Positions 1-64,000 of a stretch of DNA of 64,000 nucleotides are shown here, in pieces. This DNA is from Dehalococcoidia bacterium (GTDB lineage: Bacteria; Chloroflexota; Dehalococcoidia; Bin125), in the NCBI GenBank assembly GCA_965232875.1, contig OZ247431.1, positions 249,319-313,318 of the forward strand, given 5' to 3'. The notes beneath the pieces are model-generated. The model saw only the letters and a program-made list of their open reading frames with translations, searched no databases and was not told the origin of the DNA. The translations under genes and the position numbers were made by a program. How positions within the stretch are numbered: position 1 is the stretch's first letter; every line of letters starts with the position of its first letter.

Positions 1-1456
1 GCTCTCGAATCAAGTCTGGCTCAAACAAAGGGCCAAGATTCTCCTGCCTCGCAGTGGACCGGGCGAATGCGTCCAATGTGGAGGGCGTCGCTACGTAATT
101 CTCTATCTCGTTTCTATCCCACATCATGGCTTCGATTGAGGACATTTCCGGAAGCCCTTGAGGCAGATTGTCGAAGATCGCTACACCTCGAATGTCTGGG
201 ACTGCAACCCGAAGACTGTGGAAGTGTCTGAGTGACTTGGTGGGCTGATTGCCGACATAGTGGACGAAGGGGCGCTCGAGCGCCGTTAGAGCCTCCTCGT
301 GGCCGATCTTACGGGCAAAGCTCCGCAACATTGCAAGATCCGTCGATCCTTCCAGATAAAGTACCCACTGAGTTTCTTCTGCCTGCAGATAGTCTTGGAA
401 TCCGAACTCTGCTAGGGCATTGCGTACCTCGCTCTTGTGTCCATCAAGCGCATGAGGAGTTCCAACGAAAGCTACAACCGTGTCCTTCCCAGCGGCTTCG
501 TTAAGCAACACTTCGGAATGAGTGGCAACGATGAGCTGGTTGCCGTTGTCCTGCGCTAGATCGGCAAGTAGGTTGTAGTTTTCCCTTTGGCGGAGGATTT
601 CAAGATGCGCGTCCGGCTCATCAAGCAGGAGCACCGTGTTGGGCTTGGTATACATGAAGGCCAACAGCAGCAATGTTTGTTGAAGGCCACGACCGGCCGC
701 AGATACATCCAAAGGCACATTGCGCTCCACGTAAGTCATGACTATCTGACCTCGAGACGCAACGAATTCCGGTGCGTGCAGCCTCGCCCCATACAGATGC
801 AAGATATGGTCGACTAGTTTATCCCAGGATTCAGGACGAAGTTCGAACACCTGCAGGCATAAGTTGCGCAATACCTCCGCCGTGCGCCCTTGGCCAATAC
901 GCACGTCGACGGCACCAGGTTGGAGCATGTCTTCAGTTTCTGCGAGGCCTGACATTGGCGGTAGCAAAGCCACATTTGTTAAGGCTGCTTGGTCAGGAAC
1001 AGGCATTCTTTTCACAGGCGATTCGTTGTCGAGGCGGAGAGGCCTGCAGTAGAAAGACTCTGGATTGGCGTAGTCGAATTCTAGCCCGCATGTCCAAGGG
1101 TTGCCGTTGTCTTCTCCATCGACAATGACATCGATTCGAACATTTGAAGTATCCTGATGCCCGTCAACAATGCGCGAGTCTCGAATGTGAAGATCGCGCC
1201 AAAGCGCCTTGGCGTCAGTTACCGGAATGGAAACAAGGTCCCTGCGCCCGATTGTGACGCCCGGTCTTCGCTCAGGGGTCTTTTGGTCTGCTCTCTTTTC
1301 GTTCCATCGTTTGAGTCCTGCGTCCCAAAGAGCAAGAGCTTGAAGTGCAGAAGTTTTGCCCGAATTGTTCGGGCCGACGAAAACCACCGGACTATCCAGT
1401 TCAATGGTCACCTCGTTGAATCGCTTGAAGTTCCGCACACCTAGTTTGGTCAGCAT
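1..1456 (-). CDS. OLD-like ATP-dependent endonuclease (ABC-type ATPase + TOPRIM-like), truncated by window edge
   Basis: Hand translation (absent from the ORF track because it runs off the edge): MLTKLGVRNFKRF..., Walker A GPNNSGKT, Walker B LLLDEPDAHL, H-loop VATHS, TOPRIM-like YLEGSTD...IFD. Confidence 0.85.
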   Translation of the reverse strand, partial: MLTKLGVRNFKRFNEVTIELDSPVVFVGPNNSGKTSALQALALWDAGLKRWNEKRADQKTPERRPGVTIGRRDLVSIPVTDAKALWRDLHIRDSRIVDGHQDTSNVRIDVIVDGEDNGNPWTCGLEFDYANPESFYCRPLRLDNESPVKRMPVPDQAALTNVALLPPMSGLAETEDMLQPGAVDVRIGQGRTAEVLRNLCLQVFELRPESWDKLVDHILHLYGARLHAPEFVASRGQIVMTYVERNVPLDVSAAGRGLQQTLLLLAFMYTKPNTVLLLDEPDAHLEILRQRENYNLLADLAQDNGNQLIVATHSEVLLNEAAGKDTVVAFVGTPHALDGHKSEVRNALAEFGFQDYLQAEETQWVLYLEGSTDLAMLRSFARKIGHEEALTALERPFVHYVGNQPTKSLRHFHSLRVAVPDIRGVAIFDNLPQGLPEMSSIEAMMWDRNEIENYVATPSTLDAFARSTARQENLGPLFEPDLIRE

Positions 1457-1520
1457 CTCATTCACTCCTGCGCTTGAGAGTATCCTGTCCGCCGACATCC
1501 CAACCGGCGAGGAGGACGTG

Positions 1521-2003
1521 ATGACCCAGCAGACGCCCGAACGGAATATGCCCCCAGTGGCTCCGGATCTTGAAGGAGACCCGGTCCCGCCGCCCGACGA
1601 CTCGCGCTTTGTGATCAAGCCGACTTCGGAGACCCCGGTCAGCGTTGGACGCAACATCCACTCTCGGCGCATGTTCACGACGGCTGAAGGTCGCTTCGAG
1701 AGCTCGTTCCAGTTTGTGCTTTACAACGTCCTGCCCGTCGGCGAGACCAATGTGCGCCACATCCACGAGGACATCGAGAAGGTCTACTACTTCCTCAAGG
1801 GCAACGCCGAGATCGACTGCGGCCCCTGGCGCACGACGGCGCAGGCTGGCGACTTCCTCTTCTTCCCCGCCGATATCGCACACCAGATCTATAGCCAGGG
1901 TCCTGAAGACCTGGAGTTCATCGTCTGCGCTGCTCAAACATCGAGCGAGGCACGCGGGATGTCGGATGGCGGGCTGCTTGAAGACAGTGGTGAGGACGAC
2001 TAA
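1521..2003 (+). CDS. cupin domain protein
   Basis: HIHEDIEKVYYFLKG and GDFLFFPADIAH cupin motifs; GAGGA RBS before ATG 1521. Confidence 0.8.
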   Translation: MTQQTPERNMPPVAPDLEGDPVPPPDDSRFVIKPTSETPVSVGRNIHSRRMFTTAEGRFESSFQFVLYNVLPVGETNVRHIHEDIEKVYYFLKGNAEIDCGPWRTTAQAGDFLFFPADIAHQIYSQGPEDLEFIVCAAQTSSEARGMSDGGLLEDSGEDD

Positions 2004-3055
2004 TGGCCGACCAGGATGCGACCGAGATTGTCCCACTTGAGCCGCTGCGCGTCTTCGGCAAGGCGGTCTATGAAGCTTGCGGCGTCCCCTCGGACGATGC
2101 CGAATTCACTGTCGAAATCCAGCTCACGGCCGACCTGCGCGGTGTCGACACGCACGGATTCCAGCGACTCGGCTGGTACGCGGGACACCTGCAGGCGGGC
2201 CGCTACAACCCAACACCGAGCCTTGAGGTGCTTAAGGAGACGCCGGTCTCGCATGTGATCGACGGCGACGGTGGGATCGGTCAGTTGGTCGTCGCTCGGA
2301 CGATGCAGCGCACAATCGCCAAGGCGAAAGAGACCGGTCTGGCGCTAGGCACGCTGCGCAACAGTAATGACTGGGGTATGGGGGCGTTCTATCCGATGTT
2401 GGCCGCTGCCCAGGGATTCGTCTCCTTCTGCACGACAACGAGCGTCCCGACAATCGCCCCGTACGGATCACGAACGCGGATGACCGGCAACAACCCGATG
2501 GCCTTCGCTGCGCCACGAGCCTCCGGCCCGCCGGTGGTGCTCGACATGGCGCTGACGCCGGTCGCCCTGGGCAAAGTGATGAGGGCGCGCGCCGAGGGTC
2601 GCGAGATCCCCGAGGAGTGGGGATTCCTGGACCTCGAAGGCCAGCCGACCACCGATCCCGAGACCGCGATGGGCGGAGTGATCCCCGCCCTGGGCGCAGT
2701 CTCCGCCTACAAGGGCACAGGTCTGAGCATGTTCATGAACCTGCTCGCCGGAGCGTTGCCCGGAGGATTTCACAGCAATCAGGTCAACATCGGCAAGCGC
2801 GGACAGTTCCTGCTAGTGATCGATCCTGAGATGTTCGGCGAGGCGGAAACATTCTCATCTGCGGTTGATGAGATGGTTGATCAGGTCAAGTCGGCCGATC
2901 CGTTGCCGGATGTCGGGGAAGTCTTCGCACCCGGCGAAATCGAACAGCGCGCCTATGAAGAGCGGATCGCAGCGGGCCACGTCGTCTATCCATCATCAAC
3001 GCTGAAGGACCTGCGCGACTTGTCGTCGGAGATGGGGATTCCACTGGAGGTGTAA
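2003..3055 (+). CDS. Ldh_2 family (malate/lactate/ureidoglycolate-type) oxidoreductase
   Basis: ADLRGVDTHG, GNNPMAFAAP, LDMA, YKGTGL motifs; coupled to the cupin gene. Confidence 0.9.
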   Translation: MADQDATEIVPLEPLRVFGKAVYEACGVPSDDAEFTVEIQLTADLRGVDTHGFQRLGWYAGHLQAGRYNPTPSLEVLKETPVSHVIDGDGGIGQLVVARTMQRTIAKAKETGLALGTLRNSNDWGMGAFYPMLAAAQGFVSFCTTTSVPTIAPYGSRTRMTGNNPMAFAAPRASGPPVVLDMALTPVALGKVMRARAEGREIPEEWGFLDLEGQPTTDPETAMGGVIPALGAVSAYKGTGLSMFMNLLAGALPGGFHSNQVNIGKRGQFLLVIDPEMFGEAETFSSAVDEMVDQVKSADPLPDVGEVFAPGEIEQRAYEERIAAGHVVYPSSTLKDLRDLSSEMGIPLEV

Positions 3056-3063
3056 GGCCTGTT

Positions 3064-3253
3064 CGCATGGATACATCACTCAGTTTCCCGTCCCCGCCCC
3101 CGAGCGGGGACCCGCTTTGGCCAGCACACGGCAGCACCGAGTCGCTCCAGGTGACCAGATGCAGGCAGCCAGGATGTCCTCCGTGCAGGGGCAGGGGAAG
3201 GAGCGGGCCCCCGCTCGGTGGCGGGGGCGGTTGAAAAGTTGTACATCGGACTC
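3064..3253. mobile_element. MITE family A, copy 1 (190 bp, left TIR decayed)
   Basis: Arms near-identical to 32981-33170 (CAGTTTCCCGTCCCCGCCCCCGAGCGGGGACCCGC...GCGGGCCCCCGCTCGGTGGCGGGGGCGGTTGA). Confidence 0.8.
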
Positions 3254-3288
3254 GGAGTAGCAACAGCAATAGTCGACGTCGGTTGTAC

Positions 3289-4332
3289 TCACCGCTCGCA
3301 CACCACACCGTCACCGTCGCCATCCCTGGCCGACGGCACAGCATCGGCAGGAAATCCTCGACCTTGGCCGCTACCGCCGGTTTCTCGTTCAAGACCGGCC
3401 GCCTGAGCTTCATCGCAGTTCGCATAGGTTTCGCCATCGGTCGTCGGAGATGTTGGGTCGTCATCATGGGCGTCAGGTTGTGTTTCGACTTCCACGATCG
3501 TCGGTTCTCGTTCGGGGTACTCGGCCCGACGCTCATAGTTGGCCTGGCAGGTGTCGAGCATCTGGCGCAGACCGTCGATCTCAGCCTGATCGGCAGTCAG
3601 CGACCACTTGACTTTCACCGCAATCCAGTCATGGGCGTACTGACACCAGGCGCTGCGCAGCGGAGGCTTCCACTCTGCAGGATCGTCGGCGCTCTTGGTC
3701 CGGTTGCTCGATGCCGAGACGGCGGTCAGCGCAGCCGGCAGTTCGAGGTCATTGGCGTAATCCGACTTCCGCTCCGACGACCACGCCGCTGCGCCGGAAT
3801 CGTGCGCTTCAGCAAGGGGCACCATGTGGTCGATATCGAGTCGCGACGGATCGTTGAACGGTTTGTCGTCGTACCAGGAATGCCAGATGCCATCCAGGGG
3901 GCGACAGTTCTGGTTGACTTCCGAGATCGACACGGCCTCAGCGATCAGGACGAGCTCCCGCACACTGCATCTCGGACGATCCGTACCCAGCCAGCCGTCA
4001 GGCATGTACAGCTCGCGGTCATAGTCGATACCGCCGTCCGACTCTGGAGCAATGGTCAGTTGGGCCAACAAGGTCGCATAGGGGTCCGCAGCCTCGGGTT
4101 GCTCTGTGCCTTGTTGTGTGATTTGCAGCTGGTCGGCTCGCTCGACGGGCTCGATGTCTTCGTCAGACTCGGAGTCGGTCTGCCGAGGCGCTTGCGCCGC
4201 AGGCGTCTCGTGCGCTGGCTGCGGCTCCACCTGCTGGGTCTGTGACGCATCTTCGATTTCGACCGCGCAGCCTGCGGCAATGAACACGGCCAGAAGCAGC
4301 GCAGCGAGCAATCGCGCAATGCCCTGTCCCAT
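3289..4332 (-). CDS. lipoprotein HNH-like nuclease (DUF1524-type) with C-terminal Excalibur Ca-binding domain
   Basis: Lipobox IAAGC; [11 protein letters not shown]...AND...SNRTKS; YANCDEA...[11 protein letters not shown]. Confidence 0.85.
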
Positions 4333-4464
4333 ACCGTTCTCCCGTACCGTTCTCCCCTGCCGTTGTCAGCGTTCTGGACACGGAACGATATCAGTGAGGC
4401 AATCCAAAACTCTTGGCTTGACGGAGCCTACTATCCTGAGGCGGAAGCCGAGAGGACGCTTGTC

Positions 4465-5601
4465 ATGGTCAGCCCAATTGTCTACTCCTGTGATTCCCAT
4501 GTGGTCGAGGGACCTGAGGTCTTTGACGGACTCGTGGAAAAGTACGGCGACCGCGCCCCGCGCGTGGTCGATGGCTGGAAGGGCCGCGAGGGCGTCTACC
4601 TGGCCTGGCCGCAGATCGACTTCGCCATGCTCGTCGGCCGGCTCGGGATCGCGGGTGCGAACCTCAACCTGCCCGAGACCAAGGAGAAGATGCAGCGCGG
4701 CTGGGATCTGATCAACCCTGGCGTCAAGGACCCCGTGGCGCGCCTGACCGAGCAGGACACCGACGGCGTCGTCGGCGAGGTGATGTATCCCTCGATCAAC
4801 ATGCTGACCTACATGGTCGATGACGTTGAGGTCGTCAACGCTGTGTTCCAGCGTCACAACGACTGGATCCGCGACTACTGCTCGCACAACCCGGACCGGC
4901 TGATTGGCATTGGCTGCCTAACCCTGCGCGACGTTGATGCCGGCATCGCCGAGCTCGAGCGCTGTGCCAAGATGGGCATCAAGGGCGTCGCGATTCCTTG
5001 CACCGCGCCCAAGGATCTGCCCTACTCCGACCCCTACTACGAGCCCTTCTGGACGGCGGCTGAAGAGGTCGGGATGCCGCTGACGATGCACATTTTCTGT
5101 GGCTCGGAGCCTGGCATGGGTCTGCCCAAGGAGTGGGACGAGGTCGTCAGCTATACGCTGGCTCACGGCGCTGCCTGGAACACGATCTCCAACCTGGTCA
5201 CCTCGGGTGTCTGCGAACGTCATCCCAACCTGCGGTTCGTCATGGCCGAATGGGAGACCGGTTGGATTGCCCACGTGCTCGAGCGCTGGAACCACGCCTA
5301 CTACCGCGCCCGCGCCGTCGACCGCACACCCGAACTGCCGATGCTGCCGACCGAGTACTTCAAGCGAAACTTCAACGTGACCTTCGAAGACGACGCCATC
5401 GGCGTGCAGACGAGGCACGGCATCGGCGTCGACAACCTGCTCTGGGGCAACGACTACCCCCACCACGATGCCATCTGGCCAAACTCACGCCGAATCCTCG
5501 ACGAGATCATGGAGGGCGTGCCCCAGGAAGACGTCGACAAGATGGTCTGGGAGAACGTGCAAAAGCTCTACAACATCGACCAGTCAGCCTTGCCTGTGTG
5601 A
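4465..5601 (+). CDS. amidohydrolase family 2 protein
   Basis: SCDSHV, MHI, WGNDYPHHD motifs; GAGGA RBS before ATG 4465. Confidence 0.9.
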   Translation: MVSPIVYSCDSHVVEGPEVFDGLVEKYGDRAPRVVDGWKGREGVYLAWPQIDFAMLVGRLGIAGANLNLPETKEKMQRGWDLINPGVKDPVARLTEQDTDGVVGEVMYPSINMLTYMVDDVEVVNAVFQRHNDWIRDYCSHNPDRLIGIGCLTLRDVDAGIAELERCAKMGIKGVAIPCTAPKDLPYSDPYYEPFWTAAEEVGMPLTMHIFCGSEPGMGLPKEWDEVVSYTLAHGAAWNTISNLVTSGVCERHPNLRFVMAEWETGWIAHVLERWNHAYYRARAVDRTPELPMLPTEYFKRNFNVTFEDDAIGVQTRHGIGVDNLLWGNDYPHHDAIWPNSRRILDEIMEGVPQEDVDKMVWENVQKLYNIDQSALPV

Positions 5602-5616
5602 GAAACGCTCCGGGTG

Positions 5617-5731
5617 CTCACGGTTTCACAGAAACCGTGAGAAAATCAAAAGCAACGGGCGTTGTCTCCGTGGTCGTCTTGGCTGTATCTGTTACTATTG
5701 GTTTCACAGAAACCGTGAGGAAACCGATAGT
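5617..5731. promoter_or_regulatory. duplicated palindromic operator upstream of Fic gene
   Basis: CTCACGGTTTC-ACA-GAAACCGTGAG at 5617-5641; GGTTTCACAGAAACCGTGAG repeated at 5700-5719. Confidence 0.6.
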
Positions 5732-5748
5732 TAGGCGTACGTCGCACG

Positions 5749-7140
5749 ATGCCGCTTCCCCAGACCGCGCCGTCACAAAAGACGCTAACGGCCGAATTTG
5801 TCGCTCTTGATGCCGAGCGGCAGGTCGCTCTGCTGACGGACGCGAGTCCGCTCGACGAAAAGAACCGCTATCTCCCCTGGGAAGAGGTGCGCTACCGCCA
5901 ACCGCCGGGCGGCCTCAGCGCCCGCCTTTATTGGTTCGGCATGGCTATGGCGCGCCGAGCTTCGGCTCGCACCTTGCCCCTCCTCGGGCGCGGCGATCAG
6001 CCGTTCTGGTACTGCAACGCCCAACCGCTATTGGCCTCGCTCAATCGGCTCGATCAAGCTCAACGCGCCCACATCCTCGCCGATGAGACGTTGATGACCA
6101 ATGCCTCCCGCCGGCGCTGGCTGCAGCGCGGGCTGATGGATGAGTCCATCCAGTCCAGCAGGCTCGAAGGCGCCAACACCAGCCGCCAACTGGCACGCGA
6201 AATGCTCAACGACGGCTGGCCTCCGCGCGATAAAAGCGAGCGCATGATTGCCAACAACTTTGCTGCCATGCAGACCATCGAGGAATGGGCGACCAACGGC
6301 GAGCCAATCGATCTCGAACACATCCTGCGGTTGCACCGGATCGTCACCGTTGGAACTCTTCGCGATGACAACGATGCTGGGCGATTACAGCAACCGGGCG
6401 AAGCCCGCGTTTACGTCGTCTCCGCGAGCCAGGAGGTCGTCCACAGGCCGCCGCCAGCCGACGAGTTGCCGGAGCGGATGCGGCGCATCCGTGAATTCGC
6501 CGATCCGGATTCGGATAGTGAATTCATCCATCCGCTCCTCCGTGCGATCCTGCTCCACTTCATGATCGGCTACGACCATCCCTTTGTCGATGGCAACGGG
6601 CGCACGGCGCGAGCGCTCTTCTACTGGTCGCTGCTGCGCTCCGGCTGGTGGCTGGCGCCCTACTTGCCGATCTCACACTTCCTCCTGCGAGCGCCCGCGC
6701 AGTATTCGCGTGCGTATCAATACGTGACCGCGGACGACAACGACGTCACACACTTCCTCCTACAACAACTCGACATCATTGAGCAGGCCGTTGATCAGCT
6801 CGGCCATGATCTACAGGAGCAAGCTGCCGCGACCCGACATCTCCTGGAGCGACTAGATGAAGACGGCTTTAGCGAACGCCAGCTTGCGATGCTGCAAAGC
6901 GCTGTCGAACAACCCAATCGCATCTTCACCATCGCCCAGCAACAGAACGAGCATCGTGTCTCTTATTGGGCTGCCCGCGCCGACCTCCAGAACCTGACCG
7001 AGCGCGGTTACCTCTTGCGCGAGCGCTCAGGCAAGAAGTTCGTCTTCCGACCCGCGCCGGATCTGCAAGAACGGCTAGAACCCGTCACACAGATCGCACC
7101 AACCGCAAACCCGTCCGCCGCCCAAGCCGAACCATGCTAA
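5749..7140 (+). CDS. Fic family protein (class II-like) with probable C-terminal wHTH
   Basis: Canonical HPFVDGNGRTAR motif; N-terminal inhibitory SSRLEG. Confidence 0.92.
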   Translation: MPLPQTAPSQKTLTAEFVALDAERQVALLTDASPLDEKNRYLPWEEVRYRQPPGGLSARLYWFGMAMARRASARTLPLLGRGDQPFWYCNAQPLLASLNRLDQAQRAHILADETLMTNASRRRWLQRGLMDESIQSSRLEGANTSRQLAREMLNDGWPPRDKSERMIANNFAAMQTIEEWATNGEPIDLEHILRLHRIVTVGTLRDDNDAGRLQQPGEARVYVVSASQEVVHRPPPADELPERMRRIREFADPDSDSEFIHPLLRAILLHFMIGYDHPFVDGNGRTARALFYWSLLRSGWWLAPYLPISHFLLRAPAQYSRAYQYVTADDNDVTHFLLQQLDIIEQAVDQLGHDLQEQAAATRHLLERLDEDGFSERQLAMLQSAVEQPNRIFTIAQQQNEHRVSYWAARADLQNLTERGYLLRERSGKKFVFRPAPDLQERLEPVTQIAPTANPSAAQAEPC

Positions 7141-7270
7141 TCTCAGAACGCATGCGCGAAAGAAGGCGGATGTCGATGACCTTCCCTTACCCAATCACAG
7201 CCCCGGCCTCCGCCGGACGCCGTCAGAACCAGGACGACCGAGCCCAACAATGCCGTACCGGATTGTCCGT

Positions 7271-7447
7271 ATCCGAACAAACCCGAACAGAATTCCCTGA
7301 ACCAGACCGAAAAAACCTGAAAAAACCTGAAAGACCTGAAATACGATCCCCAGCGCTGCACAGGAGATCGCGCCCTCAGAGCCTCCGAAAAAAATTAAAC
7401 CCGAAAACCTGAATGCCGAAAAACAAACGCCTCGACCGAACACCGAA
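7271..7447 (+). repeat. ~10-bp-phased A/C-rich direct repeat array
   Basis: CCGAACAAAC CCGAACAG... CCGAAAAAAC CTGAAAAAAC CTGAAAGAC CTGAAATAC, then AAAAAAATT. Confidence 0.65.
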
Positions 7448-7537
7448 ATGCAGCGCGAGAGCCCGTCGACGCCGTCCCACGCCCAGCTATGTGTTCAGCC
7501 CCTGGGCGGGTAGTCTGCAGATGTGAAGGAGTGAGCG

Positions 7538-8419
7538 ATGGCGTCGCGCCGAGAACAAGCAGGGCTGCAACTTACACGCCCCTTGCATTGGTACACGCTG
7601 CAAGCGATGCAGAAGATGTCGTTGCCGGCGACGAATCAGGAGATCGACTCGGCGGTCGCAGGGTTGCTCAAGCTAACCCCTGCACAATGTGCAGTGATGC
7701 ACTCGAATGGCAGGCAGACTGAGCTCGCCTACCGTGTCGCTTGGCAACGATCTGTGTTGCGCGTGGCCGGCGCTGTCGATCGTGTTGCGCCAGGCCTTTG
7801 GACCCTGACTGAAGAAGGCTGGGGCATCTCGTCCGAGCTCGTTGAGAAGCGATACAAGCAGCATCTCGCTGATAAGCGGGCAGGGCAACCTGATGACAGC
7901 GAAGAAGACCACGACGGAAAAGACGATTCTCCCGACGACGAATCTGCATGGTCAGATGCGTTGCTTGATCGGCTAAAGCAAGTGTCGCCCGCAGGCTTCG
8001 AGCATCTGTCCGCCGCTCTGCTGCGCGCCGCCGGATTCGACGATGTCGAAGTCACTGGACGCTCTGGCGACGGCGGTATCGATGGCATCGGAATCTACCG
8101 ACCTTCCGGCCTGATCTCGTTCCATACCGCTTTCCAGTGCAAGCGATATCAAGGCTCAGTCGGAGCAGGCTCAGTCCGCGATTTCCGTGGATCGTTCGTT
8201 GGACGCGCCGAACGCGGGATCATGTTGACGACCGGACACTTCACCCGTGATGCGCGTGATGAGGCGACTCGCGCGGGCGCGAATCCCGTAGATCTGATCG
8301 ATGGAGAGACGTTCTGCGAGCTGCTTCGGGAGCACTCGTTAGGCGTCCGCACGACACAGCGAGTTGTTGAGGACATCACCATTGACGACGCCTACTTCAA
8401 CCAGTTTGAGGACACCTAA
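7538..8419 (+). CDS. mrr: Mrr-family type IV restriction endonuclease
   Basis: Mrr_N-like (RVAWQRSVLR...GLWTLTEEG) plus Mrr_cat GDGGIDG...QCKRY...LIDG. Confidence 0.9.
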   Translation: MASRREQAGLQLTRPLHWYTLQAMQKMSLPATNQEIDSAVAGLLKLTPAQCAVMHSNGRQTELAYRVAWQRSVLRVAGAVDRVAPGLWTLTEEGWGISSELVEKRYKQHLADKRAGQPDDSEEDHDGKDDSPDDESAWSDALLDRLKQVSPAGFEHLSAALLRAAGFDDVEVTGRSGDGGIDGIGIYRPSGLISFHTAFQCKRYQGSVGAGSVRDFRGSFVGRAERGIMLTTGHFTRDARDEATRAGANPVDLIDGETFCELLREHSLGVRTTQRVVEDITIDDAYFNQFEDT

Positions 8420-9180
8420 TGAACCAGATGCGCGGCGTTCTTCTCGATGTCCTCGTTGCCTTGATCATTTTGATGGCTGGTGGGGCGATCTTTGCTCGCA
8501 TTGCCGGCGTCGAGGAAGGTGAGTCTGCGCCGGCCTGGGTTCAGTTTGCTCCTCTTGTGCTGGCGATGCTCTTTCTTGGTTGGCGGACGGTCCGCCGCAA
8601 CCGGCAGCGACGTGAGGCAGAGGCTCGGGCCGAGGCGGATCCGCTCACAGACCACCGCGAACTCGAACGCGTCGAAGACCCGCCCATGGACGACTTCCAA
8701 TGGCGCTCGCGGCTGGAGTCTTCGATCCGCAACCTGGGTCGCGACGCCTTTGAACAGTTCACCAGGCGCATTCTGCACGCGATGCAAATCGTCGATCTCG
8801 AGGTGGTTCGAGTCGCGTTCGATGGGGCAATCGAGTGCGTTGGCGTCCAGGACGATGAGGAACGCGCCAGCGTCTATGTGATCTGCCGCCGCTCGTTCGG
8901 CTCACTCGGCGCCAACCAGGTGCGCGAGATGAAGACCCTGATGGCCGACAAAGCCGCAGAAGGACTGTTCATCACGAATGGCGAGTTCTCCTCCTCGGCC
9001 ATCGACGAGGCGGATGAAGGGGACGAATCGATCGACCTGGTCGATGGCGATGACTTGCTCGATCTGATGCACACGCACCGGCTCGGCTTGATCTTTGACG
9101 AGATGGGCCGGGTGACCGCAATCGACAACGAGTGGTTCCAGGACCTGGAACGCGATCACCGATTTGCAGATGGAGACTGA
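8419..9180 (+). CDS. membrane-anchored Mrr_cat-like protein with degenerate active site
   Basis: Two N-terminal hydrophobic helices; AFEQF...DGAIECVG...ICRR...GLFITNGEFS...DLVDGDDL. Confidence 0.75.
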   Translation: MNQMRGVLLDVLVALIILMAGGAIFARIAGVEEGESAPAWVQFAPLVLAMLFLGWRTVRRNRQRREAEARAEADPLTDHRELERVEDPPMDDFQWRSRLESSIRNLGRDAFEQFTRRILHAMQIVDLEVVRVAFDGAIECVGVQDDEERASVYVICRRSFGSLGANQVREMKTLMADKAAEGLFITNGEFSSSAIDEADEGDESIDLVDGDDLLDLMHTHRLGLIFDEMGRVTAIDNEWFQDLERDHRFADGD

Positions 9181-9182
9181 AC

Positions 9183-10298
9183 ATGGCCGCTGAAGCAACG
9201 AGTGAGGCGACCGTTGGAGTCCTGCCTGGCGATGATGCAGCGCCGGAGGCGGTCCACGCCTCGATGGCGGTGTTGCAGGCGATGGAACTGCCGATCGCCT
9301 TTGAGGTGTTGCCCGACGGCGCAGACCTAACCCGCGAGATGTCTCGCGAAGAGGGCGAGAAGCTGGTCATCGACACCGCCGAACGCTGCGACACCGTGCT
9401 CTTCGGCTCGACCAGCGGTCAGACGCCAGGTGTCGGTTACTTCCGCTGGGGCAAGCAGACCTTTGCCAACGTCCGGCCGATCAAGTGGCGGCCGGGCTTC
9501 CGCTCTCCGATGGCGCAACCTGAAGGCATCGACTACATCATCGTCCGTGAGAATCTTGAAGATCTCTACGCAGGCATTGAAGGTGACCTGTCCGAGGTCG
9601 CAGCATCGGGCCTAGCCGACCGCCCACGCTTTGGCGGCGTATCGCGGACTCAGGTGCCCGGCGGGTTTGGACACTTCGCCCAGGCTGAGGGCCGCTACGC
9701 GATCAAGTACTTCACTCGTGCCAACGTCGAGCGGGTGGCTCACTTTGCCTGCCGCCTGACCCAACAGCGCAAGGCCGAAGGTTACGCAGGCAAACTGACC
9801 TGCTCGGCCAAGACCAACGTCCTGGCCAAGACCGACGGTTGGTTCGTCGAGATCGCGGCCGAGGTCGCCTCGGGCTACCCCGACATTGAGTTTGAGTCAT
9901 TCATCGCCGACGATTTCGCCCGCCGAATCGTGGCCTCGCCGCACGACCTCGACGTGGTGCTGCTGCCCAACCTGTACGGCGACATCTTCTCGGACGAGGG
10001 CGCAGGCACGATCGGAGGCCTGGGCCTGGCGCCGTCCGGCTGTTTCGGCGAGGATTGGGCCTACTTCGAGTCCGTCCACGGCACTGCCCCTGATATCGCC
10101 GGGATGCACCGGATCAATCCCACCGCAACGATGCTCTCGGCAGTAATGATGCTGCATCACTTGGGTCTGCACGACCAGGCGTCAGGGCTGGAGAGCGCGA
10201 TTGACGCTGTGTACAGGGCAGGAGAGCGACTAACGCCGGATCAGGGTGGGTCGGCAAGCACCGAGGACTTCGCCCAGGCGGTGATCGACGTGCTATAA
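9183..10298 (+). CDS. isocitrate/isopropylmalate dehydrogenase family protein
   Basis: ANVRP, REN, NLYGDIFSD, ESVHGTAPDIAG. Confidence 0.9.
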   Translation: MAAEATSEATVGVLPGDDAAPEAVHASMAVLQAMELPIAFEVLPDGADLTREMSREEGEKLVIDTAERCDTVLFGSTSGQTPGVGYFRWGKQTFANVRPIKWRPGFRSPMAQPEGIDYIIVRENLEDLYAGIEGDLSEVAASGLADRPRFGGVSRTQVPGGFGHFAQAEGRYAIKYFTRANVERVAHFACRLTQQRKAEGYAGKLTCSAKTNVLAKTDGWFVEIAAEVASGYPDIEFESFIADDFARRIVASPHDLDVVLLPNLYGDIFSDEGAGTIGGLGLAPSGCFGEDWAYFESVHGTAPDIAGMHRINPTATMLSAVMMLHHLGLHDQASGLESAIDAVYRAGERLTPDQGGSASTEDFAQAVIDVL

Positions 10299-10315
10299 GT
10301 AGCCGGATTCATCCT

Positions 10316-10408
10316 CGTCATACCCGCGCACGTCGCGGGTATCTCGCGGCAATCACCACAAGCGTCGAGAGCGCTTCGAGATTCCCGCGGCGGAGCGCGG
10401 GAATGACG
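10316..10408. repeat. REP-like inverted doublet (GTCAT[T/A]CCCGCG..CGCGGG[A/T]ATCTC)
   Basis: Two hairpins in inverted orientation; relatives at 33247-33332, 46480-46499 and 49584-49613. Confidence 0.75.
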
Positions 10409-10420
10409 GAACAGGGGAAC

Positions 10421-10518
10421 TGGCGGGAGCGCATGGGAGTCGAACCCACCCGAGACGGTGCGGACCGCCCCGCATCAGTGTTGAAGACTGTGGAGGACAC
10501 CGGTCCCCTTCCGCTCCC
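10421..10518 (-). tRNA. selC: tRNA-Sec (anticodon UCA)
   Basis: Reverse complement GGGAGCGG...CAGT-CT-TCA-AC-ACTG, long variable arm, GGGTTCGACTCCC, ends CGCTCCCGCCA; ~98 nt. Confidence 0.93.
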
Positions 10519-10554
10519 CTACAGCAGAGGTTAGCCGACAAGCTGGTGGGTTGC

Positions 10555-11514
10555 TCAGAACGGGAGCTCGCGGAGGTAAGGCAGAAAGACACGCCGAATC
10601 TCAAGCAAGTTGCCGACCATCCAGCGCTGTATGTCTGCAAGTGCGTCATCGTCTTCATCGATCTCGCCGGGCCGCTCGACACAGATCCTGCAGGCTTTCC
10701 TGTTTGCAAGCGGGTCCCATATCAACGCAAAGCCCAGGTCTTCTTCGATCGACTCCCTGACTTCCTTTAGTTGACTGAACAGGCGCTCGTTGACTTCCTT
10801 GCCATCGCTTGTTGCTATCGTGACTTCGACACGTGCATTGTTTTCCGCTGTAAATCCCACGCTATAACTGATGCCTGCGAAACCTGATGCGAAGGAGTAC
10901 CAGTTTTGCGGCTGCGCCTTGCGAGCACGCGTGAATTGGTGCTTTTCGCGCAGCGTGTCCAACAGTTGCTGGTAGAAGTCTCTGTATCGAATACGTCTTT
11001 CCGAGAGGTTGCTAGCCTCTCCCCCGGTGGCACGACTCGCTACCTCCTTCTGCCAGTCATTGGGCATTGCAATCGCGACAAGTTGGGGAGCCGGGTTGGA
11101 GTCATCGATCTTCCACGCCTCCACAACAACACCGAAGAATGCCGTGTCTTCTTCGGTGCGGTGATTGAGCCAATCGAGGGCGGCGCGGTGTTCTGGCCGG
11201 AACTCTCGCACTAGCCACACGACGACACTCGCGTCGAAGCCAGCCGCGTAGGTCAGCAGTTTGCCTAGGTGGTCATGGTTGGTCGCGTCCAGCTGATTCT
11301 CGATCACCACGCGGCGATTGCTGCCGAGGTCTCGCGCGAGCAAGTCCAGGGAGAAGGGCCCCACGGAGGCCTCTCGTGTTTCGACCTCCAGATCGAGGCC
11401 GAGCACTTCCCCAAGAACCTCGATGTTGTCCTCTAGCCAAGGCGTGAAGTCGCTGGCCTCGTGCGGCCACACCTCACGCAGGTCAACGCGTTTCAGTGAA
11501 CTCAGACTGGGCAT
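10555..11514 (-). CDS. DUF4268 domain protein with N-terminal nuclease-like domain
   Basis: LREVWPHEASDFTPWL, DLLA...VIENQL...DHLGKLLTYAAG; C-terminal WDPLANRKACRI. Confidence 0.85.
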   Translation of the reverse strand: MPSLSSLKRVDLREVWPHEASDFTPWLEDNIEVLGEVLGLDLEVETREASVGPFSLDLLARDLGSNRRVVIENQLDATNHDHLGKLLTYAAGFDASVVVWLVREFRPEHRAALDWLNHRTEEDTAFFGVVVEAWKIDDSNPAPQLVAIAMPNDWQKEVASRATGGEASNLSERRIRYRDFYQQLLDTLREKHQFTRARKAQPQNWYSFASGFAGISYSVGFTAENNARVEVTIATSDGKEVNERLFSQLKEVRESIEEDLGFALIWDPLANRKACRICVERPGEIDEDDDALADIQRWMVGNLLEIRRVFLPYLRELPF

Positions 11515-11540
11515 AACCGTCCTCCCTGGCGGCGTCGAGG

Positions 11541-12230
11541 TTATCCCACGTACAGATCGACCGATGCTGGCGTCACTGATGCCTCAAGTTGCGCCCGGAA
11601 GGCACCCCATTCGTCCCCGTGGCGTGAACTTCTGAAGTTGGCGTGGAGACTGGCCGTTCCTCCGCTTTGCGTCATCGACGCTGTTTTGAATCCCTTCAGA
11701 TTGGCATTCAGAAACTGTAAGAGCGCTGCCTCGTGTTCGGAGTAGTCGCTTGCTGACATGGTGATGATCAGGTCGCGACTTCCGGCTCCTAGCCCTACCA
11801 GTCCAGTGCCAGAGAAGATGCGCTGCCCGACGAGCACCAATGCGACCGCAGCGAAGAGGATGCCGATTAGTTCGTAGTTGTAGGTCGCTGCGCCGATCGA
11901 TGATGCGATTACGACCAGCAAGTAGCCGATCTCGGCCGGATCCTTGATCGGAGTGCGAAAGCGGACGAATGAGAGCGCCCCCAGCAATCCCAGTGAGAGC
12001 GGCAGCGACCATTGAATGGCGATGAAGAGCAGTGTGATCGCAGGTCCGGCGAGCAGGAACACGCGATGAATCCCTGCTCCGCGCTGCCAGTCTCGGTAGA
12101 AGATGAGATATAGCGCGTACGTGGCAATTGACGCCGCCAGAGAGACGATCATGGCGAGCAGATATTCCTCGAGCGCGATCTCGGAGGTTGGGCCAAGAAT
12201 CTCGGGCCACTCGATCAGGACGAAGGGCAT
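11541..12230 (-). CDS. DUF4956 family membrane protein
   Basis: LSLGLLGALSFVRFRTPIKDP signature. Confidence 0.88.
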   Translation of the reverse strand: MPFVLIEWPEILGPTSEIALEEYLLAMIVSLAASIATYALYLIFYRDWQRGAGIHRVFLLAGPAITLLFIAIQWSLPLSLGLLGALSFVRFRTPIKDPAEIGYLLVVIASSIGAATYNYELIGILFAAVALVLVGQRIFSGTGLVGLGAGSRDLIITMSASDYSEHEAALLQFLNANLKGFKTASMTQSGGTASLHANFRSSRHGDEWGAFRAQLEASVTPASVDLYVG

Positions 12231-12257
12231 GGGCAGCTCCTGGTGCAGGTGTTCCGA

Positions 12258-13001
12258 TTATCTGATGTAGGAGTGAACGCCGCCGTACAGCAGTTCGACA
12301 GCAAGAGCGTACTTGGAGTGTGCTGACCGGCGTAGGCCGAGCTTACCCAGATGAGAGACGTACAGGGGCAGTTCGCCGCTGGATTTGAGCTCCAGTACGG
12401 AGCCGTTGGGGACGGGCAACCAGACCGGCGCGCCTCTCGGATTCGCTGCTCGCACCTGTGTGTCCAATGAGGCTCGCAGCACACCATCGCGCGATTGCCA
12501 GCGAATCCGTTGGTAGCGAATGAATGCGACCGGCTCGACGGTCGGGTCGATGGAGGATGCCGCGGCTTCGCTCATGTCGCGCAGCAAGCGAGTGAGCTCA
12601 GGCCGGTCGGGCAGTACCAGTCCGAGTTGATTGGCGATGCCTGAGATTGGATTGTGGGCGCGCAGCTTTTGAGTTCGCGCGCCAGCGCGGGACTTAAGCT
12701 CGATCCAGACGCCGGCGTACGGGTCGACGGGGTCGCCGTACCAGCGCAACCTGAGCTTCCGCTTGTCAAACTCGCCGTCCACCGACTCCTGGTAGGCGTC
12801 AAGCTGCGCCGTGTCGTAATAGCAGCTCGTGATCACGCCGAGGGGATACTGCGGGTCGCGCGGCAGCCGAGCATCGAGCCAGGCAGTCAACAGAGCCGCT
12901 CGCGCGTCTGGAAGAGGGTACTTGCGTTCTTCGCGCGATCTGTCCAATCCGGACGGTGCGACACTCATCCGTCCGGTCGAACTGGGCAGCGTCACAGTCA
13001 T
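12258..13001 (-). CDS. VTC / polyphosphate polymerase domain protein
   Basis: EERKY, SCYYDT, KLRLRWY, IELK, YQR, VLELK, SKY motifs. Confidence 0.88.
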   Translation of the reverse strand: MTVTLPSSTGRMSVAPSGLDRSREERKYPLPDARAALLTAWLDARLPRDPQYPLGVITSCYYDTAQLDAYQESVDGEFDKRKLRLRWYGDPVDPYAGVWIELKSRAGARTQKLRAHNPISGIANQLGLVLPDRPELTRLLRDMSEAAASSIDPTVEPVAFIRYQRIRWQSRDGVLRASLDTQVRAANPRGAPVWLPVPNGSVLELKSSGELPLYVSHLGKLGLRRSAHSKYALAVELLYGGVHSYIR

Positions 13002-13052
13002 GCAGGTAGGCTAACTCCTTGTTGACGCCACACAGGGAGATCGGGCATCTGG

Positions 13053-14453
13053 ATGAATCGCCGCACGGCATTGTCACTGGCGGTCGCAGTCGCCGTGATT
13101 GTCGGCGCGGTGGTGTTTGCGCTCATCGGCGAATCACAACCGGCGAGAGTGCCGTCGAATGCGGCTGAGTCGACGATCGGCGTCGACCAACAGCGCAGCG
13201 ATCCGTTCGACATCGTCTTTGACATCGGGAATGTTCGGACCTACAACATCGTCATCTCCGAAGCATCATTGGCCCGGTTGAACGCCAATCCGACCGCCGA
13301 ACAGTATGTAGAGGCGGCTGTCGAAATCGACGGTCAACGCTATGAACCGGTCGGCGTTCGCTACAAGGGGTTTTTTGGCGTCTTGCGATTTTGTTTCCAG
13401 AATGGACGGCAAGTCTGTCCCAAGTTGTCGTGGAAGCTGAAGCTGAATCACTTTGAACCGAGTCTCCGCTATCACGGCTTGAAGCGTCTGAACTTTCACT
13501 CGATGAACAGCGACGAGTCGCAGATGCGCGAGATCCTCAGCTACCAGGTCTTCCGCGATTCGGGCACAGCGGCCCCGCGTTCGGTCTATGCCGAGTTGCA
13601 ACTGAATGGCGAACCGTTAGGCCTGTTCACATTGACCGAGGACATCGACGACCGGTTCATCGCCGATCGCTTCCGAGACCGGGGGCGCGGCGTGCTGTTC
13701 AAGGAGATCTGGCCGGGCAATATCGACAACCTGTGGGTCTTCCAGGAGACGCTGTCGGATGCAGTGGTGCGCGGCCCGCGCGACACGTCGCAGCTTGAGG
13801 CGTTTGCCGAAGCGCTGGAGACGGCGGAGTCGGAAGAGGCACTCTATGACGCGCTTCTGGATCATCTGCAAGACGACCAGGACATCTTCAACTACCTCGC
13901 GGCTGACCGATTGACCGACAATTGGGACGGCATCGTGGCCTGGTACTGCGTGCCGGTCTGCGGGAATCACAACTACTTCTGGTACCAGGACGCGTTGTCG
14001 GGCGGATTCACGTTGATTCCCTGGGATGTCGAGCACACCTGGCGCTCGCCCAGCCCGATTCGAACGGCGTACCAGATGCCGGATTGGGATGAGCTGGATC
14101 GGACCTGCCGCATTCGCAAAGTCTTCTTCGACATCGACGCTCGCGCTCCACATTGTGATCCAACCATGTACGCCCTGGCGACGATGGGTTGGGAACGCTA
14201 TATCGAAGCATCCCGCGAACTGTTGCGCGAGACGATTTCGGTGGAGCTCATGCATCAGCGGGTGGATGCGTTGGCGGAGATGATCGACGAGCACATTGAG
14301 GCCGACAGCAAGGGTCCGGGTTACGCCACATGGCGACAGGCTGTGGACCGATTGCACGACGAGATTGATGATCGCTGGCAGTACATTGAGGCGAAGATCG
14401 ACGCGTGGGACGCGAACGCGGAAACGAGCCGGAGGGAGCCAACCGATGGTTGA
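13053..14453 (+). CDS. CotH kinase family protein (exported)
   Basis: N-terminal signal/anchor; VGVRYKG, KLSWKLK, E-D-I-D, NWDG, HNYFWY, IPWDVE. Confidence 0.88.
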   Translation: MNRRTALSLAVAVAVIVGAVVFALIGESQPARVPSNAAESTIGVDQQRSDPFDIVFDIGNVRTYNIVISEASLARLNANPTAEQYVEAAVEIDGQRYEPVGVRYKGFFGVLRFCFQNGRQVCPKLSWKLKLNHFEPSLRYHGLKRLNFHSMNSDESQMREILSYQVFRDSGTAAPRSVYAELQLNGEPLGLFTLTEDIDDRFIADRFRDRGRGVLFKEIWPGNIDNLWVFQETLSDAVVRGPRDTSQLEAFAEALETAESEEALYDALLDHLQDDQDIFNYLAADRLTDNWDGIVAWYCVPVCGNHNYFWYQDALSGGFTLIPWDVEHTWRSPSPIRTAYQMPDWDELDRTCRIRKVFFDIDARAPHCDPTMYALATMGWERYIEASRELLRETISVELMHQRVDALAEMIDEHIEADSKGPGYATWRQAVDRLHDEIDDRWQYIEAKIDAWDANAETSRREPTDG

Positions 14454-16029
14454 CCTAATTCTCCGTGGCGGCACAGTGGTCGATGGTACGGGTAGAGGGG
14501 CATTCCCTGCTGATGTGGCGGTCGAAGGCGATCGGATTTCGGCGCTCGGGGATCTTTCGGGATTGACAGCAGCTCGTGAGATCGATGCGACCGGACTGGT
14601 CGTGTCTCCCGGATTCGTCGACACCCATGCGCACTCGGACGGGGTCCTGCTGCGCGACGCAGTCCATGCGCATGGTTTGGTTCAGGGGGTGACGACCGAG
14701 TTCATCACCCAGGACGGTCTGTCCTACGCCATGTTGTCGGGTGACAATCTGCAGTTCTACGGACGCTACATCGCCGGCCTGTACGGTCCGCCTCCGACCG
14801 ACCTGGACATGTCCTCAATGGCCGCGTTTCGGTCGCACTACGAAGGCAAGGGATGCAACGTCGCCGTGCAGGTTCCGCATGGACCTGTCCGATTGGAAAG
14901 CGTCGGTTTCGAGGACGTTCCGCTACAGGGCGCAGGACTGTCAAACGCTGAGCGAATGGTCGCCGAGGGGATGGAACAGGGCGCGACCGGCTTTTCGACG
15001 GGCCTGTCGTACTACCCGAACTCATACTCGGACACCGAGGAGTTGGTAGCGCTCAACCGTGTCGTCGCTGAACACGGTGGCGTGTACGTGACGCATATCC
15101 GCAATCACAACGACGACCGCGCGCCCGATGGCTCGGGCATCGTCGAAGCGATGAATATTGGCCGTCGCAGCGGCGTCAATGTCCATATCTCGCACTACCG
15201 CACGTTTCCCAGCAACGCCGGACAGATCGACTTGATCATGTCGGAAGTCGACAAGGCCAAGGCCGATGGCGTCGACGTGACGCTGGAGTGCTACCCCTAC
15301 GCCGCCGCGGCAACCGTCCCGGGATACTTCCTGCGCGGCGAGTGTCATGTCGGTGGTATCGACCGGCTGCTGGAGCGGCTCGGTGATCCCGCCTGGCGCG
15401 ATCGGTTGGTTGACTCGCTCGAGAACCTGTTCCCCGGACGCAGCGACAGCGCCACCTGGACCTGGATCGGCGCCGACCATCTTAAGCACCTCGAAGGTTT
15501 GTCCTTCGCCGACGCCGCGACCGCAATGGGCGTATCGGTTTCAGAGATGACGTTGACCGTGATGCGAGAGTCAGGATTGCAGTGCGGATTCCGCGACGGC
15601 CTGCCGGCCAGCGCGTCGTTGGTGCGCCAGGTCGAGGCTGACGTGATCGCGCTGCTCTCGCGCGATGACTACATGGTCGGCTCGGACGGCATCCCCTTCG
15701 ACGAGGGCATTCCACACCCCCGCGCCTACGGGACGTTCCCACGAATCCTCGGTCGCCTCCGCCGTCGCCTGGGCGTCTCGCTCGAGCACCTGGTGCGAGG
15801 AATGACATCGCTGCCTTGCGAACGGTTTGGTCTAACCGACCGAGGCGTGGTCGCCGAGGGCAAGTTCGCTGACCTCGTCGTGTTCGATCCAGACACGATC
15901 ATCGACACGGCCGACTTCAACGACCCTCGAACGCCGCCGGCAGGTATTCCCTACGTGGTGGTTAACGGTCAGGTCGCCGTGGATGGCGGCCGTCCAACTG
16001 GTGCGCTGGCAGGTCGGTCGATTCCCTGA
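14446..16029 (+). CDS. N-acyl-D-amino-acid deacylase (D-aminoacylase) family
   Basis: PGFVDTHAHSD, THIR, GSDG, HPRAYGTFPR. Confidence 0.9.
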   Translation: MVDLILRGGTVVDGTGRGAFPADVAVEGDRISALGDLSGLTAAREIDATGLVVSPGFVDTHAHSDGVLLRDAVHAHGLVQGVTTEFITQDGLSYAMLSGDNLQFYGRYIAGLYGPPPTDLDMSSMAAFRSHYEGKGCNVAVQVPHGPVRLESVGFEDVPLQGAGLSNAERMVAEGMEQGATGFSTGLSYYPNSYSDTEELVALNRVVAEHGGVYVTHIRNHNDDRAPDGSGIVEAMNIGRRSGVNVHISHYRTFPSNAGQIDLIMSEVDKAKADGVDVTLECYPYAAAATVPGYFLRGECHVGGIDRLLERLGDPAWRDRLVDSLENLFPGRSDSATWTWIGADHLKHLEGLSFADAATAMGVSVSEMTLTVMRESGLQCGFRDGLPASASLVRQVEADVIALLSRDDYMVGSDGIPFDEGIPHPRAYGTFPRILGRLRRRLGVSLEHLVRGMTSLPCERFGLTDRGVVAEGKFADLVVFDPDTIIDTADFNDPRTPPAGIPYVVVNGQVAVDGGRPTGALAGRSIP

Positions 16030-16073
16030 GCGTTCTTGGACCTCTCCCAACGGGAGCGGGGACAGGATTGGGG

Positions 16074-16817
16074 TTAGCCGGCGGCGGCTGACTGGATTTC
16101 CTTTGGTTGCGGTCCTTCGATTTGCTGGTCGACCAGCCGGAGCAGTTCTTCGGGGGAGAGGTCGTCGAGTTGGCGGTCGGGTGATTGGTTGAGAATTTTC
16201 TCCGGAGCGTCGGTGGTGGGGACGTCCAGTGTTTTACGGGGAATGGGGTGGTCGGAGTGGTTAGGTTTGGAAGGTTTTGGTAGGCCGTGGTGGATGTTGG
16301 TCGGCTGTCTGGGCTTGGCCGACGCGCCCGACTTGGCCGACGCGCCCGACTTAGCCGGCTTGGCCGGCTTGGCCGGCTTGGGAGCGGCGGTGAGTTCGTC
16401 GACGGGGAAGTCGAGTTCCTGGGGGAGATCGCCGGGTTCGATGTCTCGGAGTTCGGCGCGCTCGTGGAGTTGGGCCATGAGTCGTCGCGTCTCGCGGAGG
16501 ACGATGGCGAGTTCGTGGTTGTGGGCCTGATAGAAGCGGGCGAAGTCGGTCGGGTTCAAGTGGCCGAAGTCTTTGACCAGGTCGCGCCGGAGGAGATTGC
16601 GCAAGCGGCGCTGGAGCAGGCCGAGTTGTTCGAGCAGGAAGTCGTCGGCGGACTGGCGGGTGATCTCGCTCCAATGGGTCTCGATGAGTTTGAGGTCGGC
16701 GAGGGCGGTGGCGTGGGAGATGTTGAGCAGCTTGCCGATGTTGCGGAGGGAGCGTCCCTGCTGTCGGAGTTCGTGGACTTTGAGGGCGCGCTGTCTTCGT
16801 CGTGGCGAGATTTGCAT
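16074..16817 (-). CDS. orphan HTH protein with low-complexity C-terminus (terminase small subunit-like N-terminus is possible)
   Basis: RALKVHELRQQGRSLRNIGKLLNISHATALADL HTH; KPAKPAKPAKSGASAKSGASAK tandem repeat. Confidence 0.7.
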   Translation of the reverse strand: MQISPRRRQRALKVHELRQQGRSLRNIGKLLNISHATALADLKLIETHWSEITRQSADDFLLEQLGLLQRRLRNLLRRDLVKDFGHLNPTDFARFYQAHNHELAIVLRETRRLMAQLHERAELRDIEPGDLPQELDFPVDELTAAPKPAKPAKPAKSGASAKSGASAKPRQPTNIHHGLPKPSKPNHSDHPIPRKTLDVPTTDAPEKILNQSPDRQLDDLSPEELLRLVDQQIEGPQPKEIQSAAAG

Positions 16818-16838
16818 GGTCGGGGCCTTTCCTTGTAC

Positions 16839-16850
16839 GCACAGATGTTC
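16839..16850. promoter_or_regulatory. putative LexA (GAAC-N4-GTTC type) box
   Basis: Minus strand GAACATCTGTGC, one mismatch, ~20 bp upstream of the HTH gene. Confidence 0.4.
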
Positions 16851-16947
16851 TGTATAGGGTATAGTGAATATGTTCTGAGTTTAGGTCGGACTGTGCATTA
16901 GCAAACATCGGCGGGCGGGAGCCGCGTCGAACAGAAGCAAGGAGAGG

Positions 16948-17202
16948 ATGATGTCCGAGATGCGCGACCTGGAGGAGCTTCGGGAACAGGCGGCGGTGGA
17001 GAAGATATACCGCGAGGCGGTGGAGACGCTGTACCTGATTGTGATGGCGTATGCGGGATCGGGGGAGGGGGAGCATCCGATCCAGGCGTTGGTGCGCGAG
17101 CATCCTGGTTCGAACGTTTATTTCTGGTACGGCTTGATGAAGATGACGGCGGAGGCGCTCTCGGAGGACGGGTTGATTCCGCAGGCGAGCGGGGACGGCT
17201 GA
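16948..17202 (+). CDS. small hypothetical protein
   Basis: Strong RBS AAGGAGAGG; divergent from the HTH gene. Confidence 0.6.
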   Translation: MMSEMRDLEELREQAAVEKIYREAVETLYLIVMAYAGSGEGEHPIQALVREHPGSNVYFWYGLMKMTAEALSEDGLIPQASGDG

Positions 17203-17234
17203 GGCCTAGCGTGCGCCGTGAATGGATGAATCGC

Positions 17235-17397
17235 CCTCGTTCTTGAGGAGATGTCACGGAGTGACAGAGAGGGGGTCGGCTGGCGACGGCCAGATAGGGC
17301 CAACAGGCAGCCCCCCCTCTGCCCCCGGGTCAAGCCCGGGGCAGGCTTTCGGCATCTCCCCCGCAAGGGGGGAGAAGGGGAGTTATGCGTCAGTCTC
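17235..17397. mobile_element. MITE/REP family B copy
   Basis: GGAGATGTCACGGAGTGACAGAG...GGCATCTCCCCCGCAAGGGGGGAGAAGGGGAG; right end TTATGCGTCAGTCTC. Confidence 0.75.
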
Positions 17398-17420
17398 CCA
17401 AAGTGGGAGATCTGGGAGTC

Positions 17421-18665
17421 CTACTCGACCACGCCGTCAACCATCAACTGATGAAACTCCGCCTCGCTATAGCCGCAGAGTTCCCGGTAGACGTATTCGG
17501 AATCTTCACCCAACAAGGGTGAGCGACGAGGCATCGGCGGCGGTGTGTCGCTGAGACGCCAAGGTGGGCTTTCGTAGGACATTTCGCCGATCACTGGGTG
17601 GTCGCTCGGCCACCAGTGGTTGCGATGGGCGAGCTGTGGGTCCTCGTGGGCGTCGCGCACTGTGGATGCTCGATGGGCCGGGATTTCGACAGCCTGGAGT
17701 TCTCGCTCGACTTCGTCAACGGTTCTCTGAGATGTCCAACGAGTTATACCGTCGTCGAGTGCGTCCTGCGCGGCCAGGCGTCCAGCGGCATGACAGAGTT
17801 CTTCGGACTCAAGCCAATCTTGTCGATCCATGATCAGCGCCAGGCGTCGCCATTGGTCGTCCGATGTCACGGCGATCGCGACCCAGCGGTCGCTGCCGGT
17901 GTGGTCGTCGGCGCAGGGATAGACGCCGTGCGGGGCAAAACGCAGATCTCGGTTACCGAGCGGCTTGGCCACTCGGCCCGTGTTGGCTGCATCTATCACT
18001 CCGGCGTCCAGAACCAGGGTCGAGGCTTCGAATTGCGAGAGGTCGATGTATTGGCCCTCGCCCGTCCGGCGGCGATGGTCGAGCGCGGCCAGAATGCCGA
18101 TGATCGCGACGTGGGTCGCGACCCAGTCGGTGTAGGCGACGCCCGTACCGACCGGCGGCAAGTCGGGCCATCCCGTGACCCCGGTCACGCCAGCGGTCGC
18201 TTGCAAGGTGAGACCGAAGCCTCGGAACCGCGCGTGCGGTCCGGTCTGGCCTTCCATCGACATCGAGCACATGATCACGTCGGGTTTGATGTTGCGGACT
18301 GCCTCGTAGTTGAGGCCGAGTCGGTCCATGAATCCCGGCGCAAACGACTCAGTCACGATGTCGGCGCTGGCGATCAGGCGCCGCGCAACTTCCGCGCCAC
18401 GTTCATGGGCGAGGTTGATCGCCACTGACCGCTTTCCGCGATTGAACTTGGCGAAGTACGACGAGGCGTCAAGCGAGTGATCGCCAGCGGGACGGGGCCC
18501 GCCGGATCGGAACGTATCGGGACGACGCGTCGACTCCACCCGGATGACTTCAGCGCCGTGAAACGCCATCTGCATGGTTGCGTTTGGTCCAACGCCGACC
18601 CAGGCGAAGTCGGCGATGCGAACGCCGTCGAACAGGTGCGCGCCAGGAATCTCGTTGCTGCTCAT
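17421..18665 (-). CDS. class III CoA-transferase (CaiB/BaiF), catalytic subunit
   Basis: DFAWVGVGP, NRGKRS, AYTD with catalytic Asp. Confidence 0.9.
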   Translation of the reverse strand: MSSNEIPGAHLFDGVRIADFAWVGVGPNATMQMAFHGAEVIRVESTRRPDTFRSGGPRPAGDHSLDASSYFAKFNRGKRSVAINLAHERGAEVARRLIASADIVTESFAPGFMDRLGLNYEAVRNIKPDVIMCSMSMEGQTGPHARFRGFGLTLQATAGVTGVTGWPDLPPVGTGVAYTDWVATHVAIIGILAALDHRRRTGEGQYIDLSQFEASTLVLDAGVIDAANTGRVAKPLGNRDLRFAPHGVYPCADDHTGSDRWVAIAVTSDDQWRRLALIMDRQDWLESEELCHAAGRLAAQDALDDGITRWTSQRTVDEVERELQAVEIPAHRASTVRDAHEDPQLAHRNHWWPSDHPVIGEMSYESPPWRLSDTPPPMPRRSPLLGEDSEYVYRELCGYSEAEFHQLMVDGVVE

Positions 18666-18680
18666 GGGAAGGAGGAACTC

Positions 18681-19472
18681 CTAGCGTCGTTGGAAGCTTG
18701 GGTCGCGGCGCTCCTTGAACGAGCGCGCGCCTTCACCGGCGTCGAGCGAGTTGCGCAGCCACGCCTGATTGAGCTCCTCAAGTTGTGCCTGCTGAGTGGC
18801 GTCGTTGTTGAGGGCGGCGTAGATCGCGCGTTTGGTCAGACCCATAGCCCAGGGCGCGCCCTGCGCCAGCCGATCGGCCAACGCCAGAGTTTCGCTCATC
18901 AGTTCATCGTGGGTGACGACGCGGTTGGTGATTCCCAACTCCAGAGCGCGGTTAGCGTCGATTGGATCCGACGTCCAGAACGCCTCCAGGGCTCGCGAGT
19001 GGCCGACCAGACGAGTGAGCGTCCACGAGGCTGCCCAGTCCGGCCCCAATCCAATCTTGAGGAATCCTGGGTGGAAGCGGGCATTCTCCGACATGATGCG
19101 AATGTCGGCGGACAGTGCAATCGCGAATCCAGCGCCAGCGGCTGCGCCGTTGACCGCTGCGATGACCGGGATTTCCAACTGCTGGAGCTCAGCGGTGAAT
19201 CCGTAGCGCAGTTCGGTCGAGCCGAGTCCAGGCTGCGATTCGGCGGCGACCCGTTCCTCGCGATTGGAGAGGTCGGCACCCGAGCAGAACCCGCGCCCGG
19301 CACCGGTGATCACGAGCACACGCGCCTCAGGGTCGGCCTTGAGATCGACGACCATCTCCCGCAGTCCTGTGCGGATGCGGCCTGAGAGTGCGTTGAGCAC
19401 CTCGGGCCGGTTGAGCGTCGCGACGACGACTCCGTTGGATCGCTTCTCGATCAGCAGGTGGTCCTCAGACAT
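18681..19472 (-). CDS. enoyl-CoA hydratase/isomerase family
   Basis: LNRPEVLNAL, FCSGADL, AAVNGAAAGAG. Confidence 0.92.
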   Translation of the reverse strand: MSEDHLLIEKRSNGVVVATLNRPEVLNALSGRIRTGLREMVVDLKADPEARVLVITGAGRGFCSGADLSNREERVAAESQPGLGSTELRYGFTAELQQLEIPVIAAVNGAAAGAGFAIALSADIRIMSENARFHPGFLKIGLGPDWAASWTLTRLVGHSRALEAFWTSDPIDANRALELGITNRVVTHDELMSETLALADRLAQGAPWAMGLTKRAIYAALNNDATQQAQLEELNQAWLRNSLDAGEGARSFKERRDPSFQRR

Positions 19473-19474
19473 GG

Positions 19475-20665
19475 TCAGACTCTTTCTGTTTGCGATTGGC
19501 TTGTTGCCGGGAGGATCTCATGGTTGTGTTGGCCAGGAGTCGGCGCAGGACGTGTCTGCCAGGGAGTAGCCGACATCTTGAGCGGAGCGCCCGGTGACTT
19601 GAGACGGCCAAGCGCCGGGTCGTCGACTTCAGTGAAGAAGGCTCGGGCAGCGAGCTGTGGACTGTCGACGATGTCCTGCATCGTATTGACTGGACAGATC
19701 ATCACGTTGAATTGCTGTCCCGATTCATACAATGCCTGTGCGCCACGTGTTGCGAAAAAGGCTTCGATTTCTGCTTCGAGTTCGGCGACTTCTTCGCTGC
19801 TCGGGGTGCGGTCGCCGGCGATGGGGATGTTGGCCCAATATTCGGCGTCGAACTGCGGGTGGCCGTGCTCGGCGGTCATCCAACGGTGGAGCGAATGAAT
19901 CGAGGCTGGAACGCGGACGAAGGCGACGTAGCCGTCGGCGCAGGGGTAGATGATCCGCGTCGCGCGGTCGGCGAAGGCGCGGGCGCCGCCGGCTCGTTTG
20001 GTGATGATGCCGTCCATCTCCCAGTGCAATCGTGCGTTGCCCAGGGTGTTGGCCATCGCCGCTTGCATCGAGACGTCGACGTGCTGGCCCCGCCCGGTGA
20101 GATTTCGGGCGTGGAGCGCGATCATCGCTGCGGAGCCGGCATTGAGAGCGGTGATGTTGTACGCCTGCTCGACCGATGGTCGCAGAGGCGCACGTTCAGG
20201 ATCGCCGACGAGCGAACTGAGCCCGCCGGAGACGTGTCCGATCAGGTCGGACGCCGCCCACATTGACTTTGGTCCGTCCTGACCAAACGGAGTGATTGAG
20301 ACATAGATCAGTTGGGGCGCTCGTTCGCGCAGGTCGTCATAGCCGAGCTCTCGTGCCGCCATTGCTCCCGGCGCGTCCGATTCAAACAGGAAGTCGGCGC
20401 GCTCGCAAAGCAGGCGCAGGCGCTCGCGGTCCGATTCATCTTCCAGGTCGAGCGTGATCGATCGCTTGCCCGCGTTCATCTGGGCCCAGTAGAGCGAGGA
20501 ATCATCGTCGTCGCGCAGCATCGGACCGCGACGCCGCGTCGGATGTCCGCCGGGCGGTTCGATGCGGATCACGTCGGCCCCGAGTCCGGCCAGCACCATC
20601 GTCGAGAGTCCGCCGATTTCGGCCGTCAGATCGATGGCCTGATACGGGGTCAGCGCGCCAGTCAT
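19475..20665 (-). CDS. class III CoA-transferase, BbsE-like subunit
   Basis: LGADVIRIEPPGG, NAGKRS; EQAYN in place of the catalytic Asp. Confidence 0.88.
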   Translation of the reverse strand: MTGALTPYQAIDLTAEIGGLSTMVLAGLGADVIRIEPPGGHPTRRRGPMLRDDDDSSLYWAQMNAGKRSITLDLEDESDRERLRLLCERADFLFESDAPGAMAARELGYDDLRERAPQLIYVSITPFGQDGPKSMWAASDLIGHVSGGLSSLVGDPERAPLRPSVEQAYNITALNAGSAAMIALHARNLTGRGQHVDVSMQAAMANTLGNARLHWEMDGIITKRAGGARAFADRATRIIYPCADGYVAFVRVPASIHSLHRWMTAEHGHPQFDAEYWANIPIAGDRTPSSEEVAELEAEIEAFFATRGAQALYESGQQFNVMICPVNTMQDIVDSPQLAARAFFTEVDDPALGRLKSPGAPLKMSATPWQTRPAPTPGQHNHEILPATSQSQTERV

Positions 20666-20836
20666 GGCGACAGGCTACTCGCAACTCGCGCTCGCTCGAT
20701 GGCCGAGTTCTCGGATCCGGCAGCGAGTCGATTGATACCCCATTTCCAGCGGAGTACGGTGAGCCTCAGAGGATCGAGTGAAGGGAGGTCGAGAGGGAGC
20801 GCTCTTCCGTATCGAAGGTTCGGGCGGAGGTCGAAG

Positions 20837-21685
20837 ATGTTGAGAATCGCATTGTTGGTTATCGCGACAGTGTGGGCCAGCTTGTGGCTCAGTAGCGAGG
20901 TCCGTGCCGAAGCGCCTCCGGCAACTCCGGAAGGCCAGTCGGAAGCCACCCATCCCTGTCCGGTGTTCGAGGCCTAGCACGTGATCGTGGATGAGTTTCG
21001 CTTCGATTTGGCCGGCGAGTATCGTCATCTTGCTTCCTCGCCCACCGGAGGCTGCAGCATTGAGCTGTTGGTCATCCGGGCTGAGCCGATGGAGACAGAT
21101 TCACAGCCAGTCCAGTGCGTCATCACGGTCGATCCCGCGCAGCACGGGCTTGGTCTGCAAATCGCGACACGCGGCGAAGGCGCGTGCGATCGGCTGACCT
21201 TGCGGACACGTGTGTTCATTGCCGGTGATGGCCAAGCCGCGCCCGGTCAACACGGCGAGCCGCCGAGATCACGATTGGCTCGGGCCACGATGGTCGGATT
21301 CGACCCAGTATGGCGTCCGATGTGGACCACTGTCGCCCGAGTCTCATGGTCGTACACGCAGACTGCGATCATCGATTGGTCGTGGGATGCGCTGATCATC
21401 CGTACCGAGGGATGGGTACCGACGTTGGAAAACGATGGCAGCCGGTACCATTTCTCGGCAAATGCGATCGAGACGTGGGCGCAGGTCCATTGGGAATCAA
21501 ACAACTTCGGTGAGGCGTTCGATTCGGACTTGCCCGTCACGATTACTGCGAAGCCAACCGTATGGGCGCTCGCTAACGGGGATTACTCCTGTACCTTCTG
21601 GCACAGTGAGTGGGATGGAATCTTCAGTGCCCTCGGCGAACAGTTAGTCAACGTTCGAGTGCTCAAGGTCTGTGCCGCACAATGA
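20837..21685 (+). pseudogene. secreted hypothetical protein with in-frame TAG (20975-20977)
   Basis: GGAGG RBS; signal peptide MLRIALLVIATVWASLWLSSEVRA; frame continues 234 aa after the TAG. Confidence 0.7.
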
Positions 21686-22020
21686 AGCGGCATGGAGCGT
21701 TTTGGAGACTCGGACGCGCCTGGACTATTCGGACAGGTGATCCACCAGGCTGGGCCCGATGGGCCCAGCCTGGCGACGTTCGGTTTACGCGACGACTGAT
21801 ACTAGGTTGCGCTTCGATAGGGATCAGTGCAGGCTTGCTGATTCCATACACGTTTGTGATCATCGGAGCAGCCTGGGTGGGTCTGCTTGTCGGAATGCTG
21901 CTCTACCCGACTCCACGGCGCCTGATGTTCGTGATGGTCTTGGGCTTTGCGGCGCTTTGGCCGTGGTTTCCTCATCTCATTGCAGGCAGCGACTGGCGAC
22001 CATGGTTGACTGGCGGATGA
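21682..22020 (+). CDS. small multi-TM membrane protein (paralog 1)
   Basis: ATGA overlap with upstream gene; GDPP..ARW..PGD..FT.RL..GC motif shared with the next gene. Confidence 0.7.
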   Translation: MKRHGAFWRLGRAWTIRTGDPPGWARWAQPGDVRFTRRLILGCASIGISAGLLIPYTFVIIGAAWVGLLVGMLLYPTPRRLMFVMVLGFAALWPWFPHLIAGSDWRPWLTGG

Positions 22021-22024
22021 TCCT

Positions 22025-22411
22025 ATGGTCGCAGTCCTAATGACGCTTACTGGACGACATGACATGGTCATGTTCTACATGTGGATCACCAAGCACCGCG
22101 CTTGGTGGGGCGATCCTCCGGTTCGGGCCCGTTGGGATCGGCCGGGGGATCGGAAATTTACTGGTCGGCTGATGGCCGGATGCGCTGTCATCGGTATCGG
22201 CGGTGCGGTGTTGTATCCGTACTCGTTCCCTATCATTGGAGCTTGTTGGATTGGGCTACTTGTCGCGTTGGCACTGTTCCCGACAAGGAGCCGTATGGTG
22301 TTGGTCATCCTGTTTGCCGCGGCAATGCTCTGGCCGTTCTACCCGAGTTTCTTCTTCGGTAGGGAGTGCGTGCCATGGCCTGCACCTTGCGCGGTGTCGC
22401 CCTCGCCGTGA
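22025..22411 (+). CDS. small multi-TM membrane protein (paralog 2)
   Basis: Clear homology to 21682-22020; start uncertain. Confidence 0.7.
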   Translation: MVAVLMTLTGRHDMVMFYMWITKHRAWWGDPPVRARWDRPGDRKFTGRLMAGCAVIGIGGAVLYPYSFPIIGACWIGLLVALALFPTRSRMVLVILFAAAMLWPFYPSFFFGRECVPWPAPCAVSPSP

Positions 22412-22519
22412 CACGTCTACATCGCAGCGTTGGTTCAGTCATGCAACCAATCGGTTGGGTCCTGCGGCACCGTGCTTGGTAGGGCGATCCTCCGGCATTC
22501 GCCAGCTGCGCGGCTCGAC

Positions 22520-24760
22520 CTATTTCAGGATCAGCTTGAGCTGGTAGGCGCCCGTTGGGACATACTCCCACGCATTGGCCGGCGCATTGTCATGGCTGAG
22601 TTCGATGTAGTATTTGCCGCTGCTCCCGACCGTAAACGAGAACCCATCCGTGTGCCTCGTGACTGTTCCGCCGGTGGCGTCGATCGGTACGCCATTGGCG
22701 TCACGCACCAGGTAGACGTAGCCGCGACTCAGGGCATGGATGCGCGAGTCGCCGCTGTAGCCCGACACTTGGATTCGGTATTCTTTGCCCGCCGCTAGCG
22801 ATACCTCGAACCAGTCATAATCGTTGCGGTACTGGACGTCGCCGATCGCGGTTGTCGAGGCGCCCGCCGTCGTCGGCGCGTCGAGCGTGCAAGCGTACGT
22901 CACGCTGTTGCTGCAGTCATCGCCCGGCTGCGAAAGCCGCGGCCACGGTCCGGGGTACACGCCGCGCGACTTCGTCTCGATGTATATCGCACCCTGTATC
23001 CGTGACTGCTCGAGTTCGAGCACCCCGAACCACACTCGCCGATGTTTTCCGCTGATGTTGGTGCGGACCTCATTCGTCCCGTCGTGACCGATGCCGACCA
23101 CCGAGCGGACACGCATGTTGACGTACTGGTTCAGATGCGAATTGGGCAACGGATTCTCGCCGATTCGGTAGTCGTCGTAATGCTCGCCTGGGTGCGAGCC
23201 GTCGAAGAAGGTCAGCCACTCGCCGCTGATGCTGCTGTCGGCGGCCTTGGCCTTCGCCACCGTCCGGCACTGGTCGCCATCGTTCACAATCGTCGAGTAA
23301 AACTGCAACTCGTATGCCGGAGCTTCGCCGTTCACATACTTCCCATTCTGATATTGGTTCAGATTATAATGTTTCGCTCCGCTCTCCTTGAGGTAAGGCA
23401 CGAGCGTCAGCGACCTCAGCGGATACGACGGAGACCTGTCGTAAGCGCTGGGGAATGGAAGCTTGTAGCAGAACTCGACCCATGTCGACTTCTCCGCATC
23501 TGGGGCCTGCCACGGCGGCAGCGGACAGTATCTCGCCCATGGGTAGCTGGCGAACCTTGCTCGAGCTTCTTCCGATGCATCGGTAGAGGGATGGTCAGCG
23601 CACCCTTCCCACCAAACACTGGGGGGCTGTCCCGACGGAGTTGTCGGATCGGTGAGCAAGAACATCTCGTACACACCGTGCGGCAAGACGCGATGCTCGA
23701 GCAGCTTCGAGTAATTGTAGTAATTCCAGCTTCCGATCTCGTGGTACGGAGAAGCGACATATCCGATGACATAGCTCTGATCATAGATATAGACCTGCAG
23801 CGTCGGCCCGCCAACCGGCGAAGCGACTGAAGTCCCGTCTCGTTTGGTCAGTTGATGGCCCAAGGTGAGAATGTGGTGTGAATCGTCCGAATCTGGGATG
23901 TTGTACAGCGTCACGAGCTGCTCGTAGTCGTCACCGCAGCCGGAGAAGCTGATCGGAAATGAACCAATGCCGAGAGCGGTGCGTGTATCCGGGATCGAAG
24001 TGCCGAGGGCGACGCCGACCGCCGACTTACCGCCCCAGCGTGACGCCTCGAACCGCCCGATGACGGAAATGCTGATCTCGGCGGCGCCGCTGCTCGATGC
24101 GGGACACGCCCCGCCATCTTCAGCGGCGTCGGCCGCCAAGGCGACCGCGTAGGTCAGCGATACGTTGCTGCCGAGGGCGTGATCCACCGGTTTGTCGCCA
24201 ATCATCCTCTTGTTCCACTCGGCGCCATCGATCTGGCGGATCCGGACGTTGTCGTTCGCCTTGGTGGTCATGCCAACCGTGGATGCCGTGGTGGTCGGCA
24301 GGTTTGTGAAATCCACCTGGTAGACGCGGTAGCGGTGGTCGAGATTGGCCCCCAGCACGTATCAGCCGATGGCCGCCCGATCGTTGGCGAGGGGCTTGAC
24401 CCGATACGAGATGGACTCTCCGCCGCCCTTGCGGAAACTGAGCTGGTGCGCCGAGTGCAGCTCATCGTTGAGGATCAGGGTTGCGACATTGCGCTTGAGT
24501 GATACCAGGAAGACTTCGACGCTCTCGCCCTCGGCGAGGTGTTCATCGAGCGTGACCGTGACGACCAGGTCGCCCGTCGACGCGTCGTGGGCAACCGTTC
24601 CCGAATGAGAGCTCTTGATGTCAATGTCGGATTGCGCGGTCACCGAGACGGACAGCGCCGCGAAGGCGAGCGCGACGATGGCAGATGCGGTCCACGTGAT
24701 TCGCGTGGGCCATCGGCGACGCCGTGGGTCGAGATGGAATCGAGTTGTCTGCTTAACCAT
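22520..24760 (-). pseudogene. large secreted protein with C-terminal PPC-like domain and in-frame TGA (24362-24364)
   Basis: GAGGAG RBS; signal peptide ...SAIVALAFAALSVSVTAQS; same frame across the TGA; DYDWFEVSLAAGKEYRI...GKYYI...TGAYQL. Confidence 0.7.
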
Positions 24761-25147
24761 CGGTCTGCTCCTCGCGCCAACGGCGTCTGAACCGAATCGA
24801 TCCGCGCAGGCGAGTAACCTACCACGAAGCTCCTCAAGCAGTCGCAGGCGACTCGCCCGCGTCGTCCCAGTATCGCAAAAGCAACTCGCTTGTCTAGCAT
24901 CCCGCGGCGCGCAGATCGTTCCGCTCAGCCTGAGACGCACGCGGGTGTGAGGGTCAACGGATGCAGGACCCTCACCCTACTCCCAGAGAGAGGGGACTGG
25001 AACTGGATTTACACGCAGGTCTGCACGGAGAGGGAGCCGGCATCTGGTTTGCAGCAGGTCGCCGACAAACAGGTACTGCTGCATTACGCTCAAGACATTG
25101 CGTGCCGATGTCGGGTCCTGCTTCGGCAACGGCGATTGGAGAACAGC

Positions 25148-26221
25148 GTGGCGATCTCAGCCGATCGTTCGCCGATCCGTGCGGCGATCATTAATGTGAC
25201 GGGTTACGTCGGAGCGGAACTGGCGCGTCTGCTGGCGCAGCACCCGGCGGTGGAGATCGTCTGTGTGACCGGCCGTTCCGAGGTGGGCAAGCGCCTGCCG
25301 GACGTGTTCCCGCACCTCTGGTCGCTCGATCTTCCGATTGTGGCTGAGGTCGAGGACGAGGTCGACGTTATCTTTTCCGGTCTGCCGCACGCGGCGGCGG
25401 CCGAACGGCTGACGCCGTTCATTGAACGCGGAACACCCGTGATTGATGCGTCGGCAGACTTTCGCCTGTACGACGAAGAAACGTATGAGCAGTGGTACGG
25501 GGAGCATCCGTCGCCGCAACTGCTGGAGCAATCGGTGTACGGACTGCCGGAGTTGCACCGCGACGCGATCGTTGAATCTCGACTGGTCGGCGTACCGGGC
25601 TGCTACCCAACGTCGGCAATCCTGGCTCTGGCGCCGCTGGCCGCGCAGGGCTGGCTCGATGGTCGAACCGTCGTTGATGCGAAGTCGGGAGTCTCGGGAG
25701 CGGGGCGAGCGCTGAAGATCACGTCTCACTTCTCCGAGGTTGATTCCAACTTCTCCGCCTATGGACTCTCGGGACACCGGCACCAGCCGGAGATGGTCCA
25801 GGAACTCTCGACGCTGCAACACGCCACCGAAAGTGAGGCTGAGTTGAGCGTCACGTTTGTACCGCATCTCGTGCCGATGACGCGGGGCATTCTGGCGACT
25901 TGCTATCCGTCGATCCAGGACGGCGCGCTGCCGGAGAACTCGGATGAGCGTGCCGAGGCGTTGCGCGATGTGTATGAGTCGTACTACGCCGAGGAACCGT
26001 TTGTTCATGTTGCACCGAATGCGCCTTCGACCAAGCAGACGCTCGGCTCGAACGCGTGCATCGTGTATCCGATGGTCGATCCGATGACTGGCGAGGTCAT
26101 GGTGATCAGCGCTATCGACAACCTGGTCAAAGGCACAGCGGGCGCGGCAGTGCAGTGCTTCAATCTGATGTTCGGCATCCCCGAGGAAGTCGGACTGAGC
26201 AAGATTGGCGTATACCCATGA
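25148..26221 (+). CDS. argC: N-acetyl-gamma-glutamyl-phosphate reductase
   Basis: TGYVGAEL, PGCYPT, SGVSGAGR, IDNLVKG. Confidence 0.96.
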   Translation: MAISADRSPIRAAIINVTGYVGAELARLLAQHPAVEIVCVTGRSEVGKRLPDVFPHLWSLDLPIVAEVEDEVDVIFSGLPHAAAAERLTPFIERGTPVIDASADFRLYDEETYEQWYGEHPSPQLLEQSVYGLPELHRDAIVESRLVGVPGCYPTSAILALAPLAAQGWLDGRTVVDAKSGVSGAGRALKITSHFSEVDSNFSAYGLSGHRHQPEMVQELSTLQHATESEAELSVTFVPHLVPMTRGILATCYPSIQDGALPENSDERAEALRDVYESYYAEEPFVHVAPNAPSTKQTLGSNACIVYPMVDPMTGEVMVISAIDNLVKGTAGAAVQCFNLMFGIPEEVGLSKIGVYP

Positions 26222-27435
26222 GCGCGTCACATGACTCGTTGGGAGCAAACCCCGCCGCCGAAGGGGCTGTCACCCGAGCTCAGGGTTTCTCGGCTTGCGG
26301 GTTTACGGCAGGCATCAAGGAGTCCGGGCTACCCGATCTGGCAATGCTGGTCTCGGACCGACCCGCGACGACTGCCGCCGTCTACACACAGAACCAGAGC
26401 ACGGCTGCGCCGGTTCACATCAGCAAAGTGCATACGAAGAACGGCACGCTGCGAGCGGTGGTCGTCAATTCGGGTAACGCCAACTGCGCGACTGGCGAAC
26501 AGGGCATGGCCGATGCTCGGGAAATGACCCGACTGGCAGCCGAACTCGTTGGCTGCATTGCCGAGGATGTCTTCGTTAATTCGACCGGCATCATCGGTCA
26601 CTACCTGTCGATGGACCTATTGCGCAGTGGTATCCCGCAAATGGAGCCGAGGGCAGACGGCGGAGCTGAGTTCGCCCGCGCAATCATGACGACCGATACG
26701 TTTGCCAAGGAAGCGGTATCCACATTCGAAGCGAGCGGCGTGACGTACACCGTCGGCGGTTGCGCCAAAGGCGCGGGGATGATTCATCCCGATATGGCGA
26801 CGATGCTGGCGTTTTTCACGACCGATGCGCCGGTGGCAGTGAGCCACCTTGATGCCACATTCCGGTTTGCCATGGATCGATCGTTCAATATGGTCACGGT
26901 CGATGGCGATACGTCGACAAATGACTCCTCGGTCATCCTGGCGAACGGCGCTGCCGGCGGGCCACCGCTTTCAGGTCGAGGCTTGGACGCGTTCGCTGAT
27001 GCGCTTCTGGATGTCTCGACCAGATTGGCCAAGATGATGGCGCGCGACGGCGAGGGCGCGACGAAGCGGATTTCGATGACTGTGTCAGGCGCGAAGTCGT
27101 GGAGTGACGCTCGCGATGTGGCTCGCACGATTGTCGTCTCACCGCTGCTCAAGGCCGCGCTGAGCAAGTACGACCCCAATTGGGGCCGGATCCTGATGGC
27201 GGCGGGTCGGGCCGGTGTGCCCTATGACCTCGATCGCGTGCGCATCTGGATTTCGGACCTGTGCGTATTCGACGGCACAGCCACTGGCGTACCGGAGGAA
27301 GAAGCGTCGGCTAAGACACAGGGCGATGAGGTGTTCCTGAGGATGGATCTCGGCCAGGGAGAAGCCGAAGCGACAGCCTGGGGCTGCGATCTGACCGAGG
27401 AGTACGTCCGCTTCAACGCCGACTACGTGACGTAG
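26218..27435 (+). CDS. argJ: ornithine acetyltransferase
   Basis: NSGNANC, MTTDT, KGAGMIHPDMATML, DGDTSTND. Confidence 0.96.
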   Translation: MSASHDSLGANPAAEGAVTRAQGFSACGFTAGIKESGLPDLAMLVSDRPATTAAVYTQNQSTAAPVHISKVHTKNGTLRAVVVNSGNANCATGEQGMADAREMTRLAAELVGCIAEDVFVNSTGIIGHYLSMDLLRSGIPQMEPRADGGAEFARAIMTTDTFAKEAVSTFEASGVTYTVGGCAKGAGMIHPDMATMLAFFTTDAPVAVSHLDATFRFAMDRSFNMVTVDGDTSTNDSSVILANGAAGGPPLSGRGLDAFADALLDVSTRLAKMMARDGEGATKRISMTVSGAKSWSDARDVARTIVVSPLLKAALSKYDPNWGRILMAAGRAGVPYDLDRVRIWISDLCVFDGTATGVPEEEASAKTQGDEVFLRMDLGQGEAEATAWGCDLTEEYVRFNADYVT

Positions 27436-27493
27436 CCGTCCGTCGGGAGACTTGGATACACTGCGGAGGATTTGAATCGACCGGAGGCTCTCG

Positions 27494-27826
27494 ATGGTGT
27501 GGAAGATTCCAGGCGTGCCCGAGTCGTCACGGCCGCCTGTCATGGTGGGTGAGAATCAGTGGGATGCTAACTCTCACGATGAGTATGAGCGAAGAATTGC
27601 CCTTGTGTCGGAAGAGGACGGAAGCGTCGGCGATCGAGAGTTCATGCTCGCGTTGGGATTGACAGCTGAGTTCCTGCTAGACGAGACGGGTCTGAGCGAC
27701 GCTGAGATTATGGAGCAGTTCGGCATGTCTCGGGAGGAGTTCTCAGACTCTCTCGGCTTGCCAACTGCTGAGGAGATAATCGAATTCGGCGAACGCTGCA
27801 CGGCGCAGTATGCCGTTCAAGGTTGA
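27494..27826 (+). CDS. acidic hypothetical protein, candidate antitoxin
   Basis: GGAGG RBS; overlaps the downstream RelE-like ORF. Confidence 0.5.
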   Translation: MVWKIPGVPESSRPPVMVGENQWDANSHDEYERRIALVSEEDGSVGDREFMLALGLTAEFLLDETGLSDAEIMEQFGMSREEFSDSLGLPTAEEIIEFGERCTAQYAVQG

Positions 27827-28061
27827 CTACAGCGCAGAGACGAAAGCAACGTTCCGCGATTTGAAGCCCATGGAAATGATGGTGGCCCGCAAACTGATCG
27901 GTAGTTTCCGGCATGATCGTTGGCTGAATGGACGGCCACTTCCTGCTCCCGCCTCTCCAGGCACTGAGCTGATGGAACTCAAGAACGGACCGATCCGACT
28001 GGTTTACGAGCTCAATCGCGCCGAAGAATCTGTGTTCATCCGCGCGATCGTCGTCGACTGA
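27810..28061 (+). CDS. RelE/ParE-like protein
   Basis: 83 aa; FKVDYSAETKATFRDL...ELKNGPIRLVYEL...VFIRAI follows the RelE fold pattern. Confidence 0.6.
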   Translation: MPFKVDYSAETKATFRDLKPMEMMVARKLIGSFRHDRWLNGRPLPAPASPGTELMELKNGPIRLVYELNRAEESVFIRAIVVD

Positions 28062-28082
28062 GCCGTCAGAGCCGCTTTCGCT

Positions 28083-29123
28083 TTACTGCAGGGGCAACGG
28101 CGATTGCCACCATGATGGCTTGCTGCTGACTTCGATCCTGGTGACCCACTTGACCCAGTTGTAACCCCGATGGCCTGGTGCGACGAGGCGCATGGGGAAT
28201 CCGTGGCCACTCGAGAGCGGCTCGCCCGAGATATGGGTGGCGAGCAACAACTGGTTGGCGTCGGTAATCGGAAACCGTCGATTGAAGCCGGTTGCCGACT
28301 CGATCACAATGCTCTCCGCGTGTTCGTTGGGAGCAGCGACTGCAATCACGTCGGACAGGCGCACGCCGCTCCATTCCTGGACGGTGTACCAACCCCCGGT
28401 GCAGTCGAGGGTGGCGGTGGTTCGGTGGTTGGCGATGTCCAGGATGGTCTGGTAGCTCAGCCTGGCCGGTGTGCCGACCTCTCCCTGGACGGTAAGCCGC
28501 CAGTCGTTGGCGTCGATTCGCTGCAGGCTGTCGAATAGCCATTGCGTCACCGGATGCGCGTTGCCTTGTCCGCTGGCCTCTTCCCTGGAACCAGTGAATC
28601 TTGGCCGTTTGCCAGTGATCGGCGCTGCTGCCGAGGCTCCCTGCCAAAGCAACAGCCCACCTAGTCCAACGCCAAGCAGTCGCAGAGCAGCTCGGCGGTT
28701 GGTGAAGTCTGTGGTCTTGACCCGCCGCGGCCAACGCATGGCAGCGTGTGCAATCAGCGGGATTGTGAGTGCGAGACCTAGGGTTGTGTGAATGACGAGT
28801 AGGCGCATATTCCCGTAGAGAGGGATATCGATTCCGCCCCGACCGATGATCGCCCAGAGCGTTCCGGTGGTCAGCACGCCGACGAACAACAAGACCAGGA
28901 CGACTGAGCCGATCGTTTCCGACACGACGCCTCGCCGTCGGAATGAACGCAGGACAATGCGGTACTTCCAGACGACCAGCCCAACCAATGAGAATCCGGC
29001 GATCCCGTGCAGCCAGAAGATCCATTCACCGCTGGGACGTCCAATCGTGAACGAGATCAGCCCGGAGAGCAGCTCGATGCTGAGCAGGAAGAGGATTGCA
29101 TGGTTGGTCGCGCGGGCGCTCAT
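28083..29123 (-). CDS. membrane-fused molybdopterin oxidoreductase (sulfite oxidase family)
   Basis: N-terminal TMs with His; LDCTGGW, HGFPMRLVAPG, VKWV. Confidence 0.88.
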   Translation of the reverse strand: MSARATNHAILFLLSIELLSGLISFTIGRPSGEWIFWLHGIAGFSLVGLVVWKYRIVLRSFRRRGVVSETIGSVVLVLLFVGVLTTGTLWAIIGRGGIDIPLYGNMRLLVIHTTLGLALTIPLIAHAAMRWPRRVKTTDFTNRRAALRLLGVGLGGLLLWQGASAAAPITGKRPRFTGSREEASGQGNAHPVTQWLFDSLQRIDANDWRLTVQGEVGTPARLSYQTILDIANHRTTATLDCTGGWYTVQEWSGVRLSDVIAVAAPNEHAESIVIESATGFNRRFPITDANQLLLATHISGEPLSSGHGFPMRLVAPGHRGYNWVKWVTRIEVSSKPSWWQSPLPLQ

Positions 29124-29185
29124 AGGGCGACGGTATCGGGTTCGAGATGCAGTCCGACTGCGATCTGTGGGCTAGGCTTGCATCC

Positions 29186-29965
29186 ATGACTTCCGCTACC
29201 CAGCATCTCGGCCCGGTCGTGATCAAGATCGGCGGCTCGACGCTTGGTGAACATGACACCTCGCTGTCGGACTGCGTCGCTCTACATCGCGAGGGTCGGC
29301 CGGTGGTCGTTGTCCACGGCGGCGGCGCGGTCGTGACCGACTGGCAGCGTCGACTCGGCGCTGAGGCGGCGTGGGTCGATGGGCTGCGCTCGACGACGCC
29401 GGAGTCGTTGGAAGTGGTGGTTGCGGTGCTGGCCGGATTGATCAACAAAGAACTGACGCGGCGGTTGCAGGAGTTGGGCGCCCCGGCGGTTGGCCTGAGC
29501 GGTGTCGACGGCGGCACACTGCATTCGCCAATCTCGACGAGGATCGGACTGGTCGGCGAAACGCCGCGCTGCAATCCTCACACACTGCAGCGAATGCTCG
29601 ACGCCGGCTTGCTGCCTGTGCTCGCACCGGTCGGGTTGGCGGACGATCTGTCTACGACCCTGAACATCAACGCCGACGCTGCGGCCGGTGCGGTGGCGAG
29701 TGCGCTTGGAGCTTCTGCGCTGATCTTCCTGACCGACGTTCCGCAGGTGCTGGACGGTAACGGGGCGGGAATCGAATGCCTGAATGACGCGCGGCAACGG
29801 GAGTTGACCGAGTGCGGAGTGATCGCCGGCGGAATGTTGCCCAAGTTGCGCGCCGGGCGTGAGACGGTTGGCTCGGGCGCTGAGGTCCGTATCGTGGACG
29901 GCAGACAACCGCAAATCGTCCGCGCAGCCGTTGATGGCGCGGCAGTGGGAACGGCCCTCATATGA
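29186..29965 (+). CDS. argB: acetylglutamate kinase
   Basis: VIKIGG, VVHGGG, NINAD, GGMLPK. Confidence 0.95.
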   Translation: MTSATQHLGPVVIKIGGSTLGEHDTSLSDCVALHREGRPVVVVHGGGAVVTDWQRRLGAEAAWVDGLRSTTPESLEVVVAVLAGLINKELTRRLQELGAPAVGLSGVDGGTLHSPISTRIGLVGETPRCNPHTLQRMLDAGLLPVLAPVGLADDLSTTLNINADAAAGAVASALGASALIFLTDVPQVLDGNGAGIECLNDARQRELTECGVIAGGMLPKLRAGRETVGSGAEVRIVDGRQPQIVRAAVDGAAVGTALI

Positions 29966-32952
29966 AGTGGTCCCCGTGGATCCATCGCAGCCAGGGTGGC
30001 TGGCGCAACGGCAGCGACGGCCCACATGACGTGCCGCCGTCGGATGAGGGTCGCTCCGGCGAACTTGGTCCGCCGCCGCCGGTCTTCCGCGAGGGACTCG
30101 GTGGAGGCGGCGGCGCTGGCGCCGACGAGCCGCCTCCCTACACCGCCGCCGAGGGCAACCGCACCTGGCCACGCGTCGTCGTCGCCGGCGTCGCCTTGCT
30201 GGTGCTGCTGATCCTGCTCAATATCGGCATCGATATCTACGTCGATCGACTCTGGTTCGACAACGTCGGTTACCGCGGTGTGTTCGACCTCCGCATCGTG
30301 ACGCAGGTCTGGCTATTCGTTGCCGGCGCAGGAATATCGTTGCTGGTGCTGGGCCTTTCTTATGCGGTCGCCTGGCGTATGCCGGTCGAGGCGATGGCTC
30401 CTGTGGTCGACGATCCTCGACTGACACGCGTGATTCACATCATCGCCGCTGTGGCGATGATTCTCCTGGCGATCATCTTCGGTTCGGTGGCCGCCGGGCA
30501 ATGGGAGCTCATCCTCCAGTATCTGAACGCCAAACCGTTCGGCTCGACAGACCCGCAGTTTGGCAAAGACCTCGGCTTCTACATCTTCGAGCTCGAAGCG
30601 CTTCAGTTCATGAAGGGCTGGGCGACCGGCCTGGCGATCATGACGATGCTCTCAACGGCCGCAACGTATGGCGTGCGGCTGATGATGCATCACGGCAACG
30701 CCCAATCAACCCTCGGGGTGCGCATCCATCTTGCGCTCACCATCGCGCTGGTCATGGCGCTGTTCGTCTGGAGCTACTGGCTGGCTCGCTTCGAACTGGC
30801 GTTGAACCCGAGTGGATTCGTCTACGGTGCGACGTTTACCGACGACAACATCCGCTCACCAGTCCAGATCGTCAAGATGGTCGCGGCAATTATCGTCATC
30901 CTCGGCGTGTTGTCGTGGCCGTTCCACGAGCGGCTGCGATTTGCGATCGGTCCGATCGCAGCGTTGATTCTGGTCTCGATCGTCGGTGGCGCGATCCTGC
31001 CGGCTGCAATTCAGCGATTCACCGTCGAGCCAAACGAACTCGAACGCGAGACGCCGTACATCGAGCGCAACATCGCCGCGACACGGGACGCATTCGCGCT
31101 GGACGAGATCGAGGAGCGCGAATTCAACGCCGACGATGCCGTAGATGAAGGTGATTTACAACTCAATCCCGAGGCGTTGCTCAACGTCCGCCTGTGGGAC
31201 CACCGTCCGCTGAACGACACGCTGAACACCATCCAGACCATTCGGCCGCTGTACGTGTATCCGGATGTCGATGTCGACCGCTACATGGTGGGCGGGGAGG
31301 AGCATCAGGTCTTCCTGGCTGCACGTGAGCTTTCCCAGGCGAATTTGCAATCGACGCAGCAGGGATGGGTCAACCGGAGGCTGCAGTTCACGCACGGATT
31401 CGGTGTGGTGATGACACCGGTTGATGAGGTGTCGCCGTCAGGCGAGCCGATCTTCTGGGTCTCGAATATTCCCCCGGAAGTGATCGAGGAGACGTCGTCG
31501 GGGCCGATCGACCTGGAGATCGTGGAGCCGAGGATTTACTACGGCGAAGTCACCGACGCCTACATCATCGCCAACAGCCGAACTGAAGAGTTTGACTATC
31601 CGCTCAGCGGTGATGAATCGACTGGTGAACTGGATCAGGCGACGACACGGTACTCAGGTCTCGGTGGGATCGAGCTGGGCGGGCTCTTCCGTCGCCTGGC
31701 GTTCGCCTGGTCGTTTGGCGACGCCAACATCCTGATTTCTGGTTCTGTCGATGGCGAGAGCCGGATCCTCTTCCGCCGACTGATCCAGGAGCGCGTGAAT
31801 GAACTTGCTCCATTCCTGCAGCTTGACGCCGACCCGTACATCGTTGTCGGAGAAGACGGCCGCCTCTATTGGATCCAGGACGCCTACACCGTCACAGATC
31901 GGTACCCCTACTCGCAGCCGCATGGCGTGGGCTACAACTACGTTCGCAACTCGGTCAAAGCGGTGATCGACGCTTACAACGGCTCGGTTGACCTCTACAT
32001 CGTCGACAACAGCGATCCGATCATCCAGGTCTGGCAGGACATCTTCCCCGAGCTGTTCAAGCCGGCCGATGAGTTCCCGCTCGACCTTCAGCAGCACTGG
32101 CGTTACCCGCAGGACTACTTCCAGATCCAGGCGGACCAGTACCTCACCTATCACATCGAGTCGGCGCGCGGCCTGTTCAACCGCGAAGATCTCTGGGCCA
32201 TCCCGCAAGAGTTGTTGCGCCAGCAGGAGATTGCGGTCGAGCCTTACTACGTGACGCTGCGCCTCCCCGACCAGCCGGAGCCCGAGTTCCTGCTGATCCT
32301 GCCATTCACGCCTCGCAACCGACTGAATTCGATCGCCTGGATGGCGGGTCGCTCCGACGGAGAGAACTACGGCAAGTTATTCGCGTTCCGCTTCCCGTCG
32401 AACAAGAACGTCGACGGTCCGAAACAGATTGAGAACCGAATCGACCAGGATGTTGCTGTGTCCCGACAGTTCACGCTTCTGGGCCAGCAAGGCTCGGAGG
32501 TGATCAGAGGCAACCTCCTGTTCATCCCGGTCGGCGATTCGTACGTGTACGTCGAACCGATCTACCTGCAAGCCGAAACCGGGCGCTACCCACAGCTCAA
32601 GGGGGTGATCGTCGTCAACGGCGACCGCATTGCCTTCGAGGACACGTTTGTCAACGCGGTGCAGGTTGCGTTGGGCAACCGTGCGGCCCAGGGTCTGTCT
32701 TTCCTCGGCGACGTGCCAGGTCAGGCCGTAACGGAGGAAGCTGCCGAAGAGCCGGACGTCGAAGCCCAGCAAGCTCAGCAGGATCGACAGCCGATAACGT
32801 TGTCCGATGACGCGGCAGAACTCACTGCACAAGCCCAGGAGGTCTTCGAGGAAGCGCTGGAAAAGCAGCGCGAAGGAGACTGGGCCGGCTACGGTGAAGC
32901 GCTTGATCGGCTGGGCCTGATCCTTGAGCGGCTAGCGGAGTCCTCGGAGTAG
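29962..32952 (+). CDS. UPF0182 family membrane protein
   Basis: DPQFGKDLGFYIF, NVRLWD, YPYS, NYVRNSVK, GNLLFIP. Confidence 0.93.
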   Translation: MKWSPWIHRSQGGWRNGSDGPHDVPPSDEGRSGELGPPPPVFREGLGGGGGAGADEPPPYTAAEGNRTWPRVVVAGVALLVLLILLNIGIDIYVDRLWFDNVGYRGVFDLRIVTQVWLFVAGAGISLLVLGLSYAVAWRMPVEAMAPVVDDPRLTRVIHIIAAVAMILLAIIFGSVAAGQWELILQYLNAKPFGSTDPQFGKDLGFYIFELEALQFMKGWATGLAIMTMLSTAATYGVRLMMHHGNAQSTLGVRIHLALTIALVMALFVWSYWLARFELALNPSGFVYGATFTDDNIRSPVQIVKMVAAIIVILGVLSWPFHERLRFAIGPIAALILVSIVGGAILPAAIQRFTVEPNELERETPYIERNIAATRDAFALDEIEEREFNADDAVDEGDLQLNPEALLNVRLWDHRPLNDTLNTIQTIRPLYVYPDVDVDRYMVGGEEHQVFLAARELSQANLQSTQQGWVNRRLQFTHGFGVVMTPVDEVSPSGEPIFWVSNIPPEVIEETSSGPIDLEIVEPRIYYGEVTDAYIIANSRTEEFDYPLSGDESTGELDQATTRYSGLGGIELGGLFRRLAFAWSFGDANILISGSVDGESRILFRRLIQERVNELAPFLQLDADPYIVVGEDGRLYWIQDAYTVTDRYPYSQPHGVGYNYVRNSVKAVIDAYNGSVDLYIVDNSDPIIQVWQDIFPELFKPADEFPLDLQQHWRYPQDYFQIQADQYLTYHIESARGLFNREDLWAIPQELLRQQEIAVEPYYVTLRLPDQPEPEFLLILPFTPRNRLNSIAWMAGRSDGENYGKLFAFRFPSNKNVDGPKQIENRIDQDVAVSRQFTLLGQQGSEVIRGNLLFIPVGDSYVYVEPIYLQAETGRYPQLKGVIVVNGDRIAFEDTFVNAVQVALGNRAAQGLSFLGDVPGQAVTEEAAEEPDVEAQQAQQDRQPITLSDDAAELTAQAQEVFEEALEKQREGDWAGYGEALDRLGLILERLAESSE

Positions 32953-32980
32953 ACGACCGTTGTTTCCGCTCCCCCTCGCA

Positions 32981-33170
32981 GAGACCGATGCATAACTCAG
33001 TTTCCCGTCCCCGCCCCCGAGCGGGGACCCGCTTTGGCATGGCCCAGGCAGCTTGGATAGGTCCCGGTTGACCAGATACAAGCGACAAGGATGGCCGCTG
33101 TGTCGGAGCCGGGGAAGGAGCGGGCCCCCGCTCGGTGGCGGGGGCGGTTGAGAAGTTGCGCATCGGTCTC
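32981..33170. mobile_element. MITE family A, copy 2 (190 bp), TSD TCGCA
   Basis: TIRs GAGACCGATGCATAAC / GTTGCGCATCGGTCTC; TCGCA at 32976-32980 and 33171-33175. Confidence 0.85.
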
Positions 33171-33246
33171 TCGCAGGGGGAGCTGCCGCAGGCTGAGGGG
33201 GGTCCCTTCCCTCTAACGCCAGATTTCACGCTGTGGACCCCATTCT

Positions 33247-33332
33247 CGTCATTCCCGCGCTCCGACGCGGGAATCTCGCTGCATGTGGCGCGGATGTCTG
33301 AACTGTTGGCAGCGAGATACCCGCAACAAGCG
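33247..33332. repeat. REP-like doublet, interrupted by a family B element
   Basis: GTCATTCCCGCG..CGCGGGAATCTC...GAGATACCCGC. Confidence 0.7.
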
Positions 33333-33529
33333 GAGGCCTTTGAGAGACTCCCCTTCTCCCCCCTTGCGGGGGAGATGCCCCCTGCCTACGCAGGGGCAGG
33401 CTCCGGCGGAGGGGGGCCGCTGTTCGGGAAGCCCCATCTGGTCTTCATCAGCCGACCCCCCTCTGTCACTCCGTGACATCTCCCCCCGCAAGGGGGGGAG
33501 AGGGGATTCGGGAGTTTCTCAAATGTCTC
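33333..33529. mobile_element. MITE family B copy
   Basis: TIRs GAGGCCTTTGAGAGACTCCC / GGGAGTTTCTCAAATGTCTC; inverted relative of 46500-46675. Confidence 0.8.
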
Positions 33530-33624
33530 AATGCGAGCGCTATCGGTTTCATAGACGCCTGACAGTCGCTCGCGTAGTCTGAATCGGATTGAGTCTCCCT
33601 GTCGGGGTAACCGGAGTGACGAAT

Positions 33625-34809
33625 ATGCCCACCACTGCTGAGCGCGAGTCTGCTGTCTTCATGATGTCGGCGGGCCGTTTGCCCGTCACGCTGGTGCGTG
33701 GTGAGGGCACGAAGGTTTGGGACGACGAGGGCAACGAGTATCTCGACTTCGTCGCCGGCATCGCCTCGGACAATCTCGGGCACTGCCATCCGCGTGTTGT
33801 GGAGGCGCTCAAGCAACAGGCCGAGACGCTACTGCACGTATCCAACTACTTCTACACGATTCCCCAGCTCGATCTGGCCGACATGGTGCTCGAACAGTCT
33901 GGCATGACCCGCATCTTCTTCTGTAACAGTGGGGCCGAGGCGACCGAGGGCGCGATCAAAATCGGCCGCAAGTGGGGCCAGACCCGGCGTGACGGGGCCT
34001 CGGAGATCATCGTCATGGACGAGGCGTTCCACGGCCGGACGCTGGCTTCGGTCAACGCGTCGGGCAATCCTCGCTACCGCGAGCCCTTCGGCCCGCTCGA
34101 CGGTTTCCGCCACGTGCCCTTCAACGATGTCGCTGCGGTGCGCGATGCCGTTGGTCCCGAGACGGCCGCCATCCTGGTCGAACCGCTGCAAGGTGAGGGC
34201 GGAGTCAATGTCGCCGACGACGGTTATCTGACCGCACTGCGCGCCATTTGCGACGAACATAACCTGCTGCTAATGCTGGACGAGGTCCAGACCGGGATTG
34301 GCCGGACGGGCAAACTGTTTGCCTGGCAGCACGAGGATGTGCAGCCCGACGTGATGGCGTTGGCCAAAGGTCTGGGCAGCGGCGTGCCGATTGGCGCAAT
34401 CGTCGCCAACGAGCGCGGCGACATTCTTGAGCCCGGCGACCACGGCACGACGTTTGGCGGTCAGCCGTTCACCACGGCGGTCGCGCTGGAGACGCTGCGC
34501 GTCATCGTCGACGAGGACATTCCCGCGCAGGCTGAGGCTCGCGGCGAGCAATTGACGTCGGGCATTCGCGCGCTGGAGGATCGCCATCCGTTGATCGACC
34601 ACGTGCGCGGCAAGGGCCTGTTGATCGCGGTGCAACTGAGCGCCGACGTTGGTCCGGCGCTGGTGACGGCGATCCGCGACCGCGGTCTGCTTTGCAACGT
34701 GGTCAAGCCGAATGTGCTGCGACTGGTGCCGCCGCTGACGATCTCGGCAGACGAGATCGACCAGGCGCTCGGCATCATTGACGACGCGCTCGCGTCCATC
34801 GCCGAATAG
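33625..34809 (+). CDS. argD: acetylornithine aminotransferase
   Basis: NSGAEATE, FHGRT, DEVQTGIGRTG, AKGLGSG. Confidence 0.93.
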   Translation: MPTTAERESAVFMMSAGRLPVTLVRGEGTKVWDDEGNEYLDFVAGIASDNLGHCHPRVVEALKQQAETLLHVSNYFYTIPQLDLADMVLEQSGMTRIFFCNSGAEATEGAIKIGRKWGQTRRDGASEIIVMDEAFHGRTLASVNASGNPRYREPFGPLDGFRHVPFNDVAAVRDAVGPETAAILVEPLQGEGGVNVADDGYLTALRAICDEHNLLLMLDEVQTGIGRTGKLFAWQHEDVQPDVMALAKGLGSGVPIGAIVANERGDILEPGDHGTTFGGQPFTTAVALETLRVIVDEDIPAQAEARGEQLTSGIRALEDRHPLIDHVRGKGLLIAVQLSADVGPALVTAIRDRGLLCNVVKPNVLRLVPPLTISADEIDQALGIIDDALASIAE

Positions 34810-34811
34810 GC

Positions 34812-34921
34812 CTGAACGGAATCGAACAGAACCGAACAAGAGCGAACAGATTCGAACGCGCATACTCGTCCACGGTCGCTCAGAATTGAACACAACCGAA
34901 CAGATCCGAACAAAACGAACA
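34812..34921 (+). repeat. 10-bp-phased GAAC array (5 + 4 units)
   Basis: CTGAAC GGAATCGAAC AGAACCGAAC AAGAGCGAAC AGATTCGAAC / AGAATTGAAC ACAACCGAAC AGATCCGAAC AAAACGAAC. Confidence 0.75.
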
Positions 34922-34937
34922 CAGTTGGGAGACCCGG

Positions 34938-36191
34938 GTGGCGAAACGAACAGATGAGAAGCGAGTGGTGCTGGCCTACTCGGGTGGGCTGGATACGTCG
35001 GTGGTGACGCGTTGGCTCACTGAGCGGGGCTGGGAAGTCGTCTGCATGACAGCCGACATGGGCTATCTCGAGGCCGACGAAGAGTTGGAATCGCGTGCTT
35101 ATGCCGCCGGTGCAGTCGGCTTCGAAATGCTCGATCTGCGCGAGGACTTTGCCCAGGCATTCTGCTTCCCGGCGCTGATGGCCGGCGCATTGTACGAAGG
35201 TCGCTACCCGCTAGCCACGGCATTGGCGCGTCCCTTGATTGCCAAGGCGCTCGTTGACGTCGCACGCCAGCACAACGCGACGGCGGTGGCGCACGGTTGT
35301 ACGGGCAAGGGCAACGACCAGGTCCGGTTCGATGTGTCGGTGCAGGCGCTGGCGCCCGACTTGCGCATTCTCGCTCCCGTCCGCGAATGGGAACTGACGA
35401 CGCGCGAGTCCGAGATCGTCTACGCCCAGGCGCACAGCATTCCGATCACGGTGAGCGTTGAGAAACAGTACTCAACCGACGAGAACCTCTGGGGTCGGTC
35501 GATCGAGGCCGGTCCGTTGGAGGATCCGTGGACCGAGCCGCCCGACAATGTCTGGGAGTGGACGGTCAATCCGGAAGATGCTCCGGACGAGCCGACGTAC
35601 CTCGAGATTGGCTTCGAGCATGGCCGACCGGTCTCCTTGGACGGCGAAAGACTCGATGCTGTCACATTGATCAGCCGCATTCACGATGTGGCTGGGGCTA
35701 ACGGCGTCGGACGGATCGACATGGTGGAAGACCGACTCGTCGGCATCAAGTCGCGTGAGGTCTATGAAGCGCCGGCGGCGACGACGCTGCGCATCGCGCA
35801 CCAGGCGCTGGAGACGCTGACCCTCTCCAAGAGCCAGATCCGGCTCAAGCATCGACTGATGCAGGACTACGCCGATCTGATTTACGACGGGCTCTGGTTC
35901 ACGGGAACGCACCAGGACCTGGCCGCGTTTACCGCCTCGATGCAGCGCCATGTGACCGGCACGTCGCGGGTCAAGCTGTACAAGGGCCAGGCCGTCGTGG
36001 TTGGCGTCGAGAGTCCGAACAGCCTCTACCAGTACTCGCTGGCGACCTACGACGAGGGTGACGTATTCGACCAGACATCGGCGGTTGGATTCATCGACAT
36101 CTTCGGCCTGCCGGTGCGGGTGCAGGCAGAGAAGCAGTTGCTCCGACAACCGGGCGGCGTCTTGGACGTATCATCGGGACACACGTCGTAA
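34938..36191 (+). CDS. argG: argininosuccinate synthase
   Basis: LAYSGGLDTS, HGCTGKGNDQVRF, GIKSREVYEAP. Confidence 0.97.
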   Translation: MAKRTDEKRVVLAYSGGLDTSVVTRWLTERGWEVVCMTADMGYLEADEELESRAYAAGAVGFEMLDLREDFAQAFCFPALMAGALYEGRYPLATALARPLIAKALVDVARQHNATAVAHGCTGKGNDQVRFDVSVQALAPDLRILAPVREWELTTRESEIVYAQAHSIPITVSVEKQYSTDENLWGRSIEAGPLEDPWTEPPDNVWEWTVNPEDAPDEPTYLEIGFEHGRPVSLDGERLDAVTLISRIHDVAGANGVGRIDMVEDRLVGIKSREVYEAPAATTLRIAHQALETLTLSKSQIRLKHRLMQDYADLIYDGLWFTGTHQDLAAFTASMQRHVTGTSRVKLYKGQAVVVGVESPNSLYQYSLATYDEGDVFDQTSAVGFIDIFGLPVRVQAEKQLLRQPGGVLDVSSGHTS

Positions 36192-36264
36192 CCGATCGAG
36201 CGATGGCCACCTCGGTGCGCACACGAGTCGGTAGGGGACATGGTGACCAGATTGGATATGGGCG

Positions 36265-36624
36265 ATGACGACCAAAGCCTCCGACACTGAGATCGCAGTC
36301 GAATACGAAGCGGCTGTACCCACGGCCGGCGGTCCCGACGCTGCGGACTTCCAGATCCGTCGGCCCGGGCACGCAACGCTGGAGTGCGCCCTTTATCTCG
36401 CGCTGGACGCCAAGCAGGCGTTTGAGGCGCTCTGCGGTCCACTCTCCGAGGACCAGATCCAGCTCGTGATTCGCGCGCTGGCCGACGGCATCTACCCAGC
36501 GCAGATTGCAGAGCTGGGTGAGCCGGCGGCGATCTGGACGATTCGCGCTCGTGACCTATCTGAGGAGCAACTCGATGCAGCGATCGGCGCCGCGGGTCTG
36601 ACGAAGCTCCCGACGGACGAATAG
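36265..36624 (+). CDS. hypothetical protein
   Basis: Protein-like composition; co-oriented between argG and argH. Confidence 0.65.
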   Translation: MTTKASDTEIAVEYEAAVPTAGGPDAADFQIRRPGHATLECALYLALDAKQAFEALCGPLSEDQIQLVIRALADGIYPAQIAELGEPAAIWTIRARDLSEEQLDAAIGAAGLTKLPTDE

Positions 36625-36670
36625 GGCTGTATCTCTCCCGACGGAAGTGGCGACAACCATGCATAACCCG

Positions 36671-36795
36671 CTCGCCCTCGCATGGGGAGCTGTCGCGAAG
36701 CGACTGAGGGGGTCCCTCGGTGCGTGACGAGCAAATGCGAGCGAACCGGGCGGGACCCCCTCCGCCTTCGGCGCCTCCCCCTGCAAGGGGGAGGA
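36671..36795. repeat. divergent family B REP/MITE copy
   Basis: GGGGAGCTGTCGCGAAGCGACTGAGGGGG...CCTCCCCCTGCAAGGGGGAGG. Confidence 0.65.
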
Positions 36796-36814
36796 AGAAC
36801 TGAATTGCAGGCGT

Positions 36815-38350
36815 ATGACCGACGCGAGCGACACTGGCGAGGCTGAGTCGCAGCGGCTCTGGGGCGGGCGCTTCGAGGAAGCGCCCGACGCACTAGTCCA
36901 GGCCTATACCTCGTCGATTCAAACCGACCTCCTGCTGTTCCGGCACGACATCGCCGGATCGCGCGCGCACGCGCGGATGCTGGCGTCTCAACGCATCATT
37001 GCCGCGGCCGACGCCGCAAGGATCATTGAAGGGCTTGGCCAGGTCGAGTCCGAGATCGAATCAGGCGGATTCGAGATCAACCACGAGCTCGAAGACATCC
37101 ACACGCATGTCGAGGCACGGCTGAGCCAGATCATCGGCGCCGACGCAGCCGGACGGCTGCACACGGCGCGATCGCGCAACGACCAGGTCGCTCTGGACAC
37201 GCGGATGTTCGTCCGCGACGCAATCGTGCAGGCAGTCGGCGCAGTGCGGGGACTGCAGGCATCTCTGATCGAGCTGGCCGAGCGGTCGTTGGACGTCTAC
37301 CTGCCCGGCTACACGCACCTGCAACGAGCCCAGCCGGTACTGCTGGCGCATCACTTGCTGGCCTACCTGGAAATGCTCGATCGCGATGCCGAGCGTCTGG
37401 TCGACTCCTTCGCTCGCGCCGACATCATGCCGCTCGGCAGCGCAGCGCTCGCTGGTGCTGCTTATCCGCTCGACCGACAGGCGGTCGCCGATGAGCTTGG
37501 GTTCGAAGCGATCTCGCGCAACAGCATGGACGCCGTCTCGTCCCGCGACTACATCGTCGAGTTCTTGTCCAATGCCGCCATTTGCATGGTCAATATCTCG
37601 CGACTCTGTGAGGACGTAATCCTCTGGAGTGCGGCGGAGTTCGGCGTCCTGCAGTTCGGCGATGCCTTTACGACCGGTTCTTCGATCATGCCGCAGAAAC
37701 GAAATCCCGATGTCGCCGAGCTGGCACGCGGCCGCAGCGGCAAGGTCGTGGGTCACCTGACCGCCATTTTGACGACGCTCAAGGGTCTGCCGTTGGCATA
37801 CAACCGCGACCTGCAAGAGGACAAATCCGGCTTGTTTGATACCGCTGAGAACCTGATTGGCACATTGCACGTCCTCGCTCGTGCGCTGCTAACGGCGCAA
37901 GTCGATGGCGCTCGTGCGCGAGCAATGGTGGACGACGATCCGTTCATTCTTGCCACGGACTACGCCGACTACATCACACGCAAAGGTGTCCCGTTCCGCG
38001 AGGCACACGGTGTGGTCGGGCGGTTGGTTCGGACCTGCGAACAGCGCGGCTGCAAGTTGTCGGAGTTGACGCTGGAAGACTTGCAAGCCGAGCATGCTGC
38101 GTTCGAGTCCGACGCGGTTGGAATGACCGCGCAGTTCGCGCTGGAATCGCGAAATGTGCCCGGCGGTACCGCGCCGCAGCAGGTGCTGACGGCTCTCGAT
38201 GAGGCGAAAGAACGCCTGCAACTCAAGCCGGCCAACCAGCCGGAGACACCGGCTCAGGAGCCCACGTTGCCCACGTTGGAGACGGGACTGAATCGCGCCC
38301 AGCGGCGAGCCGCCGAGCGCGCCGCGGCGAAACAACAGGGCCGACGATGA
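36815..38350 (+). CDS. argH: argininosuccinate lyase
   Basis: LWGGRF, HTARSRNDQV, GSSIMPQKRNPD. Confidence 0.97.
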   Translation: MTDASDTGEAESQRLWGGRFEEAPDALVQAYTSSIQTDLLLFRHDIAGSRAHARMLASQRIIAAADAARIIEGLGQVESEIESGGFEINHELEDIHTHVEARLSQIIGADAAGRLHTARSRNDQVALDTRMFVRDAIVQAVGAVRGLQASLIELAERSLDVYLPGYTHLQRAQPVLLAHHLLAYLEMLDRDAERLVDSFARADIMPLGSAALAGAAYPLDRQAVADELGFEAISRNSMDAVSSRDYIVEFLSNAAICMVNISRLCEDVILWSAAEFGVLQFGDAFTTGSSIMPQKRNPDVAELARGRSGKVVGHLTAILTTLKGLPLAYNRDLQEDKSGLFDTAENLIGTLHVLARALLTAQVDGARARAMVDDDPFILATDYADYITRKGVPFREAHGVVGRLVRTCEQRGCKLSELTLEDLQAEHAAFESDAVGMTAQFALESRNVPGGTAPQQVLTALDEAKERLQLKPANQPETPAQEPTLPTLETGLNRAQRRAAERAAAKQQGRR

Positions 38351-39048
38351 CCGACAAGACCAGCACGTCGAGTCGGTCGGTTGCGATTGCCCCTTCAATC
38401 TTGAACGCCGATTGGACGCGCCTCTCGGAGCAGATCGCCGACGCCGAAGCAGCCGGCGTCGATTGGATTTCGCTCGACGTGATGGATGGCAACTTCGTGC
38501 CGCCAATCACCTTCGGCGCGCAAATGGCTTCTGCGGTGCGTTCGTTGACGTCCTTACCGATTGAGGCGCATCTGATGGTCGAGCATCCCGAGGATCACAT
38601 CGGCGACTTCATCGCCGCAGGGGTCAACTGCGTGACCATTCACATCGAGTCGACGCGACATCCGCACCGGTTGCTGCAGCAGATTGCAGACGGCGGCGTA
38701 GAGGCGGGCGTGACGCTCAATCCCGGTACGCCGTTGAGCGAGCTTGAGGCCGTCGCGCCGATCTGTGACCGGATCCAGATCATGAGCGTCAACCCCGGTT
38801 GGGGTGGTCAGAAGTTCATCCCGGAATCGCTGGATCGAGTTCGGCAGGCGCGAGAGATGCTCGACGCCTGCGGCCGTGAGTCGTCGCCAGTAGCCGTCGA
38901 CGGTGGAGTGAACGAGTCGACGATCGCCGCAATTGTGAACGCGGGGGCGACGTGGTTAGTAGCCGGTTCGGCCGTGTACAACGACCGAGAATCGGTCGCG
39001 GACGCTGTGGCTCGCTTGCGTCGTGCTCTCGATGCGCTAGGTCGTTAG
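38347..39048 (+). CDS. rpe: ribulose-phosphate 3-epimerase
   Basis: IAPSIL, DVMDGNFVP, HLM, MSVNPG, VDGG. Confidence 0.95.
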   Translation: MTDKTSTSSRSVAIAPSILNADWTRLSEQIADAEAAGVDWISLDVMDGNFVPPITFGAQMASAVRSLTSLPIEAHLMVEHPEDHIGDFIAAGVNCVTIHIESTRHPHRLLQQIADGGVEAGVTLNPGTPLSELEAVAPICDRIQIMSVNPGWGGQKFIPESLDRVRQAREMLDACGRESSPVAVDGGVNESTIAAIVNAGATWLVAGSAVYNDRESVADAVARLRRALDALGR

Positions 39049-39066
39049 GCCGCATTCCTGGATCGA

Positions 39067-39220
39067 CCTCCCCCTCTGGGGGAGGTGTCACGAAGTGACG
39101 GAGGGGGCCGCCCTGTCGAGTGGGTCGTGCGCTGCGTGCCCCTCAGCCCCCGCATCCCCTGGTCAAGCCAGGGGCAGGCAAGTGCGGGGCAGGCTTTCGG
39201 CGGCTCCCCCAAAGGGGGAG
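39067..39220. repeat. family B REP/MITE copy between convergent genes
   Basis: CCTCCCCCTCTGGGGGAGGTGTCACGAAGTGAC...CTCCCCCAAAGGGGGAG; internal CCCTGGTCAAGCCAGGG hairpin. Confidence 0.7.
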
Positions 39221-39239
39221 CCCTGTTTCCAGACCAGCG

Positions 39240-40373
39240 CTACAACGGCTTTTCGTAGACGCGGTAGACCTTGTAGACCTCGGCGTCGGTTCGTTTGAGG
39301 GCGTGGTTGAGCAGGTTGTTGTCCTCGAGCACCCAGCCGAGTTCGGCCCATTGATAGCCTCGCTCGGCGCCTCGTACGTGGACCTCGGCGGTCAACATTT
39401 GTCCGAGTTGAGCGAACTCTCGGATTCGCCACTTTTGGCGGACCCCGAGCAGCATCACCCGCCCGCTTTCCGGCTTGCGCTTCAGCCGCCAAAGTAGCTT
39501 GGCCCAGCCGAACGGGAAGAGCCGACCATCGATGTCTCGGGCGCACTCGTTGAGGTTGGGAATCGAAATGACCATGGCTGCCGGATCGCCGTCGATCTCG
39601 ACGATGGACGTGAGATCGGGATCGGCGAACTGGACCAGGTCGGCCGCGAGCCGGTCGGCTTCCTCGGTCGTGATCGGGACAGAGCCCCAGTTGTCGACCC
39701 AGGCTTCGTTGAAGATGTCGGCGGCAATTCTGACATCACGTCGAAGCTGCTTCTTGTCGAACGGTCTCACGGTGACACGAGGATGGTCGTGGATGCGCTG
39801 CCAGGCACGTTGACGACGGTCGCCGAGCGGAGCAGCGACCGGATAGTGGTACGCCCAGAGGTCCTTGACCTTGGCGTAGCCGTTGGCTTCGATCAGATCG
39901 GGAAACCATCGGCGTCCGTGAGGCATCGCGATCATCGGCGGCAGATCGAAGCCTTCGACCAGGCAGCCCGATTCATCGTTGATCGTGAAGTTGAACGGCC
40001 CGCGAGAGTAGACGGCGCCGCGCTGGCGTAGCCACGACTCGGCCGCCTCGAATAACGCGGCGGCGGCCTCAGGATCGTTCGCGCAGTCGAAATGACCAAA
40101 GAAGCCGGCGGCTTCCTGCCATTTTTCGTCGTGCAGCGGGTTGAGCTGGGCCGAAATGCGGCCCACATCTCTGCCGTCGCGCTCGGCGACGAACAGTTGG
40201 GCCTGCCCATAGCGTAGGAAGGGCGTCTTGTTCGGATCGAGACGCTCCATCTGGACGCGACGCAGAGTGGGGATCCAGGAATGGTCTCCCTCATAGACGT
40301 TCCAGAGAACGTCTACGAAGGGCAACGCCTGACGCCCGAACCCGATTTCTCGGATTCGGACGCCGGGGTTCAT
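39240..40373 (-). CDS. GNAT-like (YghO-type) protein
   Basis: VGRISA, GFFGHFD, RGPFNFTINDESG, ELGWVLEDN, YKVYRVYEK. Confidence 0.8.
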   Translation of the reverse strand: MNPGVRIREIGFGRQALPFVDVLWNVYEGDHSWIPTLRRVQMERLDPNKTPFLRYGQAQLFVAERDGRDVGRISAQLNPLHDEKWQEAAGFFGHFDCANDPEAAAALFEAAESWLRQRGAVYSRGPFNFTINDESGCLVEGFDLPPMIAMPHGRRWFPDLIEANGYAKVKDLWAYHYPVAAPLGDRRQRAWQRIHDHPRVTVRPFDKKQLRRDVRIAADIFNEAWVDNWGSVPITTEEADRLAADLVQFADPDLTSIVEIDGDPAAMVISIPNLNECARDIDGRLFPFGWAKLLWRLKRKPESGRVMLLGVRQKWRIREFAQLGQMLTAEVHVRGAERGYQWAELGWVLEDNNLLNHALKRTDAEVYKVYRVYEKPL

Positions 40374-40408
40374 GTCGCTATTGGGACGTGGTGTGCGCCG
40401 AACGAGCG

Positions 40409-40861
40409 CTACCAGCGACGCCCACGGTCGGAGTAGCTCTCGCGGGAGCCACGGTCGTCGTAGCGCGGCTCGCGGTACCCACCGCCGCCGCCGCCACCAC
40501 CGCCACGGCTCTCACGGTAGCCGCCGCCATCGCGGTAGCCGCCGCCGCCGCCACCGCCACGGTCGTCACGGTAGCCGCCGCCGCCACCACCACCGCCGCG
40601 GTAACCGCCACCACCGCCGCCCCCACGCGGTCGCGCTTCGTTGACGCGCAGCTGGCGTCCGTCCATGTCATAGCCGTCGAGCGCGGTGATCGCGTTGCGC
40701 GCTTCTTCGTCGTCCATGTCGACGAAGCCGAAGCCGCGTGATCGGCCGCTGTCGCGGTCGACGGGGATCACGCAGTCCTGGACTTCGCCGTGCTCGGCGA
40801 AGATTTCGCGCAGTTCCTCAGAGTTTGTACGGAAGGGCAGGTTTCCAACGTAGATTCGCAT
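40409..40861 (-). CDS. RRM RNA-binding protein with Gly/Tyr/Arg-rich tail
   Basis: IYVGNL (RNP2), RGFGFV (RNP1); GGGGGGGYR repeats. Confidence 0.95.
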   Translation of the reverse strand: MRIYVGNLPFRTNSEELREIFAEHGEVQDCVIPVDRDSGRSRGFGFVDMDDEEARNAITALDGYDMDGRQLRVNEARPRGGGGGGGYRGGGGGGGGYRDDRGGGGGGGYRDGGGYRESRGGGGGGGGGYREPRYDDRGSRESYSDRGRRW

Positions 40862-41015
40862 ATTCCTCGGTCTCGGTGTGTCTGCACTGTCTCAGTCGGT
40901 CAGAGACAGGCTTCGCGGGTCATCAAGGGCGGACGCTTCATCCGCTGATCTGGCTTGGGGGCGGTTCGTTGTTCCGATCGGGGTCTAGCTCACGCTCGAC
41001 AGCTCATTGCCTGGG

Positions 41016-41231
41016 TCAGGCGGCGAGCCGCTTCATCATCGTTCGCAGGCATGCGGTGCATACGTTAAGCCGTTGGGTTTTACCGTCAACGGTTACTTTG
41101 TGTCGGTGAACATTTGGCTTGAAGGTGCGCGATGTTCGAGGCGCCTTGCGCTTCCATCGACCCGAGTGCTTGTGCCGGATGTTGCGGCCGAACGTGGTCC
41201 GCTTGTCACAGAGGTCACATTTGCCGGCCAT
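41016..41231 (-). CDS. rpmB: 50S ribosomal protein L28
   Basis: CDLC...RTFKPNV...VCTACLRT. Confidence 0.93.
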   Translation of the reverse strand: MAGKCDLCDKRTTFGRNIRHKHSGRWKRKAPRTSRTFKPNVHRHKVTVDGKTQRLNVCTACLRTMMKRLAA

Positions 41232-41370
41232 CGTTCCGTCCTCAATCCGTCTTTCACGCACGCGGCAGTTTCGGCTGTCGCCGGTGCGTGGCAGGTATCA
41301 TACCAGCACCCTAGCGGGGTTCTGAGCATGCGACGGCGACGATATCGGCACTCTATACGGGAGGCTACAG

Positions 41371-42987
41371 ATGGTCGGACCGGATGTGAGCGAGACCACG
41401 GCGCAGGGCCTGAGCGGCGAGGACGTGAAGCGGATGATCCAGGGCGCGGCCGGCTGGGTCGCGCTGCATCGTGAGGCGTTGAATCTGATCAATGTCTATC
41501 CCGTCCCCGACGGCGACACCGGAGCCAATCTGGGTCGCACGCTTGCGGCCGCCAGTGAAGCGCTTGGGGCGACTGACAACGAAGCTCCGGCGCACGAGAT
41601 TGCCGCCGCAGCCGCCTCAGCGGCATTGCTGGGCGGACGTGGCAGCTCGGGCGTGATTGGCGCGCAGTGGTTGCGTGGGTTTGCGGCCGGACTCGGGCAG
41701 GATGCAGACGATTCGCTGGTCATCGCGTTCAACAGTGCCGCCGAGGCGGCTCGCAATGCGGTGTCGGAGCCTCGCGACGGCACGATGATCTCGGTGGCCG
41801 CCGACACTGCTGACGCAGTCGCGTCGGTGACGGGTGGTCCATTAGTGCAGATGCGGGAGGCGGTCGCCGCTGCGTACAAGTCGGTTGAGTACACACCGGA
41901 GCAGAATCCGGTGTTGAAGGATGCGGGCGTCGTCGACGCGGGCGCGCGCGGTCTCGAGTTCATGCTGCGTGGCATGGCCGGCGCACTGGCTGGCGAACCG
42001 ATTCCCGAGGTCCCGGCAGAACTGGGCGCCATCGATCCCGGCTGGCTCGCGCGACGGCTGGACTCGGGCAGCGACTTCGACGGGTTCTGCACCGAATTGG
42101 TCGTGGCCAATGTCGCAGACATCGAGGGATTGCGCGAGGTGCTGGCTGGCGACGATGAAACTGTCATGCTCGCGCCGGACGGCAAGGACCTGCGCATTCA
42201 CCTGCACACCGACGAGCCGGCAGACGCCTACGCCGCTGCCGATAGCGCCGGACAGATCCGCATCTTCCGCGCGGTCGATATGCGCGCCCAGGCCGCGCGA
42301 ACGCACGAATCGCATTCGGATGCCGCCGTCGTCGCGGTCGCCCAGGGAAGCGGATTCGTTCGGGTCTTTAGCGAGCTCGGTGCGGCGGCGATTGTCTCCG
42401 GCGGCGCAGCCGACAACCCCTCGGTCGAGATGCTGTTCTCGGCGGCTGAGTCGGTCAAGGGTGAGGATGTCATCATCCTGCCCAACAATCACAACGTCAC
42501 CCCAGCGGCGGAACGGGCCGGGGAGCTTGCAGCCGAGGCCGAAGAGCCGCAGCGGATCCATGTCATCCACAATGACAGTCAGGCTGAGGGCGTGGCCGCG
42601 CTGGCGGCGGTGATCGGCGGCGTTCCGACCGAGGATGTCGTGGCGGAAATGGAAGAGGCGCTCGACGCCGTTCGCATCGGTCGTGTGACACACGCCGCGC
42701 GTACGGTGGAAGGGGATGTTCCAATCGCCCAAGGTCAGCCGTTCGCCATGCTGGATGGTGAGATTGTCGGCGCAGGCGAGTCGATCGACGAGGTCGCCCT
42801 GACGCTGGCAACCCAGATGGCCGAGTCGCTATCCGGCGCTTCGCTATTCACCCTCTATGTCGGGGAAGATGTGCCGGAAGAACAGGCTGATGCGCTGGCA
42901 GAGGCTATTGAAGAGTCAACCAATCTCGAAGTCGACCTGATTGAAGGCGGCCAGCCCCACTATCCGTGGCTCATGGCGCTTGAGTAG
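41371..42987 (+). CDS. DAK2 domain protein (fatty acid kinase A-like)
   Basis: INVYPVPDGDTGAN, RGSSGVI, GVVDAG, GGQPHY. Confidence 0.92.
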   Translation: MVGPDVSETTAQGLSGEDVKRMIQGAAGWVALHREALNLINVYPVPDGDTGANLGRTLAAASEALGATDNEAPAHEIAAAAASAALLGGRGSSGVIGAQWLRGFAAGLGQDADDSLVIAFNSAAEAARNAVSEPRDGTMISVAADTADAVASVTGGPLVQMREAVAAAYKSVEYTPEQNPVLKDAGVVDAGARGLEFMLRGMAGALAGEPIPEVPAELGAIDPGWLARRLDSGSDFDGFCTELVVANVADIEGLREVLAGDDETVMLAPDGKDLRIHLHTDEPADAYAAADSAGQIRIFRAVDMRAQAARTHESHSDAAVVAVAQGSGFVRVFSELGAAAIVSGGAADNPSVEMLFSAAESVKGEDVIILPNNHNVTPAAERAGELAAEAEEPQRIHVIHNDSQAEGVAALAAVIGGVPTEDVVAEMEEALDAVRIGRVTHAARTVEGDVPIAQGQPFAMLDGEIVGAGESIDEVALTLATQMAESLSGASLFTLYVGEDVPEEQADALAEAIEESTNLEVDLIEGGQPHYPWLMALE

Positions 42988-43040
42988 CGCCTTGGTCTCG
43001 GCACTGGAAGGGTCGCGTTAGTTCACGTAGGATAGAACAT

Positions 43041-43889
43041 ATGTCCATCGCTGTAGTCACCGATTCCGCCTCCGACCTTGAGCAGGGCCAGATACCGGGG
43101 ATCTCCGTCGTCCCGTTGCATCTGCACTTTGGCGACGAGCAGTTCAATGACGGCGTCACGCTGACCAAGCCTGAGTTCTGGCAGCGACTGGATCGGACGG
43201 TCGAAGTGGGCGGCGTCTTGCCCACAACGTCCCAGCCTGCGCCCGGGGTGTTTCGCGACGTCTACCAGGGGCTGATCGACGATGGTGCGGACGGGATCGT
43301 CTCGGTTCACTTGAGCGGCAAGCTGTCGGGCACACTGAACTCGGCGAGACAGGGCGCTTCTTTATTGGAGACTGGGCCGCCGATTGAGTTCGTCGATTCG
43401 GCTTCGGCATCGATGGCCGTCGGCTGGGCCTCGGAGGCGGCGCTTGCCGCCGTCAACGAAGGAGCCGGCGTGTCGGAGGCGGCAGCGGCGGCTCAAGAGC
43501 TCGCCGGCAGAACACGCACGTTGCTGTTCGTTGAGACGCTCGACTATCTGCTGCGCGGCGGGAGAATTGGCCGGGCCCGACAGCTCGCCGGGAAGTTACT
43601 GCGCATGCGGCCGCTTTTGGAATTGGTTGAAGGAGAAGTCGCCGATGTCGAGCGGCCTCGGACACGCAAGAAGGCGCTCGACCGGTTGTACGCCCAGATC
43701 ATGTCGAACGGCGAGCCGGAACGCGTCGCGATTCTTCACGGTCAGGCCGATGCGGATGCGAGTGCATTGGCCAAGCGGGTCTCGGACGCCTGTGGCGGGA
43801 TGGATGTCCCAATTGTGCTGAGCAGCCCGGTCCTGGGGGCGCACATCGGGCCAGGCACGGTCGGCGCAACGGTGCTGCGCAAGAACTAA
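43041..43889 (+). CDS. DegV family protein (fatty acid kinase B-like)
   Basis: VTDSASDL, TTSQP, LSGT, GGRIG, HIGPG. Confidence 0.93.
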   Translation: MSIAVVTDSASDLEQGQIPGISVVPLHLHFGDEQFNDGVTLTKPEFWQRLDRTVEVGGVLPTTSQPAPGVFRDVYQGLIDDGADGIVSVHLSGKLSGTLNSARQGASLLETGPPIEFVDSASASMAVGWASEAALAAVNEGAGVSEAAAAAQELAGRTRTLLFVETLDYLLRGGRIGRARQLAGKLLRMRPLLELVEGEVADVERPRTRKKALDRLYAQIMSNGEPERVAILHGQADADASALAKRVSDACGGMDVPIVLSSPVLGAHIGPGTVGATVLRKN

Positions 43890-46444
43890 TGACCACCCAG
43901 CGCCGGCCGACGCAGACGCTTCAGTCCATGCTGGCGCTGGAGGAAAAGCTGGGCTACCTCGATCGGGCGGTTTCGGGCGGCCTCGACACGTATCTGCGCA
44001 ACGTGCTCAAGGAGGGCGATCAGCGTCAATTCTTCACACGCATTGTCGCGGCGCTGCCGAAGGAGGGGTACGCAGCATTGACCCCCGACGAGCGCAGAAA
44101 GTGGGCGGCTGGTGTGCACGCCACCCTGCGCCCAGGATCCCCCCCCAGAAGCTCCAAACGCCCAGACAAATCTGTAACAACTCCGACAAACGAGGAACGG
44201 TTGGCCCGGAATCGGGATCAATCCCAACGAAATCTAGACAAATCTGGACAAATCCGAACACCAAAACGCACGAAGTCCAGCCGTAGACGCCCAATCGCCG
44301 CATTCGAAGACGAAAATCCCCTCATCCGAGACATTTCCGTGCTGGGACGCATCCCGTCGCAATCGCGCAAGGCGATGACGACGCTCGGGATCAACACGGT
44401 GTACGACCTGCTCTGGCACCTGCCTCGTCGATACGAGGACTGGCGCAACGTCCGTTCTATCTCCGAGGCCTTGGAAGGCATTGAGCTGACCATTGTCGGT
44501 GAGATCGCCAGCATCGGCGTGAAGTATCTGCGCAAGGGACGCCAGGCGACGGAGGCGGTGGTGCGCGACGGCTCGGGCAGTCTCAGAGTCTGGTGGTGGT
44601 CGCAACCGTATCTGGCGCGCTCGCTGCGACCGGGGATGCGAGTTGGATTGTCGGGCAGGATCGATATGCGCGGACGTCAGCTGCAAATGGTATCGCCCGA
44701 GTGGGAACGACTCGATGATCCGGAGGACGACACCGTCCACGTGGGTCGTCTGTCGCCCGTCTATCCAAGGTCCAAGGGTTTGCCAAACCGGACCATCCGA
44801 AGATTGGCTCACGTGGCGGTCCGCGACTATCTGCCGCTGCTGGCCGACTCGCTGCCGCCGCACATCGTGCTCGAGCACCGGTTCCCCTCCGAGGCCGACG
44901 CGCTGAGGATGATCCACTTTCCCGAGCAGATGGAAGATGTTGATACCGCCAGGCAGCGGATCGCGTTTCAGGAACTGCTCTCGATTCAACTTGCGGTCCT
45001 GTCGCGAAAACGCGAGGCGCGACTGCGTTCGGACGCGCCGCCGATCGCCATGCCCGGTGATTTCCTCGACACGTTTCTCGGAGCGCTGCCGTTCGAGCTC
45101 ACTGTCGCCCAGCAGCGTGTGTTGACCGAGATCCGCAACGACATGTTCCGCCGAGAGCCGATGGCGCGGTTGTTGCAGGGCGACGTCGGGTCGGGCAAGA
45201 CCGTGGTTGCCGCCGCCGCAATGTTGGCCTCGGTGCGGGCCAAGCATCAGACGGTGCTCATGGCGCCGACCGAAGTCCTGGCCTCGCAGCACTTCGAGAC
45301 CTTCCAACGGCTCTTCGCCGGGCAGGACCACGCCGACGGCGACCAGCTCTGGCATAACTACAGCCTGGCTCCGGCGCTGGGGCGGCCGGTGCGGATGGCG
45401 CTGTTGACGGGCAGTGTGCGGGCCGCGCGCAAGCGACAGATTCACCAGGAGATGGAGAGCGGCATGCTCGACCTGGTGGTCGGCACGCACGCGCTGATCC
45501 AGGAGAGCGCCAACTTCAAGGACCTCGGCCTCGCCGTCGTCGATGAACAGCACCGATTCGGCGTCTTGCAGCGCGACGCGCTGCGCAGCAAGGGTCGCAG
45601 TCCGCATCTGTTGGTGATGACGGCCACGCCGATTCCACGAACGCTGGCCCTGACGGTCTACGGCGAGTTGGACTCATCGGTGATCGACGAACTGCCGCCC
45701 GGTCGGCTACGTGTACAAACGCAGATCGTGGCGCCATCGAGCCGCGAGGAGATCGTCTACCGGCGCATCCGCGAAGAAGCGAAGTTGGGTCGGCAGTCGT
45801 TTGTCATCTGCCCATTGGTTGAGGAGTCGGAGAAGCTCGAAGCCGAAGCCGCGACGGCGCAGTTCGAGACTCTGCGCAACGGCCCGTTGCGTGAACTGGC
45901 GTCTCGGATCCGGTTGCTGCATGGGCGGATGTCGTCGGAGGAGAAGCAGTCGGTGATGGCTGATCTGGCCAACGGCGATGCCGACGTGCTGGTCTCGACG
46001 ATCGTGGTTGAGGTCGGCGTCGACTTGCCCAGGGCGACCGTGATGGCGATCGAGGGCGCGGATCGATTCGGCCTGGCGCAGTTGCACCAGCTTCGCGGAC
46101 GCGTCGGACGCAGCGACATGGAGTCGGTCTGTTACCTGATCTCGGAAACTGAACTGGACCAGAGTCGTCAGCGGTTGGAACTGATGGTGCAGACTTCGAA
46201 CGGATTCGAGCTGGCCGAGGCCGACCTCGAGATGCGAGGTCCGGGGGAGTACTTCGGAACGCGTCAGTCAGGCTTGCCCGAGTTGCGCGTTGCCAAGCTC
46301 ACCGATCACGAGACGTTGAATCTGGCCAGGAACTGGGCCAACCGGATCCTGGATGAGGATCCACACCTGCGCGCCCCCGAGCATCGGCTGCTGAGAGATC
46401 GGGCCAAGGGATTTGATGTCTCAGGCGCGACGGCGGTGCACTAG
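43889..46444 (+). CDS. recG: ATP-dependent DNA helicase RecG
   Basis: QGDVGSGKT, DEQHRFG, TATPIPRTL, QLRGRVGR. Confidence 0.96.
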   Translation: MTTQRRPTQTLQSMLALEEKLGYLDRAVSGGLDTYLRNVLKEGDQRQFFTRIVAALPKEGYAALTPDERRKWAAGVHATLRPGSPPRSSKRPDKSVTTPTNEERLARNRDQSQRNLDKSGQIRTPKRTKSSRRRPIAAFEDENPLIRDISVLGRIPSQSRKAMTTLGINTVYDLLWHLPRRYEDWRNVRSISEALEGIELTIVGEIASIGVKYLRKGRQATEAVVRDGSGSLRVWWWSQPYLARSLRPGMRVGLSGRIDMRGRQLQMVSPEWERLDDPEDDTVHVGRLSPVYPRSKGLPNRTIRRLAHVAVRDYLPLLADSLPPHIVLEHRFPSEADALRMIHFPEQMEDVDTARQRIAFQELLSIQLAVLSRKREARLRSDAPPIAMPGDFLDTFLGALPFELTVAQQRVLTEIRNDMFRREPMARLLQGDVGSGKTVVAAAAMLASVRAKHQTVLMAPTEVLASQHFETFQRLFAGQDHADGDQLWHNYSLAPALGRPVRMALLTGSVRAARKRQIHQEMESGMLDLVVGTHALIQESANFKDLGLAVVDEQHRFGVLQRDALRSKGRSPHLLVMTATPIPRTLALTVYGELDSSVIDELPPGRLRVQTQIVAPSSREEIVYRRIREEAKLGRQSFVICPLVEESEKLEAEAATAQFETLRNGPLRELASRIRLLHGRMSSEEKQSVMADLANGDADVLVSTIVVEVGVDLPRATVMAIEGADRFGLAQLHQLRGRVGRSDMESVCYLISETELDQSRQRLELMVQTSNGFELAEADLEMRGPGEYFGTRQSGLPELRVAKLTDHETLNLARNWANRILDEDPHLRAPEHRLLRDRAKGFDVSGATAVH
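44150..44270 (+). repeat. 10-bp-phased array inside the recG N-terminal linker
   Basis: CCCAGACAAA TCTGTAACAA CTCCGACAAA ... AATCTAGACA AATCTGGACA AATCCGAACA. Confidence 0.6.
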
Positions 46445-46499
46445 CGTCCAGCTTTGACGCTGTTAGACCACACCAACTCCGTCATTCCCGCGCTTGTCG

Positions 46500-46675
46500 G
46501 AGGCCTCTGCAAAACTCCCGCATCCCTCTCCCCCCCCTTGCGGGGGGAGATGTCACGGAGTGACAGAGGGGGGGTCGGCGGATGATGCCCAGATAGGGAT
46601 CCTGAACAGCGGACCCCCCTCTGCCTTCGGCATCTCCCCCGCAAGGGGGGAGAAGGGGAGGCTCTCAAAGGCCTC
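46500..46675. mobile_element. MITE family B copy with 9-bp TSD, inserted in a REP
   Basis: TIRs GAGGCCTCTGCAAAACTCCC / GGGAGGCTCTCAAAGGCCTC; CGCTTGTCG at 46491-46499 and 46676-46684. Confidence 0.85.
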
Positions 46676-46807
46676 CGCTTGTCGCTTGATGGGTTGGCTT
46701 CAAACGCCATTGAGTGCGTGTGCGTTACAGACCAATCGCGATATTCTGATTCTTTGGTCACACGGCCACTACAGTGTGAGTCTGACGAGCGGAAATGTGA
46801 TTTCGAC

Positions 46808-48490
46808 ATGGCGCGAGCGACGCGAGATCTTGTCGGTGATCTGGTCCGGAATGGCCTTGAACTGGCGCAAGCCGACAAGGCGCTGCCGCCCATTCCGCCA
46901 ATGGAGCTGCGCATCGAGCGACCTAAGGAGCGGGAGCACGGCGACTATTCATGCAACGTCGCGCTGAGGCTCGCCAGCGCGGTGCGGATGCCGCCGATGG
47001 AGGTTGCCTCGGCGATTTCGCAGCGAATCATGCGCGCTGAGCCAATCGCCGAAGTCGATGTGGCGAGGCCGGGATTCATCAACATCAAGCTGGACGAGAA
47101 CTGGCAGCGGTCGCAACTGTTGTCGGTGATTGAAGCCGGCGATCAGTGGGGCCGGATCGATTTGGGCGCCGGACATCGAGTTCAGGTCGAGTTTGTCTCG
47201 GCCAATCCGACTGGTCCGCTACAGGTGGGCAACGGTCGCGGCGCGGTGCTCGGCGACGCTCTGGCCTCAGTCCTCGACGCGGCCGGATTCGATGTTGAGC
47301 GCGAGTACTACGTCAACGACGCGGGTGCGCAGATCCGGCTGTTCGGCCGCACGTTGTACGCGCGATACCTGCAGCAGTTCGGCCGTGAGGCGGCCTTGCC
47401 AGACGGCGGTTATCTGGGCGCGTACATGATCGATGTCGCCGCGAAGATGAAAGAGGAATCGGGCGAGCGCTGGATTGAACGCGACGAAGATCCGCCGGAG
47501 GAACTCTCGGAGCGAGGATTGCAGTTGATGGTTGAGCAGATTCGCGCAGATCTGGCCCTGCTGCGTGTCGAATTCAATCACTGGCAGCGCGAATCGGCGC
47601 TGTTCAACGGAGTTGACGGCGAGTCGACCTACGACGTGGCGATGGGACGCTTGCGTGACGGCTCATTTGTGATTGAGAAAGAAGGGGCGGTCTGGTTCCG
47701 CTCTGAGGACCTGGGCGAAGACAAGGACAACGTCCTGATCCGCTCCTCCGGCGAACCGACATACTTTGCCTCCGACGTGGCGTATCACTACGACAAGTTC
47801 CTGACTCGCGACTTCGACACCGTGATTGATGTCTGGGGCGCCGACCACCAGGGTCATGTGGCTCGGACCAAGGCGGCCGTCTCGGCCGTCGGCGGCGACG
47901 GTGACGCGCTGGAAGTGTTGCTGTACCAATTGGTGCATCTGCGCCGAGGCGAAGAGCGTGTGCGGATGTCGAAGCGAACCGGCGAGATTGTGACGTTGCG
48001 CGAGTTGATCGAGGAAGTCGGCGCGGATGCAGCGCGATTTTTCATGCTGCAACGCTCCGCTGATGCGCAGATGGACTTCGATCTTGAGGCGGCCGCGTCG
48101 GCCGACCCGCGCCAGAATCCCGTCTCCTACGTCAAATACGCGCACGCACGCTGTGCCAGTGTGCTGAGAACTGCCGCCGAAGCGGGGATGGCTCCATCTT
48201 CCGAGCACCTCGAGGTGCTGGCTAGCGAGCAAGAAACTGCGCTGATCGGTGAGATTCTGCGATTACCCGAACTGGTCGCCGACATGGCGATTCGTCGCGA
48301 GCCGCATCACCTGACCTACTACGCCCAAAGCCTGGCACAGGCATTTACGTACTTCTATGACAACTGCCGGATTGTGGTAGCCGACGAACCGGAGCAGTCC
48401 GCAGCGAGACTCACCCTGACGCAGGCGTCGCAGGCTGCGTTGGCGGCTACGTTGCGAATGATCGGCGTTGAAGCGCCTGACGAGATGTAA
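46808..48490 (+). CDS. argS: arginine--tRNA ligase
   Basis: HGDYSCN, PGFIN, EFVSANPTGPL, MSKRTG, YAHAR. Confidence 0.96.
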   Translation: MARATRDLVGDLVRNGLELAQADKALPPIPPMELRIERPKEREHGDYSCNVALRLASAVRMPPMEVASAISQRIMRAEPIAEVDVARPGFINIKLDENWQRSQLLSVIEAGDQWGRIDLGAGHRVQVEFVSANPTGPLQVGNGRGAVLGDALASVLDAAGFDVEREYYVNDAGAQIRLFGRTLYARYLQQFGREAALPDGGYLGAYMIDVAAKMKEESGERWIERDEDPPEELSERGLQLMVEQIRADLALLRVEFNHWQRESALFNGVDGESTYDVAMGRLRDGSFVIEKEGAVWFRSEDLGEDKDNVLIRSSGEPTYFASDVAYHYDKFLTRDFDTVIDVWGADHQGHVARTKAAVSAVGGDGDALEVLLYQLVHLRRGEERVRMSKRTGEIVTLRELIEEVGADAARFFMLQRSADAQMDFDLEAAASADPRQNPVSYVKYAHARCASVLRTAAEAGMAPSSEHLEVLASEQETALIGEILRLPELVADMAIRREPHHLTYYAQSLAQAFTYFYDNCRIVVADEPEQSAARLTLTQASQAALAATLRMIGVEAPDEM

Positions 48491-48508
48491 GACTTCGGAG
48501 GAATCACC

Positions 48509-49513
48509 ATGCAGGATCGCGTGTTCGCAGGCATCCGCGCGACCGGTCGGCAGCACATTGGCAACTACCTTGGCGCGATCCAGAACTTCGTCGCGCTGCA
48601 GGAGAAATACGAGTGCATCTACTCGATCGTCGACCTGCACTCGCTGACAACATTGACCGACACGGACCAACTTCGCGACAACGTGCGCGAAACCGCTCTG
48701 GACCTGCTCGCTTCGGGCATCAGGCCGGAAGAGACGATCCTCTACGCGCAATCTCACGTGCCCGAAATTTCGGAGTTGCACCTGTTGCTCTCGATGGTCA
48801 CGCCGATCGGTCGGCTGATGAACGTGCCGACATTCAAGGAGAAGGCCAAATCACAGCCCGACAACGTCAACTACGGACTCGTCGGCTATCCCGTCCTGCA
48901 AACGGCTGACATCGTCCTCTACCGGGCCAACAAGGTGCCCGTCGGCGAGGATCAATTGCCTCACCTCGAACTCGCTCGGGAGATCGTACGGCGGTTCAAC
49001 AACATCTTCGGCAACACCTTCCCCGAGCCCGAGGCAGAGCTGACCAGCGCGCCGATGGTGCTCGGTTTCGACAATCGCAAGATGTCCAAGTCGTACGGCA
49101 ACGCCGTTGACGTCGCCGCGACTCCGGAGGAGACATTTCAGGCGATCCGCACTGCCATCACCGATCCGCAGCGAGTCCGCCGCACGGATCCCGGTGATCC
49201 CGATGTCTGCAACGTCTACACATTGCACGGATTCTTTGGACCGGACAAGCAGCCGGAGATCGCGTCGGCATGTCGCAGCGCCGAGATTGGCTGCGTCGAC
49301 TGCAAGAAGCAGCTCTCCGACTCCGTAAACGACTACTTCGCACCAATCAGGGCGCGTCGGGAAGAGTTAGCCGCGGATCCAGACGCGGTTGATGAAATCC
49401 TCCTGGACGGAGCGCGCCGCGCACGCGTAATCGCCGCCGAGGTCCTGGCTGACGTCAAAGATGCAATTGGTCTGCCGGCGTCGTTGCCAGAGGTGGCCAA
49501 CGCCACGTCGTGA
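48509..49513 (+). CDS. trpS: tryptophan--tRNA ligase
   Basis: HIGN, VPVGEDQ, KMSKS. Confidence 0.96.
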   Translation: MQDRVFAGIRATGRQHIGNYLGAIQNFVALQEKYECIYSIVDLHSLTTLTDTDQLRDNVRETALDLLASGIRPEETILYAQSHVPEISELHLLLSMVTPIGRLMNVPTFKEKAKSQPDNVNYGLVGYPVLQTADIVLYRANKVPVGEDQLPHLELAREIVRRFNNIFGNTFPEPEAELTSAPMVLGFDNRKMSKSYGNAVDVAATPEETFQAIRTAITDPQRVRRTDPGDPDVCNVYTLHGFFGPDKQPEIASACRSAEIGCVDCKKQLSDSVNDYFAPIRARREELAADPDAVDEILLDGARRARVIAAEVLADVKDAIGLPASLPEVANATS

Positions 49514-49583
49514 GGTTCGTCATTGCCGCGCTGGTCGCGGCAATCTCGATGAGTGGAATGCACACGCCTGTGCAAGCAAGCTC

Positions 49584-49613
49584 GAGATACCCGCGGCAAG
49601 CGCGGGTATGACG
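49584..49613. repeat. REP half-unit, possible terminator between convergent genes
   Basis: GAGATACCCGCGGCAAGCGCGGGTATGACG. Confidence 0.65.
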
Positions 49614-49625
49614 AAGTGAAGGCGA

Positions 49626-50087
49626 CTACTTCCGCTCGATCACCACGATCGGAATCTGACGGCCTGCGCCGCCGGCCCGGATCGCGTAGTCGAGATACGG
49701 GGAGAAGTCCTTCGCCATCAACGCGAAGAGCTTGTCCCGTTCTGGACCCTCGGCGGTTCGCGCGGTGGCATCGAACTGCTCGGTGCCGACCATCAACTGG
49801 ACATCCGGGTTGGCGTCGATGTTGAGGTACCAGGCAGGGTGATTTCTCGATCCGCCCTTGCTGGCGACGATCACGTAGGCGTCATCGGACTCGCCGTAGA
49901 TCAACGGCAGCGTCCGCCACTCGCCCGACTTCCGGCCCTTGGCCGCCAACAGCAGGCAGGGAATCGGACCGGAGCCGTCAGGACGGTCCCACATGTGGCC
50001 TTCTTCGCCACCGGAGTTGAGGTACTGCTCGGTGTGGGTGCGGATCCAGTCGGGGAGGTTCGGGTCGACCGTGAAGATGTCGGACAT
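49626..50087 (-). CDS. F420-dependent (Ddn-like) nitroreductase family oxidoreductase
   Basis: GRKSG..RTLPL, VASKGG...P.WYLN, RQIPIV. Confidence 0.9.
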   Translation of the reverse strand: MSDIFTVDPNLPDWIRTHTEQYLNSGGEEGHMWDRPDGSGPIPCLLLAAKGRKSGEWRTLPLIYGESDDAYVIVASKGGSRNHPAWYLNIDANPDVQLMVGTEQFDATARTAEGPERDKLFALMAKDFSPYLDYAIRAGGAGRQIPIVVIERK

Positions 50088-50128
50088 GCTGGCTCTCTCC
50101 AAAACTTGTGAACGTGTTGCCGCAAAGT

Positions 50129-51697
50129 CTAAGGCCGGACGCCGGCCTTGCCCTTGACGCCGAGGGTTGCCGAGATGGTTTCGTAGGCGTGCTCAAGGAA
50201 TCGATAGATGTAAGACCTCGTCTGTCGCGGATCAATGATGTCTTCGATGCCGAACGCCTCGGCTGTGCGAAACGGGTTGCGGAACTGGAGCAGATGCTCT
50301 TCAAGCTCCCGCCGACGCTGGTCGGGATCGGGCGCGCTCTCAATCTCGCGTCGGTAGGCGGCTGCGACACCGCCTTCGATCGGGATGGACCCCCAGTCGC
50401 CTGAGGGCCAGCCGACGCGGTAGTTGATCGAGCCGACATTGGCCGTGGCCTGGCCGGCCATGCCGTAGTTCTTTCGCGTGATCACGGTAAAGACCGGCAC
50501 GGTGGCCAGATAGGTCGCCCAATAGGCGCGCATGCCGTGGCGCAGGGTGCCCGTCGCCTCAGCTTGCGGGCCGAGCATGAACCCGGGCACGTCGGCGACG
50601 AAAACGATCGGGATGTGGAAGTGGTCGCACAGCTCGACGAAATGACCCTGCTTGTCGGCCGAGTCGGCGGTCATCGCGCCAGCCAGCATGCTGGGGTTGT
50701 TGGCCACAATGCCGACGACGTATCCGCCAACGCGGGCAAAGAGCGTGTGTACGGTCGTGCCGAACTCGGGCTTGACCTCGAAGAACTCGCCGTCATCAAC
50801 GATCAGCTCCACGACCCTCAGCATGTTGTAAGGCCTCGTCCGCTTGCGCGGGACAATGCTCAGTAGCTCTTCTTCCTCGCGGTCGGGCGGATCGTCTGTG
50901 GACTTGAAGGGCGGCTGCTGGTAGACGTTCTGCGGCATGTAGCTGAGGAATGCCTGCATCTGTCGGATGGCGTCGATCTCGTCTTTGGCGCGGTTGTCGA
51001 TGGCGCCGGACTGCGCCACATGAATATCGGGCCCGCCAAGTTGGTCTTTGGTCACGTCCTGGCCCAGGGCCCGCTTGACCAGCGGCGGACCGCCGGCGAA
51101 GAGCGCACCCTGGGGCGTCATCACCGTGAAGTGGCCGAGCATGGCTCGCGCGGCGACGCCACCGGCCGTGGCGCCGGCGACACCGAAGATGAGCGGCACT
51201 TCCTGGCCGGCTCGAATGTCGGGGCCGAACACATCGAAGCTGCTCGGCAGATGACCGTGGCCGTCGCCCTCGGCAGCGACGTTGGCGCCTGCGCCCTCGT
51301 GAAAGACGAACAGTGGGACCCGGTACTCGCGCGCCATGTCGGCGAGGAAGAGGCTCTTGAATCGTTCCTGGGTGCTGATATCCGCCGCGCCACCGCCGAC
51401 TGTGAAGTCTTCGCCGCCAACCACAACAGACCGGCCATCGATCTTGGCAAGTCCGCCGATGTAGGGCAATGGTTTGAAGTCCTTGAATTGCTGATCTTCG
51501 TACGCGCCATAACCGGCGAGGCCTCCGATTTCGTGGAAGCTGCCGGGATCGACAAGCGCGTCGATCCGGTCGCGGATGGTGAGCTTGCCCAGCTCTCGCT
51601 GGCGGTTGACGCGTTCCTCGCCGCCCATGTTGAGCGCCAGCTTGCGGCGCAGGTTCAGTTCATCAACTTCGGGTTGCCAGTCGGTCGGTTCGGACAT
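50129..51697 (-). CDS. acyl-CoA carboxylase carboxyltransferase subunit
   Basis: GKLTIRDRI, DFTVGGG, LGGPDIH, DVPGF, IIDPRQTR. Confidence 0.92.
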   Translation of the reverse strand: MSEPTDWQPEVDELNLRRKLALNMGGEERVNRQRELGKLTIRDRIDALVDPGSFHEIGGLAGYGAYEDQQFKDFKPLPYIGGLAKIDGRSVVVGGEDFTVGGGAADISTQERFKSLFLADMAREYRVPLFVFHEGAGANVAAEGDGHGHLPSSFDVFGPDIRAGQEVPLIFGVAGATAGGVAARAMLGHFTVMTPQGALFAGGPPLVKRALGQDVTKDQLGGPDIHVAQSGAIDNRAKDEIDAIRQMQAFLSYMPQNVYQQPPFKSTDDPPDREEEELLSIVPRKRTRPYNMLRVVELIVDDGEFFEVKPEFGTTVHTLFARVGGYVVGIVANNPSMLAGAMTADSADKQGHFVELCDHFHIPIVFVADVPGFMLGPQAEATGTLRHGMRAYWATYLATVPVFTVITRKNYGMAGQATANVGSINYRVGWPSGDWGSIPIEGGVAAAYRREIESAPDPDQRRRELEEHLLQFRNPFRTAEAFGIEDIIDPRQTRSYIYRFLEHAYETISATLGVKGKAGVRP

Positions 51698-51777
51698 CGC
51701 ACGCTCCAGGATGCTGCGCGATCAACCTAGCGGATCGGCTGACACAGTTCGCCCGACGCAGTTCGCCTGTTCGCAAA

Positions 51778-52680
51778 TCAGGCCGAGGCCGCCGCGCCGA
51801 GCCAACCAATGAGCAGGAGCGGCAACATTGGCACGATCAACCATCGCTGCAGTCGCAGGCGCACCTCGGTGATTCGGCGCATGAGCATCCAGATGCAGAA
51901 CAGTCCGACGATGACAAAATAGAGCAACGGCGCCAGCATCCAGGCGAGACTGCCGCCGGACAGGTTGATTGAGGCGGCCGCGAGCGCCAGTGCGGCGGCG
52001 AGTATGGCCCAGGACATGGAGATCGCTGTGTCGATGCCCAGCCAGTGCAGCACAGAGCGGGAGCCGTCGACATCGTCGATTTCAAAGTCCGGCAACTTGT
52101 AGATCATGAACGTGGCCGTGCCGGTCAGCGCGCCGACCGGGATGACCCAGAGCAGATGCGCACTGGTAAAGCTCGCATCTGCCGTCTGGATTGCGCCGAC
52201 CGGCAACAGGACGCCAATCAAACCAAATGCCGCGAACCCGAGCAGCGATCCGCGCCAGGCGTAGCTGTACAGGGCGGTTGCGGCGAGCATGGCCAGGCCG
52301 ATCACACCCACGCGCCAATCGGTCAGGAATCCAATCACGCAGCCCAGCGCCGTGGGGATCAGGGCTGCGAGCAGCGCCGATTTCGGCGTCATCTTCGATG
52401 CCGGGATCGGTCGCATCAGCCTGCTGGTGGCGTCGATGTTGGCGTCCAGGGCGTTGTTGATCAGTCCGGCGGCATAGGCAAACGCGACGATCATGCCGCC
52501 GTATTGGAACGGAAGTCCCCAGTAGAGCGAGCCCTCGGCTGCGGTCAGCACCATCAATGCCGCGGTGACCAGCATCCAGCTGGCGGTGGTCGGACGGCAG
52601 AGTTCCATCCAGGCATACGTGCGGCTACGCAACAGCCTGATTCGCCAGTCGACTTGCGGGTCTGGGTCGTGCTCTGTCAC
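51778..52680 (-). CDS. UbiA family prenyltransferase
   Basis: ELCRP, NNALDANID..RPIP, DFEIDDVDG; multi-TM. Confidence 0.85.
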   Translation of the reverse strand: MTEHDPDPQVDWRIRLLRSRTYAWMELCRPTTASWMLVTAALMVLTAAEGSLYWGLPFQYGGMIVAFAYAAGLINNALDANIDATSRLMRPIPASKMTPKSALLAALIPTALGCVIGFLTDWRVGVIGLAMLAATALYSYAWRGSLLGFAAFGLIGVLLPVGAIQTADASFTSAHLLWVIPVGALTGTATFMIYKLPDFEIDDVDGSRSVLHWLGIDTAISMSWAILAAALALAAASINLSGGSLAWMLAPLLYFVIVGLFCIWMLMRRITEVRLRLQRWLIVPMLPLLLIGWLGAAASA

Positions 52681-52799
52681 TGAGTCAGCTTATGCGCCAA
52701 CTCGTTGATCTCCAGCGATGTACATTCACAATCAGGTCGTCTACATATACTCGCAACCAATATCGAGCATCGGACGACCAGAATTGACAGGAGCTCCCA

Positions 52800-53666
52800 A
52801 TGGCGATCTTGAATATGGTCCGCGACTACGAACGAGTCGCCAAGTTTCAGCTTGGACGGTACGTGGGGATGAAGGGGCCGGGATTGGTCTGGATTATTCC
52901 GATTCTCCAGGCGGGAGTCAAGGTCGATACCCGCGAGCAGTACTTCGATGTGCCACCACAGCGCAACATCACGCGAGACAACGCCGGAGTCGATGTGGAC
53001 TTCGTCGTTTATCTGCGCGTGATGGACCCGGAGCGCACGGTGCTCGAGGTCCGAGATTACCTCGGCGCCGCTCGGCAACTGGCGACAACCACGCTGCGCG
53101 CTGTCGTCGGTGAGATGGCGCTGGACGAGGTCCTGTCCCGTCGCGACGACATTAACGACATGATGCGAATCAAGCTCGATGAAGTGACCAATCGCTGGGG
53201 CGTGAAGGTGACCGCGGTGGAAATCCGCGAGATCGAGCCGCCGCCCGCCATCGCCGAGGCAATGACGCGTCAGATGTCTGCAGAGCGAACGCGACGCGCC
53301 CAGATCACGGAGTCCGAAGGTTCGCGTGACGCGCAGATCAACGTCGCCGAGGGTGAGCGGCAAGCAGCCATTCTACAGGCGGAAGGTGAGCGGCAATCGC
53401 AGATTCTGCGTGCGTCAGGTCACAAGGAAGCGCAGTTGTTGGAGGCAGAGGGTTACGCCAGCGCGCTTGCGGCGATCAACGAAGTCGCCTCAGATGCACA
53501 CGGCAACACGATGGGTCTGCAATACCTCGACGCCATCCGCACGCTGGCGACCAGCGAGAGCACCAAGTGGATTGTGCCGATGGAGCTAACGAACGCGGCT
53601 CGCGCAATCGTCGAGCGTCTGGGTGTCGGTTCGAGCAACGCAGGCGCCAATGGCGGCGGCGGGTAG
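52800..53666 (+). CDS. SPFH/Band 7 (stomatin-like) protein
   Basis: GPGL, ITRDN, TTLRAVVG, QMSAER. Confidence 0.92.
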   Translation: MAILNMVRDYERVAKFQLGRYVGMKGPGLVWIIPILQAGVKVDTREQYFDVPPQRNITRDNAGVDVDFVVYLRVMDPERTVLEVRDYLGAARQLATTTLRAVVGEMALDEVLSRRDDINDMMRIKLDEVTNRWGVKVTAVEIREIEPPPAIAEAMTRQMSAERTRRAQITESEGSRDAQINVAEGERQAAILQAEGERQSQILRASGHKEAQLLEAEGYASALAAINEVASDAHGNTMGLQYLDAIRTLATSESTKWIVPMELTNAARAIVERLGVGSSNAGANGGGG

Positions 53667-53699
53667 TCGGCTGCAGGCATCATCCCAGTCCCTGCTTCC

Positions 53700-54048
53700 C
53701 GAATCCCATCTCCCCCCCTCGCGGGGGAGATGTCACGGAGTGACAGAGGGGGGTCGGCGGAAGATGACCAGATAGGGATCCCGAACAGAGGATCCCCCCT
53801 CTGCCTACGGCATCTCCCCCACAAGGAGACTGATGCATAACCTTTCAACCGCCCTCGCCTCCGAGCGGGGGCCCGCTCCTTCCCTGGACCCGACGCGAAG
53901 GCCATTCTTACGCGTCCTATCTGGTCTTCCGTAACAAGTCGGTGCTGCAGTGGACCAGCCTGAGCGGGTCCCCGCTCGGGGTCGGGGACGGGAATCTCAA
54001 TTGTGCATCAGTCTCACAGGGGGGGAAGGGGAGTTACGCGTTGGTTTC
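53700..54048. mobile_element. family B element containing nested MITE A copy 3 (53826-54015)
   Basis: A TIRs GAGACTGATGCATAA / TTGTGCATCAGTCTC; flanks ACAAG / ACAGG within the B hairpin loop. Confidence 0.8.
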
Positions 54049-54075
54049 AGCGAGAGGAGGCAGGGAGTTGACGAC

Positions 54076-54798
54076 CTATTGTGGGCCCGCATATTCGTGC
54101 ACGAACTGGTGCATCTCCGACATCACGGTCTCCGGATCCTCAGCCAGACCGTGGCCGCCGTTCTCAATCAGGACCAACTTCTTCGGCTCGGCGGCGCGCT
54201 CGTAGATGTCCTCCGAGGCCATGTGATGTAGGATCGCGTCGGCGGTGCCGTGGATCAGTAGTAGCGGCTTAGCCATTTCATCCACCTGGCGAGTGCCGAA
54301 GAGCTGTGGTGAGAGTGAGATCACGCCTCGGACCTGTGGCATGATTTGTGCGGTCTTGATCACTACTGCGCCGCCGAATGAATGTCCGGCGAGGACGAGC
54401 CGCTCCGCTCCGACGCCGGACAGGAACGAACAAGCTCCAAGCAGATCGAGCACGCACTCCTCAAACTCTCCTGCGATCCGGTAGTGAATACGTAGGGTCG
54501 AAATGCCTTCGCCGGGCAATTGCTCGGCCAACCGCCGATAGACGCTGTCGGCGGGACCTCGCGTTTCGTGCTCCCCGCCCATTGCGCCGGAACAGGTGAT
54601 CAGCGCACCAGTCTGACCCTCACAGACATCGAGCATGGCTTTGATTTCTCCGCGAGTCGTGCCCAGCCGCAACTCCAGGCGCGACGGATCTGGCTCGCCG
54701 ACTTCTACTTCCCTCGGTCGCGCCTGCACGCCGGTAATGCTGAGTGTGAGATCTTCAGGATCGGGTTCGTCGGGCAAGGGATTGAGCTTGAACGTCAT
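54076..54798 (-). CDS. alpha/beta hydrolase
   Basis: GHSFGG, HGTAD, GH triad. Confidence 0.88.
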   Translation of the reverse strand: MTFKLNPLPDEPDPEDLTLSITGVQARPREVEVGEPDPSRLELRLGTTRGEIKAMLDVCEGQTGALITCSGAMGGEHETRGPADSVYRRLAEQLPGEGISTLRIHYRIAGEFEECVLDLLGACSFLSGVGAERLVLAGHSFGGAVVIKTAQIMPQVRGVISLSPQLFGTRQVDEMAKPLLLIHGTADAILHHMASEDIYERAAEPKKLVLIENGGHGLAEDPETVMSEMHQFVHEYAGPQ

Positions 54799-54868
54799 AT
54801 GAGCAGGCTAGCGCCCGTGAGATCGGCCTTGAGTGCGGCGTCGAGTTCGATTTGCCTGCTTGAGCCGT

Positions 54869-56158
54869 CTACTTGGCCATTGGCGACTGAAAGAGGAATC
54901 GCTGAATGCGGTTGAGCGCTTCCTCGATGTCGTCGTAACTGGTGGCGTAACAGGCACGCACGTGTCCCGCGCCGGCGGCGCCGAAGGCTGATCCGGGCAC
55001 AACGGCGACCTGCTCTTGCAGGAGCAGTTGTTCGGCGAAGGTCTCGTCGTCGTAGCCGGTCTGGGCGACAGAGGGGAACGCGTAGAACGCGCCGCGCGGC
55101 TCGGCGCAAGCGAGTCCGAGCTTGTTGAAGCCTCGCCACATCAGTTGACGCCGACGGTCGTATTCCTCGCGCATCGAGATCACATATTCCTCGCCTGCGC
55201 GGACGGCTTCGAGGGCTGCGTGTTGCGCCACGGTCGGCGCGGACATCATGGCATACTGGTGAATCTTCAACATCCCGCCCAACAGGTCCGAGGGCGCAGC
55301 CGCCCATGCGACGCGCCAGCCGGTCATCGCGTGCGACTTGGAGAAGCCGCCCAGTGTGATCGTCCGCTCCTGCATGCCCGGAAGCGCAGCGATGGGCGTG
55401 TGGGTCGCGCCGCCGTAGACCAGCCGGTCGTAGATTTCGTCCGAGATGACCAGCAGGTCATGTCGCTTCACAACGTCGGCCAGCGCCTCGAGGGTTCGAC
55501 GATCGAGCACTGCGCCGGTTGGGTTGGAGGGATAAGCGACCAGCAGCGCCTTGGTCTTGGGCGTAATCGCCGCCTCGACCGCGCTCGGGTCAAGTTCGAA
55601 GTTCTGCGCCGCGTTGGTGGTGACGGGGACGGGCGTGCCTCCGGCGAGCACTACCGCCGGCGCGTGAGCCGCGTAAGATGGGTCAGCCACGATCACTTCG
55701 TCGCCCGGATTGATGATCGCGCGCGCCGCCAGATCAAGGCCTTCGGAGACGCCGGTCGTAATCAGCAGCTCTTCGCGAGGATCCCACTGAATCCCGTAGC
55801 GACGATCCAGGTCGGCGGCGATCGCTTCTCGCAACTCCAGCAGTCCCAGGTTGGACGTGTAGTGCGTGTGCCCCTGCTCGATCGCGCGAATGCCGGCTTC
55901 GGAGATGGGCCAGGGTGTGACGAAATCGGGTTCACCCACCCCCAGCGATATCACCTGCTCCATTGAGGCGATGATGTCAAAGAAGCGCCGGATGCCCGAT
56001 CCAGGTACGGCTTGTACCCGCTCGGCGACCCTGCTCGGACCGTCGGCCGCGTTTACTCCCGCTCCAGCCGCCGCGGACGCCGATCCAGCACCCGCGGCGC
56101 CGATACGCCTGGGTTCGTCGTCGCTGGCAAATGGGCGGTCGTTGGACGCTATGGGCAT
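54869..56158 (-). CDS. PLP aminotransferase class I/II
   Basis: LGVGEPDF, PSNPTG, DEIY, GFSKSHAMTGWR. Confidence 0.93.
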   Translation of the reverse strand: MPIASNDRPFASDDEPRRIGAAGAGSASAAAGAGVNAADGPSRVAERVQAVPGSGIRRFFDIIASMEQVISLGVGEPDFVTPWPISEAGIRAIEQGHTHYTSNLGLLELREAIAADLDRRYGIQWDPREELLITTGVSEGLDLAARAIINPGDEVIVADPSYAAHAPAVVLAGGTPVPVTTNAAQNFELDPSAVEAAITPKTKALLVAYPSNPTGAVLDRRTLEALADVVKRHDLLVISDEIYDRLVYGGATHTPIAALPGMQERTITLGGFSKSHAMTGWRVAWAAAPSDLLGGMLKIHQYAMMSAPTVAQHAALEAVRAGEEYVISMREEYDRRRQLMWRGFNKLGLACAEPRGAFYAFPSVAQTGYDDETFAEQLLLQEQVAVVPGSAFGAAGAGHVRACYATSYDDIEEALNRIQRFLFQSPMAK

Positions 56159-56189
56159 GGAACTCTCGCTCTGAACTCCTGTGTACGGG

Positions 56190-56684
56190 TTAGAAGACGA
56201 CCTTCTGGCGGTCGTTCTGCAGATCGATCTCAAGGAAGACGCCGTCTTCCTTGTAGCGGCGCATCAGGACGCGGGTCGTGGTGCCCTTGACGCCCGACAT
56301 CGTGGCCAGGCGATCGCCGACGAAGTCGGAGATGCCGCGCATGTTGTCGGCCTCGACCATGACCAGGAGGTCGTAGGCACCGGAGACGAAGTACACCGTA
56401 CGCACTTCATCAAAGCGCGCGATTCGGCGGGCGACGGCGTTGTAGCCAACGTTTTCCTGAGGCTCGACGGTCACTTCGACGACGGCGTACACGGTCGAGA
56501 GCCCCAGAGTCTCCCAGTTAATCTTCGCGCCGTGCGCCAGGATGATGCCGCGTTCCTGCGCTTCTTCGATCGCGTCAACCACAGCCGATTCTTCAACGCC
56601 GACGGTCGCAGCGATCTGGGCCGGAGTCAGGCGGGCGTCGCGTTCGAGTTCGCGCAGAACGGGTTCGAGGATTGAGTCCATCAA
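56190..56684 (-). CDS. Lrp/AsnC family transcriptional regulator
   Basis: LERDARLT HTH; VSGAYDL. Confidence 0.9.
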   Translation of the reverse strand: MMDSILEPVLRELERDARLTPAQIAATVGVEESAVVDAIEEAQERGIILAHGAKINWETLGLSTVYAVVEVTVEPQENVGYNAVARRIARFDEVRTVYFVSGAYDLLVMVEADNMRGISDFVGDRLATMSGVKGTTTRVLMRRYKEDGVFLEIDLQNDRQKVVF

Positions 56685-56746
56685 GATCGCACTTTACGTG
56701 AAGAAATGGGTCGTGTCAGTGGTGGTGGGCGGACCGGATCTACTCG

Positions 56747-58249
56747 TTACGTTGAGCCAACATTCGAACTCGGAATCGTGGGCCATCGCGCGATCTGCTC
56801 GTAGGCGTTGGCGACGCCGAGCAAGGTGGTCTCGTCCAGACGTTGTCCGACGAACTGCAGACCGACCGGCATCCCCTCGGCGCCGAAACCGCCGGGAATC
56901 GAGATCGCCGGCAGACCGGCGATATTGGCCGGAATCGTGAAGATGTCGTTGAGGTACATCTGATACGGGTCGGTAATCTCGCCCTGCTTGAAGGCGACCG
57001 TCGGCGCAGTCGGTGCGACGATCACATCGTGCTCGGCGAAGACGCGGTCGAACTCCCGTCGAATCAACGTACGGACTTTCTGCGCCTGCAGATAGTAGGC
57101 GTCGTAGTAGCCGGCCGAAAGGGCGTATGCGCCGAGCAGGATGCGGCGCTTGACCTCACGGCCGAATCCGTGCTGCCGAGTTGCTTCCATGTCCGACCAC
57201 ATCGACTCGCCGCCTCGAGCGCCGTAGCCGTACTTGACGCCGTCGAATCGAGCCAGATTGGCCGAGCATTCTGACGGAGCCAGAATGTAGTAGACCGGCA
57301 GCGCCATCGGCACTGAAGGCATCGAAGGGCTTCGGTCGATCACTGCGCCGTTCGCAGCCAACAAATCCAATGAAGCTTCAACGGTTGCAGCGACATCGTC
57401 GTCCATGCCGTCACCGAAGAACTCTTGCGGCGCGGCGACTTTCAGGCCGTCGAGGCCGCGGTCAAGTTGAGCAGAGAAGTCAGGCACCGGCTCGTCGTAG
57501 CAGGTGGAATCGAGCGGATCCGGTCCGGCGATGGCCTGTAACAAGAGCGCGGCATCTTCCACAGTTCGCGTGAACGGGCCGATCTGGTCTAGAGAACTGG
57601 CGAACGCAATTAACCCATAGCGCGAGACTCGGCCATACGTTGGTTTCAGGCCGACCACGCCGCAGAACGACGCGGGCTGCCGGATCGATCCGCCAGTGTC
57701 CGAGCCGAGCGACGCGATGCATTGCTGAGCCGCGACGGCGGCGGCAGATCCGCCGGATGAGCCGCCCGGTACCCGCTCGAGATCCCACGGGTTTGCAGTA
57801 GGGAACCAGGCGGAGTGTTCGGTGGAGGAACCCATCGCGAACTCGTCCATGTTGGTCTTGCCCACGGAGACGGCGCCGGCGTCGCGCAAGCGCGAGACGA
57901 CCGTCGCGTCATAAGGCGGGACGAGATTGTCAAGCATCCGCGAACCGGCGGTGGTGCGTACGCCCTTGGTCATCAAGACGTCCTTGAGCGCAATCGGCAA
58001 GCCGGTCAGGGGTGCAGTCGCATCACCGCCGGCGAGCAGATCGTCAGCGGCGGCAGCCTCAGCCAACGCCTTCTCACCCGTCACCGTGACGAATGCGTGT
58101 ACGTCCTCATCGGTGGCGCTGATCCGGTCCAGAAAGGCCTGAGTGAGTTGTTGCGACGTGACGTGTCCGTCCCGAAGCCGGCGTGCGCCGTCTGCCAATG
58201 TGGTCGACAGCAGGTCCTGGTTGCTTGTTGTGTCAACGGATGCGCTCAT
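56747..58249 (-). CDS. gatA: Asp/Glu-tRNA amidotransferase subunit A
   Basis: GKTNMDEFAMGSSTE, GGSSGGS, DTGGSIRQP, EVKRRI, MYLNDIFT. Confidence 0.96.
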   Translation of the reverse strand: MSASVDTTSNQDLLSTTLADGARRLRDGHVTSQQLTQAFLDRISATDEDVHAFVTVTGEKALAEAAAADDLLAGGDATAPLTGLPIALKDVLMTKGVRTTAGSRMLDNLVPPYDATVVSRLRDAGAVSVGKTNMDEFAMGSSTEHSAWFPTANPWDLERVPGGSSGGSAAAVAAQQCIASLGSDTGGSIRQPASFCGVVGLKPTYGRVSRYGLIAFASSLDQIGPFTRTVEDAALLLQAIAGPDPLDSTCYDEPVPDFSAQLDRGLDGLKVAAPQEFFGDGMDDDVAATVEASLDLLAANGAVIDRSPSMPSVPMALPVYYILAPSECSANLARFDGVKYGYGARGGESMWSDMEATRQHGFGREVKRRILLGAYALSAGYYDAYYLQAQKVRTLIRREFDRVFAEHDVIVAPTAPTVAFKQGEITDPYQMYLNDIFTIPANIAGLPAISIPGGFGAEGMPVGLQFVGQRLDETTLLGVANAYEQIARWPTIPSSNVGST

Positions 58250-58557
58250 GATTGATCAAGCACCGCATGCACGCGGAAGTAGTCGTCCTCCCGCTGAGGC
58301 GCATTAGCCATGATCTGCTCGCGAGGCAACGATGGCCGCGAGGCGTCGTCGTCTTTGACGTTGAGCAAGTCTGCGCCGTTGTTGGTCGGCGGGACATCTG
58401 TGGTGTCGATTTCAGCCAACGCGTCGATGTGCGAGAGGATACTCGCGAGTTCGCTGCGGAACTCTTCGACTTCGGAATCCGTCAATTCAATACGCACCAA
58501 TGATGCGAGATGACGGACCTGTTCGCTCGTGAACTGTGTGTCGTCTGATGAGGGCAT
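58246..58557 (-). CDS. gatC: Asp/Glu-tRNA amidotransferase subunit C
   Basis: QVRHLASLVRI...DVPPT...NAP..YFRV; overlaps gatA. Confidence 0.92.
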   Translation of the reverse strand: MPSSDDTQFTSEQVRHLASLVRIELTDSEVEEFRSELASILSHIDALAEIDTTDVPPTNNGADLLNVKDDDASRPSLPREQIMANAPQREDDYFRVHAVLDQS

Positions 58558-58671
58558 ATTGGGAGGATCGCGTGAGCGCCTTCGTTATCGGTGAGTGAAA
58601 CGCAGCGTATCGCTCGATCACGTACTGGTCAGGTTGAAGGTCACACGACGTAATGTGGAGTCTGAGCAGGA

Positions 58672-61515
58672 GTGTGGGCATTGCCCTCTGAACAACACCG
58701 GGAACATAGACGACGCCTGAGCCTGGCCACGCGTCTGGCAATTCGCTCGCGTCGCCGCAAGCGGGGCGAGCGCGTCGAGCCGGCGCGCATGCGCGGCTGG
58801 ATGGTCGCGCTGGTCATCCTGCTCGGCGTGCCGATGGTCATGCTGGGTGCAGCGGCCGGGGCCGCGTACCTGATCTACTCCGACTTCGCCGACGACCTCG
58901 CCGCGCCCGATGAGATCGAAGAGACCCAATTGCTGCTCGGCAGTACGAGGGTGTTCGACCGCAACGGCGAGAACGGCGTCTTGCTGTTCGAATACGCGCG
59001 CGCGTCCGACGGATTGCGCGCTCCGGTGCGATTGCATCGAGTGTCGCAATTCATCGTCGACGCGACGGTTGCGACCGAAGACTCCTCGTTCTGGACAAAC
59101 CAGGGCATCAACCTGCGCGGATTGATGCGCGCCGCCTGGGAGAACTTCGGCGTGGGCAGTTCCGACTTCCTTGGTGGTTCCGGAGGCTCGTCGATTACAC
59201 AGCAACTGGTCAAGAATGTGTTGATTCCGCCCGAGGAACGCAGTGGACGCACGTTGAACAGGGTTCGCGGCAAGCTCAAGGAGACGATTCTCGCGGTTGA
59301 GCTGACCGATGAATACAGCAAGGAACAAATCCTCGAGTGGTATCTCAACTCGATCTACTACGGGAACTTCTCCTATGGGATTGGCGCGGCGAGCCATCGC
59401 TACTTCGGCAAGCCGCCGTCGCAACTGACGCTGGCCGAATCGGCGCTGTTGGCCGGATTGCCGCAGGCGCCGTCGCTCTACAACCCGTTGGTCAATCCAG
59501 AGGGCGCGAAGCAGCGACAACGACAAGTGCTTGAGCTGATGGTTCGGCACGGCTATATCAGCGGCGCAGAGTCCAAGGTGGCCTGGCAGGAACCGCTTGA
59601 CTTCGAACGGGAAGAGTTCGACATTTCTGCGCCGCACTATGTCATCTATGTGCGTGAGCAAGTGGAGAAGCTCTGCCTGCTCGATCGCTTCGTCCCGCCG
59701 GCAGGCGCAGGGGGCTGCGACAACCTGATGGACAACGGCGGGCTGAGAATCCGTACGTCGCTTGATTTCGCCCTACAAGAGCGAGCTGAAGTGGAGCTGC
59801 GCTCCGCTATCAACGGATTCGAAGCAACTACCGGTGCACATAACGGGGCGTTAGTGGCCATCGATCCATCGACTGGCCAGATCCTCGCGATGGTTGGCAG
59901 TCGCGACTTCTTCGACGAAGCGATCGACGGACAGGTCAACCTAGCCACGGCGACGCATTCACCCGGCTCGGCGCTCAAGCCGCTGACCTATCTCGCCGCA
60001 TTCCAGATTGATCCGCGCATGTGGCATCCCGCCACTGTCCTCTGGGACGTGCCGACGACCTATCTCGAAGCGGATGGAACCGAGTTCCGGCCCGTTAACT
60101 TCGACGGCATCTTCCGCGGACCGGTCACGATTCGCAGCGCATTGGCCAACTCGATGAACGTGCCGGCGTTCATCGTCGCCGACCGGTTGGGCAGCGGCGC
60201 ACTGCTCGACACGATGCACCAACTCGGTATCACGACGATGCACGATCCGGGAGCGTACGGACCATCGATCACGCTGGGCGGTGGCGAAGTGTCGTTGCTG
60301 GACATGACCTACGCCTACGCGACGCTGGCCAACCAGGGAGAGATGAAAGGACATCCGACCGTCCTGGCGCTGCCTGACGGGTTCCGAGACCTGGATCCGG
60401 TCGCCATTCTCGAGATCCGCGATGTGGAGGGCCGCCTGCTCTACGAATGGTCGCCGACGGGCGAACCGGAAGTGCGTGCTGTCGCTCGGCCGGCGCAGGT
60501 CTTCCAGATCACCGACATCCTCTCGGACAACAGCGCCCGATCGCTGCTCTATGGCACCGCCAGTCCACTGTTGCTTGATCGACCAGCGGCGGCGAAGACT
60601 GGTACGGCCGGTGACCCGGGGATGGATGACATTCGGCGCGATTACTGGACGATGGGCTACACACCGCAGCTCGCCGTCGGTGTCTGGGTCGGCAACGCGG
60701 ATGAATCTCCAATGACTGGCGGATCGTCAGTGCAGACGGCCGGGCAGATCTGGAATCGATTCATGCTCGCCGCTCACGAGGGTCTCGAAGCAGAACCGTT
60801 CGCTCAGCCCGCAGGCATTCACCGAGCGGAGGTTTACGCTCCGGCGGTCCCGCCGCTCTGGGCTGTTTCCGACACGGATACCGACCTGCGCAATCCTTGC
60901 ACCTCGACCAGGCGAGAGCTGTTCGTTTCGATTCGCGTCGTGCCCCCAGTTGACAACCACATCTGCTTCGAAGTTGATGTGGATGCTCGGACGTTGCAGA
61001 GAGCGACGGTTGAGACCCCCGAGGAATTCCTGCGAGCCGGCGTCTGGCTGGAGCCGCCGACCGTCGCCAGAGGAGGAGCGACCGCGCACGATCCTGTGAT
61101 CGTCGACTGGTTGCGACGCAATCGCGTTGCCTACCTGCAACCCGGCACAGTCGACGAGAGTCATGCGCCAGTTCGGATCGACTCCCCAGAGGAGGGCGCA
61201 CTGATCGAACGCGGCAGTCTGCTCGTGACGGGTCGCGCTCAGAGTCGGGATCTGGTCGGTTGGACCTTGACCATGCGCCGTTTCGGCGATGAGGAAGCCC
61301 TCACGATCGCGGAAGGAAGTGTAGGCGTCGATGGCGGTGTGCTCGCAAGGTGGGATAGCAGCGAGGTCTCAGACGGCCTCTATCGACTGTCACTGGAAGT
61401 GGTTGACGGTTACCTCGGGGCGATTTCACACGAGGTCGTCGTGATACTGCCGGGCGGCGCCTCAGTCGCTGAAACTGAGACTGAGGCAGAGGCCGAAGTC
61501 GAAGAGACAGAGTGA
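58672..61515 (+). CDS. class A penicillin-binding protein with C-terminal extension
   Basis: TEDSSF and GSSITQQLVKN (glycosyltransferase); SALK, SMN, KTG (transpeptidase); start uncertain. Confidence 0.92.
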   Translation: MWALPSEQHREHRRRLSLATRLAIRSRRRKRGERVEPARMRGWMVALVILLGVPMVMLGAAAGAAYLIYSDFADDLAAPDEIEETQLLLGSTRVFDRNGENGVLLFEYARASDGLRAPVRLHRVSQFIVDATVATEDSSFWTNQGINLRGLMRAAWENFGVGSSDFLGGSGGSSITQQLVKNVLIPPEERSGRTLNRVRGKLKETILAVELTDEYSKEQILEWYLNSIYYGNFSYGIGAASHRYFGKPPSQLTLAESALLAGLPQAPSLYNPLVNPEGAKQRQRQVLELMVRHGYISGAESKVAWQEPLDFEREEFDISAPHYVIYVREQVEKLCLLDRFVPPAGAGGCDNLMDNGGLRIRTSLDFALQERAEVELRSAINGFEATTGAHNGALVAIDPSTGQILAMVGSRDFFDEAIDGQVNLATATHSPGSALKPLTYLAAFQIDPRMWHPATVLWDVPTTYLEADGTEFRPVNFDGIFRGPVTIRSALANSMNVPAFIVADRLGSGALLDTMHQLGITTMHDPGAYGPSITLGGGEVSLLDMTYAYATLANQGEMKGHPTVLALPDGFRDLDPVAILEIRDVEGRLLYEWSPTGEPEVRAVARPAQVFQITDILSDNSARSLLYGTASPLLLDRPAAAKTGTAGDPGMDDIRRDYWTMGYTPQLAVGVWVGNADESPMTGGSSVQTAGQIWNRFMLAAHEGLEAEPFAQPAGIHRAEVYAPAVPPLWAVSDTDTDLRNPCTSTRRELFVSIRVVPPVDNHICFEVDVDARTLQRATVETPEEFLRAGVWLEPPTVARGGATAHDPVIVDWLRRNRVAYLQPGTVDESHAPVRIDSPEEGALIERGSLLVTGRAQSRDLVGWTLTMRRFGDEEALTIAEGSVGVDGGVLARWDSSEVSDGLYRLSLEVVDGYLGAISHEVVVILPGGASVAETETEAEAEVEETE

Positions 61516-61569
61516 CTCCGCCATGCTTCCCACTACGTCTGCGTCACCCGCGGGTTCTCCTCGACGATG

Positions 61570-62715
61570 TCAAGGCAACAGGGTGTTCGCCTCCGCAGAC
61601 GACCCGATCCATCTGACCGCATCGAGAAATTCAGCCAAGGAGTCGGTCGCCTCCCGCAACTCCAATAGCCGATCTCCCCAATGGCTCGCCGACGAAGGAC
61701 TCGCTCCGTATCCACCTCGGAATGCGAGAAACGCCTGGTTGATCCGGCGGTACGGCCTGCCCAGTTCGATGAGCTCCTGACGCACAGCCTCCATCTCACG
61801 TTCCGCATCCTCAATCTTGCCAACCTCAAGCAGCGCGTCGACATCGAGGCGAAGCTGCCTCAGGATGGGATCGGTCCTGGCCCGAATCGCTTGCCATTCA
61901 CTGTCAGGCTCCGGTTGTGAGTCTCCCTCGTATCCGAGGAGCGCTGCAGCGAACTCTCCGAGCTGGTCGCCGACGATGTCGGCCACGGTCTCGTTAATCG
62001 TGCGCATGTCCGATCCGCGACCGTAGGCCAGCCCCAGCGGATAGAACCCCAGATGGTGATGCGTCCACTCATGCGCCATGATTTGCAACGTACTGAGATA
62101 GTCGCGCGACGACACGACCGCTGCCGGATAGAGCGCGACCCCTCCGACACCTCCGACCCAGGCCGACCAGCGCAGATCTGCTTCGACCATCGATTCGATC
62201 TGTTCATAATCGTCTCGTTGCACCTCGGAAGTCAGCAGCACCGAACGGACCATGCGCACTTCATCACGAGCCGAGACTGCGAGGACATGCAGCCGGTCGC
62301 TGAGATCGACATCGATCGGCGGCCAAACAAGGCGCACTCGGTTGAAGAGCGGCAGAGGAGAGTCCAGATCCAGTTCGGAGACAGCCCGGCTCAGCCGGCG
62401 CTCGAGCAGCAGTTCGGCCGCTTTACGGTCTCTCTCATCGTTCCGCTCGAACCATCTCTGGAGGACCGCCTCTTCATCCAGATCCGGGTCATCAACCCAA
62501 CCAGCGATATTGGTCAGCCATCGGTTCGGCAGATGAGTCAGCTCGTACTTGATGAAGGAGAAGCGATGTGTCTCGGTCGCATCTTCCAACAAATCTTCGA
62601 GTTCGGGAGTAGATTGCGCCTTTAGCGTCGATGCGGCAAAGAACGCGATCACCATCGTCATGGAGATTGTGAACGCCGCTAGCGCAGCTGCCAGCAGCAC
62701 GCGTCGGTAGTGCAT
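61570..62715 (-). CDS. exported hypothetical protein with HExxH motif (zincin-like)
   Basis: Signal-like N-terminus; AHEWTHH...TINET. Confidence 0.7.
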   Translation of the reverse strand: MHYRRVLLAAALAAFTISMTMVIAFFAASTLKAQSTPELEDLLEDATETHRFSFIKYELTHLPNRWLTNIAGWVDDPDLDEEAVLQRWFERNDERDRKAAELLLERRLSRAVSELDLDSPLPLFNRVRLVWPPIDVDLSDRLHVLAVSARDEVRMVRSVLLTSEVQRDDYEQIESMVEADLRWSAWVGGVGGVALYPAAVVSSRDYLSTLQIMAHEWTHHHLGFYPLGLAYGRGSDMRTINETVADIVGDQLGEFAAALLGYEGDSQPEPDSEWQAIRARTDPILRQLRLDVDALLEVGKIEDAEREMEAVRQELIELGRPYRRINQAFLAFRGGYGASPSSASHWGDRLLELREATDSLAEFLDAVRWIGSSAEANTLLP

Positions 62716-63190
62716 GAATTCGATGCTACGCTCAACCGCGTCGATGGCTCGTCCAGTAACCGAACCACTGCGAATTCCAATCGTCCGACGAGAAGTGCGC
62801 GCGGTGGCTGCCGCGATCGATCTCGTGGTTATCGGCCTGTTCAGCTTGCTCTGTGCCGTGTTTGCCACGCTGGCCATGCTGCTCATGGTCGACCCGCTGG
62901 AACGCGATCCCACAGCCGGTGAATGGGGCGTGGGCTACGCCATCGCCCTGCTCTGGTTTCTGCTCTCGTCGCTCTACGCCGGCCTGGGCGCGCGCACCGT
63001 TGGCGCTCGCGCGCTCGGACTCCGGGAATTGCGAGGCGTCACGCGCACGTTCATCGTCCGAGGACTGATCTGGTGGCCGTCCGTACTGTTGTTGGGCGTT
63101 GGTATGTGGTGGCCCTGGATTGATCGCCATGGACGCAGCCTGCCCGACATGCTCTCAGGCTCGCTGTTGATCGAGACTTCAGTCAGGTGA
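62714..63190 (+). CDS. RDD family membrane protein
   Basis: RAVAAAIDL...TVGARALGLR...SLPDMLSGS. Confidence 0.75.
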   Translation: MNSMLRSTASMARPVTEPLRIPIVRREVRAVAAAIDLVVIGLFSLLCAVFATLAMLLMVDPLERDPTAGEWGVGYAIALLWFLLSSLYAGLGARTVGARALGLRELRGVTRTFIVRGLIWWPSVLLLGVGMWWPWIDRHGRSLPDMLSGSLLIETSVR

Positions 63191-64000
63191 ACAATCGTGG
63201 TGCGCTGTATCGACCGCAGGTGGCGACAGAATCCGGCTGGCGACGCTCTGCACTGCTGATCACGGTCTTGTTGACCTCAATGATGACGGCGATCGCCGTG
63301 TTGTTTGTCTCGGCGACCCAACTCACAGAGCGTTCGACGGCCCAACACTATCTCGCACGGGCGGTGAGTTCGCTGCTCGAGATCGATCAGTTCGTCGTCA
63401 ATGCCTGGCCCGCGTTAGAAGCCGCGTCAGTCGAGGGTGATCCGATTGGGCTGACCGACTTTCCGATCTCGTTGCAGCTCGATCCGGCTGGCCTCCAGGA
63501 TGGACCGCAGGCGGTCTCTGAGGCCATCTCGGCGGCGACGGCTTCGCTGGTCTATGACGAGGGGTTCGGGGTGTTCGCCGATTCACCTCAGGCGTTCAGG
63601 CTAGTCTCGCGCGGGGCGGCATTCGACGGGACTGTCGGCCGACTGACCGGCGGTGGACATGCGGTGGCCACTGTCGCGCTGATTGTGAGTGGATCGCTCG
63701 CGCTCCTGCTGGCGATGGCGACGGCCGCGCAGGCGCGAGGACTGTCGCGGATTGGCGCGCCGGCGCTAGCCATCGGTATTGGAGCGGCCGTCGTCTGGCT
63801 GGCGGCCACACTGGCCCAATCGGCCTTCGATGGGCGAGCGCTGTCCGAAGCCGATCCGTTCGAAGCAGACCTCTGGCTGATCGCAGTAGACGCCACAGCG
63901 TTGTTGGTTCGCAACGCGGCCATTGCCGCGCTGGCCGGCGGGATTGTCGTGGCCACGGCCATCACGGGAGGCGGATTGCTCCGAGTCCTCGATCAACGCC
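63187..64000 (+). CDS. hypothetical membrane protein, truncated by window edge
   Basis: GTGA overlap with the RDD gene; frame appears open to the window end with hydrophobic segments. Confidence 0.65.
   Translation, partial: MNNRGALYRPQVATESGWRRSALLITVLLTSMMTAIAVLFVSATQLTERSTAQHYLARAVSSLLEIDQFVVNAWPALEAASVEGDPIGLTDFPISLQLDPAGLQDGPQAVSEAISAATASLVYDEGFGVFADSPQAFRLVSRGAAFDGTVGRLTGGGHAVATVALIVSGSLALLLAMATAAQARGLSRIGAPALAIGIGAAVVWLAATLAQSAFDGRALSEADPFEADLWLIAVDATALLVRNAAIAALAGGIVVATAITGGGLLRVLDQR

Follow-up and report, generated by a model that had tools for sequence, protein, structure and literature searches.

A candidate SOS-switched two-gene cassette with a helix-turn-helix product in a sponge-associated Dehalococcoidia genome

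What is the role of a small gene coding for a helix-turn-helix (HTH) protein when the gene carries DNA repeats inside its own reading frame and has a LexA-like box in front of it? The question is raised by a locus in the genome of a sponge-associated Dehalococcoidia bacterium (assembly GCA_965232875.1), within a 64,000-nucleotide stretch of contig OZ247431.1 that we call the window and whose positions are used throughout. The initial annotation read the gene as an orphan resembling the small terminase subunit (TerS) of phages, with the repeats as sites bound by its product. We favour, with a probability of about 0.6, another account, in which the locus would be a conserved two-gene cassette under LexA/SOS control, with an HTH product that binds DNA and repeats that are by-products of coding.

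The two genes and their family

The HTH gene is located on the minus strand (16074-16817) and codes for 247 amino acids, according to the open reading frame listing, the AF2 model and the family comparison. The AF2 model showed an N-terminal three-helix HTH, a long helical hairpin, a disordered tail and a short C-terminal helix, in this order. The helices span residues 5-19, 24-31, 35-77 and 89-124 in a block with a pLDDT of 86-97 up to about residue 120, and residues 126-247 are disordered with the exception of a helix at 222-233. An HTH followed by a helical N-terminal region had been read from the sequence before, and it is borne out by the modelled helices, which extend to residue 124, and by Pfam HTH_38, to which every one of the 23 family members gave a match (E ≤ 1). 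The best Pfam matches fall in residues 5-40, the HTH_38 match of the 247-residue protein itself (E 0.0018) being below cut-off. Most of the 42 invariant columns of the homolog alignment lie within codons 1-125 (16443-16817, minus strand; HTH at 5-19, 24-31 and from 35, hairpin at 35-77 and 89-124), and on pLDDT, invariant columns and HTH_38 this part is predicted to be a DNA-binding and oligomerisation module. Compared with the closest paralog, dN/dS was 0.23 for residues 1-145 and 0.60 for residues 146-247. The model and the consensus also predict a C-terminal amphipathic helix at codons 222-233 (16119-16154, minus strand; LSPEELLRLVDQ), which precedes the conserved ...AAAG end, and the C-terminal consensus LTPEQL..AETFLRN..AAAGG is conserved among the homologs.

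Searches in databases gave little beyond the HTH. The ESM Atlas search returned generic HTH clusters only, NCBIfam and PHROGs profile searches gave weak generic matches only, PADLOC made no call for 4 proteins, and Rfam found only a tRNA-Sec in the window. A literature search turned up no paper that treats the HTH family or the LexA regulons of sponge-associated Dehalococcoidia.

The small open reading frame pointed out initially on the other side of the intergenic region, at 16948-17202 on the plus strand, codes for a protein of 84 amino acids, a three-helix protein according to the open reading frame listing, its homologs and AF2 (pLDDT 75). At 8 of the 15 related loci a homolog stands at the equivalent position, and another stands beside the closest paralog; the 84-residue frame is a conserved partner gene of the HTH gene. 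Its dN/dS is 0.57. The fold search with its model gave nothing below E 2.5, and the prediction of a complex between the two proteins scored 0.01.

The strand skew described at the outset was also recovered, the GC skew of the plus strand being +0.28 to +0.47 over 16000-17299 and near 0 outside. With a coding-strand skew of -0.325 the HTH gene ranks among the lowest 0.75% when 2,947 crude gene calls are compared. The skew spans the whole cassette, including the oppositely oriented small gene, and the two-gene explanation leaves it unaccounted for.

The gene is no orphan, as it has 6 paralogs in the genome and its family forms 33 clusters in the protein collection. Members of the HTH family were present in 25 of the 61 genomes from one Dehalococcoidia family, whereas the 375 genomes sampled from the other families of the class had none; so far as this sampling goes, the HTH family is restricted to that one Dehalococcoidia family. 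Among sequencing runs no RNA run was listed as containing this sequence, and the DNA contigs contained only the window form and a second form, which is the paralog. The absence of phage genes nearby held among the 20 neighbouring proteins scanned, the neighbours being metabolic. None of the 15 related loci shares the flanking genes of the window next to the cassette. A flanking copy (17247-17400) of an interspersed repeat, about 150 bp long and rich in hairpins, marks the right edge of the cassette; the repeat is present at 142 merged places in the genome.

Could the HTH protein stem from a transposable element, as a remnant or as an accessory protein that binds DNA, with a transposase-type HTH and no catalytic domain, and act on the 150-bp repeats beside the cassettes or on other, related elements? 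Such an origin would explain the many copies, and several observations fit it. The family reaches 16 copies per genome and is patchy within one genus (15 of 32 genomes), and a copy of the repeat is found no more than 300 bp away from 4 of the 6 family genes and from 8 of the 10 genes of the sister family, compared with 235 of 2,918 other genes (8%). The amidohydrolase flanking the cassette in the window has no homolog at any of the 15 related loci, and CoA-transferase homologs, distant ones (28-32%), occur only at one of them (L024), 1-3.6 kb away. Transposase-type matches among the 23 members comprise HTH_38 (23), HTH_23 (22) and HTH_SB, the Sleeping Beauty HTH (14). These matches are generic, however, and only HTH families were matched, with no catalytic DDE domain; no longer fused forms were found, which is weak evidence. 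An unsystematic look at the unit ends showed neither terminal inverted repeats nor target duplications, and the duplicated unit of this genome (81% identity) runs from stop codon to stop codon. We consider this explanation unlikely.

Repeats inside the HTH gene and the terminase question

The 9/18-bp tandem reported in the 3' half of the gene is present at 16314-16381 (minus strand), where TRF called period 9 with 7.6 copies over 16314-16381 and period 18 with 3.4 copies over 16314-16375. On translation it encodes the linker PKPAKPAKPAKSGASAKSGASAKP, rich in Ala, Lys, Pro and Ser, and this linker varies in length and sequence among 23 homologs; in a paralog, 58 other letters replace 13 of the window copy. 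The tandem is probably a slippage-prone linker, the DNA repeats following from the coding sequence.

The second feature, described initially as a 10-bp-phased array, is a C/A-rich segment at 16246-16305 (minus strand) with a weak 10-bp beat (CCAAAA-N4-CCAAAC-N2-AACCAC), which was studied by autocorrelation, shuffles and conserved columns and which encodes the conserved motif TNxHHGLPKxSKPNHSxHP. The phasing is borne out only in part, with a lag-10 autocorrelation of 0.54 and no call of an array by TRF at a minimum score of 30. The value compares with 0.25 ± 0.06 in coding 60-mers and was reached by 0.036% of 19,281 of them; when random genome 60-mers were taken at their own best lag, 0.9% of 5,000 reached it, and composition shuffles gave P = 0.035. 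The strength of the beat is roughly the chance yield of a 64-kb window. The beat is nevertheless conserved, 12 of the 13 homologous segments having their best lag at 10 and the segment of the window itself at 20. We suggest that the beat would arise from CCA, AAA, AAC and CAC codons, which spell a conserved peptide on a strand poor in G. The third-base identity of the motif, 0.94 over 17 columns compared with 0.82-0.85 in the N-terminal part, together with the period-10 arrays of related genes described below, leaves room for a role of the 3' half at the DNA level.

The expectation that paralogs would carry internal arrays was borne out in part. Of the 16 genes that make up the HTH family and its sister family, 9 contain a period-10 array called by TRF, compared with 103 of 2,918 other genes, but three of the six direct paralogs (p3-p5) showed none. 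The proposed link to the arrays at 7271, 34812 and 44150 found no support: the whole genome holds 202 merged period-10 arrays, to which these three belong, and the units of the three are unlike the sequence inside the gene; the roughly 200 arrays are phased A-tract arrays. We also considered period-10 arrays as marks of SOS promoters, an idea that was dropped because the association was too weak, an array standing no more than 300 bp from 8 of the 51 intergenic boxes, compared with 3.7 ± 1.9 for random intergenic positions (maximum 10 in 1,000 draws).

These repeats, together with the fold, bear on the TerS-like reading, in which the protein would form a phage-type ring, recognise phased sites including the beat of its own gene and hand DNA after SOS to solitary large-terminase-like proteins, with packaging into helper-phage capsids or damage-induced DNA processing as the outcome. 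The architecture of N-terminal HTH, helical-hairpin core and flexible C-terminal moiety in the AF2 model fits the TerS scheme as it is given in PMC9611059, a source that also places the P22 pac site within the terS gene, and the 9 of 16 genes with period-10 arrays agree with sites of this kind. The top Foldseek match in the PDB was the small terminase of G20c (4xvn_F; E 0.073, probability 0.85, TM 0.25/0.36) and several TerS proteins were among the BFVD fold matches at E 0.03-0.2, yet no fold match reached E 0.001 in either collection. VIA-align placed residues 6-123 on 9oox_A, a T6 small-terminase complex entry, with Z 8.4, but Z 8-9 is background for helical hairpins, and the wide-search list, full of generic hairpins at Z around 9, speaks neither for nor against TerS. 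No TerS profile matched significantly: PF10668 matched only 2 of the 23 members, at E 0.044, and the weak PHROG matches included no terminase family. The PDB profile search gave no TerS match, and the protein, with 247 residues, exceeds TerS protomers of 15-21 kDa. Three solitary Terminase_3 genes are present in the genome (E 7.6e-10 and 3.3e-9), two of them with a GAAC-N4-ATTC box upstream, and a TerL-like gene occurs in all 25 family-positive genomes of the 61. This co-occurrence is confounded by kinship, and 16 TerL-positive genomes are without the HTH family; no TerL-like gene lies within 5 kb at 15 loci, nor within 20 kb among the listed coordinates. No capsid (PF05065) or portal (PF04860) model matched in the genome, and paralogs p3-p5 are without an array. 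We judge the TerS-like role as a whole quite unlikely; kinship with TerS may or may not stand behind the likeness in architecture.

LexA-type boxes in the shared control region

The two genes run in opposite directions from what would be a shared control region of 130 bp. Box 2 (16839-16850, minus strand) starts 33 nt before the ATG of the HTH gene and reads GAACATCTGTGC on the gene strand (GCACAGATGTTC on the plus strand), which makes it a Cheo-type, LexA-like candidate operator with one mismatch. Box 1 (16864-16875, minus strand; GAACATATTCAC on the gene strand) is a degenerate second box with at least two mismatches, recognised from relaxed matches in homologs. Its equivalent in paralogs is GAAC-N4-ATTC, and relaxed matches are located 25 nt upstream of box 2 in p3, p4, p5, L011, L018 and L020 and 26 nt upstream in L019. 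The spacer between the two boxes (16851-16863) holds putative back-to-back -10-like hexamers, TATACA and TATACC leftward and TATAGT and TATAGG rightward, and TAnAnT is conserved at this position in the homologs.

The LexA-like box is the best-supported part of the earlier reading. With the strict box defined as GAAC-N4-GTnC within 120 nt upstream of a family gene, it is present before 17 of 20 family members, starting at -29 to -34 in 12 of the 17, and absent from one in-genome paralog (p6) and two loci. Among other crude genes only 31 of 2,918 carry it within -90 to +6. The same box type is found at lexA and recA of this genome. The lexA promoter reads TTGACA...CAGAAT followed by CAGAACGGACGTTCC, with a perfect GAAC-GGAC-GTTC box, and the recA promoter reads TTGACA-N17-TAACTT followed by GAAC-GCCT-GTGC, the GTGC variant seen in box 2. 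The LexA protein of the genome scores 142 bits, over the cut-off, and carries AAG, GDSM and LKR stretches. GAACN4GTTC is given as the B. subtilis LexA consensus in PMC4234289, where GTTT variants of the box are described as accepted in Clostridioides. The motif alone is weak evidence because perfect boxes number 37 genome-wide, matching a chance expectation of 39.7. The box variants are enriched between genes, the intergenic share being 13 of 37 for perfect boxes, 24 of 64 for GTAC and 14 of 63 for GTGC forms in a genome with 12.3% intergenic DNA. A sigma-70 consensus scan of 15950-17450 found 0 full promoters, so that the promoter placement at the cassette rests on analogy.

The boxes might instead serve as promoter or autoregulatory elements specific to the families, with the HTH proteins rather than LexA binding to them and the likeness to LexA boxes being convergence or mimicry, and the cassette would then be self-regulated and not part of the SOS response. 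Autoregulation is common among HTH proteins, the box accompanies three unrelated-looking small gene families at an equal distance from the ribosome-binding site, and many copies depart from the palindrome alike, as GTAC or ATAC. Against this, the box type matches that at lexA and recA and the lexA promoter carries it in 5 of 5 related genomes without the HTH family (3 perfect, 1 GCAC variant, 1 GTTT variant). The palindrome is perfect in paralogs p3 and p5 and at locus L020, and the third box-bearing family, of 119 amino acids, has no Pfam match at E ≤ 0.01, HTH or other. We regard self-regulation as decidedly unlikely.

The proposed cassette and its known counterparts

The favoured cassette would work as follows. 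LexA would sit on the two Cheo-type boxes (GAAC-N4-GTnC) that flank the back-to-back hexamers and keep both genes off; after DNA damage, active RecA would promote self-cleavage of LexA and both genes would be expressed. The 247-residue product would then bind DNA through its N-terminal HTH and self-associate through the long hairpin, and its tail, made of the variable linker, the conserved HHGLPKxSKPNHSxHPIPxKT motif and the terminal helix, may contact a partner. The 84-residue product could be this co-induced partner or a modulator. Gene structure, predicted fold, conservation, the placement of the boxes and their counterparts at lexA and recA are observed, whereas the binding of LexA, the induction, the contact of the product with DNA and with a partner, and its oligomerisation are proposed; from the boxes the cassette probably switches on after DNA damage. 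It counts among several small gene units of the lineage that occur in many copies and carry a box, and it behaves as accessory, probably selfish, DNA.

A far wider system, dispersed, capsid-less and derived from a phage packaging machine, in which TerS-like HTH families (this one and its sister), the solitary large terminases and the 119-residue family, each behind a LexA-type box, would be switched on by SOS, the HTH proteins recognising phased A-tract arrays in their own genes and at about 200 other places, all of them sites from which DNA, once damage has occurred, would be cut or packaged by the cell itself or by a helper phage, is very improbable.

Should the boxes be true LexA operators, small many-copy units would dominate by number the SOS regulon in these uncultured symbionts of sponges, the box-bearing units as labelled here comprising 6, 10 and 13 called genes in three families and three terminase-like genes. 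Few SOS regulons would be expected to have such a composition, with DNA damage as a trigger for selfish or domesticated elements, and the HTH family would offer a testable handle on the roughly 200 phased arrays and the orphan terminases. If it is merely a lineage-specific regulator on junk-like cassettes, the significance is local.

Among known systems, the TerS of Thermus phages G20c and P74-26 (PDB 4xvn, 6ejq, 6v1i) shares with the HTH protein, as modelled, an N-terminal HTH that leads into a long helical hairpin, the C-terminal part being flexible in both, and some pac phages are described in PMC9611059 as having the recognition site inside the terS gene. Unlike phage TerS, the HTH protein has no significant sequence or fold match and no neighbouring terL, portal or capsid gene, is larger and occurs in many copies per genome. 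Residues 5-40 have their best Pfam matches in HTH_38 and HTH_23, the N-terminal domains of transposases of the IS30 and Tc1/mariner types, but the HTH protein is without their catalytic domain, and its helical hairpin and tail are without counterpart there. With the LexA regulon genes of Firmicutes and Actinobacteria, of the Cheo type (GAAC-N4-GTTC), the cassette has in common the box and its position beside the putative -10 region, and the box is likewise found at lexA and recA of this genome. Fernandez de Henestrosa et al. reportedly described this box in 2002 for Dehalococcoides too. Unlike the repair genes of LexA regulons, the cassette genes form a lineage-specific many-copy family, and unlike the Cheo-type consensus, most boxes here have GTGC or GTAC as second half-site.

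The divergent cassette and its family

The locus is a real, conserved two-gene cassette, with a helix-turn-helix (HTH) protein gene of 247 aa (16074-16817, minus strand) and a small divergent ORF of 84 aa (16948-17202, plus strand) separated by 130 bp, in a genome of 3.35 Mb and 62% G+C. The initial annotation had reported the divergent small ORF and the absence of phage genes nearby, and both observations held: the 20 neighbouring proteins scanned included no phage protein and comprised Fic, two Mrr-type nucleases, isocitrate dehydrogenase, DUF4268, VTC, CotH, amidohydrolase, CoA-transferases, enoyl-CoA hydratase and unknowns. The Fic-domain gene and the two Mrr-type restriction-endonuclease genes that follow it (5749-9177, plus strand) look like a small defence-like cluster, and a tRNA-Sec was found at 10425-10518 on the minus strand (Rfam RF01852, 66.4 bits).

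The HTH gene had been called an orphan; it has five other paralogs in the source genome (positions on its contig are prefixed C1, the window being C1:249319-313318) and 33 clusters in a collection of 5.8 billion proteins. The closest paralog (C1:986270-987055) shares 88% identity with the window protein across residues 1-161, and the duplicated DNA is the two-gene unit from stop codon to stop codon (window 16072-17198), at 81% identity, with a small-ORF copy at 69% amino-acid identity. The dN/dS ratios against this paralog, 0.23 for residues 1-145, 0.60 for residues 146-247 and 0.57 for the small ORF (dS ~0.25), indicate that both ORFs are real genes under selection. A homolog of the 84-aa ORF, whose alignment contains 22 invariant columns, lies directly upstream and divergent at 8 of 15 loci examined in other genomes. 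The flanking amidohydrolase of the window has no homolog at any of these 15 loci, and distant CoA-transferase homologs occur at L024 only, 1-3.6 kb from the HTH gene.

When 1.84 billion representatives were searched with a profile, 151 proteins matched at E ≤0.001, of which 70 reached ≤1e-10 and 21 reached ≤1e-30; the remote matches bear generic HTH domains only. Matches were present in 15 of 401 sampled genomes of the class, every one in a single taxonomic family (the source genome and 14 of 25 others), and in 0 of the 375 sampled genomes from other families. Inside this family, 25 of 61 genomes carry the HTH family, with at most 16 matches per genome, and the distribution is patchy even within one genus (15/32 genomes).

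Two further many-copy families were found in the source genome. The sister HTH family (MSNPPTPRRCRR...) aligns to residues 4-68 of the window protein with ~42% identity and has 11 HTH-only matches, or 10 called genes by our labelling; examples (MSNPPTPRRCRRILAAHHL...) are at C1:1091108-1091839, 1263899-1264600, 1905904-1906491, 2100011-2100763 and 2290881-2291612. Its C-terminal parts are of variable length with AAATCTGGAC arrays inside, and six copies have in common a ~1 kb unit at ~90% identity. The 119-aa family (MPNPYHLRARIDRLWRRS...) gave 20 tblastn matches, in units of ~540 bp (for example C1:33278-33637, 506161-506520, 1185884-1186243 and 3096503-3096832), and its proteins terminate in an acidic ...EDDDPW, reminiscent of the tip of the SSB tail.

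The control region and its LexA-like box

The control region has, in gene-strand orientation, the sequence CAGAACATATTCAC-TATACCCTATACA-GAACATCTGTGC, followed by 21 nt including AAGGAAAGG and then the ATG. The comparison of upstream sequences covered 20 family members, six from the source genome and 14 from other loci, L023 being omitted as a duplicate of L021. Two GAAC-led boxes flank a TAnAnT in all except paralog p6 and loci L021, L024 and L025. The LexA-like box proposed initially was confirmed, its strict form GAAC-N4-GTnC being present within 120 nt upstream in 17 of the 20 members and starting at -29 to -34 in 12 of them; the background was 31 of 2,918 other crude genes (box within -90 to +6). 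A scan of the cassette region for consensus sigma-70 promoters found none.

The same type of box is found at lexA (identified by TIGR00498, 142 bits), where the promoter TTGACA...CAGAAT is followed by the perfect box CAGAACGGACGTTCC, and at recA, where TTGACA-N17-TAACTT precedes a GTGC variant identical in type to that of the HTH gene. Since the box is retained behind the lexA promoter in 5/5 related genomes without the HTH family, it is tied to LexA and not to the HTH proteins. Perfect boxes number 37 genome-wide vs 39.7 expected by chance, the enrichment being confined to the intergenic share. Judged from these sequences, the cassette is most likely LexA-controlled.

In the sister HTH and 119-aa families, an AGAAC-N4-(G/A)T(A/G/T)C box occupies the same spot before the ribosome-binding site; each of the six ~1 kb sister units has TTGACT-N17-CACAAT and then CAGAACATACGTACC, and a box-like AGAACATACATAC precedes the start in the 119-aa family.

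Two other paralogs, C1:203940-204736 and C1:1073157-1073954, are 97% identical exactly from the start codon to ~88 bp beyond the stop and differ in promoters and boxes (GAACATCTGTTC vs GAACGCACGTAC), a pattern suggestive of gene conversion or of cassette exchange in the DNA downstream of the control region. In the most distant paralog (C1:1836816-1837622, minus strand), the usual box is replaced by an inverted GTTC-N6-GAAC, and a CPCGSGQKRKHC stretch close to the C-terminus is presumably SEC-C-like.

Repeats, arrays and strand skew

The 9/18-bp tandem described in the HTH gene was recovered by TRF at 16314-16381; it encodes PKPAKPAKPAKSGASAKSGASAKP, in the sole region free to vary in length and sequence among 23 homologs. 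The 10-bp phased array also described there stood only in part: the lag-10 autocorrelation of 16246-16305 is 0.54 vs 0.25±0.06 in coding 60-mers, but TRF at score 30 reported no such array, the beat has P 0.035 under composition-preserving shuffles, and 0.9% of random genome 60-mers, each at its own best lag, attain 0.54. Lag 10 was best in 12 of 13 homologous segments, with shuffle P ≤0.05 in 10 of the 13, three of which are near-identical to each other. The segment encodes TNxHHGLPKxSKPNHSxHPIPxKT, the best-conserved stretch of the C-terminal half, with P180 and K184 invariant. Third-base identity reaches 0.94 across its 17 conserved columns vs 0.82-0.85 in the N-terminal part, and its CCA, AAA and ACA codons are retained in 11/11 sequences, A-ending codons being rare genome-wide (12%). 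This codon choice is explained by the G-avoiding coding strand, so that a protein-level constraint suffices. A DNA-level role may exist for this segment; the in-gene repeats are explained by coding constraints.

Strong strand skew had also been noted, and plus-strand GC skew is indeed +0.28 to +0.47 over 16000-17299. It spans both opposed genes and ends at the cassette edges, and so belongs to the DNA unit rather than to coding direction. When 2,947 genes are ranked by C-skew, most of the top 40 belong to the HTH, sister HTH and 119-aa families. Stop codons are rare on the T- and G-poor strand, so reading frames can continue through array-bearing DNA.

Period-10 arrays gave 228 TRF rows in the genome (202 arrays after merging); 97 of the 228 rows are intergenic, where intergenic DNA is 12% of the genome. 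The arrays fall into three unit classes with phased A-tracts, AAATCTGGAC, AAAACCTGAA and AATCGAACAG. The window arrays (7309-7341, 34814-34923 and 44230-44254) have 10-bp units of these classes, and the specific link proposed between the HTH protein and arrays at 7271, 34812 and 44150 is not supported, these being kinds present at 202 merged places. An internal array had been expected in each paralog; counting non-independent paralogs, arrays wholly within genes occur in 1/6 family, 8/10 sister-family, 0/13 119-aa family and 103/2,918 other genes. A 10-bp-unit array also lies upstream of recA (C1:1127839-1127878). A hairpin-rich interspersed repeat of ~150 bp (window 17247-17400) occurs at 142 places in the contig; pieces of it are apparently translated in frame, as peptides like PFPSPPLAGGDAAGRGG, in terminase-like genes and two sister-family HTH genes, which resembles the Rickettsia palindromic elements.

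Comparison with small terminases

The initial annotation regarded the HTH protein as TerS-like and, speculatively, its array as part of a possible packaging or lateral-transfer signal system. The source genome has three solitary Terminase_3-type genes amid metabolic genes (C1:892809-894551, plus; 1162464-1164122, minus; 2643894-2645549, minus), likewise C-skewed; in two of them the control region is divergent and contains a GAAC-N4-ATTC box. A small ORF related to the 119-aa family (C1:892595-892936) is directly upstream of one terminase-like gene. Such a gene is present in all 25 family-positive genomes and also in 16 genomes without the HTH family, and in the loci and coordinates compared it never neighbours the HTH gene. 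The genome gave no capsid or portal match to PF05065 or PF04860. The packaging-signal idea is a low-probability alternative with no direct support.

Among 23 members, Pfam matches were to generic HTH families only (HTH_38 23/23, HTH_23 22/23, HTH_50 17/23, HTH_SB 14/23), apart from Phage_terminase PF10668 in 2/23 (E 0.044). NCBIfam, PHROGs and PADLOC searches added nothing further, and the best E of the PDB-sequence profile search was only 0.17. The top Foldseek PDB match was the G20c small terminase (E 0.073), BFVD gave several TerS at E 0.03-0.2 amid unnamed HTH proteins, and VIA-align returned generic hairpins only (Z ~9). The HTH plus hairpin protein is uncharacterised and belongs to a lineage-restricted many-copy family. 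It may be kin to TerS, and we do not claim TerS membership for it.

The AlphaFold2 model, built from 23 homologs, has block pLDDT of 86-97 as far as about residue 120. A three-helix HTH is predicted at the N-terminus (helices 5-19, 24-31 and a third from 35), the third helix extending to 77 and forming a long hairpin with helix 89-124, and residues 126-247 are predicted to be disordered except for helix 222-233. According to the review PMC9611059, TerS protomers weigh 15-21 kDa and follow a four-part scheme: HTH, helical-hairpin core, stalk and flexible C-terminal moiety. The predicted model would match its first, second and fourth elements, namely the HTH, the helical-hairpin core and the flexible C-terminal moiety.
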